NCBI GenBank assembly: GCA_021613535.1 | Contig: CP075494.1 | Span: 7,192,001-7,256,000, forward strand | Direction of reading: 5' to 3' | DNA length: 64,000 nucleotides | DNA from: Adineta vaga | Lineage: Eukaryota > Animalia > Rotifera | In this document: piece by piece, positions 1-64,000 of the stretch | Numbering within the stretch: position 1 is the stretch's first letter | How the letters are laid out: the number at the start of each line of letters is the position of its first letter | Made by a program: the position numbers and the translations under genes | Notes under the pieces: model-generated | Seen by the model: the letters and a program-made list of their open reading frames with translations, nothing else | Told to the model about the DNA's origin: nothing | Databases searched by the model: none

Positions 1-974
1 TACAATAAAGATGCAATGAATAAACTCATCACGTAGAAAATATATAATTTGTTAGACAATAATTACAAATATAAATATCACGAAACAATACTTGTTTGCC
101 TCATAGCGTCTCACATGACGTGTTTGTTTCAATGGTATGCACTTTCATTCATCTCTATATGAATTAAATAGCAAATGAAACAATAGAAGAAACTATATAT
201 AGAAAAAGGTATAGTAATATATTATCAAGGACTGCTTGCATGCGGTAACACGATAATATGAAATGATAACAGAATGGAGGACGCAACACTTATTTCATCA
301 TTGATAACATTGTATTTTTCGTCTGATACATGAAACTCGAAACAGTAGGTTTTTTCTTTTATAGAAAGTCATTTTCTTCGAGATTTTATTACACATATGG
401 GTACGTTTTGACTTTTATATATATTTATCAAATATTTATTCGAATTTTATGGATAAGTAATTCGATGCTTGTATTTATCACAATTTGCTGATATGCATAT
501 ATGATTTAACGACAAATATTTTATTACTTAGAAGAAAAAGATCTCGAATATCTGTATGAGTAAAAAAGAAGAAGAAGAAGTAGTAGACAAAATGGTACGA
601 GTTCTATCAGGAAGGTGAGGTATATGTTATTTCGTGTCTTCTTTCAAATGTCAAATACAATAATAGAAGAGAGCGAAAAAAAAAACTTTCTCTATATTGG
701 TTTGATCTCTTTTATAGTTCATGACGAAATGCACTCAATTACAACTATATGAGTAGACTATTTCCAATTTGTGCGAGTTTTTTTTATAGGTAAAATAAAC
801 TAGAAGATTATAAGTCGTATATTTGTCTTTTGAATACCATTCATTTGACATTGACAAGAGTAAGAGTATATTTATAAACAAATTTATCCAACAGCGATAA
901 GTATTATGTATACAAGCAGTCGATTATAATTTGTCTTCATTTCTTTGCAGATCTTTGCGAAATAATTATCAAAC

Positions 975-1943
975 ATGACAGAAAGATTTATACCATCGCC
1001 ATCAGTTGATAGTTATACAAGACCAATGGATATCGAGATACCATTAATAGATTCGGATAATAATACTAATAATCTTACTAAACCAACTTATTCAAAGACT
1101 GTTGGAAGATTGAAATCAAATAATATCAATTCTGCATCTGATTCACAAGTTAAAGCTCAAAAGGAAAAAGATGTTTCATTATTGGATAAACTTTTCCCTT
1201 TGAGTCAATTGAAACATGTCGAATTCTATCAAGCACTTTTTAGTGAATATATCGGCACATTTATATTGGTATTAGTAGCTACATCAGCCGGTTTACCCAT
1301 CGCATCAGCACATGTACCTGATTTAAACGGTGCACTTGCATCGGGTCTTATTGTTGCAACAATTATTGTTTGTTTTGGTCATATTAGTGGAGCACATATT
1401 AATCCAGCTATAACTGTAACATTTGTTGTAGCGAATGAAATCGATCTTTATCGAGCATTAGCATATATTGGTATGCAATTACTTGGTGCGACATCAGCAT
1501 CAGCTTTATTACGATCAATTACACCTGAACATGCACGAGGTAATCTAGGTATGACAATAATAAATAAAGATATAACACTTTCTCAAGCATTTATTGTGGA
1601 ATTTTTAATAACGTTTGTTTTGTGTTATACGGTGCTTGCTATTTGTGATAGACAGCGTGATGATATTGGTGGTTCAAAAGCTTTAGCTGCAGGTTTTGCT
1701 GTAACAGTCGGCTGTTTATTCGGTGGTCCTTTTACCGGTGCTGCAATGAATCCGGCGCGAGCATTTGCACCTGCTGCAATTATGGATTCATGGGAAAATC
1801 ATTGGATTTATTGGTTTGGCCCATTAACAGGTTCAATCGTTGCCGCATTGATTTATACACGTGTTCTTCAAAGAACAGCAACATCTGCTGCTCTAAATAG
1901 ATCCTGTTTAAATTTAAATATTGACAGAGAAAATTATATCTAA
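975..1943 (+). CDS. Aquaporin (MIP family, AQP1/AQP4-like), single coding exon
   Basis: 322-aa ORF with SGAHINPA and GAAMNPAR NPA boxes, hydrophobic helices and HWIYWFGPLTG; splice acceptor TTTGCAG at ~944-950. Confidence 0.96.
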   Translation: MTERFIPSPSVDSYTRPMDIEIPLIDSDNNTNNLTKPTYSKTVGRLKSNNINSASDSQVKAQKEKDVSLLDKLFPLSQLKHVEFYQALFSEYIGTFILVLVATSAGLPIASAHVPDLNGALASGLIVATIIVCFGHISGAHINPAITVTFVVANEIDLYRALAYIGMQLLGATSASALLRSITPEHARGNLGMTIINKDITLSQAFIVEFLITFVLCYTVLAICDRQRDDIGGSKALAAGFAVTVGCLFGGPFTGAAMNPARAFAPAAIMDSWENHWIYWFGPLTGSIVAALIYTRVLQRTATSAALNRSCLNLNIDRENYI

Positions 1944-2689
1944 AAAACCGAAGCATTCATTGTTAAATCACATCTTTGTTCTTTCTTTTGCTTTGATTCT
2001 TTGCTTTTCATTTCTACGTATTTCTATTGATTACACGCTGTCATAGCGTCGAACTTTCAAATGAATTTTTATCTTTATTTGATATGAAAGCTCAGATTGA
2101 ACATATGTGTGAAGTGATTTCAATTTGATAAAGAAAACAAAAATAGAAATATTAAAATGTGCAAGACAAAGAGAAAGAACAAAATATTTCTATGAAAATT
2201 AAAATAGATTTCTTTTTTTGATGGGAAATAATCAAGAGAAAATGAAAAAAAAAAATAAATATTTATATGTAAATATCATCAACAAAATAAACACTCATAC
2301 ATGCAACAAGATTATTATCCATTCTCATTTCATAGACAACCTACTCACTAGAATTTGAAAGAATCTCTCACGCGGGACAATCATTCAAGTAACTAATATT
2401 TGTTTTAGAAAAAAAACGAGCAAAATTTCCTTCTTGCTAGCTCAATGGACGGATGGAGAAAAATGAAATCTGACAGTTCCGATGGGATAAGAAAACGAAA
2501 AAAGGAAAGGAAATGAAGAAGAAGAAGGAGAGAAAACCACAATCCGTGAAATGATAGAAAATGAAAAAAAAGGTGTTTTGAAGAAAGATTAACAATCAAA
2601 GAAAAAGAAAACCACCACACACACATCACACTTTATGAAAGTAAAACGAGGATGAAAATAAGCATTTTATCATCATTAATAACTGTATG

Positions 2690-5800
<3,111 letters not shown>

Positions 5801-7700
5801 GCAATCAATAACACTAATGTCATTTTAGAGACTTTCAAATATAACATATGGGAATAAAATAGAATAGTATAGAATGAAAACTCTATCAAAATTTTTCCTT
5901 TCTACTTTCTTTTGCTCAACATACCATAAAATAAATTCTCGAATTTTCTTTTCCTGATGCTTTAAGTAACGCTGTTGCCGTATTCCTATAGACTATAGTG
6001 TGTTTTCTTTCTTTCTTTTTAACTACTAAAAACACCATTAAAGAAAAAACTTTTCTTTCTTTTCTCTTCTCTACGATGTCGAGAAAAGAATTCCAGTTGA
6101 ATCTTTTTCTAGTTTCTTTTTACTTACTTTCTTCATTACTGTTTAAAATTTGATAAAAACAAACAGAAAAATGTGTCAGATTTAAAGCAAGGTCGATAAT
6201 CTACTTTTGTTTTTTATCACTATGTATACTTCTTTTCTTCTACATGTGTATTGAGCAAGAGAGGAAAAAAAGATGCATATTAACTAAATTTGAAAAAGAA
6301 AACCGGCTCGTAAATGTAACAAGAAGAAAGTGCGAATTGTATGTGTAAAATGTGATTAAAAATATATAGGCAATAACAACGAATGAAAGAGAACAAGATT
6401 GCTTCTTTCTTTTCTCGTTCTTCTTGTTAATTTGAATGTAAATTTCTTCAAATGTTGAATTTTCGTGAAAGAATATGTAGAAGAAAAAAAAACGTTCGCT
6501 GAATAGAAACCACCCACAAACAATAGATGATGTACATCTATGTCTTCCGTCTCTCAACTTGTGTCTCACCTGATGATGATGACGAAGAACAAAAATGAAG
6601 AAAAAAACTTAACTATTCAAAAGTTTCGGCGACCTGCTGCCACCCTTTTGGATAGTTTATCTTCTCATGCCTTCCTCTATACCGTGTGTTTATTTTTGAT
6701 CAATAACATAATTTTGAAATCCCTTCCGAGAAAGGAAGTTTTGAAATCTAAAGAAGATTATTTTCAAGTGTAGCAACAAAAATAAATATAAAAGAAAATT
6801 TCTCTTTCTTCTACTTCTTTACAATGTATTTGACAAAGAAAAAGTACATGATTGAACTTGATTCTATCAAAAGATATTTCATTATTACCTACCCTCATTG
6901 TCTTTTTTTTCTCTCTCTTTTGTTCCTTAACGTTGAGAATGAATGTATTCTAATCGTTGATTTTGATTAGCCTTTAGTAACTAAACAATACGAAAGAAGA
7001 AAAACGTCATCACTATGAAAAGATACATTGACGTAACTCAACAGTAGGAGTGATGGTGGAGACATTATCGATCATCGCTTACTCAACAATTTTAACGTGC
7101 CAATTCAATAAACGCATGCGATCGGCTCGCTAACGTCAAACAAACGATAGAAAGAAACAAACAATAATCTAAGATTAGTGTAGTAACATCTCAAAGTCGT
7201 CATCGGATTGAGTCAGTAATACGATGATGATTTTTGTTTTTCGTTCGATGAAAAGATGAACCTATTCATATTTGTAAGAAAAAAAATATTCGCAAAAACA
7301 TACCTACGATTTTTTCTTACAAGGTTATACAATTCTTTTAATTCTCTCTATAAAATCAACAAATAAACATCTCACATACCGAGTTCTTTTTGTTTTTATG
7401 TTGGAATTAAATCGATCAATGTGTCGTAAATAACAATACGTACATGACAATTAAAGAAATAATCAATCAATTTTTCATATTTTTGATAGTTAAATTGCTT
7501 AGTGTGACTATAGGACACCTAGGTACGTAGACGTCCACAGAATAAACTTGTAATCTAAAAAGCAACAAAAAGAAGAAAAAAAATGAAAGGTCTTATTTTA
7601 TTTGTAAAACAAATAACTTGAAATAATATTAAAGGAGTAAAGAGAAAAGAGAATGTTTGGTTTGTGTACTTTAATGAGAAAAATATGTAACAGATGCTTC

Positions 7701-7823
7701 TACGATGGCCATTATTCAACTGGTAACTGTGCACACCGAAAGAGGTTCTAATCTTCTTTTTTTACTTTATACAATAGTGCCATCTCGCCTTAAAATGCAA
7801 CAATGATTACTGGCGCCATCGTA
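7701..7823. mobile_element. Possible MITE relic of Tc1/mariner type
   Basis: TACGATGGC (7701-7709) and its exact reverse complement GCCATCGTA (7815-7823), with weaker similarity extending ~11 nt inward. Outer TA dinucleotides could be the target-site duplication. Confidence 0.35.
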
Positions 7824-8128
7824 CTTGAAAAAAAAAGTTTTTTTACTTTTTCTAAATATGTCATGCTTTCTGATGCAAGCATATTCCTTGTACATTAAAT
7901 AACATCAGAAAAGTTTTTTTTTCTAATGAAGCGTGACTGGACCTTTCTCTCTCTCTCTCACTTTCTTGTTGCAATAGAATGAAATTAAAATTGCATGTCC
8001 TTTTGTATTATATTTTATTTTCAAGAATCTTTGTTTGATTTTCAAAGTACATTCAAAACAAAATGCACTGTATGAATATGTGCTGTTTTAACATAAAATG
8101 TCAATAAAAACGGCGTTTTTGTTCCTTG

Positions 8129-8775
8129 TTATTTGCCAAGAAGAATACCTTCATTAGGTAAATCACGTTTTCCCAAAAGAATAGCTTCATTAGGTAAATC
8201 ACGTCTACCTAAGAGCACAGCTTCATTAGGTAAATCGCGTCTGCCTAAAAGAATAGCTTCATTTGGTAAATCACGTTTACCTAAAAGTACGGCTTCATGA
8301 GGTATTCGGCGTCTTCCTAAAAGGATAGCTTCATTAGGCAAATCACGTTTGCCCAAAAGTACAGCTTCATATGGTAATCGTCGTTTGCCGAGAAGGACAG
8401 CTTCAGTTGGTAGACGAACTGCACGTGTGTCTGTTCCACGTTTACCTAACATGATACCAACATAACCATCAGGAATATCACTGTTACTAAAGGTCCGTTT
8501 GTCCATTGATAAACTTGAATCTTCAGAATCTTCGTCAAAAGCTTTCTCAATAGAAGATACACCATTATGGACTGGTACAGCTCGTATGGTATTAATGAAA
8601 AGAAGGAAACCTAAATGAAGAAAAATAAGTCTATGAGTGATTAGCAGAACTAATTGCAGATCATTTATCATTTGATTCTTTTAATGTTTTTCTGTCGTTG
8701 TTCTTAATGACAAGAATTGAACTTACCTATAGTGAATAGGAACGTATATATAATCGAATTGGAAATCATTATCAT
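8129..8775 (-). CDS. Neuropeptide precursor ([LI]PxE[AG][IV]LL-amide peptides), 2 exons
   Basis: Exon 1 8775(or 8769)-8727 MIMISNSIIYTFLFTI, GTAAGT donor, acceptor at 8612-8611, giving a signal peptide through GFLLFINTIRA. Eight ~12-aa repeats each end in G-KR, G-RR or terminal GK. Confidence 0.93.
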
Positions 8776-9889
8776 TGGATTGATATTAGTAAATATGTAT
8801 ATATCTACGTATGAAGCTCAAATCTAAAATTTAGAATATTATATACTGATATTATGTAAATATGAATTGTTATGAACGAAGATTACATACACTTATTCGT
8901 TCTTTGAAAAAAGAAATAAAGAGTTTGATAGAAACAAAGAAAAATATAAGATAACGATTGTTAAATGAAGTGATCAAAATGATTTATATACTGTTTCTAT
9001 TCTTTGTCTCTCTTTCACTCTCTTCTCTGTTTAATCTTAGAAATAGAGAAAGAGAGTGAAAGAGAATAAATCCAATTTTCTTTATTTCTCGCTCTTTTTC
9101 TTCATTCTATCGAAATAATGACATTAAATATGTAGGCGATTTTTAACTTGAATTACAAGACATTTCTCGTGATTATGTTAACTTTATTCATCAATTCTAT
9201 TGAATATATCTAATTAACTTTGACTAAAATTTATTTCATTTTAAAATATTTCAAACGCATTTCTGAACACATATTATTTCGCCTTCAGGCATCATATGAC
9301 AATCAAAAAAACGTACTTCCACTTCAAAGTATTGTTCTTTTGCTTTCTCTGACTTTTGATTATGTAATTATCAAAATCATTCCCTTGGGTATAAACACTT
9401 ACTTATTCTATTAATCAGATGAGTTGAAGACTATGCACATCACAATTATTGTCATTGGGTGTACAAATTTGATAAGTGACATAAACAACACACATACTTC
9501 AAAAATTAACAAGATAAATTTGATTGTCTATATGGAAAGATTAATAGGATCGAAATTCCATGGTATAATGTTTTATCTCTCTGAAAGAACAAAACAGGTT
9601 TTTCCGATGAAATTTTCTACTTTGAAAAATGAAGAATGAATCAAATCATCCTTGAGACCGTTTTCTACTGTGAGCAAAACTTCGAAGAAATGTTTCTTTA
9701 ATTAACTATCATATCATTATGAAATAATCTGAATCTGACAAATTCTGTCCTTCAGAATCTTTCAAAATAGAGTACTACAAACTGATCGAACATTAGTGTT
9801 CGGAATATTTTCTCGAATAGACTTGAAAGTTTAGTGTAATCTGGATTTCGAAATTTTAAAAACTAAAACTAAAAGAGAGAATTGATGAG

Positions 9890-10060
9890 AAGAGGAGATG
9901 AAAAAAGAGCAAAAAAAAGTACAGACTGGACAATGAGAGAAGAGACGAAAAGGGGAAACACAGTAAAGACTGGACAGCGAGGGAGGAGAAGAAAAGGGGG
10001 AGAGGAGAACAAAAAGGTAAAGACTGGACAGTAAGACAAAAAGAAAAGAAAGAACATCAA
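9890..10060. repeat. Purine-rich tract with three AGACTGGACA motifs
   Basis: AGACTGGACA at 9923, 9967 and 10021 within A/G-rich sequence. Confidence 0.6.
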
Positions 10061-10932
10061 AGAAAATAGATCTAGCGGTGTCGAGGACTGTCATCTATCG
10101 ATGCTAGCCAATACTATGAACCACTGTATTTTTTGTTTCAGGAAGCTTTCAACTAAATAATCTGAATGGTTTTAAACGGGCAATGTAATTTGAAGTATAA
10201 AACATAAAGGTCTTCACTGGTGATTAGTTATCAATAGGTATTTTTTGATCTTGCTCAGAAAATCATTATGGAAACGGTTTTTTCATAGAGACTAAATAAT
10301 ATTATTCATTAAATTGAAATGTCTATGAAATATTAAAGTGTGTGGAAATAAATTTGAAGAGAAACAATATGTCTATCAGAACTATAAACATTGGCATGTA
10401 TAAAGTAAAAAGACAACTGATTTTATTGATCATTTGGTGTAACAACTATCTCATGCAAGATGAAGATTTCCACCTAACGACATCGAAGCATCAAAACATG
10501 GTAAAAAATTAATGATTTATATCGTGTAAATCATTTTGACCTATCTGTGTTACAGAAGTAACGAAAATCTATTGAGTATGAAATGATGTGAGCTATCCAA
10601 CAATATCATCTGTTCCTGTTACTGACATCATTGAGTTAAATAACAAATTTAAAAATCATTTATTTAAACTGAATGATGATTGTTGCAGACCGACCAACTC
10701 GCCAAGGAGTCTGATAAGATTCAGATTTTTCATAAAAGTAACAAATGGATCCATTTATTAGATCGTTGTGTTCAACTCCTGGTGTGTTTCTTGAGAATTT
10801 TCGACAGAGATTGCCAATGGGCGATATAGACAACTTCTGATCACTTCAATTCAATACTGTCATTATAAACCTAAACATATCATGTTTACCAAACAAAAAA
10901 GAAAAATTACACGACAGAAAGAAAACTAAATT

Positions 10933-11480
10933 TTATTTCGTTGGTTTTTCAGTTTGTTTCCCAATTGATTCAGCTCGTTTTTTCGCCCAATCTGGTAACG
11001 GTGCATTCCAATCACTTGGTGGTTCACTTCTCCTTTGCCATACATCATTATTTTTTGCAGATAGTTTTCGTCGAATCAGACGATCCTCTTCATATGATAT
11101 CAATTTCTTCTAATAATAAAATGTAGATAATTGATCGAGATAGTTCAGAGAACATTTCTTACTAATTCGTCAACATCTTTTCGTTGTAACCAAAACATAC
11201 AATTATGTAATGCTTCAGCAATTGGTGCACAATCTTGTTTTTCACCTAACATATATCGTTGATATAATCGGCCGCGCCATCCTAACAATAAAAAGTCAAC
11301 TAAAAACAACATATACTAACAATCAGTATCTCACCTCGACAATAAGTTAGTTCTTCATTGTATTCTTCACATGGTCTGATCTATAAATAAGACGATATAA
11401 AATGAGATAATCATATAGTTTGAATTTATTACCAGCCATTGGCCAGGTATTTCATCTTTTACATCTAAAGTATTTGACAT
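10933..11480 (-). CDS. C22orf39: UPF0545/C22orf39 (PANTS) homologue, 4 exons, not in ORF track
   Basis: Manual splicing gives MSNTLDVKDEIPGQWL|IRPCEEYNEELTYCR|GWRGRLYQRYMLGEKQDC...HNCMFW...|...NNDVWQRRSEPPSDWNAPLPDW, matching the family's RPC..Y..E...C and W..R..PP.DW motifs; canonical introns. Confidence 0.88.
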
Positions 11481-11584
11481 TATCTACAAAAAGAAACAAT
11501 CATTGTATCAAATTCATTATTATTGAAACTTCACGAAAAAGCACACGCGCACAATTAAAAATCAAAACTCATTCAGTATCATTT

Positions 11585-13507
11585 CTATGGACGTGTTCGT
11601 AAACCCCAAACAGATGTTCGACGTAGACCATAAGTCGGTCGAGCAACATAAGAGAATCGTTGTTGATTCAAAGCAATCGATGCACCAAGTAAGGAATGTA
11701 ATTTCTGTAGACCACGATCATCAACAACACCAAAGATATCCAATGAAGTCAAATGACGTGACTGTTTTAATGATCTAATAAATTTCAAACAAACAAGAAA
11801 GAACGGTAATGTTATAGATCACTGAAAAAAGAAATACATACGCATATGCAATGGGTGCAATAGCATAACAACGAGAAAATGCAACATGTTCTAAATGAAG
11901 ACAATTCCGCAGGACACTTATGACAGATTTATCAGTAAGAAGACTGGAATCACTTAAATCAAGCACACGCAAACGAACAGCACGACGTGTTAGATTTTCG
12001 ACACCTGAAAACCAATTTAATAATTCAAAAAGATCAGAAGCTTTAGAGAGAAAAAAAACTTTACATTCATCGGTCATTCCTTGTCGAAAACCACTCAATG
12101 TCAATTGTTCAATACTAGCTTGAATCGTTCGACATGTATAATTAACGCATTGATCATTTAATTGTGTCCAACCCAAATTCAAATATCGTAAACTATATAA
12201 ATTCAATTTGAAAAAATTCTCTTAAAATTAAATAAACTTTTCTTCATACTGTTTCATTTGTCCAGTAATAATCGAACAACAATCAAGATCAATTCCAGTA
12301 CACATCGTTAAATTCAATGTATCCAATTGTGTATTCAACGCAAGTTTCCTACAAGGAAAGAACGCACAATTTCTAACAAATCTATATTTAAACGAAGTCA
12401 CTGACTCGAAAATTGCTAAATTTAATGGTAATGTTTCTAAACTAAGTTTTCGTAATGATCGACAAGCACTTATTAAACTTAATAAACATTCTGATGAGAT
12501 TGTTGCAAGAGTTAAATCGAGAAATTGAAGTTTTGTAAACCTAAAATATTTCATAATAAAGATAAGACGATGAACAAATGAAAAGATAGTTATTTACCAT
12601 GTATTTCGGTTAGGTGAATATATAGAACTTCCATGAACCTAAATTAGAATCGTTCAATTTTCGTGCATACTAAAGGAATTCCGTTTTTCAATCTACTTAC
12701 AGTTGTTTGATACATTTTAAGAACAATTGTACCACGTAAAAGAACATCTCGTAAATAACAACTTTCAATATGTTTTCGCGACATATCTACTCGACACCAT
12801 AAACTTGGATCATGACTACACAAAGAACAATATGTTTTTTTTATTGATTCAACGAAGATTGCACATACGTTAGCGAACGTAATCGACGACAAACTTGAGA
12901 CATAGCACCCAATGCTGCACGTGGAAGATATTTGAATATTGAGAGAATTAATTCATCAGATAATAGATTAAAATAATCTGCAAATGATTTTATTGTATAT
13001 TAACAAATAATTAATCAGAAGACGAACCTTTTTGTTTCATATTATTCAAATTATGATAGGTTTTTGGTCGATTTTCTTTCATTGGTACAAATGCTGAGAG
13101 ATCAAGAGGACGAAATCGAATACGAAGAGGACCATTTTCTGATGATGAGATTCTGTTCATCGACTGATTTAAACTTGTACTTGATAATTGTCGAGAAAGA
13201 CTTGCTGATGAAACACGAGCTGATACAGGCTGCTGCTGCTGTTGTTGATGTTGATCATCATCGACGCCATTAAAGTATGTACTTTGATTATCAAATAAAA
13301 ATTCTGGTGCTTTTGGACAGATATGATTATGTACATTAAGTTGAGTTCTAAATCATCATCATATTATATTGTTTCATGAAAATAAACAAGAAAACTTACT
13401 GTGGAATGACTTGTGGAAAAAGATCTGTTGAATCACACCGACAAAGATCGTGTAGGTCCTTGATGTTTCAATGCTTGATAACGCTCTTTGACTTTCGATG
13501 GTTCCAT
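11585..13507 (-). CDS. SKP2: F-box/LRR protein SKP2-like, copy A (5' end uncertain)
   Basis: F-box exon DYFNLLSDELILSIFKYLP...VCRR..HDPSLW, LRR exons, and C-terminal ARPTYGLRRTSVWGLRTRP typical of Skp2. Confidence 0.85.
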
Positions 13508-13746
13508 TCTATCTAATAATCTAAACATCAATAAAAGTTCAATGTTCATTGTAATTTCTTGGATACATCATCTATCTAGATCTGTTATATCAGTTTCAAC
13601 AATAACTCAAAAAAGAAAATAACGAAAAAGAACAAAAAAAAGAAATACAATATCTTTATAAAACAGTTACATGTTCATATAACAAACAAAAACAAAAGTA
13701 TCAAATGTTTGATTACTATCTTGAAAAGATATCTGACTTCAAAGAA

Positions 13747-15515
13747 TTACAATCGCGTACGTAAACCCCAAATTGATGTACGGTGAGTGCCTGTTGTTGG
13801 TCGAGCAATATTCGAAAAAAGAAACTTATTCAAATGAATTCGTGTACTGCATTCATGTAATAATTGTTGTAATGGTCCTGGAGCTAAAGTTCCAAAAATA
13901 TCCAATGTCGAAAATGTTGGTATTAGTTTTAATGTACTAAACAAACAAAAGAAAGTAGATGAATAAAATTTGAATAGACAGAACAAATTTACATTAGTCC
14001 TGTTGCTGTTAAAAGATAACAACGTGATGCTGATAAATGTGTAAGTAAACGAGAATGTAGACGAAGTGATATAATAGATTGATCAGTTATTAAAAGTGAA
14101 TCACTAATATCGAGAACACGTAAACGAAGAGCACGACGAGCGAGTGATTGTATGTCTAAAATCAGATCAAATGAAAAACTAAACTTCTTAAATATTTTAT
14201 TCTCTTTCAATCGATATTAAATGAAGCAGATAACAACCCTTCTAGACTAAACCAGCTGATCAAGGGTGAAGTTAAATGAAACTTTGAGTTATAAGGAAAA
14301 TTTCTTCTTACGATCATCAGTTAAATTATGTCGTTGTCCACTCATATTCAATTGTTCAATACATCGTGGTATTGTTTCACATAGATGTTGAGTAGTTTCG
14401 ACAGTTAAATTCGTCCAAGCAATATTTAAACAACGTAATCTATGAAAATTTTTATTAAAATGACATACAATCAATAAATGAGTACTTAGTTTAACATACA
14501 ATGTAAGTTTACTGGTTATTAATTGAATACATTTCAAGGTTAAACCAGTACACATGGCGAGATTAAGTGTTTCAAGTTGTTCATTCAAAACAACTTTTCT
14601 ATAGAAGAAAATCAAATTAGTTTTTCGTAGAATAAAAAGAGAAATATTTACTCAATAGTTTCATAATTCAATCGTAATGATTCTAAACTAAGTTTAGACA
14701 ATGAACGACATGAAGTGAGTAAATTGAGAAGAACTTCATTGGACATATTTGTTAACGATAAATCAAGATGACGTAAACTTAAAGAAAGAATGAAATAGTT
14801 TGCTTTGTTAAAAGATATTTCATACTTACACAGATGATTCAATAGAAATTAAATTCGAATTACTAACCTAAAATAATCAAATAAGATGAGATTATTGTAA
14901 GTCAAATCTTACTGTTGTTTGATACATTTTAAGTGTTGTTGTTCCACGTTGTAGAAGACAATTTAATTGTTGATAATCAACACGTTTATAAGACATATCA
15001 ATACGACGCCATAGAGTAGGATGATATCTGCAATAATTAATCAGATGATTTCTGTAAATCAAATAATATCAAATATTTACCCGACTGCTCGATATCGTCG
15101 ACAAGTTTGACTAAAAGCAACGAGTGAAGCTTTATTTAAATAACTTAAAATTAATAGGATAATTTCATCCGGTATTTGAAATAAATCTATTTGAGCTAAT
15201 TCAAAAAATGACAAGAAAAGAGTTGATGTATTTTTAAAAGAATTAATCAATCATACATTTAATTTTTGACTTTGTTTTAGACGAAGAAGAAGACGAAAAA
15301 GGAAGTGTATTTGAAACGTCATCAGGCCAACGAGATAGAAGATCAATTTTTGATTTATTTTTTCCTCCTTTTGATTTATGAATCTTTTTTCCATTTAATA
15401 ATGGATTTTCATAATCAATTTCACTTTGTGCAATGATACTATATTTCTAAAGAGAAATCAAGATTTTTTCAGATGTAAATTTTAATACCATACGTACTCG
15501 TTTAGTAGTAGCCAT
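13747..15515 (-). CDS. SKP2: F-box/LRR protein SKP2-like, copy B
   Basis: MATTKR start; F-box IPDEIILLILSYL...TCRR..YHPTLW; LRR exons; C-terminal IARPTTGTHRTSIWGLRTRL; exon layout parallels copy A. Confidence 0.88.
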
Positions 15516-15903
15516 TCTTTTCAAAGAAGCACAAAAAAACAATAGAGTTCAGTGAATGATCTTGAAGTACGGCATCTACCGGCAATGATTATTATTTGTC
15601 CGGTAAATGACCATTGCTTTCTTGAATTTGACAGACATCTTATATCTTATCGTTAAAAAAATGATCATTCCTCGATAATTATTAATCGAATGAGAAATGT
15701 TAACGTATAAATTGTTTGTTCTAATAAACGAAGATTACACGATTTATTTTAAAAACTGTCCTTATCGTTTGTACAGGAGATGATAGATAATCCATGTTTA
15801 AATACAATTTCTCATTCATATGAAATAACATGGAATTGAACAATTATTATACGAATATATTCTATTTTAGAGTAAATGTTCATGTGATATTAATCATTGT
15901 CCG

Positions 15904-18833
15904 ATGGACTTGCCATGTTATACAAGTAATCTTTGAAAAATCAGTCTTTGATTTCTTCATAGTTTACGTTTTTTCTAGTTGATAGTTGTCTATTATCGAA
16001 TTTATGTTGGAATACAGAACGAGTATCTTATCATTTTCAACGTCGATCTCAAAATAATTCTTTTCGAACAAGTTTCGATTTTAAATCTTTTCTTCCAGTA
16101 CAATTGTCAGGAAATGTTAAAATTTCTCCATCATCATTAGAGTTCTATCCAATGACATTAAACATACTTGATCATGATGAGCAAAATGTCACATCTGCTG
16201 AAGAATCAGAAAATGAAATAGAATCGATATTATCACCGAAATTAGATCTCAATACTAATGATGAGTTTCTTATGAAACTTGCTGAATGGGATCCGAATAA
16301 TTATCAATCAAGAAGTGAAATAAATGATGATGATGGTGATGATGATGATGTAGATGATGATAATCATGAAAAAAAAGAAATCAAAGAAAGGATTCAAACT
16401 GATTTGATGAATTTATCCGAAACAGGTAGGAACGCTTTCAAAGAATAGCCTAGAATGAAAGTATAAAGAGCAAATTTTTGGTTTTTTTCATAGAAATACC
16501 AACAGCTGACGTTGACGACTTGTTCGTAATATATAGTCATTATCCCGTAAAAAGTGAACCTGTGATATACGCGGATACTTATATTGCTCTTCCACAATTA
16601 GATGGTCAAAATGATTTTTTGTTCAATTATGATTCTGTCAAAACTCAACGAGATAATCGAAATGCAAAACTAAATAAAGCTCTATCAAACAATAATATGA
16701 CAAAGAGCGATTCGTTAAAACAATCAGATATCTCTTCAAATAATATGAATACATCTCGTTATCCTGATGAAACAGTAAAACGATCACGGAAAAAGAAATC
16801 GGGTAAAGATATTAACCAATTCTCAAAAATCAAATACAGAATTTTGATTTATTTAGAATCTGTATGTACGCAACAGTCTTCTTCATTAAAATCAAATAAT
16901 TCTACACGTAAACTTCGAACATTGAGCGAACGTAAAATCAATACACTTCAGAATTACAATTTTACGGTTATGGAACAAAAGGTGACAACAGCAAATACCA
17001 CAAGTACATCCATAGTAATGAATAATTAACATCTTTGATATATCTAGAAATCTAGTTTATTCTCTACAGTCGCTAGATTCATCTGCTCAGACATCATTTG
17101 ATGAAATTAATCAACCATCATGTACAAAAAACCTTTCATCAAGCAAACGAAAACAACGAATGCCTCCGCTTCATAACGGAAAAACTATTCAAGATTATTT
17201 TAAAGTAACTAATCATCCCACTACTCAAGATACAATCAAACATTCTTCAAATGTTGAACGACAAGTACGACCAGAAAATTATTTTGATGGATGTATTTCC
17301 ATCGATGATGATGATGATGATGATGATATCGATATGGTTGACACACAAGAAATAGCATCAGAAAAGTAAATACTGAATGATTGATTTAAACTGTTGATAT
17401 TCATATATTCCTTTAGTTATTCAATTTCAACCGATATTCATACACGTGAAAAACTACTCGATCATTCAGTTCATTCATCTTCAATGCGCATGAAATGGTT
17501 ACGAAATCTAGAATTACTTTTACTCGAACATACATCTTTATGTTATCAGAAAAATATTTGTCCATCAAACGAATTCTATGATATTAATCCATCATTTATT
17601 TCAATAATAATCCTCAATTTTCTCAATATGTTTATTATAAGAGATTCTGATTATAGTGAAGACGAATTTTCTTTTCTTCAATTTAGTCTTACATCACATT
17701 TACGTTATTTATTACTCGATTTACCCACGTGCAATCATACCAATGAAATGAATTGTACTAAATGTCATGAATATTCTTTAATTCTACAAGAATTATTTGA
17801 TTTATTATTTGATTTAATTGAATATGATCTATGTGGAATAATGAATAAGAAAAAATATCGTTCGAAATTAATTGAAGAAGATTATTTCAATGAATTTATT
17901 GAACAAAAAACCAATACAACGAAGAAAACAAACAGATTCTTTCGTATTAAATTAGTTATTTATTTTATTGAATTAATTGAACTTCATCGAAGAAAATGTT
18001 CGTATAGAAATCAATTCGTTTTCCATCAGAATGAAGATAAAATCTTTCAATGGATTGAAGATTCTATTCGACAAATTGTTTATCAAGATAAACTTTGTTT
18101 TAATTTAACTCATAGGAAATTTTCCATTGTTTTCAATGTCATCGAATTATGCGTATTATTTTCTAATGAACGAATACATCGAATCAGACAAGTAGTTGTT
18201 TGTAGAAAAAAGTCTTTTGAAGAATTCTTTCTTTTTTTTGTTCAGATGGCTGTATTTTTAGCGAAGTTATGTGAAGAAAACCCAACATGTGTCAGTACAT
18301 TTTTATTCGATGAAAATTTATTGATTGATATTCGTTTATTATTAATAAATGAGTTCATTCGGTATAAATACAACAAGAAATTAATCTCAGTAGATGATAT
18401 TAACGAATTCTTTCATTGTGTTCAAGTAAGAAAATCTTCTTTTAATTTTACAATAATTTCTTTTTTTTTCTTTTGTAGAATGTAAGTATCAACGGTTTTG
18501 AGAGATAACGGAACTTTGAATGAGTATTTTAGCAAATTGATGATGAATCATTACTACTAATGAGAAGTTTATTCTCTACATTTGCTGATCTAATGATCGG
18601 TATGTTTAATAAACAATAGAAATCATCGTATTTCTTATTCTTTTGTAGAAATCAAAGATTTAAATCTGCCAATCTCGGTGCATTTCGAACAAATTACATC
18701 GATATTACGCAATCAACTCGATGTAATTTATTTCCAATTAACAAATCTTGCTCAAGAAACCAATGATAATAAACAAATTCAACGTAGTAAAATATTTTTT
18801 CGGTTACTCCACTTCAAATGGAAACAGTTATAA
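15904..18833 (+). CDS. Uncharacterised multi-exon protein: acidic/disordered N-terminal half, helical C-terminal half
   Basis: ORFs at 16104, 16478, 17160 and 17394 join in frame through GT-AG introns; terminal exon ends ...LLHFKWKQL*. Start codon uncertain. Confidence 0.75.
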
Positions 18834-19035
18834 TGTTTTATATTGTCAGATAGTTTCTTTTACGTATTCCGTTCCGGTGTCTTTTCTTTCTTTTCATATG
18901 AATGTACATAATACAGTTGATTAGATTGGTAAAACAAACGAAACCTTACGATATTCAGGAATTCTATTTTCTAATCATTTAATTTGTTTCATGTGGTAGC
19001 ATATTTTGTAGATATTTTCATTGCTCTAACCGTTG

Positions 19036-20104
19036 ATGTCAACAGTAATCATGATGACGTCTCAATTTAAAACCTTAGTCATTCTTGACCTTGAAACAAC
19101 TGGTTTAGTTTATGATGAACCAAAAATAACCGAATTAGCTATGATTGCTATTCCACTGTACGTTCATTTTCGATTCCTTTACTTTCATTTACACAAACGA
19201 CTTTTGTTTAGATCAACATTAGATCAGATGAGTTCCAATGAAGAATTACCTCGTGTTTTAGTAAATTTAATTGAAATATCATCTATTATTAATCCATTTT
19301 GTTTTATTAGAATAAATTTGTTAAATTTTTCAATCCAAGAAAAACAATTCATTCCAAAGCATCAGAAGTATCTGGTAACTATTTCAATAAAACTGTTTGA
19401 CTCTCAGTAAAGATTATTCTTTTAGAACTAGATAATGACATGTTAAATAACTATGCTCCTTTCAATCATGCAACTATCGTTGGAATGGAACATTTTCTAA
19501 GTAGCTTTCCAAAACCATTATGTTTTGTTGGTGAGAGATTTTGACAGTTTCAATAAATATTTGATTAGTTCGTAACATGTTTTCTTTAGCTCATAACGGT
19601 AATGTATTTGATTTTCCAATTCTATTCAAAGAAATTCAATCTACACTTTCTTCTAATCAAATCAGCTATTCATCATTAACAGAAATTGCATGTGTTGATT
19701 CACTTAATTTCTTTCGAGAAATTTATAAATTACTCAATGAAACAGAGAATATTGAAACTACACCATCGATTGATTTATCTCCATCGACAATCTCCACATA
19801 TCGTCGTGGATATGTTGAAATTCCCATCAAATCTGAATCTATACAACAAAAATTATCCATGAAACTTGTACAAATCTATGAACGTGAATTTAATCAATCA
19901 CCGCATTTCCAGGCTCATCGAGCTGAAGATGATTGTTTAATGCTCTTAGCTATTTTAAAACGTTATCTTCCTGATTGGCTTGAATGGATGGATCATCACT
20001 ATCAATCATTAAGTTCCTTTGCTTCTTTACCAAGAATTCCTCGAACACCAAAAATATTTTCGCCGAAAAATACTGTCAACATCAAACGGCCGTTAAAGTT
20101 TTAA
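19036..20104 (+). CDS. TREX1/2-like DEDDh 3'-5' exonuclease
   Basis: ExoI ILDLETTGL...PKITEL, LPRVL, ExoII PLCFVAHNGNVFDFPIL, ExoIII AHRAEDD; short introns. Confidence 0.9.
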
Positions 20105-20449
20105 ATTTACAGAAATAGAAATCAAACGAACGACAGCTGCATAGTGTTAATATGAAAACAAAAAAAAAGGAAAATCATGTCAAGAATAAGTATTCCTCTG
20201 TTATTTTCTTTCTTTTTCTTCGTTGTTTGTCATACTATTCATCGACATAATTGCGTTTTTTCATATTACTGTTGTAGCATTCCCTGTTTTTCTTCTATCT
20301 TCAATCGTTCGTAGACAACAAAAATCTTTTAAATTCTCCAGTTTACTTTTAGTCAACATTACCTTTTTTTTTCTTCCTACTGTTATTATTTTCTTTCCTA
20401 TGTTGTCATTGCACAATCATCACTAGACGGTTTCTTCAGAACTATATAA

Positions 20450-22221
<1,772 letters not shown>

Positions 22222-22344
22222 ATCCTGCCTTTTTTTGTCATAAAATTGAGTTTTAGCCATTCTCGTGTTTCTTCTATGTATCAAAGAATGAATATAATAA
22301 ATTTGCTTAAACTAACTTATCTTTCTAGAAATTGATTGTAAAAT

Positions 22345-23796
22345 ATGAATTTCGAAAGAAAAAATCAATTGGCTATTCAACATTTTGTTGAATACATTCA
22401 GATCAAAACCGTACAACCACAACCAGATTATAACGGAGCATTTGAATTTCTTAAAAATTATGCAAAAGAACTCAATCTAGAATATACAATCATTGGAATC
22501 GATGATGATCGACAGGCAGCCGTGTTAACTGTAGGTGATCTTGGTAATCTCCTTACTAATGTATATTTCTATCTGTATATGAATTAGTGGCCATCTTCAT
22601 CTAATACCAAATCAATTTTACTCAATTCGCATATTGATGTTGTACCAGTATTTGAAGAATGTTGGATGGTGCCACCGTTTTCAGGTGAAATTCTAGATGA
22701 GAAAATCTATGGACGAGGAACACAAGATATGAAATGGTAACCAAATTTCAAAGCAATTATTCTTTTTTAGAGGATATATATGTAGATTGATAACTTTTCT
22801 TTGAACGATGAGGAATCCAGAGAGTACCTTTTAAATAATATTTCAGTGTTGGTATACAATATCTCGAAGCGATTCGACGCTTAAAACATGCTAATTATGA
22901 ACCAAAACGAACAATTCATTGTTTGTTTGTTCCTGACGAAGAAATAGGTGGTGCACGAGGCATGAAAAGTTTGGTAAAACTAGATCAATTTCAAGCATTG
23001 AACATAGGCTTTGCTCTTGATGAAGGTATAAAGAAAACGAAAGCAAAAGGAAACAATCATCTTTTGTTTTTATTTTCGATTAGGTTTAGCAAGTGAAACT
23101 GATGTTTTTCAAGTTTATTATGGCAATCGATCTGGTCTTTGGATAGATTTTCTTCTGAAAGGTAATACAGGTCATGGATCACGCCTGATCGAAAATACTG
23201 CTGCTGAAAAAGCTCAATTTATAATCAATGAAATGTTATCCTATCGTAATCGAGAACAACAACGATTAGAACAAAATCAAACGAGTGATAAACCACTACA
23301 ATTAGGAGATATCATTACCATTAATTTAACGAAAATGTCCGGTGGTGTTCAAGTTAATGTTGTACCTGATCAATATACATTAACTTTTGATTGTCGCATT
23401 AGACCAGATGGTTATGATGAATTCAAAGAATTCTTAGCTGATTTAATACGACGAACACCGAAAGAAAATGAAGATGAAGTTCAACTTAGTTATTCGGCAG
23501 ATGATGGACCAGTTATACTAACAAATATCAATGAATCATCATGGTGGCTTACAAGTTTGAAACGTACATTTGAAGAAATGAATTGTAAAACAAATTGGAC
23601 AGTGTTTCCCGCTGGAACTGACAGTCGATTTTTACGGTATCTTGACTATCCAGCTATTGGCTTTTCGCCAATTATCAACACACCCGTACTACTACATGAT
23701 CATAATGAATATTTACCAAGAGAAGTTTTTCTTCATGGTATCGATATTTACGTTAAATTGATTGAAAATTTGACAAACGACAAATCATTCAGCTGA
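22345..23796 (+). CDS. ACY1: Aminoacylase-1 (M20 family)
   Basis: [90 protein letters not shown]. Confidence 0.95.
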
Positions 23797-24639
23797 GATA
23801 ATAATTCAAACTCAACCGATGTTGATTTTCACATGTGATTTTAACGAGAAATTGATAGAATCAACTATCAAATCTGCTACACTAAATTTTATTCCTGAAT
23901 AAAAATGAGATGATTATCAAACTAATCTAAATATATATATATATATATATCTATATATTTCTCATCTCATTGTTCATTCAGACATTCTTCATAGCATCTC
24001 AGCCAATGTAATCAGCAGTAAAATGCATTAAACTGACTAAAATCTTTTCTTCTCTTTCACCGATTCTTGCATGATATACATAACTTTTAGTTGAAAATTC
24101 TTAACGTTTTTTAATAGAATATTAATAATAGTTTCATTGTATAAAAAGTTAAAAGAATATTGTTTCCTTTTTTTTTATAATGATGCATTTCATGAGTGAA
24201 GAATTTGAATCCAAACCAGTCAACTGGTTAACATAATATAATAAATATTTTATGTGTGTAACAAAAAAAACAATTAGAAGTCATTATTCGATATTTGTCA
24301 GTGAATCGAATAAATAATGTTAAATATACACATTGTACTGAACACACATAGAATATGCGAAACTAGGGGAGAAAGAGAGAGAGAAACGAAAGAAGAAGAA
24401 GAAGAAGAGCAAAGCAAAGGCACTATATAAAAGAACAAAATAATTGGACAAAAGCTCGAGTCAATAGTTTGTATAAAACATTGACACATGGTAAGAAAGG
24501 TAAAGAAACGAAAACCAAGAGTATTCTTTCTTTTTTGAGATCAATCGATAACCTAATTATTGTTCTGTATGTAAAATGGAAAGAAAAAAAGATCTAGTAT
24601 CAGAAATGGATGTATCTGAAAAGCATATAAGCTTGCAAA

Positions 24640-27039
24640 TTATAAATCTTTTAATCGTCGATGTTTGTGTCGTGATGAATAACGTAAACCTATGTCTGTA
24701 CCCACTTCATCTATTGCTGCTAATGCCTATAAAAAAATTCGACAGAACGATATGAAGAAGAAGAAGAGAACTTATACATACAACATCAAGCATTTGTCGT
24801 GTATGAGCAGCAGATAAACAAAATCGAACACGAGCTTCCAATAGTTTTGTTGCTGGAAATCCAACAGTAACAACAGCAATACCACGACGTAACATTTCAC
24901 GATTGAAATGTGTTACACGTGCAGGTAAATAAAGTAACACAGGAACCACCGGAGAACTCTTATTCCCATAAACAATAAAACCCATATCTACTAACTTTCG
25001 TCGAAAATAACGTGCATTATCAGCTAATTGACAAATACGTTTTTTGCCTAGAAATATCAATAAATACATTCATTGATTGTTTTCATATCAAATTTACCTT
25101 CTGGACCATTAAGAATACGAAGAGAAGAAATAATTTGTTGTACAATAGGTGCTGACATACTCGATGCATAGATATTTGCATGAGAATGAATACGAATATG
25201 ATCAATAAGCGACTACGCAAAAAAGAATGAAACAGAATATTCAATCAAGCTTCTTTGAACAAATGAAAAATGATGTAGTCTACATTACATTCTTTATTCC
25301 AGATCATTAATCATATCTTACTTTTTTTCCTGCAATATAACCACCTGCTGATCCAAAACTTTTTGTAAATGTACCCATTAAGATATCCACATCATTAACA
25401 TTTGCATTAAAATAATCGATAATACCCCGACCATTTTTACCCGTAGCACCAATTGAATGTGCTTCATCCATATACAAATAAGCTTTATATTTCTTTTTGA
25501 GTTCAATCATTTGCGGTAAACGACAAATTGATCCTTCCATACTGAACAAAGAATTTTATTGCATATGAACATGATTTTTGCTGAAATTTTACAAACCTAT
25601 ATACACCTTCGACAACAATAATAATTTTTTTCCATGGTCGATTCGTTCGTGGATGACCATGAACAATTGCAGAACGTAATTTTGCTTCCAAATCATTAAT
25701 ATCTATTTGGAACGGTATATTAATTCAATTAATGAAATGAAAAGAAAATCCAAATTTACCATTATGTGCAAATGTTTGACAACAAGCACCGGAAAGACGC
25801 ATACCTATTATGAGTGATACATGATTCATTTCATCACTTAAAATTAAATCGCCCTAAGGTTAGAAAAACATTGCAAAAAGAAATCAAAAAAATGTTTCTA
25901 AATAAGACATACTTTTGATGCTATTGCTGGTAGATTTAATGCATTTGTTGCAAATCCCTATGAAGATAAAATAGATTGATAAATGAAACTTTTTGTTTTG
26001 AAAAATATATTTTTACCATGCCAAACACAATACAACTTTCAACGCCAAGAAATTCTGCTACCAATTGTTCAAGTTCAAGATGATAACGTTGAGTACCTAT
26101 CAAAAGATTTCAATTTATATAAATCATTTATTTTCATTATTATCATCCATCTGTTCTATGAATATGTTTCGTGAATGATTACTCATACGAAGACAATCAA
26201 TAAGTTTTGCACTTAAACAGAAAACCTGACATCTCAATGAAGCCAGACAGAATAAAGAAAGAAAAATACGATTATTAATGCAATACTCCCGAATATTTCC
26301 TTTTAAATAAACAAACAATTATTTTACCGATTTCAGATCTTGCACTACAATTAGATATTGAATATGCCTTTAGTCCATTAATAGCATCTGTTGCACATGG
26401 GCCCGTTTGTTCTGCAAAGCCCAAATAATTATATGAACCCAAATTGATCGCACTAATTGTTTTGCCTGTATATCTTAAGAACAAGCAAAATATATGTACT
26501 GGATGATTTTTGTTTTGTTTTGAAAAGACATACCTGTATGTCCAATTATAATCATCAGAAACTCGTTCCGTTAATTCAAACTGTGAACCAGGTACACTAG
26601 CAATAGGACGGTTAAAAATGTCACGAACACGTGTATACATATTTCGTGTATAAAAAGATTCATAACTTTGATAGAGTGGAACGAACCCCTGGAAAATAAT
26701 TAATGAAAATTTCTCAATTAAACAATCATTTCAGTTAACATACCAATAAAGCATTAGGATCAACAGCGCCACGTTTCTTCTCAATATTTGATTGTCGTAA
26801 AAAATCTCGTAACCAGCCAAATAAACAAAGTATAGAATAACTAAGATACGTTAAAACAGCTGCATAAAGTGGTGTTTCTTCAAACTCTTCACATTGGAGA
26901 TCATCATCATTATCAGTAGGAATATTATTCGTATTTACTCCAATATCTTTGGTAATCTAAAAAACGAAAAATGTATGAAAAAAATCATGTTATTGGAAGT
27001 GTTTTATATAATTACTTTCGAAAAGATGGTACCCGTCAT
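24640..27039 (-). CDS. SPTLC2: Serine palmitoyltransferase catalytic subunit (LCB2 type), multi-exon
   Basis: [46 protein letters not shown]-lysine motif [14 protein letters not shown]...[10 protein letters not shown]; ends HRRLKDL*. Confidence 0.95.
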
Positions 27040-27500
27040 TTGAATTTTTGATTTCCAATGCACTGAATAGCAATACTAGAATGTGAAAAAAAAGTTATTA
27101 ATTGCAATTATTGTAATGAACCAACAGCGTGCTTCTATTTCTCTTTTTTTTTGTTGAGTATGGTTGTCATCAACATTGAGTAGGAAGACAAACGAGAGAA
27201 AGGTGAGACCATTAAAAAAAGTAATGATATAATGGAGGTAGAAAAAAGAGAAAGAAAGAAGGAAAGAAAAGTTCTCTGTGTCAGATACCGGGAAATAGAA
27301 GATGAATATCTTTTTTATTCAATGAATAGTTGAGACATACATTTATTTCATTTGTGAAATCGGCAGCAGATTTAAACAAGCAAAAAATACAGATGACTCA
27401 TAAATAATGGCGAGATGTGACCATCCCAGAATCGGACCATATACGATCATCATACATTCACTGTGGAGCGAACGTGTGTACTTTTGCCCTGTCGAGATAT

Positions 27501-27560
27501 AGAGAGGAAGGGAGGAAGGGAGGAAGGGAGGAAGGGAGGAAGAGAGGGAGAGAGGGAGAG
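27501..27560 (+). repeat. (GGGAGGAA)n polypurine tract between divergent SPTLC2 and NOL6
   Basis: GGG-AGGAA-GGG-AGGAA-GGG-AGGAA-GGG at 27510-27536 inside a 60-nt pure purine run. Confidence 0.85.
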
Positions 27561-27950
27561 CGAAAAAAAATAAATTCTTCTATTCTCTTCGTTTTTCTTT
27601 CCTGTTTTATCATGATGTATTTTGTTTGGTTTTGTTCTGTTCTTTTACTTAGAAAAAAAGAAATAGATACATATGATAATAATAAAAAAAAATGAATCAT
27701 TTCAAAAGAAGGAAAGGGAAGAGAATACGAAAAAGCTGACTGATCATTTCTATTCTTTAGTCAATAGAGGTCGTTTCTTCTCAAAAGGAATCTTACACCT
27801 TAGTTATGATTTGTTCATTTGTACGCCAGTACATTCTCTTTAAATGAAAATGAAGAAAATCGCTTGCTTCGAGAGGAAAATGTACCAGGATGAATTATGT
27901 TCATTCATTTGAATAAGAAGGTTGATTTTGTATTTTCAAAGGAATTCTAG

Positions 27951-30900
27951 ATGGAAGTATTAAAACGTAAAACAAATGGTCTATCGTCTACAAATGGACA
28001 TGGGCAAAAGAAAAAGAAGAAAGTCAAACATCTCGAAGATCAAGATGTCGAAACAGCATATTTCGAATCAGAAATAGTTTACCATTCAACTGTAACTAAA
28101 ATGAAAGTATGTATTGATTAATTTTTCAAGAAATGAACAAAATGTCTTATTTCTATTCGAGGTTAACTCATTGTTGAATGAAGTAACATTAAAAGAACAT
28201 CAACGTACTGAAATCGATGGATTTATTGAAGAAATATCCAATGAACTCAGATCAATTCCTCAGGGCAAAGTTCGAGAAGTAAATTTCATTATCTTTCTTT
28301 CCTTGTTTTTTGAACATCTGTTTCTCATGAATTTAGTTATCAAACATGTCGGAATGGTTGGAAAAATTCGATATTAAAATACCATTATCATTTTCAAAAA
28401 TGGAAAAATCATTTCAATTTCTTCCACCGACGATTATTCAATCAATTGGTTCATATACATACGATGGTTTAATTGTTAAATCATCAAATCAAATATCAAC
28501 AATTGTAGATTTACTCGTCGAAATTCCTCATATTTGTATTCATAAGAAAGATTATCTCAATAATGAATATATCGAAAAACGTGCTATTTATATGTGTTAT
28601 TTAGCTAAAAAATTAAAATATCCATTAGAATTTGCACATTTGAATGATACAACATTAAATCAAGCCGTTTTATTAGTTAAACCAAAAGGTAAGAAAGATA
28701 ATTTCCGACATTTTAATTCGATCAAATTCTTCGTAGAAACATCAACATTTGCAATTCGAATATTACTGGCACCGGAACAGAATTATTTCAATGAAAAACG
28801 TCTGTTACCTACATCAAGTAATCTTCGTTGGAATTGGTTTCATGATATCAAACAAGACAATGAACCATTCTATCCAACACCAAATTATAATTCATCGATC
28901 TTAGTCGATTGTCGACATCGAGCAACATCAGATTATTTACATAAAATCTTTTCATCATCAAAAGAATTATGTAATGGATTGAAATTATTTAAAATCTGGT
29001 TAGAACAACGACAATTATCCTACGTAATAAGAATGAAGATGTTATTAAATGAGAAGATCGAAGATAAATTGTTTATTTAGGGTTTTGCTTCATTTCAAGG
29101 AGCTATGGCAGCATTTTTCGTAGCTTACTTATTGAAAATGAATAAAATAACTCGACAAATGAATAGTTATCAAGTTTTTCGAATCATTTTAGTAGCATTA
29201 AGTAAGTTAAATTCAAGTATTTCTACGAAAGGATCTCATTTTTCTATTTAAATTCAAGTGGAAAACGATTTTCTATCAACTGAATGTTGTTCATTATCGA
29301 ATGAGAAGGTTTCCGAAAATGTGTTTGATCAAGATGATTGTGTTCTTATTGATCAATCTGGTGTACTCAATGTTTTTCATACATTAACTCGAGCGACATA
29401 TACCCGAGTAAGAAAAACTAAAAACGAACTTCAATTTCTATATCATTATTCATTTTTAGTTAAAACATGAAGCTCGTGTTTCTTTGAATTCTTTCAATGA
29501 TCCAGTGATTGATCATTTTCAAACTCTCTTCATGATCTCAATGAAGCCAATCTATAGTATGGATGCAATTATTCAGTAAGTATATCATCTTTTGTGGAAC
29601 TCACATCTATTTTTCAAATCCCTAACAGACAGAGTTTTCATTCATTCATTCATTATCTCTTAGAATTTCTTCTCTTGATCAATATGATCAACTTCTGGAA
29701 AAAGATTCAAATAAAAATCAACTCTTTATGGATAATCTTAACAATAAACATTTTCTTCTTTGTCAACAAATTCTTCATCTCCTTGAAAATGGTCTCAAAG
29801 AACGTATCAGTTTACTTTGTCCTTTACCATCAGCAATAAAAACTGTAAGTATCTTATCTTTGTTCTCTTTTCATTTTTCGTCTATGAATATCTTGCGGTA
29901 CACTGAGAGTAAGAGAAAGAAATGGAAAATGAACTTCTATTAAAATTTCAAAAAGTATCCAAGATCTATCATGAACAATTTCATACATCATCGATTCATG
30001 CACATAATCAAGAATATCTTATGTTTCTTGATGATCAACTTAATCAATGGAAAAAGCAAACAATTGAACAAATCGAAAATTTTATTCAAGAAAAATCGAA
30101 AGAAATTCGAGAAATTTATCAAAAATATTACACAGAAGTCAATAAACAATATTTAACAATTCGTGAACAAATTCAAACAAATAATATTTCATTCGATCTT
30201 AATGATCAAATGGATTATTTACAGATTTATTCACAATTAAATTCATTCGAAAAACGCTTACAATTGAATACGAATTTATTTACAACAAATCAACTGAATG
30301 AAAAAATTAAATTAGATTATGCACATTATCGACAATTAACGACAAAAACAACGATTTATCCTTTAAAAGAAATGATTCAAAAGAAATTACCCGTCATAAT
30401 TGATACACGCTTATCATTTACGAAAAAACCAATAAAACATATTCAACCAATACAACAATGGATACTTAAATCAATACCTAGTACACCCATTGGATCATGT
30501 GAATATTCTTTAGAAAATTCGGCAAGTCTTCCGATTCTAATTGCAAAAAATTCCGAAATGTCAACTGCAAAAGAAAAACTAACTGAATATGTAATTGATT
30601 CATTATTTCTACCTGAACTTACTCAATCCATTTCATCGCATGAGGATAGTAAAACATTAATTCGTTCGTATAAATCTTTACTAACCAATGAACATCTTTC
30701 TCCAACGAATCATTCAACAATCATGTTCACGCAATGTGAAACAGAATACAATTGTCTAGCAAGTTCAACAAAACGTAATGAATTGATTATTTACAATTCA
30801 AAATTAAATATTCTTCTCATCATTCAATACGAAGATAATAAACAACATTGTCTTCAACGTTTATATCTTCAATGGCCATTACATTTAAGTACACATCTAA

Positions 30901-33900
30901 GTGATATAACATACTGTCATACGAATGATCAATATTTCATTTCTACAAATGATAGTAATCATTTATATATGTTCAATCGAAATACTTCATCTGTTCATGA
31001 TTTAGGATGTTTATCGAATAATATACCATTAAATCGTATTGCTTATTATGAATGTATGTTATATTGTATTTTTGGTAATCAGAATTTAATTGAATATACG
31101 TTTGATGTGAAGAATTTCAATTTAAAAATTCATCGAACAATTGATTTATTCAATTCAAATGAGATTTTATTCGATTTGACATGTGATGAGAAGAATTTAG
31201 TTGTGGTTTATAGAAATAAAAATGAAGAAATATGTTTAAGAAGTTTCAATCGACAAACATTAGATATTCAATTACAACTATTACTCGATAATAAACAAGA
31301 AAGACAGGGAAATTCTATACGAATTGAACCATCGATTTATAATGAAAAATTTCTTTACTTGAATAATTTACAGAAATGTTTGAAAACAATCGATTTAACC
31401 GACTTTAAAAATGGAAATATAACATCAGTTATAACGAAAGAAACGTTACCAACGAATATTTGTTTGTTAAAAGATAATCGTTTTGTAGTTTTATATGAAA
31501 AACCATATTTTTTGTCAGTTTATAATTATCATGAGTTAAATTAATTCTTTTGTTAAAGAAATAATCAAATCAATTATTGTAGGTTAGCTTATTCTTTTGC
31601 TTTTGTTTTAGTGGGCAATCAATGAACCTGTACCAGCAAGAACATCGATTACATTCGGAGTGATTTTTTCTGATCAATACGATTTATCCGTACTTAAAGG
31701 ACCAGAAAGTGGAACCAAAGAGGTAGGATCTTTGACTCACCATTACATAATTTCATTTGATATTGAGCAGAGAAACATAGAATGTTATATGTGTCTTTCT
31801 GTTGAGATAAGAACAAGTAGAGAGTTTTATATCAGTTTATGAAAGATTGCTTATCCTTTTTGTCTTTATGTGTTTTAATAGGCAGAAGCATTTCGAAAAT
31901 TATGGACGGAACGTTGTGAACTTCGTCGTTTTCCTGACGGTTCAATTCTTGAATCAGTTGTTTGGAATGTTGAAACGACGAAAGATAAACGATTGATATG
32001 GATGGATGCAACTCGTTATCTTCTTGAAATGTAAATCCTTTCTTTTTCTTCACTTACTAAATATACATCTTCTCTCGTTTAGACAAGCGGGTATTTCTCC
32101 AACTCATATCGAGTTTTTCTATAATGATCAACTTCCATCAAGTTTACTTTCGATTCCAGCTCGTCTTCTTCCATCATATGGAACAGGTGATGAACAACAA
32201 ATTTATCTTTGCCGTGAATTAGTCGAATTATCGAAACAAATTCGAACATTAAATAATGAACTTCCTTTGAAAATTAATAATATCATTGGTCTTGATGAAA
32301 CATTTCGTTATACAAATGTTTTTCCACCATTACCATCATCATTTCTAACGGATTTACATAAAATTCGTTCGATTGAATATGATACAAATGCATTAATTCC
32401 TCGTTCAACATCACGTTACGCACCACCATATAGTCAATCATTATTAGTTTTATGTCAACTTGAAATGACCAGTTCAAATGATCGTGATTTCGAAACTTTA
32501 GAACGTATAAAACATTCAAAAATTCTCTATTATATTCAATTGGCAAAATTATTACAAGAAAATTTTCATTTTATCTGTCGAGCAACGACAGATTGTTGTT
32601 ATATTGAAAAAAATCATTATGTTTATCGATTAGTTATTTCATATCATAAAGAAATTTATTTAATGGAAAGTGAAGCTGGAAAAAAAGATGGCTTAGCACG
32701 AACAATTAAACAAACAAATCTATCAAAACAATTAAGATACAATACAGAATATTTACCAAAAATCAATGCAGCGATTTATGGGTGAGTTAGAAAATCTGAT
32801 CAAACATTTTCATTCTAAATATTTTTGCTTATTTAGTGTTAGTCAGCAATTTATTCATTATCAATTAGTATCTCGTTTATTTAAACGATGGCTTTCATCT
32901 CAATTACTTTTGCATCATTTCGATCCAATTAATGCAGATTTAGTTTGTTGTTATATTTTTCTTCATTCAGCTCCATTTCAACCACCGAAGTATTTACGAC
33001 GTTTACTTAATTGAATAGATAAAAATACAGATTTAATCTACTTAGGTCAATATTAACTGGTTTCTGTCGTGTTCTTCGTCTACTTCGTGATTTTGATTGG
33101 ATTAATGAACCATTAATTATTAATTTCAATCATGAATTAACAAGTAATGAAAACAAGATAAATAAAAAAACTTCTATCCTATAGCGATGTTTTTCTTTAG
33201 ACGAACAAGTTTTTCAAATGCAAGCACAATTTAAAACAGAACGATCAGTTTTACCACCTTTATGTTTAATGCCATCAGTTGCATTTCATGAGAGTAATAA
33301 ACCAAATGTTCCAATTTTGAAACGTGTCATACAATTAGCAAAAGAAGCATTGACTTATTTGGAAACAAATCATAGTGAATCGATGAAAGTAGGTTTTTGT
33401 TTCTTTCTAAATGATTCATTCAAATTGACCAGCAAAATCGTGTTTCCTATACAGAAATTTGATTTCTTTAGTTTGTATTTCGACCAAGTCTCAATTCTTA
33501 TGATGTAATTATCATGCTTGATCCACTTCAATGTCCACGTGCTTATCAAGCACTTGATCATGTATCTACAGAAGTAACATACACAACACGAAAGAAACTA
33601 ATTGATACTGATTTAAATCAATCAAAAGATACTAATAAGAATAAATTATTATCCGTTATCGATTATGATCCAGCACAATTGTTTATCAAAGAATTACGAG
33701 TATGTCATCGACATATCGAACGAGTTTTATTTAAAGTAATAATTATTTGATTTATTCTCATTCAGGCTTCTTTTAATGATCAAGCTGAATTTTTTCATGA
33801 TGAATTTGGTGGCCTGATCATTTGTGTACTATGGAAACCATTGAAAACGACAACAAATGGTCATAGTAACGTTGATTATGTTAAAATCATGGATCAATGG

Positions 33901-33960
33901 AAGTTATTAGGAAAAGGAATTATAAAAGAAATCTGTGCTTTTCCTGAACGATGGTGTTAA
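27951..33960 (+). CDS. NOL6: Nucleolar protein 6 (Nrap/Utp22), multi-exon
   Basis: IGSY...VDLLVEIP...KKDYLN..Y..KRAIY, PTPNYNSSIL, KIWLEQR, GPE...AEAFRKLW..RCELRRFPDGSILESVVW, FKRWLSSQLL, FDWINEPLIINFN, FFHDEFGG..ICVLWKP. Confidence 0.93.
29922..31544 (+). CDS. Intronless 540-aa protein nested in NOL6 intron 29845-31611; coiled-coil-like N-terminus, probable beta-rich (propeller-like) C-terminus
   Basis: 1623-nt open frame in very AT-rich DNA; heptad-like QLNQWKKQTIEQIENFIQEKSKEI; short beta-strand patterns (LSDITYC, LFDLTCD, PTNICLL...FVVL). Confidence 0.85.
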   Translation: MENELLLKFQKVSKIYHEQFHTSSIHAHNQEYLMFLDDQLNQWKKQTIEQIENFIQEKSKEIREIYQKYYTEVNKQYLTIREQIQTNNISFDLNDQMDYLQIYSQLNSFEKRLQLNTNLFTTNQLNEKIKLDYAHYRQLTTKTTIYPLKEMIQKKLPVIIDTRLSFTKKPIKHIQPIQQWILKSIPSTPIGSCEYSLENSASLPILIAKNSEMSTAKEKLTEYVIDSLFLPELTQSISSHEDSKTLIRSYKSLLTNEHLSPTNHSTIMFTQCETEYNCLASSTKRNELIIYNSKLNILLIIQYEDNKQHCLQRLYLQWPLHLSTHLSDITYCHTNDQYFISTNDSNHLYMFNRNTSSVHDLGCLSNNIPLNRIAYYECMLYCIFGNQNLIEYTFDVKNFNLKIHRTIDLFNSNEILFDLTCDEKNLVVVYRNKNEEICLRSFNRQTLDIQLQLLLDNKQERQGNSIRIEPSIYNEKFLYLNNLQKCLKTIDLTDFKNGNITSVITKETLPTNICLLKDNRFVVLYEKPYFLSVYNYHELN

Positions 33961-34936
33961 ATCGTTCATTGTTTTGTTACTAGCTAATACAGCTAGATGA
34001 AATAAAAGTTTTTCAATCGAAATATTCGTAGCAGAGTAATTAACTGTCGAACTGATCGATGATAGCTCACTTCGGGAAAAAAAACAAGTACGACATATTT
34101 GTTTTTTTGCCAATTTTCATCAAAACAAACCACTATAATGTCCTTCACATTCCAGCAAAACTTCAACATTAAGAGAAACGAAAAGGTTGTTTTTTTGTGG
34201 TTGATGTATTTTTACACTTAGATGTGTAATGTTTCGAAAGTTTTGTGCATATTTATGCGAAATTTGTTTATAGTCAATGCCTCGTTAAATTGCTATCTCA
34301 TTCTTCAGATAACTGTTATAAATCTGCCTGGAACATACTTTGTTATTTGAACGATTTCATGAAAAATGAGTAACTAGTCTGCTGGAACAATTTGAGAAGT
34401 AGAGTTTCGAATAAGTTTAGTTTTTCAACATAAGTTAATATATTCCCGCTTAGTACAGATGTCACGTGCACAAATACACGTGCAAATGTGATCGTAACCG
34501 AATAAAAAGAACAAAAAAAACAAAACAAACAGAGACAGAGAAATTGTTAACAAATACAACACAGCAACCGGAGGATAAATGAGAGAATGATCAACAAACG
34601 AATTTTCTATAAATATAATGGCTAAACATGATTGCAATAACTATGGACTTTCTTTTTCTATTCTTCAATGATAAATAAATACTTAATATAATCATAGAAA
34701 AAAGCACGCTACAAGTTAACAATTCAATAAACTAGAAATCTCGTAAAGAATAAGACTTAAGGTTTTTTGATTTCAATCTATATGTTCGTTACCAATGGCA
34801 ATTATCAACAAACTAAGAGAGAGAGAGAGGGAGAGGAACTATTTAATAGATAAAGAAGAAAAATCAAATGAGTATATGTAAAAAATTCTCGTTAACATCA
34901 TATGATAGACATTTCTATACTTTAATAAAAGATAAA

Positions 34937-36814
34937 TTATAAATCTTCATGGCCAGCATCTGCTTCTTCATCGGCTTCTTCAGTTTGTTCAGCCGTCTAA
35001 AATAAAGATTAAAGAATGTTCATGAAATTTTGTCAAAAGTATTTTGTAGAATTATACTTCTTCGGGGATTTTGCCTGCTTCTTTTCCATTTGAATCGACA
35101 AATTTTGCAAGTGCTTCAAGTGTACGTTCACCTTGATAATCGATTACTTCATCCGAATCTTTTGGAAATAATCTAAACACAAAACAAAAGTCAGTAAATT
35201 CTTCAAATTCTCATTTCATTTTATAAGAACATACTTGATTGTTGGAAAACTTTGAATTTTGATATCTTCAAGTTCATTTGCAGTTGCATCCATTTTAGCG
35301 ATAACAATATCGGCATTATCTTTATATTTTTCACCTAATTGTTCGTAGATAGGTGTTAATTGTTTACAATGACCACACCTAAAACATAATTTCTCTTCAT
35401 TCCTATCTTATCTATATTAAATAAAAATCATTTTACCATGGTGCGATAAATGTAACCAAAACTGTTTTCTTTTTATCTGAAGCAACTTCATGAAAATTTT
35501 TACCAACTAAAGTTTTCACTGGTGTTTTATCCCAATCGTCAGGAATATCTTGTGTAAGTAAATGTGGTTTAAGTTTACCATCGAAGAAGGCATCAACAAA
35601 TTTTGTTAATACTCCTGATGTAATATCTGATGATTCAGGTTTGAATTTGCTCATTTCATCTTTTAATGTAATTAAACGAACAGCTGGAACATCAGAAGTT
35701 TTAAGACCAAAGAATTCCAAAACACGTTCATTTTCTTCATCATCAGAATCAATGGCAACGAAAAGTGTCTAAAAGGAGAAGGCTTTTTTTGCATTTTCAC
35801 AACAAAATCATCAAACCTACTTTTCCACGATATGATTTCGCAGCTGTTTGAAATTCTTTTCGAAAATTTTCATATTCATTACTTTTCTTACTAGCAAACA
35901 AAAGTACATGAACTTTAATATCACCACCGAAGATTTTTTGTGCAGTCTAGAATATACATATAAATAGAGATTTGAATTTAAACAAGAGAAATTTGATCTT
36001 ACTTCAGCATTAAAATCGACAACAATTGGAAGTTGATTAGCTTGAATAAATTCACGAATTGAACCTTCATCAATTGTTGATGTAAGATCATTACGACCTT
36101 CGTCAAACTAAAATTAAATACAAATAGAAAAAGATAATCGTCTTTGTCTTTCCTTCGACTTACATTTTTCAAGAGAATAATAGCATCTTCTTTGAGTTCG
36201 AGTTCTTTAAGAACATCTTTGTTTGATGTTATACCAAATGGAAGACCATCCATTGTTTTTGCTACTTGAAGAAATGCAGCAGCAGCATCACCATCGGTAT
36301 CTTTGAAAGCACCAATAATAACAACTTCATTGGCTTCTTTCAACTTTTTAAGATCATCGACAGTTTTTAATTCATCAGCTGCTGGTCCTGTTTTCTTCTT
36401 TAACCAATTGACAATATCATCTTGTGAACGTCCACCATTATATTCAAATGTAGTTCCATCACTAAAAAATTTAATTGTTGGATAACCTTTAACATCATAT
36501 TTTTGTGCTAAATCTTGTTCCATGGTTGCATCAACACTGGCTAATTTAATATCACTACCGGCATTAAGTAATTCTTTAGCAGCAGCAGCATAAGCTGGTG
36601 TCAATGATTTGCAATGACCACACCATGGTGCAACAAATTTGACAAGTATATGTTTATTGTTCTTAATAGCGTCATCAAATGTATCTTTTGTTAATGAAAG
36701 AACATGACTGTCATCTACATTTGATGATGCATCCTCACAATGGATACGTTTTGTCGTTTGAGCAAGAATAACAATAACAGCTAAAAGTGCTCCTTGAATA
36801 AAGCCTGGAAACAT
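34937..36814 (-). CDS. P4HB: Protein disulfide-isomerase
   Basis: Signal peptide, two APWCGHC thioredoxin sites (second split by an intron), [16 protein letters not shown]-terminal HEDL*. Confidence 0.95.
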
Positions 36815-38138
36815 CCTTGATTATCAATGAAATGATCTACAATTCAAAAGAAAAAAAATCAAATGATTGACCTTGTGTTCTTATATATGGAAAAATAGTC
36901 GATGAGTGTCTGCGTAGAATAAGAAGAAAAATAAGAGTGATCGATTCCACCAGCCAAAATCATCCACGACGATATGTATACTGCTGGAGAATACCCATCG
37001 TCGACGTGTTCTCTTCGTATGCAATATGTACGGATAGGAAAGGAAGTGTAGGCACAGGCATTAGAAGAGGTTAACGAAAGGAGAAAAGAGAAAAGAAATA
37101 CAACGAAAGCTTACTAAATTTCTATAGAGGCACAAAAGAGTGTGGCAATACCATTATGGTTGATGAAGACATTTTTTGTCTCTGAATTGATGAGAAAACT
37201 ATGCCTTATTCATAGAATTTAAGTGTTAATTTATTAGAATTATTTCTCTATAAATTAATTTAGCAAATAAAAGAACGCAAAAGCTTCTGATTGGTTGATA
37301 TTTTCATGACTCATTGTCATCAGCAGGCATGCCAAACGGACTGACTGTTGACTCTCAAAACAAAATGTTAGTGACATTTAACTAACTAAAAACACAATAA
37401 TTCTTTTTCGCAATCTTTCGTCTATTTGAACTATAAATAATCGATTAGTAATCATTCCTTTCTTTCAATTGGATAATCTACATTAGGTCATAAAAAGGTT
37501 TTTTCTTTTCCTTTATTATCAACTTTTTTCTTCCAATATCAAGGATTCTTATTTCATCATTGAAAAATTTACTTTCGCTGCCGTACATATTAAGTTTTAT
37601 TCTCGAAGATTTTACGATTAAATTTATTGAAGTAAATATTTTCATCTTTCAATTTCATAACACAACTGTCGTCATATATATCAAATGCGTTGTTCTCTTT
37701 CTCACCCCTTTCTTGTATTTCAACCCCCCGTCTTTTTCTTTTCTTTTACATTCCATTTGAACCTAGGTATCATTCTTCATAGGCAAACATCGAGAACGAA
37801 CGTAAATTTTCACTCTCTGAAAAGTAAACGAAAAATCAAACGAGAGAAAGAGAGACTTTGTCATGTAAAAATATGACTCATTCTCCTCGGGTTTTTTTTC
37901 TTTCTTGTTAAAATCAGTTTACAAAGAATGCGTTTTTGATCACTGACTCTCTGCGTGTGCATTGAAATCGAATACATCATAGCGAGGAATGTACTTTTCT
38001 TCTTCTTCTCTCTCTCTCTCTTCTTTATTATCAATGTGCGTAAATAGACAGACATACATAGAGCTTCACATTCATTGATAAGTAACCGAAAAATGATATC
38101 AATCTATTTTGATTGTTCTAGATAGCTTATATCAAACT

Positions 38139-39096
38139 ATGCTTTCGAAACTTTTTCTTCTCATCGGTAAGATTTTTATTAACTAAGAGATCTTCTTTCA
38201 TTGATTGTATTTTTAGCATGTACTATTCTCATTTCATCAATTAATGTGAGATAAATGAATGAATGAAAGAAAAAGTACAAAAGACATTTTGTTTATGTAT
38301 TTCTAGGCAGTAGAACTCCCGGGCAATTATACATTACCTAAAAATTCATCAGATTTATGTTTCATTGCTCGATTTGATCTTGTACTCAATGTTGAATATA
38401 CACAAATCGATGGAGTAAATAATCAAACTTGATTTATACTCTAAATAATCTATTTTTCTTTTTAGAAAAAAAATATCTCAAAAATTCCATTAAATAATGA
38501 AACATTTCAATATTATGATGGACCATGTGGTCTCGCAAATAGTCATACACTCGTCTTAACTATGTTAGATAATCTAACAACCATTGCCTTGGATTTTTCA
38601 CTTGATGAAAAGAATAAAACATCATTAAAACGAGTTCTTACGACGTTACAATAGCTGATAATAAATACTTTCCAAATTGTAGTAGATATGCTCATGGTGT
38701 TCATACATTTGTTGCCAATGAATCCTTATTTATAACTGATCGTAGTAAATCCTATCGATGTAATGCGCAAACCAAAATCGAAAATTTTAAATCAAATGGA
38801 AATGTAACAATCAAATCCATTGATTTACAAAATTTACGTATTCAACCATTTGTTGATAGTAGCATTACATTTCATGATTATTCTACAGGTAAGACCGAGT
38901 AAAGCATGTTAAATGTCAATCTTTTTGTTTTTCGATTTTGTTTCATTTAGAAGACGTTTGTCTATTGGATCGATTTCGAGACAATTATAAAGTTCCAATT
39001 ATTGTTGGTGTATGCTTGGCTGTATTAGTAATTGTTGTACTTGTTGTCTATTTGGTCCTTCGTCGACGAAATCATAATGGATATCAAAGTGTTTAA
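38139..39096 (+). pseudogene. LAMP (lysosome-associated membrane glycoprotein) homologue with a 1-nt frameshift at ~38640; pseudogene or assembly error
   Basis: Signal peptide MLSKLFLLIACTILISSINA, LAMP-domain motifs SYRC and LRIQPF, TM VPIIVGVCLAVLVIVVLVVYLV, tail RRRNHNGYQSV* (GYxxPhi). Exon-4 frame stops at TAG 38652-38654 and homology resumes in another frame. Confidence 0.85.
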
Positions 39097-39528
39097 AATT
39101 TGCCATTAAAAATACGTGACACTTTTTTCATTATTATTTTTTCTTTTCTCATTAAGTTTAGAAATCTGAAGACTATTCAGTCATTTTTCTTTTGTTCTTT
39201 ATGTACAAATTGATTAACTTTTTTTTATTATTATTATTCGAGATCTGTCTATGTTGAAACGATGATATGAACTAATTCTGTACTCTCTTTTCATTTTCTT
39301 TCTTTTGCATTTGTTGAACAATAAAGCGGCTGATTTTCTTTTTCATTTAAGTCTTAAAAGAAATGTTTTTGAAGAATTCTATCGATGAAACGACTTGAAT
39401 GTGAGATAAAATAATTGACATTCATTCCTATGAAATCAATAAATGAAAAAGAAAACGAACAAATGTTGTTTGATTAATGAGAAGATACAGTATGTTACTC
39501 ACATACGAAAGAAATTGTTTTTGTTTTT

Positions 39529-40265
39529 TCATTGTCGTTGATTTTCTAAATAGTTTGCTCGTGCTCGAAAGATTTTCCATTTCATAGTCTCTTCTAAATC
39601 TTTGAAACCATTCGATGCATCAATATTCGATACTTTACATTGCGATAATTTATCCAAAATCGCATTACAAGTGTTTGTTTCATTAGCATAGAAAAATTCT
39701 CGAAACCAAATACATAAAACATCGAGAATTGACGACATCGATAAATATGTACCGTCATCTTGTTTAATTAATTCACTTCCATCACTTGAATATTTATTGA
39801 CAAATTCAAGTTTTGATAAATAAAATAATAGAAATGTTCGACATGCCGATGAAACAAACTCGATCTCAAAACGATATGCTAAAACATGTAATGATCCATT
39901 GATGTATATTTTGAATTTGTTCACAGATTCCTACCGAGAATAAGTAAAATTGTCACATTTTGGTTATTTATTGTACAACGAAATTGTGGATATAAAAATT
40001 GAAGAAGTTCGATCATTTCATTTGCTGATATATCAAGAATTTCAATTGATTCAATCGTTTCATCTTGAAGATAAGATTGGAAAACTTTTGATCCAACTGC
40101 CAGTACACTTTTATCGACATGTAGTTCTTTATCTATGAGAGAGAAAAAAAGTGATTATGTACATTTGTTCATGTCAATATAACCTTGAACAAGTAGTGTT
40201 AAATCACTAAATGGATGTGATTGAAAGAAAAATTCTTCAACGAATTTTTTAGTTGAATTTTTCAT
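39529..40265 (-). CDS. BTB/POZ domain protein, 3 coding exons
   Basis: Spliced: FSDLTLLVQ|DKELHVDKSVLAVGSKVF...IEILDISANEMIELLQFLYP...NVTILLIL|AYRFEIEFVSSACRTFL. Confidence 0.85.
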
Positions 40266-40406
40266 TTCAATTGATTTTTTATGATCACCAGCAGATAAAA
40301 TCTGTGAAGAAATCATTAATAGAAGAACAAAAGAATGAAGAAAGCGCCAATAATCAAGTTATTTTCTTTTCTCGCATGAATTCTCGATTGTTTTCTTCAA
40401 GAATTC

Positions 40407-41262
40407 ATGCTATCGATCATTCAAATCATGAAGCATTTTGTGGTGCTTCTCTCTCATCATCATCATCATCATGGCCAGCAGAGTGTGAATACAAATGCAG
40501 AAGATATACCGCGACTACAATGTGAAAGGAACAAGTGCGAAAATGAAAGACAAAGATTACGAGATAGACTTGAACAATTAATCAAATATAGAAAGGAAAA
40601 ACAAAGAGAAAGTTGGATTGATCGATGGTGTCCATGTTGTTGTCGTCGATCGAATAGAGAACGAAGAGTTGATTATGAATATAAATCTTCATTATATCAA
40701 TCTCCTATCTCATTTCCTTACATTGATCAAACTCAGCATGAATTTCAACCAAGTAATAATCCGCCGTATAAATCATTAGTTTTCAAAAATCTTGAAACGA
40801 AAATCTTGAATTGTCTCAGTAATACTCCCAGGTAATTATTAATCTAATTGAATATCATTTAAATATATGATTTCTTTCAGATCGGAATCCATTTCTGTCC
40901 TATCAAATAAACAATCCAGTTTACATTCTGCTTTTTCACCTGATACGTCAACTAGTCATTCTGGATCGGTATTAAACTCAGGAAAAAGTACAAACACATT
41001 GTTTTAAATCTTTCTGTAACTTAGTTTTGTAGGTCTCTTGAGTGTTAAAAATTATGAAAAATCTCTTTTGTAAGTAATTAGATGTTCTAATATGATCAAA
41101 AACAGAATTTGTTGTTTTAGAACTGTGCCCAACAGTGATCAAACACGAACGAGTAAAACCTCCATAAATATGTTATGATTGATTTTTAAATTGTTTATGT
41201 GTTTAGAAAAGAAAAAGAAATCAAGTTCGAGAAAGCAAAAATCAAAAAATGCAAGAAAATGA
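40407..41262 (+). CDS. Uncharacterised protein (His run, coiled coil, WCPCCC, basic tail), ~5 exons
   Basis: ORF 40407-40831 plus small exons that join in frame to end KKKKSSSRKQKSKNARK*; start at 40407 or 40428. Confidence 0.6.
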
Positions 41263-41383
41263 TTTTCAATTCAGAAAAAGCAATTCTTCATTTTGTAATT
41301 TGTTTTTCTCATTACATTTCCTGCTGAGAGAAAGATTTATTCCTATTTGATTCTTGTATATTGATTAATCATCACGTCAAAAC

Positions 41384-41697
41384 ATGCAAGATACAAACAA
41401 GTAAGTTTTCTTGTCTAATTTGCACAACAATCGAATTAGATGCGAACTGAAGTCAGAAAAATATTTTCCATATGTGAACAATCAATTAGTTATTGAAGAA
41501 TGAGAAGAACATTTCAACTATAAATTACTCAAATGGGTTCGCAGACGATATTTGTATTCTATCTTTTCTCTTTTAGCTTATCTACACGAACAAATAAAGA
41601 TGTCATTTTTGCAATATGTATATTTATTGCAGTATTTTGTATGGGTTTTATTATTGGTTTTACGTATGCTATTTATACTCTATCAAAAAAGGACTAA
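41384..41697 (+). CDS. Putative 45-aa single-pass membrane micropeptide, 2 exons
   Basis: ATG 41384, GTAAGT donor 41401, pyrimidine-rich acceptor 41575-41576; product MQDTNNLSTRTNKDVIFAICIFIAVFCMGFIIGFTYAIYTLSKKD*. Confidence 0.6.
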
Positions 41698-43513
41698 ATG
41701 TATTGATATTAGACATTTCTATAGTTTTGGGTGTATGACTTTTTTTCTTCTTTTGTTTGACATCTGATAAATGGAGAAGATGAATTTTTCATATTTATCA
41801 ATCTTCTTTTCTTCTCGAATAAGTAAAGTTTAAAATAGCATTATCAAGTCAATAAATGAATAATGAACGTTGATATCGAGTAAATTAGTTGATTGAAGTA
41901 AAGAATAAAAATTGAGATCTTACGTTAAACATTTTTTTTATATTCCCAATGGAATCAAGTTAATTATCGATGAGACAAAAAAAAAGGCAAGACTCAAGAT
42001 GATATACAAAAATGTATTCATTCTCATTGAATAGTTCTTAATTAAAAATATCGGGATATTTTTTAAACGAGAACATTTCATTCAAAATGATGTAGAAAAA
42101 AACAAATTAAGATATGAATAATTAAATACATCCAATGATTGCAATCATTAGAGGTTTAATAAAAAATGTATAAGCAAACTATCTAAATATTCTATCACAT
42201 GAGAAAATAATCGCGTTCTTTTCATTCTCTAGATAAGTATATTTCTACTTTTTAGTTGTCTGTTTATGATCGTTCATTAAATTCTTCATTTTTTTTTTGA
42301 GACAATCTATAATTATTTTCTTTTTCTGATTTTAATGAGGTGTTTTTATTTCAAAGGATATGAAACAACCTTGTCTACATTTTAAGTCGCATGTTTAGAT
42401 ATATTATCTCAATCACCTTCAGCCTTGTAAAACACCGTTACAATGTTTATCTACATAGATATATTTAGAAATCAATACAATCAGTAAAATACACATTTTG
42501 ACAAAGGGAGGAAGTATGAAACGACGGTTCTTTGTTAAGCAAAGTAAAAAGAAACCGGATAATGTTTTTAGTAGAGATTTCTTGCTTTTTTCTTCTCGTT
42601 CGGCTTCGTTTTGTTTTTTCTCCATCAGTTGACGAGTCAAGGATAATGATGTGACATACTTATCAAGTGGTTTATTCAACAAGATATTTGTTCACTTGCT
42701 TCTCTATGATTATCGATTTTTTCATTCTTCTTCTTCTTCTTTTTCTTTTCGAGCAAAATGTAAAGAATAACCAAAGGAATTGATAAGTGCTTCTCTTTTA
42801 CTCATCGATTAATAATCAAGAACGTCATCCTGTGAAATTTCCTGGAAAAAGAACGAATCAAGATGATTATACATAATGATCGTGTTCAATTGGCCTCGAT
42901 TAATGCATTTATCATAAATGTAGAAGGAAATCAATGATAATCAAATGATGATTGATTTTCTCATAGAATTCACTCGATCTCTTTATTCAAACGATTTTTC
43001 TCTCTTATAGATTTAGTTATTAATACAACTAACTAATCATGAATCATATTATCATTCAATCGACTTTATCTGTTATGTTGGTCGATTACCTCATATTTAA
43101 AGGTTTGTCTATGTTTTACACGGTTTATTACACACATGCAATGAAGAAGAAGAAAAAAAACGAGAGAACTAATACATCTTGGAAAATACTACAGATTGTA
43201 TGGATAAAAATAAACTAGATAGATAATAGATAACAAGAAAGAATAATGTCGATAGATCCAGACAATCATCGAGAATAGTATTAATTTAAGAGAGGTAGCG
43301 GAAGAAATCTTAGTTGGAAATTTTTTTCTTACTAATCATGAATACAATATAATTCCAGGAAAAAAGAGAGAGAGAGCGAGCGAGAGAAAAGAATAGAGAA
43401 TTGCTCGTTTCTTTTCCGTTTACTACATTCTACTACTCTTTTGTCTGCCATCTAAATTTATTATATTTATTCTAGAGAATATCTCAATTGGATATTGATT
43501 TTCATTGAATACT

Positions 43514-46262
43514 ATGTTTCACTGGTGGATCTTAGAAGCATTGGAACAGTAAGTCAGATTTGAATGTCTTAAGTGGTCATATATACTCCAATCAATTATC
43601 AGTACGAAAGAAAACATGAGAATAACGTTTATATTATTAGGACATGCGAATATAAACATACTACGAGGAACTAGTATCTAGGATTAAACATGACATGTTT
43701 TTCCAGGTATTTCGAAGAAAAATATCTGATTCAGAGAACATTGATTAGGTTAAAATCTTTTGTACTGTGAAATGAGCAGAAATGAGGCGAAAAATGACAT
43801 GAATTTTACAATTAAAGTAACAGAAAATGATCCGTATAATTTCTTGGCATGTTAATGTATGTTACAGTCAGAAAAAAGAATGAAATCTTTCAATGTTATC
43901 TATTAGTAATGATCGATAACGGAAATCTGATTTACAAACGAACGTATTGGACCTTTTTTTTTGCTAATTAGAAAAACACGTTTTCTGTAATCAGAAAGAA
44001 GCCGATTTCTTATTGTCAATTGTAAGAAAAATAATTTCCTTGTTGTCAATCAGTACACTTGAAAACAATAAACGAGAAAGAAAATGTCAGAATCTGTTAG
44101 ATCGTTTTGACATCTTCCGAACTAATTATATATTTTTATTTATTGAAAATAATCTTATTGAAATATGAAACTTTCTTGCCGATCGATGATTTTATATTTA
44201 ATCGAAAAACGACGTGAGAAACAATTCTTATTACAAACATTCTTTTTCAAGTAAAATGATATTCCTCTAGGTTAAACAGTTCTCTATAAGACTTCCTGAA
44301 GGAATGTATCCCTAAAGAATTTGACGTTTCCGACAGAATGAAACTTTAATTGATATTCTCTTATGGCTTTTTATGAACTATTTCAGTGTGGCAGTGTTTC
44401 TTGTTGATGCTGCTGCTAAAGTCGGTCAACATGGACATGATGGTGCATGTGATGATGATTTCTATGATCGTTTATCACGTCGTTATTCTGTAGTTCTTCT
44501 CACAATATTCACAGTCTTAGTTTCATCCAAACAATATGTTGGCGAACCGATAGCTTGTTTTTGTCCTGCACATTTTACTGGTACACATGTAGAATATACG
44601 AATAATATCTGTTGGATATCCAATACTTATTTTGTTTCATTTGATCGTCTTTTACCAAAATATCCGAATCCGAAAACTGAACATTTCATTTATTTCTATC
44701 AATATGTACCATTTATTTTAATGATTCAAGCCATACTTTTTTATATACCATCATTGATATGGTCAACATTAAATTCTAAAAGTGGTTATGATCTTGGAAT
44801 ACTTGTTACTCAAGCTCGTATTGCTGATACATATACAGCTGAACTTCGTACGGCATCTGTTCGTCACTTAGCACGTTTTATTGATCGTACACTTGAATAT
44901 CATCGACAAAAACGTTTAGAATATATGGAGGAATTACAATCATTAAAATGTTCATCATTTTTCTCCTTTTTTTTCTATAATAATCATATATCTATGAGAG
45001 AAAATCATTTAATGCGAGCATTTCTATTTACAAAAGTTCTCTATTTAATCAATGCTTTCGGACAATTATATTTGTTGAATTTTTTCTTGGGAAATGATTA
45101 TCATATGTATGGTTTCGCTGTTCTACATGCTTTATTTACAGGCAATAATGAAAATTGGACAGTAACACCGAGATTTCCAAGAGTTACATGGTATGTATCG
45201 TTATCAATTCCTTTGTTTTGTAAAGATAGGATGTGTAGATTAGTACCTCCGGTAAAGATTTGAATTAGTGATAAGAAATCAGTATGCAAGCTTTTACTTT
45301 GCAAACAAGATCTTATATTGATGAATGTCTTGAATAGATAATCTTTTGTATTTCAAATGAGATTGTATTATGTATATGCAAATTAGTGATTCTTATTCTG
45401 ATTTAGGTGTAATTTTGCTGTTCGAAATCTTGCAGATAATATACATACATATACAGTTCAATGCAGTTTACCAATCAATTTATTTAACGAAAAGATCTTT
45501 TTAATCATTTGGTTTTGGCTTTATTTTACAACATTATTTACATTATTTGGTTTTCTCTATTGGTTAGTTTCCTTTTTCTATCCACATTTTTACCGAACAA
45601 ACCTTGTTCATTATTTACAATCAATGAAACGTATTAATACTCATCATTTTCCACAAAATCCATTTCAAGAACCAATTCAATCTCGACGTCATTCAATGCA
45701 TCACGGACAACATAGTCATCATGGTCATCATGGCCATCATCATCATCGTCCTCATTCATTTTCTCGTCATACACATTACAATATGGCACATCATATGCAT
45801 CATTATCATCAACAACAACAACAACATCAGCAGCAGCAGTATCAGCAGCAGCAGTATCAGCAGCAGCAGCAGCAGCAGCAAAGTCTAATGCCGCCCTATG
45901 CTGGTCGAATAATGAGAACAAGTTTTGATTCATCTGCTTCACTGCATACACGTGATTATATTACTCTTCCAATTTCAACCGAAAAATTAAATGTTGAAAG
46001 TAATGCTCCATCAACACCTGAAGAACGTTCATCATCTCCAACAACTCCTCGACGAGTAACAGCGACCGGATCAGAATCAACATCGATATCCAATGAAGAT
46101 AATCAAATGATAACGAACTTTTTAGTTGATTATCTTGGACGTGATGGAACACTTGTGTTATATTTACTTAAAATTAATACAAATGATGTTATTACAGGTG
46201 AAATCGTTATAGCTTTATTTGAATTGTTTAAAACAGCGCAGACAATTGATAAAACAGAATAA
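43514..46262 (+). CDS. Innexin, 3 coding exons (43514-43548, 44387-45190, 45407-46262)
   Basis: DDDFYDRL, KQYVGEPIACFCP, YTNNICWISNTY, FYQYVPFIL..QAILFYIP, FPRVTWC, QCSLPINLFNEKIF..IWFW, YLGRDG.LVL. Confidence 0.95.
45808..45880 (+). repeat. CAA/CAG trinucleotide repeat encoding polyQ in the innexin tail
   Basis: Directly visible (CAA)n and (CAG)n runs. Confidence 0.9.
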
Positions 46263-46633
46263 GAATAGAAGATTAGGTTTTTTTGTATTTGTTTTTTTAT
46301 TAATTATCGAATTTAAATTGAATATAGTGTGATATCTGTGTGGATAATGATACTTTCTACGTCCATTCACTTGATAAATTTCTTGATTTTTAACTAAATC
46401 TAAAATCTCAAGAACAAAGCTACATATAATTGGATTATTTTCGAAAACAGTAAACACAGAAAGCAGTTAATATAAACTTTTTAAAGTTTTATTCAAGAAA
46501 TGAAATTCAATTATTATTGTGTTTTTTGAAATGCTTGCTTTGGAACAAAAAAAGAAGAGAAGAAATTCATTACATTCAGTAAGGAGATCAGTATCTGACT
46601 AAATGTAACACGAAGAAATGAGATCACTTGTAG

Positions 46634-47725
46634 TTAATCCACATTCATTTGATTGACCATTGGTGGTTGATTAAAATCACGATTCATATGATAATCTGAT
46701 ACATATGGTGCTGGATTGGACCAAACACTATCATAACTTTCTGTTCGTTTTATTTCTGGTAATGGACGTTGATATTTACGAGAATTCAATGGCATCTGTT
46801 CTTGATTGCCATTATAATGATGGAATAAATCCCACATACTACCGGCACGTTCAACTTTCGCGGCTGTTGTTGCTGTTGTTCGAGTACGATCATTCGGTTT
46901 TGTGGGAGGTTTATGTGATGGTTCATTGACAGACGCATCATATTGCTAAGAGAAAACAAAAGAATAAAATAGAAATATTTCATTATCATTACTTACTTGA
47001 TCTCGTCGTGCATAATCCAATTGAGTTTGAGTAACATATTGTTGTTGTTCATATGGAATTCTCTCAATATGTCTTTGATCAACAGATTCCATATCATCTG
47101 ATTTTAAGCCAGTAATTGGAACTAAAATGATGAGCAGAAATTTAGCTTTCATTTCTCTAATTTTTATAATTAATTACCAATTCCTACCGTACGCATGTGC
47201 TTTGGATTAGCAGAATAACGACTATTTTGTCGTGAATATGTTGTTCTCTCATCTGTTCCATGTTGAAAAAGATTTTGGTACGAATTATCTCGTGTTTTCG
47301 CACGTTCATCTTGATTTCTTGTTCCTGAACCTGATGGATTTGTTTTTGATTGAGACCAATCCCACCAGCGTGATTCTTCTCGCTCACCATGTGCACCTCT
47401 CATTGGACCAGATGAACTAGCATTTGATCGATTGTTCTCAATCGGTCGTGTAGCATAAGGATTCTGACGTAAGTCTGGTGCTGGTGCGGAACTTGAATAT
47501 GCATTCAATTCAGTATAGAACGGTGCTGGTTGACGCGATTGAGTCTGTCGAAATTGTGAATTTTCCTGCTCAGAAGCTTCTTCTCCAAATATACGATAAC
47601 TACTCGAACTAAATAGCAATGATAGAAAAGACATAAAAACGAAAAACAAAACTTCAAGTTTACTTGTGTCTTTCAGGTGCAAATCTTTTATGTTTGATTT
47701 CATCGAAATTGTGCATTTTGGCCAT
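46634..47725 (-). CDS. Low-complexity protein, possibly C2orf73/CIMIP6-like, 4 coding exons
   Basis: MAKMHNF...ERHN|SSSYRIFG...SRWWDW...RYSANPKHMRTVGI|VPITG...IERIPYEQQ...|QYDA...MNVD*; junctions canonical and in frame. Family call is tentative. Confidence 0.7.
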
Positions 47726-48525
47726 ATTGAATTATAAAATATCTATAGTATAATAAAAATAACAATTTAAAACCTGAAAAAGTATAATCATCAAGATCTT
47801 TACTCTCAAATAGAACATAGGAAATTAATAAAGACATTATATATACACATTGACAGTCACATGTCGTACAAATTGAACTTTTTCAGATAAAACCAAACAC
47901 ATTTCACTGAACAGAAGTTATCTTATTTGTCAATCTGTCATAAACGTTCAAACTATTCTAACTTTCTCTCATTCACCAATTCGAATTTTCTATATGACTT
48001 CATTCGAAGTCGTTCGAAAAGAGTATAACGTAAATTAGCTTTGTTTTTCTCTTCGAAGTTCACCTGTTGTTATCGTAACATAAATGTCCTATCGTCGTCT
48101 TGCCTGTTCATTCAATTCACTAACACAAACATTCTATTCACCATCACCGATGCATTCATCATAGGAACCGAATGTCATCAAAGTGCATAAGTGCATTATT
48201 CAATGTATGTTTATCGGAAATTTCTGATTAAAAGTATTTTTATAAATCATTTCATCTTGAAATATAATACATCAAAGTAAAATTGATTTATTTTTCCAAA
48301 ATTTATATTTATTTATTTATACACTTTCTCCGTCATTCTCTTTTCTTCTGGGTTAAGCTAAGGTCGCGTGCTTCTATGCATGACTCATCGAAATTGAGAG
48401 AAAAGATTCTATTCCCACCCACCACATCATTTTCTCTTTATCATATTTTTCTGTTCTCAACTAAACAAGTACAAGAGAAATCAGGCGTTCATATTTATTT
48501 CTAGATACTTCCTAGTCTTATAACA

Positions 48526-49211
48526 ATGACAAGTCCAACTGATTTATCGCAATTGTATATTTTATTATCTTACGAAAAGGTGTGTGTGTCAAAAAGAAAC
48601 ACGAATCAGCGTAAATAATCATCATATGTTTATCTTTCTAGTTACAACGGTCGACAATAAGTCAACGTCAGAGACCTATTGAAGCTTCATTACGAAATCG
48701 TTTATTAGTATGGCGTTTTTTAAAGAAAATTGAAAATGAACCAGTATCACCAATTCTAAATTCCGAACAGCAATTAATCACACATACCGATCCAAATAAT
48801 GGTTCCTGGATACTTGATTTAAATGAAACTTGTGTGAATAATGATGATGATGAAATTGATATGGATATCGATTCAGATATCGTCACTGTTGTAAGTACAA
48901 ATGAAACGAATAATTCCACCTGTGACACAATGGATATGGAACAAGACACAGACGTAACATTATTATTGAAACGTGCAATTGGTGCTGAACGTCGACAAAA
49001 AAATTCATTATCAACAGAAAATCCTATTTTAAATGAAACAAATAATTCAAATATATCCGAAACAACAACAACAACAGCTTTCGAAGAAACCGAACAATTT
49101 TTTCACGATCTTTGTGCCGAATTAACGAATACAACAGCAACACTTGTTTCAACATCGACAACCAATTCATTACGATGTTCAACATCACCTGAGCCAGCCT
49201 TAATTCATTAA
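48526..49211 (+). CDS. SERTA-domain protein, 2 exons
   Basis: LYILLSYEK|LQ...IEASLRNRLLVWRFLKKIENE resembles the SERTA pattern (S..KL...E.SLR..VL....L..I..E); acidic C-terminus with EQFFHDL. Confidence 0.7.
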
Positions 49212-49900
49212 AATTTGACAGTATATAATTTTTTTCTTATTAGGTGCTGTGTCTTGTCTTCTTCGTGTCTCATATTATTTTTTGTTTTCGTTCTATCGGA
49301 ATGATCATGTTTTCTTTCTCTAGCAACACATCGCTCAAATATTCCTCGAATGACTCCTGTGTTTTTCAATTCCGATCCGGTCCTTGGTTGTTTTTGTTCT
49401 TTTTCAAATTGATCTCTTGGATTATTCACAAAAATGATGCAAATATAACGATAGAAAGAAGAAAATAGAAATTAAAAAAAAAGGAAATCCTGTATAGTTA
49501 TGTCAGTTTATTCTTGACTTTTCTTATTCTTACTTCAGATGTGTTCGTGTCTTTTTTGTTTCAAAGAAAAAAAAATGAAAGAAGATATGCTTTTTCTTTT
49601 TCTGTCATTAGTGTTTTTTTTTAAATACTCTTTATGTTTTCGGTTTTTTTTCTCTATCTCTCTCTCTCGCTCTTTTCTTTTTTCATTACGCACGCGTTGC
49701 ATCCTGTGCAAACACAACAGAATTGATCTATTTATTGTAACACGTGAACTTTTTTTTTTCTAAAAAGAAGAAAATAAGAAATCTCAAAGATTAACCAAAT
49801 TCAATTTTGTTTCTTTTATTTCGAAAAAATTCCTACGAATACGAACAAAAAATGAACTAAATTTAATATCATACTTGTTATATTTTAGACGACAACAAAT

Positions 49901-51316
49901 ATGAATCGGACCGAATCTGGAACATCATTGGCACGTAACAATAATGAGAGAGCATCAGCAGCAGCCATCGAAGAATCGAATGAAACTCTTCCTGAAATTG
50001 ATGATGAAGAAACTCGAGAAGTGCAATCAGCATTTTCACATATGATCGATCAAACATGTTCCGATGGGCCAGCAACTGATGGAAATATCTTTGAACATAC
50101 ATATGTTCCACGTGATTGGTATGGATTTTTCTTTCGTTCAATTGTTCCAACGCAAGAATCAGTTAAACAGCATCTTGAACATGAATTACCTCGACAATTT
50201 TTCAACTATGATGGTAAAGAAGGTGTTAAATATGCTTTTAAGGTTCTCGATCGTCGTACGAATACATTAACATATGAACAAATGCCATCGTATCATAAAT
50301 ATGGTATGCGTTTGTTGTTCAGTGGTCCGGTTCAACGTGAAATGTTACATACACGTGCTATAAAAAGTTTCTTTGCTCGGGAAACGAAACGTTTAGGTAA
50401 AGCGTTTGATGAATCAAAATCTTGTAAACATATTCCATCGTTTGTGAAAATGTATCAGATCAATCTGGATGAATTACTCTATCCAAAAATAGCAGATTAT
50501 GCAACATTTAATGAATTTTTTTATCGAAAACTGAAACCAACTGCTCGACGAATTGCTGATCGAAATGATCCAAATATCATTGTTTCAGCGGCGGATTGCC
50601 GTTTAATTCTATTCAATAATATCAATGATGCAACACGTATTTGGATTAAAGGTCATAACTTTTCACTTCACCATTTGTTTCATGATGAAAAATTAGCCGA
50701 AGAATTTGATGGCGGTTCAATTGCTGTCTTTCGTTTAGCACCAGTTGATTATCATCGTTTTCATTCACCCATTCATGGGAAAGTTAGTGGTGAGATGAAG
50801 AAAATAACTGGGACTTATTATACAGTGAATCCAATTGCAATAAAAGAAAATTTAGATGTTCTTACTAGAAATCAACGTACTATGATCACAATTGAAAATG
50901 AAACTGTTGAAAAAATAGCTTTCGTAGCTATCGGTGCATTACTTGTTGGATCAGTTAATTTCACTGTTGAACCTCATCAATCGATTCAAAAAGGAGATGA
51001 ACTCGGTAAGGCAAATCATCATCTGTTTTTTTTTCTGTTTTTGAAAATTCCTTCGCTCTATTTAGGTTACTTTGCTTATGGCGGTAGTACTATTGTTGTT
51101 GTTTTTAAAGCAGGTATGATTAAATGGGATGACGATATCCAACATAATTCCGACAATTCCATGGAAACTCTTGTTCGAATGGGAGAACGTATTGGTCAAC
51201 GACAAACGGAGAGTCAACGTCAGGACTATTTAATGAATGCTTCTAAACATAACAAAAAACATGCAACAATAACTCAACTTTTCAATAACTTTCCTCGACT
51301 TGAACATATCAAATAA
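49901..51316 (+). CDS. Phosphatidylserine decarboxylase proenzyme, fungal/PSD2-type (GGST); intron 51006-51065
   Basis: TFNEFFYRKLKP.AR, SAADCRL, IWIKG, FRLAPVDYHRFHSP, YYTVNP, IGALLVGS, KGDELG|YFAYGGST self-cleavage motif. Confidence 0.95.
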   Translation: MNRTESGTSLARNNNERASAAAIEESNETLPEIDDEETREVQSAFSHMIDQTCSDGPATDGNIFEHTYVPRDWYGFFFRSIVPTQESVKQHLEHELPRQFFNYDGKEGVKYAFKVLDRRTNTLTYEQMPSYHKYGMRLLFSGPVQREMLHTRAIKSFFARETKRLGKAFDESKSCKHIPSFVKMYQINLDELLYPKIADYATFNEFFYRKLKPTARRIADRNDPNIIVSAADCRLILFNNINDATRIWIKGHNFSLHHLFHDEKLAEEFDGGSIAVFRLAPVDYHRFHSPIHGKVSGEMKKITGTYYTVNPIAIKENLDVLTRNQRTMITIENETVEKIAFVAIGALLVGSVNFTVEPHQSIQKGDELGKANHHLFFFLFLKIPSLYLGYFAYGGSTIVVVFKAGMIKWDDDIQHNSDNSMETLVRMGERIGQRQTESQRQDYLMNASKHNKKHATITQLFNNFPRLEHIK

Positions 51317-51471
51317 TTTCTGACATCTATTTTTCCTTTCCTATTCTTTTATCATGTGATATCATCGACATTTTATCGTGAAATGACTCTACAATTCTGA
51401 ATATTTACACAATATATTTTAATTTTTCTTTCAGATCTAATTTAAAAACAACAACAACAACAACAACAATA

Positions 51472-53703
51472 ATGGATAATGATGATGAACCAAATTTAAC
51501 TAATTTATATCCATCAGCAACTAATGTGATGACAACAACAATTGCACCTAATCATTTTTTACTTTCAACTTATCGTGATAATCTTCGAACGAATATTGAT
51601 AATCATCATGACAGTCATCTTGCACCATTAATGATGAATATACATGGCAATGTAAAAACAAATCTCTCATCATCATCATCATCATATAAATGTTGTTTAT
51701 GTCGAAAAATAGTCGATGATGCAACATTAACATGTGCTAAATGTGTAAATACAGGTCGATTTTGTCCGTCAAGACATGATACATGTTCAAATAAACGAAG
51801 ACAAGTTCTTGCAAATATGTTAAATTCAAATGATCAAATCGAATTTCAACAATATTCAAATAAACATTCGATTAATACACCACCACATCTACAGTAAGAG
51901 TTATTTTCATAGATTAACAATTGAAAATTTCATGAAACACTATTCTAGATGTTCAGATCGAATGTTTTTATTAAAAAAATTCAATGCAGAAAAGAAAGTT
52001 TTACAAGAAGAGTAAATAAAAATCATTATTTATAAAGACAAGAATTCACTATCTATCCTTTAGATTTCAAATGAAAATGCAATCAACAATTAAACTTTAT
52101 AAAATGGTAGAGTAGTTTTATTCTATTGAAACATTCGTCATCGAACATAATTTTTAGTCGGAAGAAATTCTCATACGTAAAAATCGTCTTACTCTTGTGA
52201 ATCAATCAATTGAACGATTACGTAATCAAATTCAACAAGGTATGAATGAAGGTTTCTACTATGAATTTACTTTGATTTATGTTTCAGGTAAATTGGTTAA
52301 TATCAAAATACAACAAAATAATGATAAACGATGTACACGTATTCAATTTCTTGGCAAGAAAATTGCTGATATAAAAATGGTTTTAAATTCTTCCAATGAT
52401 GAAATACGAAAAAAGAATGAAGCACGTATTGAACATGAAAATAAACTTTATATTATTCGTCGACAACGTCTCAATGAAGTCTATAAATATATTTTTCCTG
52501 TTGAACATGTTTCATCAATTGAAGAGTAAATTTATTTGGTAATAAAATGACAAAAATATGTTCGCTTCTTTCTAGAGATTTAGCATCAACAATGAGAGCA
52601 TTATCAAGTGCTCAACAAACGACTGTTGATGAAATTAATAGTGATTATTCGGAGAATGATGAATCATTAAATGTTGGAGATCGATATCGAATTGTTCATT
52701 CGTGTTTACCACTTAATGGAGATTATCAAATTACAAAACGTATGTTACCAATCACTCATTCGTGTATGCGATCTTTATGAGAAATTCTTTAGAATGAAGT
52801 CGATATATTGTGTGATTTATTTGAATTTATTTTGTTTTTAGTTCTTTCAACTGTTGATGTCGATGGTAAAACGCAAGATGTTGATTCACTTCAATCAACA
52901 CTTTCTCATGAACTATATGAAGTTCTTTCAGCTCTATCTCATGCTTGTCAATTAATCAATGTTATTGCCTTCTATCTTCATATTGCATTACCATTTCGTT
53001 TACATCAATTGTAAGATGATAGGATTCCATCGATGTTTATATTACTATTTCTATTTTGTTTTTCTTAGGGAATTTAATACCGATAATTTAACACCTGATC
53101 GTCTTCGTGCTGATATTGCAAAATTGAATGCAAATATTGTTTGTAGTTGTATATCACAAGGTATACCAATTGATAAAACAAATGTAACACATACACTTGA
53201 AAATTTATGTAAATTATTAACATTTAAACGATATCTCAGTCGGTTAGTATGACAAACAAGTTTGGTGTATTTGTTTTTTTTCTTACGTTTACTATTCTTT
53301 CTTTTTTTTTATATTGAAGACCAAATCCTGTTGTATATTCTCAACAATACATTGATATGATGGAAGAAGAAGTCAATGAGATAAGTCGTGCTTATGTAAC
53401 AGATTATTGGTTTGATGATGTTGAAAAAGATGTCACAGATCTTTTGAATAGTGATGAATGGGAAACAGTACCACAAGGTAATTAGTTTCTTTCGATGAGA
53501 AAGTTCTTTTCATTTGTCAAAATTTAGATTATCATATTCCGGAAGATCCATCTATTCATGAACGTCTTGGTTCATTACCTTCATTACCTGGTCAACAACA
53601 TCAACCACAACATCTATCTGTTATGAGTGGTTCGATTGGTTTTCTCAAAAATAAAGGTTCTACTCTTATCAATTCAGTTTTTCGCAGTTTGGCAAAATCT
53701 TGA
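51472..53703 (+). CDS. ATG14: Beclin-1-associated autophagy regulator ATG14, multi-exon
   Basis: CCLC...LTCAKCVNTG.F cysteine motif, coiled coil, YIFPVE, LPLNGDY, ALSHACQLINVIA..L...LP..L, KLNANI..C.SQ...HTLENL, DEWETV, amphipathic C-terminus. Confidence 0.9.
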
Positions 53704-53895
53704 AAATATTTTTTGTCTCTTCTTTGCTTTTTTTTAAAATGGTGCTAGTATCTTTTCTGTAATATTCTATACATATGTACCATATATAAATAACACTTTT
53801 TTGCTCTTTTTTTTTAAAACTTTATTCAAGAAGATAAACACATATAAGAAAAAGAAAATAAAAGAACCTCAATTCGTAATTTTTCAGATAAAATT

Positions 53896-55413
53896 ATGTC
53901 ATCGAATTTAACTTCATCACATTTCCTTCAAGAAATGGCTTATCCGCCCTATTGTATTCAACCTTTGAAATCTTGGGGTATGGTAGCAGTCGGTGGAGGA
54001 GGTGGTACGGCGAAAACTGGTGTCGCCAATGCAGTGGATTTAAAATGGATCTATTTAAATCAATCATCAGATCCAGCTAATGATCGATGTTCAATACAGA
54101 ATGTCAATAGTTTTACTCAACATGATAGTGTAATGCGAATGGTATCACTACGCAAACAACATGAATATCTTATTTTAGCATTGAATCGACAATTAAAAGT
54201 TATTATGCTTAAAGCTTCAGAAAGAGATATGGACAATGGTTTAGCGATGAATATACCACCACCGCCGCCCATGACGAATATTCAAGATGCAGTACCAATA
54301 GGACCAACTCAACGAACTATTCGTCGTCGACATAATTCTTCATCATCAACAGCACCAATGGATTCAGCTACGATGCAACATCGTCCATCGATTGTACTTC
54401 ATCGTAATGGTCAAGCAACAGTAGAAGCTATTGGAAATGAAACAACAATTGTGACATCACCAACTACTCGTTCAATATCATTTAGTTTTCCACCACCGAC
54501 ACCAACATCAACAGGATCAACATCAACCATAATAAACAATATCTACACAGTACCTATTCAAGATCAACAATATGTTAATGCATTAGTTGTTTGTCCTGCT
54601 ACACAATCGAAATTATTTGTTGGTGCTAGTGATGGATCATTAACAATCTATGAAATTATTTGGCCAGCTTCGTCATCATCAGATCGTTTAATTCAATTGA
54701 ATTTATTAACATCATTTACAGCACATACAAAAGAAATCGATGATTTAGCTGTTGATCCATTTGGTAATTGGCTCATCAGCGTTTCACGTGATCATTTAGT
54801 TCAAATTCGTCAATGTTCATCACCTTTCGATAAACATTGTGAACTTGATCTACGTCAATTTGGTACAAATAAAGCTGTTCCAACACCAAAACCATTATAT
54901 CGTATTCGACATGTTCGTTTCGGTATATCACCTTCATCTTCTTCATCAAATGCAACTTATTATCTCTATACAAGTCTCATTCCACAAACTATCGTTGATA
55001 AAATAGCTAGTTATATTGTTCAATGGACAGAAAATAAACAACATCAATTTATTGTTCGACAACGTCGTGCAGTTTCATTTGATCGGATATCTGCTATAGC
55101 TGTGAGTAATTGTGGTCAATATGTATCCGTTGGTGATTCCGGTGGTTGTGTACGAATTTATGAAACGGATCGATTAAAAATGTTGTATGAACATCGTGCA
55201 CATTCAATATTTGTCACCGATTTAGCTTTCTTATTACGCGAAGAAAATTATCTCTATGAAACAAGTGTTTTAAGTATTAGTGCGGACAAAAATCTCTATG
55301 TACATAATGTACATCCTCCGCAAACAAATATATTTTCTGTTTCATTTTTAATTGTTATCGGTCTGTTATTGCTCTTTTTACTATTATCACAAATTCGTTT
55401 TCGATTTCATTAA
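53896..55413 (+). CDS. PREB: PREB/Sec12 Sar1 GEF, intronless
   Basis: YPPY...GGGGGTAKTGVAN K-loop, WD-like AHTKEIDDL and AHSIFVTDLAF, C-terminal TM helix. Confidence 0.9.
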   Translation: MSSNLTSSHFLQEMAYPPYCIQPLKSWGMVAVGGGGGTAKTGVANAVDLKWIYLNQSSDPANDRCSIQNVNSFTQHDSVMRMVSLRKQHEYLILALNRQLKVIMLKASERDMDNGLAMNIPPPPPMTNIQDAVPIGPTQRTIRRRHNSSSSTAPMDSATMQHRPSIVLHRNGQATVEAIGNETTIVTSPTTRSISFSFPPPTPTSTGSTSTIINNIYTVPIQDQQYVNALVVCPATQSKLFVGASDGSLTIYEIIWPASSSSDRLIQLNLLTSFTAHTKEIDDLAVDPFGNWLISVSRDHLVQIRQCSSPFDKHCELDLRQFGTNKAVPTPKPLYRIRHVRFGISPSSSSSNATYYLYTSLIPQTIVDKIASYIVQWTENKQHQFIVRQRRAVSFDRISAIAVSNCGQYVSVGDSGGCVRIYETDRLKMLYEHRAHSIFVTDLAFLLREENYLYETSVLSISADKNLYVHNVHPPQTNIFSVSFLIVIGLLLLFLLLSQIRFRFH

Positions 55414-56027
55414 TTATTTTTTGTCCTTGTTTTGAACTTTTATTCCGATTATTTATATAGGCAAGAAGAAAGACTATATGTTATTGGGTTTTAGATCAGC
55501 ATCTCATTTTATTATTTACTTATAAGCATACATTTACAGCGTAATTATATGATCTAGACGTTCACTTTAAAACCAATATGGTATTCATTCATCTACGGTA
55601 ATTCTAATTCTCATATCAATGCATATTGAAATCGAATGTTCGAGATATAAGATACTTTCCAATGAAGTTTGTTACGCACAACGGAAATAGGATATTTTCT
55701 AGTAGATGTGAATATATCAAGTTCTTTTTAATTAAAAATGTATTTGGATGACTATCTTCTGTCTTTTCATGAAGAACAACACATTTTCAGTCGTAGTGCA
55801 TATATCAATGAAATCTTAGTAAAAATAACTATAATAATTTGTTGTTTTTTTTCTTCCATTTTAGATTTCAATTCCACGATGTTTGCTAAAATTCCGTCCG
55901 TTTGTTCATATCATTTGCGCTAAATAAGTTATATTTTGTTTGTTTTTCTACAAAATTTGTCAAAATAAACATACCATCATCTCTTATTGAATTTCTCACT
56001 ACTTTCTGTCTATTCAGACTGCTGAAC

Positions 56028-56207
56028 TTCCTCTCTTCTTTCAACCGATTAGTTGGTAAAAAGTAAAAAATAACGTCTGTATCCTTGATTGAATGAGATG
56101 CACAAAATGGAAAGCTAAACGGGAGTGAAGATGCTGAACAAAAAAAGGAAATACTAACAAATGATGCCAGTGAAAATGAGAATTTTACTGAGATACCTAA
56201 TTCATCA
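56028..56207 (+). repeat. Dispersed direct repeat, copy 1
   Basis: Shares core GATTGAATGAGATGCACAAAATGGAAAGCTAAACGGGAGTGAAGATGCTGAAC with 57882-58092. Confidence 0.92.
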
Positions 56208-57881
56208 AGTAGAATGTTCTGATTTCAAATCATTGCAGATGTGAATGTGAATGTTTTATAAACCGTTTGTACTATACATCAACTTTTTGATAAATGAAAT
56301 TTTACATGCATTGTATAGGAACTACTGGTCTTCTTTTGTTAAACATGGCTTCTTAACTTATGAGATTGGAACTGATCACAAAGAACCATCGATGAAACAA
56401 AATTGCTATTGCTGTATCAGTTTCAACGATAAATATTTTAAAATTTTGGAAAGAATTTGATTCTATGCTAGAATGATGAATAAATGTGTTATATAAATAT
56501 TTCTACATAATCTTGGAATTCTACTATGTAAGATAAGATGAAAATGTACCAAAGAATTCAATATATATATAGATAGTATTTCTGTTTTCAACAGAAGAGA
56601 ACTATTCAATTCTTCACTTTTCTTCTCTTACTACAGAAATGAATGAATATATAAGCTAACTAGTAACCATATCCTTAAAAGCGCTAAAATATGTGATTTC
56701 TTATCAGATTATTTCTACAAAACAATACTTTTTTGTTGTCAATATGATCGACAGACTTTTGAAAGTCGCGATTAAGCGTCAAGACTGCCGATTTTGAAGA
56801 CGTGGGTGGTATTTATTAAAATGGTTGCAATAGTGATAATTAAAAACAGCCTATTTGAATCGATCGTGAATAAATAGCAAGTGTTCTCGAGTATTGTTTA
56901 CTGCTGTTTAGTTGATGAACATTTATACAAATGTGTATAAGAGTATCGGGTAGACGTTACTTCTGACACATGTTTGCATTTCATACACCTTCATACAGTC
57001 AAAACATGTTCGTAATAACATCTTATCATTTTAAAAGTTCAAAGAACAACTACATCCTATTCGATTTGAAATTACCATTTCACATTATTCATCAGTTTTA
57101 AGTACATTCCTTAAGTAATCTTAGAACATTGACGTTCACTTATCACGGATATCGTATTCATTCATCTACGATTATTCTAGTTTCTATATCATTTGACATC
57201 GCCTTTCGAAAAGAAGAAGAAGTCGTATGTGAGAGACTGACGTTGCTAAAATTTGAAGATATGTGACAAATTTTCATGAAGTGTCGAATGTCTTTTACTT
57301 TCGAGAGATATATCATCATCTGAACTAGAACTGAAAGTTGCAAGTGTGAGAGAATATCACGTTTCTTCTAATCAAAATGTACTTGCAAGAAGAACGTCTA
57401 TGACCACTATTGTAACTTAAAATTAAATTAAAACTTAGATTGCAAAAGTTTACACCGCTAAGAATTCTAATTTTATCCTTACGTGAGTACTATACTTTAG
57501 TTCGTCTATATTTCTGTTGAACGTATACTCCACGTTATAGAATATTTGTCTTTTCACGAAGAAAGCCATGGTTCCGGTTCTACTGACATAATGTATTCAT
57601 TCACAGTAGGATCAATGATTTTCATGACGGAAACAAGTAGTTTTTGATCGTTTGTAAATCTTAATTAGAAGTGTACACTAAATCACTTGAAAAAAAAGCG
57701 ATATTAGCGACCTCTTATTACTTGGTGGTGTTCATATCTTATTCAAAATTTAAGTCACATTCAAACAAAACTCGCCTAGCTATGTTTGTCATTGTCTATA
57801 GGCAGTCGAAGATGCTATGATTCAAAATTTCGTCAGGATACAACCAGTTCAATTACGAGATCGTTCAGTTGAAGTAAAAAT

Positions 57882-58092
57882 TTCCTCTCTTCTTTCGACT
57901 AATTATTTGGCAAAAAGTTAAAAAAAAGCCGTCTCCATTCTAGATTGAATGAGATGCACAAAATGGAAAGCTAAACGGGAGTGAAGATGCTGAACAAAAA
58001 AGGAAATACTTGATACGCTAAGAAGACTTGGAGAAATACTAACAAATGATGCCAGTGATAATGAGAATTTCTCTATAATGACTAATTCATCA
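57882..58092 (+). repeat. Dispersed direct repeat, copy 2 (extra 30 nt; degenerate exon-like)
   Basis: Same core as 56028-56207 plus extra segment 58011-58040. Confidence 0.92.
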
Positions 58093-59986
58093 TTCGTTAT
58101 TTCAGTGAATATATCATGATGCATGAATTGAAAAACAATATTTTACATGGTATCATACTGATGATTTAGAAATCTAATGAAATGAATAGTGTCATATGTA
58201 ATTATTCTGACACATCAGGATTTGTGAAGATAGTTAGGGCAGGATGTGGAATATAGAACAGTTGAGCTTTATTATCGCCAAAAGTATTAATCATGACATT
58301 TAAGTATGAAAGATATTGGGTCGGAATTTAGGTCGTGAATAGAGTTACTTTTGTCTTTGGATTTCGAGATAAAGATGTGTTAAGCCAAGATTGCCGACTA
58401 GTTTTAGTACTATTGTATAAAGATCTATACGCTTATATATTATTTTTTTCATGAAATACTATTACTATGAGAAGAGATTTGGCTTAGATCCATTGAAATT
58501 AAAATAAATATTTTCTATCTTCTGCAATGTCAAAGTCTGTACGTGCTTCCGTTCAATTTAGTGATCGTGGTGAGACGTAAGCAACGAGCTGATACATGAC
58601 AAAGTGTTTCTGTTTCCTGATTAGACTTGCTATAATAAGTTTAGTCCAAAGGAGAGTACATGGAACTAAGAGTTCCTATCTATTTGTGTTTTTATAGAGA
58701 AAAAAACTCGAGAACTGAAATCAACATCATTAAGCAAATGTCACTAAAGAAGAAAATATAATAACAGGAAAAGAGGCATTTTGTTTAGCAAAATGTTTTC
58801 ATCCGCCAATGTTTTCTAAAGTCATGATTTCATAGTAAGTTCAATCTCCTACTTGCTTATTTGCCTTAGGAGATGTGGAGTGTCAAGTTTGATAGTTTTG
58901 AAAAGAATCAGGAATTATTCTAGTATTATCGGCATCATTCTGGGTAAAGGACTATAAGCTAATTTGTGATGGTAACCTTCGTATCAGTCTGTCCTGTTTC
59001 TATAAGAAATTTAAGGTTCATCAAAAATGTGTGAGGATTTCTCAAATTAGCTATGAGTAAAAAAACAAATTTCATTATGTAAAGAAAGTGTAGATTTAAT
59101 TATGATGATTGATTGATTGATTGTATGAAGAAGAATCCATCTTGTTCTTTTTTATTCGAGTATTCATTGAGATTAAACATCAGTAATTTCATTGACGTCA
59201 TATTGAGATTATTTATTAGTTTAGCATATGAATCTATTGAGATTTTGTCTTGTTTCATTATTATTCATCGTTTGACTAAACACCGGAATCAAGTCACCAA
59301 ACTCATTATAGCATCTGTCAAAATTAAAGTCTTCTATTTTTCAAGTGTTTCATGATATCCATGCAAGGCGGAAGTTAGAGATGTTATGAATAGAAAAATA
59401 GAGAATGTATCAAATATTACTCACATAATGAAAAAAAAGAGCGAGGAGGAGAGCGAGAGAAATATTAATTTTTCTTTCTCACTAATAGTCAAAATATTAT
59501 ACGACACAACATGGTTAGGACGTTATTTAGTATATATATATAGCGTTAAATAGAGAATTTGTCGATTTGAGTTTATTAGAGGGAGTGATATATAGATTAA
59601 CAGGATTTCTCATTCTTTTCCTTTATCCAAGAATTTTATGAACAAGTACGATGAGTTTAAGATGAGATTTTGATTATCTAAATGAGATGAACAGCAAGCC
59701 AGAGGCATGCCGTTGAAAACCAATTACTTCCCACTTATGAAGATTACGAAAAAGAAATTTTTTCTCTCTCTTTCTCTGTCCTCTTGTGTGTTACAGTAGT
59801 TAAATGTTCATAGACAGTGAGAAAATTAGTAAAACATTCCCACACATTTTGTCAAGTCATCAGAAATGACCGTTATGACTTCATTACATCTCATTTCTCA
59901 TATTTTCTTTCTTTCTTTAGATACTTTCATATAAAGAGCATCGATAGTTCAATAATTAATCTAAATTAAAACAAAAAAAGCTCGAT

Positions 59987-60343
59987 ATGTATTCATTTCG
60001 CTCACAATTATTAACATTATTTTGTGCTTTTTTCCTTCTCTTTTCTATTGTACACAGTTTTCGAATTGTAAGTTATGATCATTTTTATTTTAAAGCCTTG
60101 TTTTCATTTCATTCATTCATTATTTAGAGTGAACTTGATCGTGGTACGGATGACAAAAATGTTGCTAATGAACAGCCTGTTCATCGTGCTCGACTTCAAG
60201 GTATGGATCAAATTTTAAGTCGTCGAGCACTTTATGATCCAGCATTTGGTGACTCTTGGTCAAATTATCTCGAAAAGAAACGTACTCTTTTTGATCCAGC
60301 TTATGGTGAATGGGCGAACACATTCAAACGATCGGATGAATAA
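59987..60343 (+). CDS. 98-aa neuropeptide precursor, 2 exons, not in ORF track
   Basis: Signal peptide MYSFRSQLLTLFCAFFLLFSIVHS, intron 60068-60127 (GTAAGT...TTTAG), then RR-ALYDPAFGDSWSNYLE-KKR-TLFDPAYGEWANTF-KR-SDE*. Confidence 0.85.
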
Positions 60344-60956
60344 AATAAAATTGATCATACTTGCTTACATACATCATCCTCTCTCTCTCTCTTTTCTTTC
60401 TTTGAGAAAATCTTATTTAATAAAAATTTAACATGATTGCGATATCTGTATTGAATAACATTGTAATTCAAAAATCTTTATTTTCAATATCAATCAAATA
60501 ATATTATTACTATGTCAAATATCAAACAGTCTACTATACCCTTAGAACACATTCCGAGAAAAGTCTATGTTAATTAAATGCAAAATCATCGCTGAAGTTA
60601 GGGCATATTATTTAATATTTTTCAACCACTTTTTTTTGCTATGATTCTAGTCTCATTAATCATCAACTTATTATGACGCAGATGACTAAAATTGTGACAG
60701 GATATCCCAACTTTTATCGACAGATCATAATCGATGCTGTAAATATTGACTTTCGCAGAATGCATGCATATTTGACGTGCTAAAAATGAATATAGATGTC
60801 AAATTACATGGAAAACATATGAATAGCATGCACACCTGATGTAAATGTGACATGATGGAATATGACACCTTAAATACAAAATTAATTTATAGATATAAAT
60901 TTAATTAATCGAAGAAAAATAGTTTACTACACGAAGAAAATGTCATGATCAATAAG

Positions 60957-61403
60957 TTATGTACATCTTGGCAATTGTTGATCATAGTATTGATGAAAGT
61001 ATCTTTGTAAATTTATTTGTTCGTTTGGATGTTGTGATAATGAAGAACTATCGAGACAAAGTGGATCGAAAATATCTGGTTGAAGTAAAAGTTCAATGGG
61101 TCGATCATTACCATAAATATCTGTATCGATAGAATCATTGTTGTTTGTTACTTGTTGTTGTCGGCTCATTTGAATAAGTTCATTTAGATTCAATGGATCT
61201 TGTCGATTTCCTCCTAATAAAGAAAAAGATGGAAACTTGATCAATTGCTCTTTAGGTTTAGATACCTTTCGAGAACGAAATTGAACAGGTTTTCGAAAGT
61301 TTCTATTTTTTAAAGAAGAAAAAGTTTTGGATTTAAACGGTTGGTAACGAATATTCGACATAGTGGGACTAAAACTTGGTGAAGAATTAGCTGAAGTTCT
61401 CAT
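60957..61403 (-). CDS. ~148-aa protein with the MEPCE/Bin3 N-terminal motif and no methyltransferase domain
   Basis: FSLLGGNRQDPLNLNEL...PIELLLQPDIFDPLCL resembles MEPCE FLLGGNIFDPLNLNSL...VEILIPKDITDPLSL; acceptor at 61461-61460 upstream. Confidence 0.75.
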   Translation of the reverse strand: MRTSANSSPSFSPTMSNIRYQPFKSKTFSSLKNRNFRKPVQFRSRKVSKPKEQLIKFPSFSLLGGNRQDPLNLNELIQMSRQQQVTNNNDSIDTDIYGNDRPIELLLQPDIFDPLCLDSSSLSQHPNEQINLQRYFHQYYDQQLPRCT

Positions 61404-62128
61404 AATTGTAGACAAGTTATGATGAAATCGGATGTTTCGCAAAAGCGTCCTACTGCTAACTGAGAAATAGAAGAATGAAGAAATGAAATGATGAAATTTG
61501 TTTTGTTTATTTATCTGACTCATACAGAAGCAGAAATGGATGCATTGTAGTATTACGTGGATTGTGATCAAACTGTTTGATTTGAAGTGTAACTTGACAT
61601 CTACAAGGTTTTGTCATTGAGAAAGATTGTATATTTACATTAGATTGGTTAGTTTAGTTTGTCAAAACAACGGTTCAAATCCAGATGACAGAAGTATCAC
61701 ATTTTTTTCCATCTATTTTCTGTACTTAGAAGCATGAGATTTCTTCTGATGAGTATTTCCTTCAATTAATATCTCTCCAACCCTCCGTGGGTGTTTATAA
61801 CTCTTAGAAATTAAAAAATGAAAGTCAAAGGAGTTTATTCAAATAGCTCTATATCATTATTAACATATGAACTCCAACTGTGATCGATAAATATCAATCT
61901 TCGCTGTGGAGAAGAAGAAGCATAAATGCGATTCACTAACTAGACATTACCAAAATGCATTAGTGTGTTAGATATTTTGATTGAATGAATCAGAATCACT
62001 ATCAGCCACTAATCAAGCAAAAGAGCGAGCTGTGGTAATAAATAATCGAAAAGAAAAGATGATTAAATCTAATGCAATACAACTTTCTAATATTTGCCAT
62101 ATTTCATTTTTCTAGATTGAGATAAGAT

Positions 62129-64000
62129 ATGGGTATACAAAAGAATAAAACTCATGATCCATATGGTGCTGATGATGAAGATTTAAATAATCTTGAACAA
62201 TTATCTGCACCAGTGAAAAATATCGAGGTAAAGTCTAGATGAAATTTGATTGTTTTTTTTCTTCAAATTGATTGATCTCATAGGATAAATGGAAACTTGT
62301 TCCAGCTTTTTTAAAAATCAAAGGTCTTGTCAAACAACATTTGGATTCATTCGATTATTTTGTTAATACTGAAGTAAGTAATTACTAGAGTTTGATTTCT
62401 AAATCAAAGTTTTATTATTATAGATTAAAAAAATTATGGAAGCAAATCAAGAAATTCTCATCGAATCAGATCCTTCATTTTATATGAGGTTAGGAAATTT
62501 ATTCAATAAATAAAAGATTCTATTTGTACTTTTTATATTAGATATTTAAATATAGAAATTCTTTCACCATGTATTGAAGAAGGTTTTAATATTGTTCGAC
62601 CCATTACTCCTCATGAAGTATTATATTTTCATATTTTTTATTAACATAATATATGTTTATTTTTAGTGTCGTCTTCGTGATATGTCATATTCTGCTCCAA
62701 TCTCTGTTGATATTGAATATACTCGAGGAAATGAACGTGTTATACGGAAAGGTTTAATCATTGGAAGGTAAATTCATTTATTTCAAATCTAATGTACTTT
62801 TGATTGATGAATTTTAGATTACCAATTATGTTACGAAGTTGTAAATGTGTTCTCTATCAAAAAAATGAAGCAGAAATGGCTAAAATGAAAGAATGTCCAC
62901 TTGATCCAGGTGGCTATTTTATTACACGAGGTTAGAAGAATTTTTTCATTGATAAAATTAATCTTTGAAAATATTGCATTAGGAACCGAACGAGTTATTT
63001 TAATTCAAGAACAAATCTCAAAAAATCGAATGTTGATTGAAAAAGATTCAAAAGATCGTTTTCAATGTACTGTAACAAGGTATTTACGAAGTTTAATCTT
63101 ATTCATCATGAATCTACTCTATCTTTTACTATTTAGTACAACACAACAAACCAAAACCAAAACAGGTGTTTATGAAAGCAAAGGACGATATTTCTTAGCC
63201 CATAACAGTCTTACTGATGTAAGAAGTCATACATTTTCAAATACAAAATGATTTTTTTTCTCATGTATTCAAATTAGGATATTCCCATTGTCATCATATT
63301 TAAAGCATATGGAATTCAATCAGATCAAGAAATTGCAGAACTAGTCGGTTTTGAAGATGATATTTTGAATTGTTTTTCTGCATCAATTGAAGAATGTCAT
63401 CGATTAGGAATATTTACACAAATACAAGTAAAATGTTCTATATTCACTTGTTTATAATTTGTACATCTACTTCTTCAGGCATTGAAATACATTTCAACAA
63501 AAATGAAAAATTCATCGAAACAATATGCATCAAGTCAACCAACACGTCGTAATCGAACTGATGAAGCACGTGAATTACTAGCACAAATTATATTAGCTCA
63601 TGTACCAGTAAGTTAAAAAGTTGTTTAAAACGGAATACTTGTTCGTTTTCGTTTCCCCTTCTTATCAGAGGTTATTGAATATGATTATAAATTAAAAGCT
63701 GTCTATACTGCTTCAATGGTACGACGTGTTATTCAAGCTCAATTAGGTCTTGTCAATATGGATGATCGAGATTATTATGGAAATAAACGATTAGAATTAG
63801 CTGGACAATTAATTGCGATTCTTTTTGAAGATCTTTTTAAAAGATTTAATACAGAAGTGAGTTGTGAAAAAAATGAATGATGAGTTGAGAAAATATTCAA
63901 ATGATATTTTTAGTTACAAAAAATTGCTAATAAAACAATTCCACGTCAACGAGCACAACAATTTGATGTGGCAAAACATATTCGTCCTGATATAATTACG
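62129..64000 (+). CDS. POLR3B: RNA polymerase III second-largest subunit (RPC2), 5' part, runs off the window
   Basis: [88 protein letters not shown]. Confidence 0.97.

Follow-up and report, generated by a model that had tools for sequence, protein, structure and literature searches.

The three neighbouring genes described here, for a fungal-type phosphatidylserine decarboxylase (PSD, 49901-51316), ATG14 (51472-53703), and a PREB/SEC12 protein (53896-55413), all on the + strand of a 64,000-nucleotide stretch of Adineta vaga DNA (the window), are interpreted with moderate confidence as a conserved operon-like cluster of the tunicate or C. elegans SL1 type, maturing via spliced-leader (SL) trans-splicing. 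The locus displays an operon hallmark at base level, namely a poly(A) site atop an SL acceptor, together with an SL-capped two-gene RNA contig in a related bdelloid. Co-transcription of the cluster is likely, short of proof because internal promoters may still operate. A preliminary description of this DNA had given the gene coordinates, the gaps, the acceptors, and an AATAAA at 53857-62, all of which are reproduced on the sequence; its three gene identities likewise hold (PSD by Pfam PF02666, ATG14 by matches to human ATG14, and SEC12 by PREB structure 5TF2).

Layout of the cluster and RNA evidence

From stop codon to ATG, the coding sequences (CDSs) are separated by 155 nt (PSD/ATG14) and 192 nt (ATG14/SEC12), and at the level of untranslated regions (UTRs) the ATG14/SEC12 spacing is -2 to -6 nt. 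Given that gaps of 135-192 nt contain both UTRs, a promoter is left without untranscribed DNA. SL trans-splicing in rotifers has been known since 2005. The rotifer SL sequence, GGCTTATTACAACTTACCAAGAG, was taken from the literature (PMC3795323), and 42 SL-donor sites (SL followed by GT) matching it are found in the A. vaga genome. RNA evidence consists of assembled contigs from four studies (runs including X1, X5, X6, and X18), which may fuse overlapping transcripts and in which a precursor and overlapping transcripts are indistinguishable; the RNA evidence at the locus exceeds chance motifs. An Rfam scan of 47000-59000 returned no match. The features of the first gene and of its junction with ATG14 are as follows.

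49880-49888, + strand: PSD acceptor ATATTTTAG (TTTTAG ends at 49888), a probable SL site with the exon from 49889 (X1 contig)
49901-51316, + strand: fungal-type PSD, 451 aa, GGST motif, one intron (Pfam, RNA, tree)
51317-51435, + strand: PSD 3'UTR, extending at least to the predicted ATG14 acceptor (X6 contig 14)
51423-51434, + strand: predicted SL acceptor of ATG14, TTTTTCTTTCAG followed by ATCTAAT (conservation, related bdelloid)
51472-53703, + strand: ATG14/Barkor, 562 aa, ATG at 51472, stop at 53701-03, ten exons (RNA joints, human ATG14 matches)

The PSD protein matches PF02666 (E 1.7e-51) and possesses the G-S-T self-cleavage motif (...YGGSTIV) right after the intron at 51006-51065, which is in frame and stop-free and whose joint is seen in 4/4 runs. 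The X1 PSD contig begins exactly at the AG, at 49887, with four unmatched letters ahead, which fits an SL ending in AG. Between 49620 and 49819, RNA is absent in X6 and X5; a 255-letter loose end at 49642 has no match anywhere in the window and was dismissed as a low-complexity match.

All nine ATG14 joints are seen in RNA contigs, and phases and open frames were verified for each of the exons (51472-51893, 51949-52011, 52064-52106, 52158-52239, 52288-52525, 52576-52739, 52842-53010, 53069-53242, 53320-53477, and 53528-53703). Exons were searched singly, with the natural uninterrupted open reading frame (ORF) of the related bdelloid RNA contig L025 serving as a full-length stand-in. Exons 7 and 8 are colinear with human ATG14/Barkor residues 295-383, exon 1 encodes an N-terminal Cys motif (CCLCRK..LTCAKCV), and the orthologous L025 ORF matches human ATG14 with the Cys motif included (E 1.3e-22) and Pfam PF10186 at 40.2 bits versus a cut-off of 33.2; UVRAG is absent from the matches in these identity searches.

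At the PSD/ATG14 junction, X6 contig 14 ends at 51435 plus 17 letters inside a masked low-complexity stretch, placing the end of the PSD RNA at 51435 at least. A. vaga contigs break in an (AAC)n run at the ATG14 5' end, where 51436-51480 are masked. The acceptor context, YAG followed by AT(C)TAAT, is kept in A. steineri, Rotaria, and contig L028, and in the related bdelloid RNA contigs L024 and L025 the SL is joined just 5' of the ATG14 ATG. We infer that ATG14 receives the SL in A. vaga and that PSD and ATG14 are co-transcribed.

The ATG14/SEC12 junction

The following features span the second junction and the third gene.

53741-53779, + strand: conserved non-coding blocks in the ATG14 3'UTR, GGTGCTAGT and TATA-like TTCTGTAATATTCTATACATATGTA (five-sequence alignment)
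53857-53862, + strand: AATAAA, poly(A) signal of ATG14, 27-31 nt 5' of the observed tail site
53873-53887, + strand: SL trans-splice acceptor of SEC12, TTCGTAATTTTTCAG, exon from 53888 (SL loose ends in X6 and X18)
53889-53893, + strand: poly(A) addition site of the ATG14 mRNA, 2-6 nt 3' of the SEC12 acceptor
53896-55413, + strand: PREB/SEC12 (predicted Sar1 GEF), 505 aa, intronless (5TF2 match, full-length RNA contigs)

The acceptor motif TTTTTCAG ends at 53887 (AG at 53886-87), and the letters ACTTACCAAG (X6) and CTTACCAAG (X18), present as loose ends before 53886 in two studies, match the rotifer SL; an X1 contig carries five extra letters at the same acceptor. The complementary end is captured by X6 contig 15, which ends at 53893 and continues into A9 and Illumina-adapter-like letters. 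The AATAAA hexamer is not kept in the other species compared. The blocks GGTGCTAGT and TTCTGTAATATTCTATACATATGTA align in five bdelloid sequences, approximately 90-120 nt 5' of the SEC12 acceptor (TATA-like part at 53755-79), and may act within the 3'UTR or serve as an internal promoter.

Judged by sequence, the third protein belongs to the PREB/SEC12 family and would by family be a Sar1 GEF: among solved structures it is closest to human PREB (5TF2, E 8.6e-16), in an alignment that includes the GGGGxAKTGxxN loop (K-loop, residues 33-45), and a C-terminal hydrophobic segment (residues 479-505) is a predicted membrane anchor. Mosquito PREB falls within its distant cluster. P0145, a more remote PREB-like protein, lacks an ATG14 neighbour, an observation that carries no weight for monogononts.

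Conservation in related bdelloids

Three RNA contigs of the related bdelloid (L024, L025, and L026) read, in order, ..CTTACCAAGAG, a 5'UTR, the ATG14 ORF, a 238-nt spacer, and a 503-aa SEC12 ORF; the ATG14 ORF is uninterrupted, that is, fully spliced (579-580 aa), and the spacer is unprocessed. A fourth, L027, bears SEC12 alone, with the SL (TACCAAGAG) joined exactly at the CAG of the spacer. L025 and L026 stem from two Logan runs and L024 from a JGI assembly that may share its data with L025. At its junction L024 has tagag in place of ttcag, possibly an assembly hybrid. The Logan contigs L009, L010, L023, and L028 were rejected as RNA, being genomic (introns present), and were used for synteny and spacers only.

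Gene-order conservation across rotifers, suggested in the preliminary description as a check, is borne out in the three bdelloid families sampled (Adineta, Rotaria, and Didymodactylos), in which the trio order is kept. The order PSD > ATG14 > WD40 > ICAT occurs in A. steineri, Rotaria sp. Silwood1, Didymodactylos carnosus, and the ohnologous loci of A. steineri and A. vaga; the A. vaga ohnologue retains PSD and ATG14 next to a broken SEC12. Acceptor contexts are conserved among the compared bdelloid loci, and the co-oriented CDS gaps in comparison loci form two groups, a short one of 135-177 nt and a long one of 764-3736 nt. The Didymodactylos gaps measure 517 and ~1090 nt, which leaves space for promoters. 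Because the opposite-strand neighbours (CMIP6 and F420 oxidoreductase) are equally syntenic, conserved order is not operon-specific. In orthologous loci, PF06384 is found immediately 3' of the WD40 gene, and several assemblies annotate ATG14+WD40+ICAT, or WD40+ICAT, as one fused gene. In the A. vaga window, the corresponding region contains two further features.

55567-58092, + strand: two ICAT-like units in tandem (~55567-56210 and ~57140-58092), apparently degenerate (repeats, tblastn)
55598-55864, + strand: GT..AG intron linking the post-SEC12 region to the next (ICAT-like) unit (X1 RNA contig)

The two units are direct repeats ~1856 nt apart, in which tblastn with orthologous ICAT parts as query reveals stops and a frameshift. 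The intron is supported by an X1 contig that runs from the SEC12 CDS through 55597, with a loose end equal to the window from 55865 onward.

Probable maturation of the cluster

Under the favoured operon-like reading, RNA polymerase II would initiate in the ~690-nt gap 5' of PSD and continue through the whole cluster, with a single promoter presumably serving all genes. At each junction, a given precursor would undergo cleavage and polyadenylation, completing the upstream mRNA, or, alternatively at the same junction, SL trans-splicing, capping the downstream mRNA. The trans-splicing and the polycistronic unit proposed in the preliminary description fare unevenly: trans-splicing is backed by SL letters at the SEC12 acceptor and by a PSD contig that starts at the AG with its extra letters, and for ATG14 it is seen in the related bdelloid only; the polycistron is favoured by a layout devoid of intercistronic space, with its single promoter still conjectural. 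As for polycistronic RNA itself, SL, spliced ATG14, spacer, and SEC12 do occur on one contig in the related bdelloid, bearing in mind that contigs may merge transcripts; among A. vaga RNA contigs, none bridges two genes, and contigs stop at the junctions.

It is conceivable, if rather unlikely, that the genes are tightly packed only, with ATG14 and SEC12 transcribed from separate promoters, starting inside the 3'UTR or last exons of the preceding gene, and short outrons removed by SL trans-splicing; a reading of the tail-site/acceptor overlap as a by-product of genome compaction is likewise held to be improbable rather than negligible. The TATA-like block about 110 nt 5' of the SEC12 acceptor, conserved in five species, would suit such promoters, as would the wider gaps in Didymodactylos at the same gene order and the breaks of A. 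vaga poly(A)+ contigs at the junctions, and the two-gene contig of the relative is also expected if the SEC12 start lies within the ATG14 3'UTR. These points are countered by the proximity of tail site and acceptor (2-6 nt), the hallmark of Ciona operons without intercistronic regions and of SL1-type operons in C. elegans (PMC7986045), by gaps of 135-192 nt that are filled by both UTRs, and by the SL at the 5' end of a relative's contig running through both genes.

Origin of the PSD gene

The description of PSD as foreign is sustained, in the sense of fungal-type, by its match list and by the bdelloid clade in its tree. The best 120 of 1432 matches, extending to 288 bits, include 59 named non-rotifer ones, every one of them fungal (best 439 bits), and no non-rotifer animals. 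In the tree, the bdelloid sequences make up a single clade (SH-aLRT 97) adjoining chytrids; rooted with an outgroup, they fall within the fungal set (SH-aLRT 95-100), a chytrid-side nesting that relies on a very long outgroup branch, with bdelloids and fungi merely flanking one branch when the tree is unrooted. Other PSD loci in the genome lie on C3, one of them canonical-looking with an LGSC motif. On these comparisons, the PSD of the locus is of the fungal type and distinct from the animal mitochondrial PISD. It is probably an old fungal-type acquisition, furnished with a spliceosomal intron, probably receiving the SL, and present in all sampled bdelloid families. The arrangement is old because PSD occupies the same position in all three of these families and in both ohnologues, and a recent capture of the enzyme is unsupported.

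That PSD is not foreign at all, and is instead an ancestral opisthokont extramitochondrial enzyme that bdelloids and fungi retained and the other animals lost, is considered decidedly unlikely. The unrooted topology, in which bdelloids and fungi are two sides of one branch, accommodates such descent, as does an intron-bearing gene in every sampled bdelloid family; nevertheless, it demands many independent losses across animals, and it sits poorly with the purely fungal named non-rotifer matches and the lack of any non-rotifer animal in the best 120 of 1432, as well as with the outgroup rooting that puts bdelloids inside the fungal set.

The question of an autophagy module

The cluster had also been proposed to be an autophagy-membrane module, in which PSD supplies phosphatidylethanolamine (PE) for Atg8 lipidation, ATG14 targets PI3K complex I, and SEC12 provides for COPII vesicle supply. 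The connection among PE, COPII, and autophagosomes is established knowledge, ATG14 is autophagy-specific, and the trio order is kept in all three sampled bdelloid families. A functionally selected operon of foreign PSD, ATG14, and SEC12, co-regulated, for example, in starvation or desiccation, is nonetheless very unlikely: the cluster runs on into ICAT, a Wnt-pathway protein unrelated to the others, unrelated opposite-strand neighbours are equally syntenic, SEC12 is broken in the A. vaga ohnologous block with PSD and ATG14 kept, and the functions of PSD and SEC12 are general housekeeping. In nematodes and tunicates, moreover, animal operons mostly combine unrelated genes. The autophagy story is attractive and, for now, a narrative, unsupported by these data; unrelated housekeeping genes have probably been packed together in operon fashion here, and not selected as an autophagy module. 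It is highly improbable that, early in bdelloid evolution, an ATG14-SEC12 polycistron gained a fungal PSD as its first gene and was kept for co-delivery of PE, PI3K complex, and COPII functions whenever autophagy is called for, a reading that, if true, would make the locus a functional, partly foreign eukaryotic operon, used, for example, in entering or recovering from desiccation.

Comparison with known systems

Like other horizontally acquired bdelloid genes, PSD has non-animal (fungal) nearest relatives, is chromosomal with animal genes around it, is expressed, and has acquired an intron; it differs in being old (all sampled families, both ohnologues), in heading an operon-like cluster, and in that vertical descent with loss elsewhere keeps a small probability. 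The idea that SL trans-splicing eases the use of foreign genes in rotifers has already been published (PMC6053224).

SL2-type operons of C. elegans and other nematodes share a polycistronic precursor (putative in A. vaga), 3' end formation with SL trans-splicing, and mostly unrelated genes, but they have a ~100-nt spacer and a dedicated SL2, whereas A. vaga has one known SL and no ATG14/SEC12 spacer. The operons of the chaetognath Paraspadella gotoi, a gnathiferan relative, are defined as genes less than 250 bp apart of which at least one bears an SL, a definition that the A. vaga cluster fits, although with another SL and in another phylum; the chaetognath study regards both trans-splicing and operons as independent inventions of separate animal lineages. 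Operons and polycistronic mRNAs were stated in 2021 to be unreported in Rotifera (PMC7986045), a 2025 paper names rotifers only in passing, and the literature searched contains no report of rotifer operons of this layout.

The closest resemblance is to the operons lacking an intercistronic region in Ciona intestinalis and Oikopleura dioica and to rare SL1-type operons of C. elegans, which likewise comprise co-oriented genes served by one SL type, have downstream acceptors a few nt 5' of the ATG, and tend to be fused by gene predictors. In Ciona, the upstream poly(A) site lies ~0-1 nt from the trans-splice site (PMC7986045), and the A. vaga overlap is 2-6 nt. The A. vaga cluster differs in belonging to Rotifera, in its fungal-type first gene, and in a single promoter that we infer. 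The locus may indicate that bdelloids use tunicate-style operons, and it bears on how often operons arise where SL trans-splicing exists, on bdelloid gene annotation, in which several public models fuse these genes, and on the expression of foreign genes, an old fungal-type enzyme being the first gene of the cluster.

Gene Models and Identities

The three-gene cluster spans 49880-55413 of the window, which corresponds to G000:C5:7192001-7256000 of Adineta vaga, and lies entirely on the + strand:

49901-51316, +: PSD (Pfam PF02666, E 1.7e-51)
51006-51065, +: single PSD intron, 60 nt, in frame, spliced out in four of four RNA runs
51472-53703, +: ATG14, ten exons, 562-aa model
53896-55413, +: PREB/SEC12, intronless, 505 aa

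In the window sequence, the acceptor-like motifs and AATAAA lay exactly where the preliminary description had placed them, as did three co-oriented genes separated, stop to ATG, by 155 nt (PSD-ATG14) and 192 nt (ATG14-SEC12). The proposed identities were likewise upheld by Pfam PF02666 and by matches to human ATG14 and human PREB. Across its full length, the PSD ORF shares 96% identity with NCBI protein I4U23_024202, the mismatch being the translated intron, and all nine ATG14 introns are GT..AG and backed by RNA joints. ATG14 exons were used as queries one by one and never joined for any search; exon 7 resembles residues 295-329 and exon 8 residues 334-383 (E 5e-5) of human ATG14/Barkor, and exon 1 contains a CxxC...CxxC motif. 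The orthologous uninterrupted ORF of L025, an RNA contig of a related bdelloid, passes the Pfam ATG14 cut-off (40.2 bits vs. 33.2) and matches human ATG14 (E 1.3e-22) in an alignment that includes the Cys motif. The top solved relative of the WD40 protein is human PREB 5TF2 (E 8.6e-16), with the GGGGxAKTGxxN loop aligned; the C-terminal end is a hydrophobic anchor, and mosquito PREB was found in a distant sequence cluster of this protein. RNA contigs from the A. vaga runs X1 and X18, unlike those from X6, carry an in-frame 12-nt deletion allele at 53595, where the last ATG14 exon is rich in Q and H.

RNA Evidence at Gene Junctions

RNA from four runs and four studies, all as assembled contigs, was placed on 49620-55600; all four runs are spliced and therefore RNA-derived. 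Directly before 53886, on the SEC12 side, X6 contigs carry ACTTACCAAG and X18 contigs CTTACCAAG, which, once genomic AG 53886-87 is added, give the 3'-terminal letters of the rotifer spliced leader (SL), GGCTTATTACAACTTACCAAGAG (PMC3795323); an X1 contig carries 5 additional letters there. Given these letters and the 42 sites in the A. vaga genome where GCTTATTACAACTTACCAAGAG is followed by GT, SEC12 is SL trans-spliced at the predicted acceptor AG 53886-87, with the leader joined at 53888 as anticipated. An X6 ATG14 contig stops at 53893, followed by nine A's and Illumina-adapter-like letters, which places the ATG14 poly(A) site at 53889-93, 2-6 nt beyond the SL acceptor of SEC12. Most of the 42 SL-exon|GT sites are arranged head to head in pairs with ~156 nt spacing, chiefly in clusters on contig C5 (e.g., C1:2551158/2551314, C5:9884354-9925971, and C5:10912929-10934589).

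For the leader expected at 49889, the correspondence is partial: an X1 PSD contig starts at 49887, the acceptor AG, and the 4 unmatched letters preceding it fit an SL remnant. The X6 PSD contig extends to 51435, one base beyond the predicted ATG14 acceptor AG 51433-34, and continues with 17 further letters that fall in a masked low-complexity stretch; the PSD 3' end thus lies at or past that acceptor.

Four RNA contigs of a related bdelloid (L024-L027), whose SEC12 is 74% identical to that of the window, were found by exact-protein look-ups of SEC12 orthologues. L024 (JGI 3300002344) starts with TACCAAGAG and L025 (SRR5248462) with CTTACCAAGAG; each is ~3.6 kb and proceeds past the SL letters through a short 5'UTR, an uninterrupted ATG14 ORF (579-580 aa), and a 238-nt spacer (ending ...ttttttttcag|attttaac... 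in L025) to a 503-aa SEC12 ORF. The A. vaga ATG14 exons map colinearly and in one frame onto this ATG14 ORF, exon 3 (14 aa) being without a match. L026 (SRR5248463) shares the ATG14-SEC12 junction of L025, and L027 (SRR5248430) has TACCAAGAG at its start, joined exactly at the spacer's CAG. The related bdelloid therefore has both an SL-capped two-gene contig, bearing in mind that an assembler can merge overlapping transcripts and that L024 and L025 may share one data source, and an SL-SEC12 form. L024 and L025 show that ATG14 is trans-spliced in this animal. The proposal of a leader on ATG14 holds there, and that of RNA spanning the gaps may hold for ATG14-SEC12; A. vaga ATG14 contigs begin only at 51501, within an (AAC)n region that leaves the 5' end outside them, and no contig from the four runs on 49620-55600 bridges two of the three genes. 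At the junction, L024 reads tagag (...tttagag|atttt, ~1960-1975) vs. ttcag in L025 and L026 (...ttttcag|atttt), and may be an assembly hybrid of SL-bearing and unprocessed forms.

Conserved Gene Order and Spacers

The order PSD > ATG14 > WD40(SEC12) recurs in the following loci, bearing out, among bdelloids, the suggested synteny:

A. steineri: gaps of 134 and 176 nt
Rotaria sp. Silwood1: gaps of 158 and 201 nt
Didymodactylos carnosus: gaps of ~1090 and 517 nt
Metagenomic Adineta-like DNA (L009, L010, L028)
A. steineri ohnologous block: ATG14, WD40, and ICAT annotated as one 1176-1250-aa gene
A. vaga ohnologous block, G000:C2:12456000-12473000 (L029 and L030), -: ~210-aa gene > PSD-b > ATG14-b > SEC12-b > ICAT-b

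A wider block (innexin, F420 oxidoreductase (-), CMIP6 (-), and the ~210-aa gene) is also conserved, and the kept order is therefore not specific to PSD, ATG14, and SEC12. Gaps between co-oriented coding sequences at the loci retrieved form two classes, 135-177 nt and 764-3736 nt. In the A. steineri ohnologous block (L006 4328-6994), CMIP6 (-) and the F420-type oxidoreductase (-) share an orientation and are separated by 169 nt, possibly another operon-like pair next to the cluster. In L023 (Logan SRR27500694, 847-2500), from a more distant organism (39% GC), a PSD of the same type (56% identical) lies ~184 nt ahead of an ORF that bears a Cys motif like that of ATG14; were L023 non-bdelloid, it could date the PSD-ATG14 pairing.

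Spacer acceptors share a conserved YAG|AT. In the ATG14 3'UTR, GGTGCT and the TATA-like block TTCTGTAATATTCTATACATATGTA precede the SEC12 acceptor by ~90-120 nt; the non-coding blocks of this region, kept in Adineta, Rotaria, and the related bdelloid, are:

53741-53779, ATG14 3'UTR: GGTGCTAGT and TTCTGTAATATTCTATACATATGTA

These may act in the 3'UTR as a regulatory element or serve SEC12 as a TATA-like promoter element. The TATA-like block leaves room for an internal promoter. Separate promoters embedded before ATG14 and SEC12 are a tentative alternative, albeit a rather doubtful one; co-transcription of PSD, ATG14, and SEC12 is considered moderately likely.

Origin of PSD

All 59 named non-rotifer sequences in the top 120 of 1432 PSD matches are fungal (Mortierellomycota, Glomeromycota, Mucoromycota, chytrids, and Basidiomycota; 38-51% identity, top 439 bits). 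The tree built from 17 bdelloid and 21 fungal sequences groups the bdelloids in one clade (SH-aLRT 97) beside two chytrids (95), although the root is unsafe because the outgroup branch is very long. The foreign character ascribed to PSD is probable, the simplest reading being a fungal origin with acquisition before the bdelloid radiation. Retention of an ancestral PSD in bdelloids, with loss in other animals, appears unlikely, as no other animal occurs among those best 120 matches down to 288 bits. The A. vaga genome contains four PF02666 loci: this PSD, its ohnologue, and two on contig C3, one of which resembles the mitochondrial type in having an LGSC motif.

ICAT-like Units and the Autophagy Interpretation

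ICAT (PF06384) follows WD40 in Rotaria, Didymodactylos, and the A. steineri and A. vaga ohnologous blocks, and public models often merge the two genes. In the window, it is represented by:

55567-56210 and 57140-58092: tandem ICAT-like duplication, spacing ~1856 nt
55598-55864, +: GT..AG intron (X1 RNA contig, SEC12 CDS to 55597 then 55865)

Stops, a frameshift, and a length difference of 29 nt in the tblastn readings of the two copies give them a degenerate look, although copy 1 is spliced in RNA, the X1 joint at 55597/55865 connecting the post-SEC12 region with the next unit. The donor at 55598 is part of the duplicated unit; its GT has been lost from copy 2 (57140-57191). Decay in the A. 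vaga ohnologous block is opposite: SEC12-b is broken (fragments in three frames, K-loop changed to YGGGR, middle absent) and ICAT-b reads intact, whereas the window has intact SEC12 and degenerate ICAT. Because ICAT belongs to the same gene string, SEC12 and ICAT decay reciprocally, and PSD and SEC12 have general functions, the autophagy module initially proposed is very improbable.

Comparison with Known Systems

A 2025 paper loosely includes rotifers among lineages with trans-splicing and operons, and the idea that SL trans-splicing may ease foreign-gene use in rotifers has been voiced (PMC6053224); the literature searched yielded no dedicated report of Adineta or bdelloid operons. What the present locus adds is that poly(A) site and SL acceptor coincide at base level, and that the first gene is of fungal type. 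Its layout is that of tunicate operons and C. elegans SL1-type operons (PMC7986045), and the cluster also falls within the operational operon definition used for chaetognaths.
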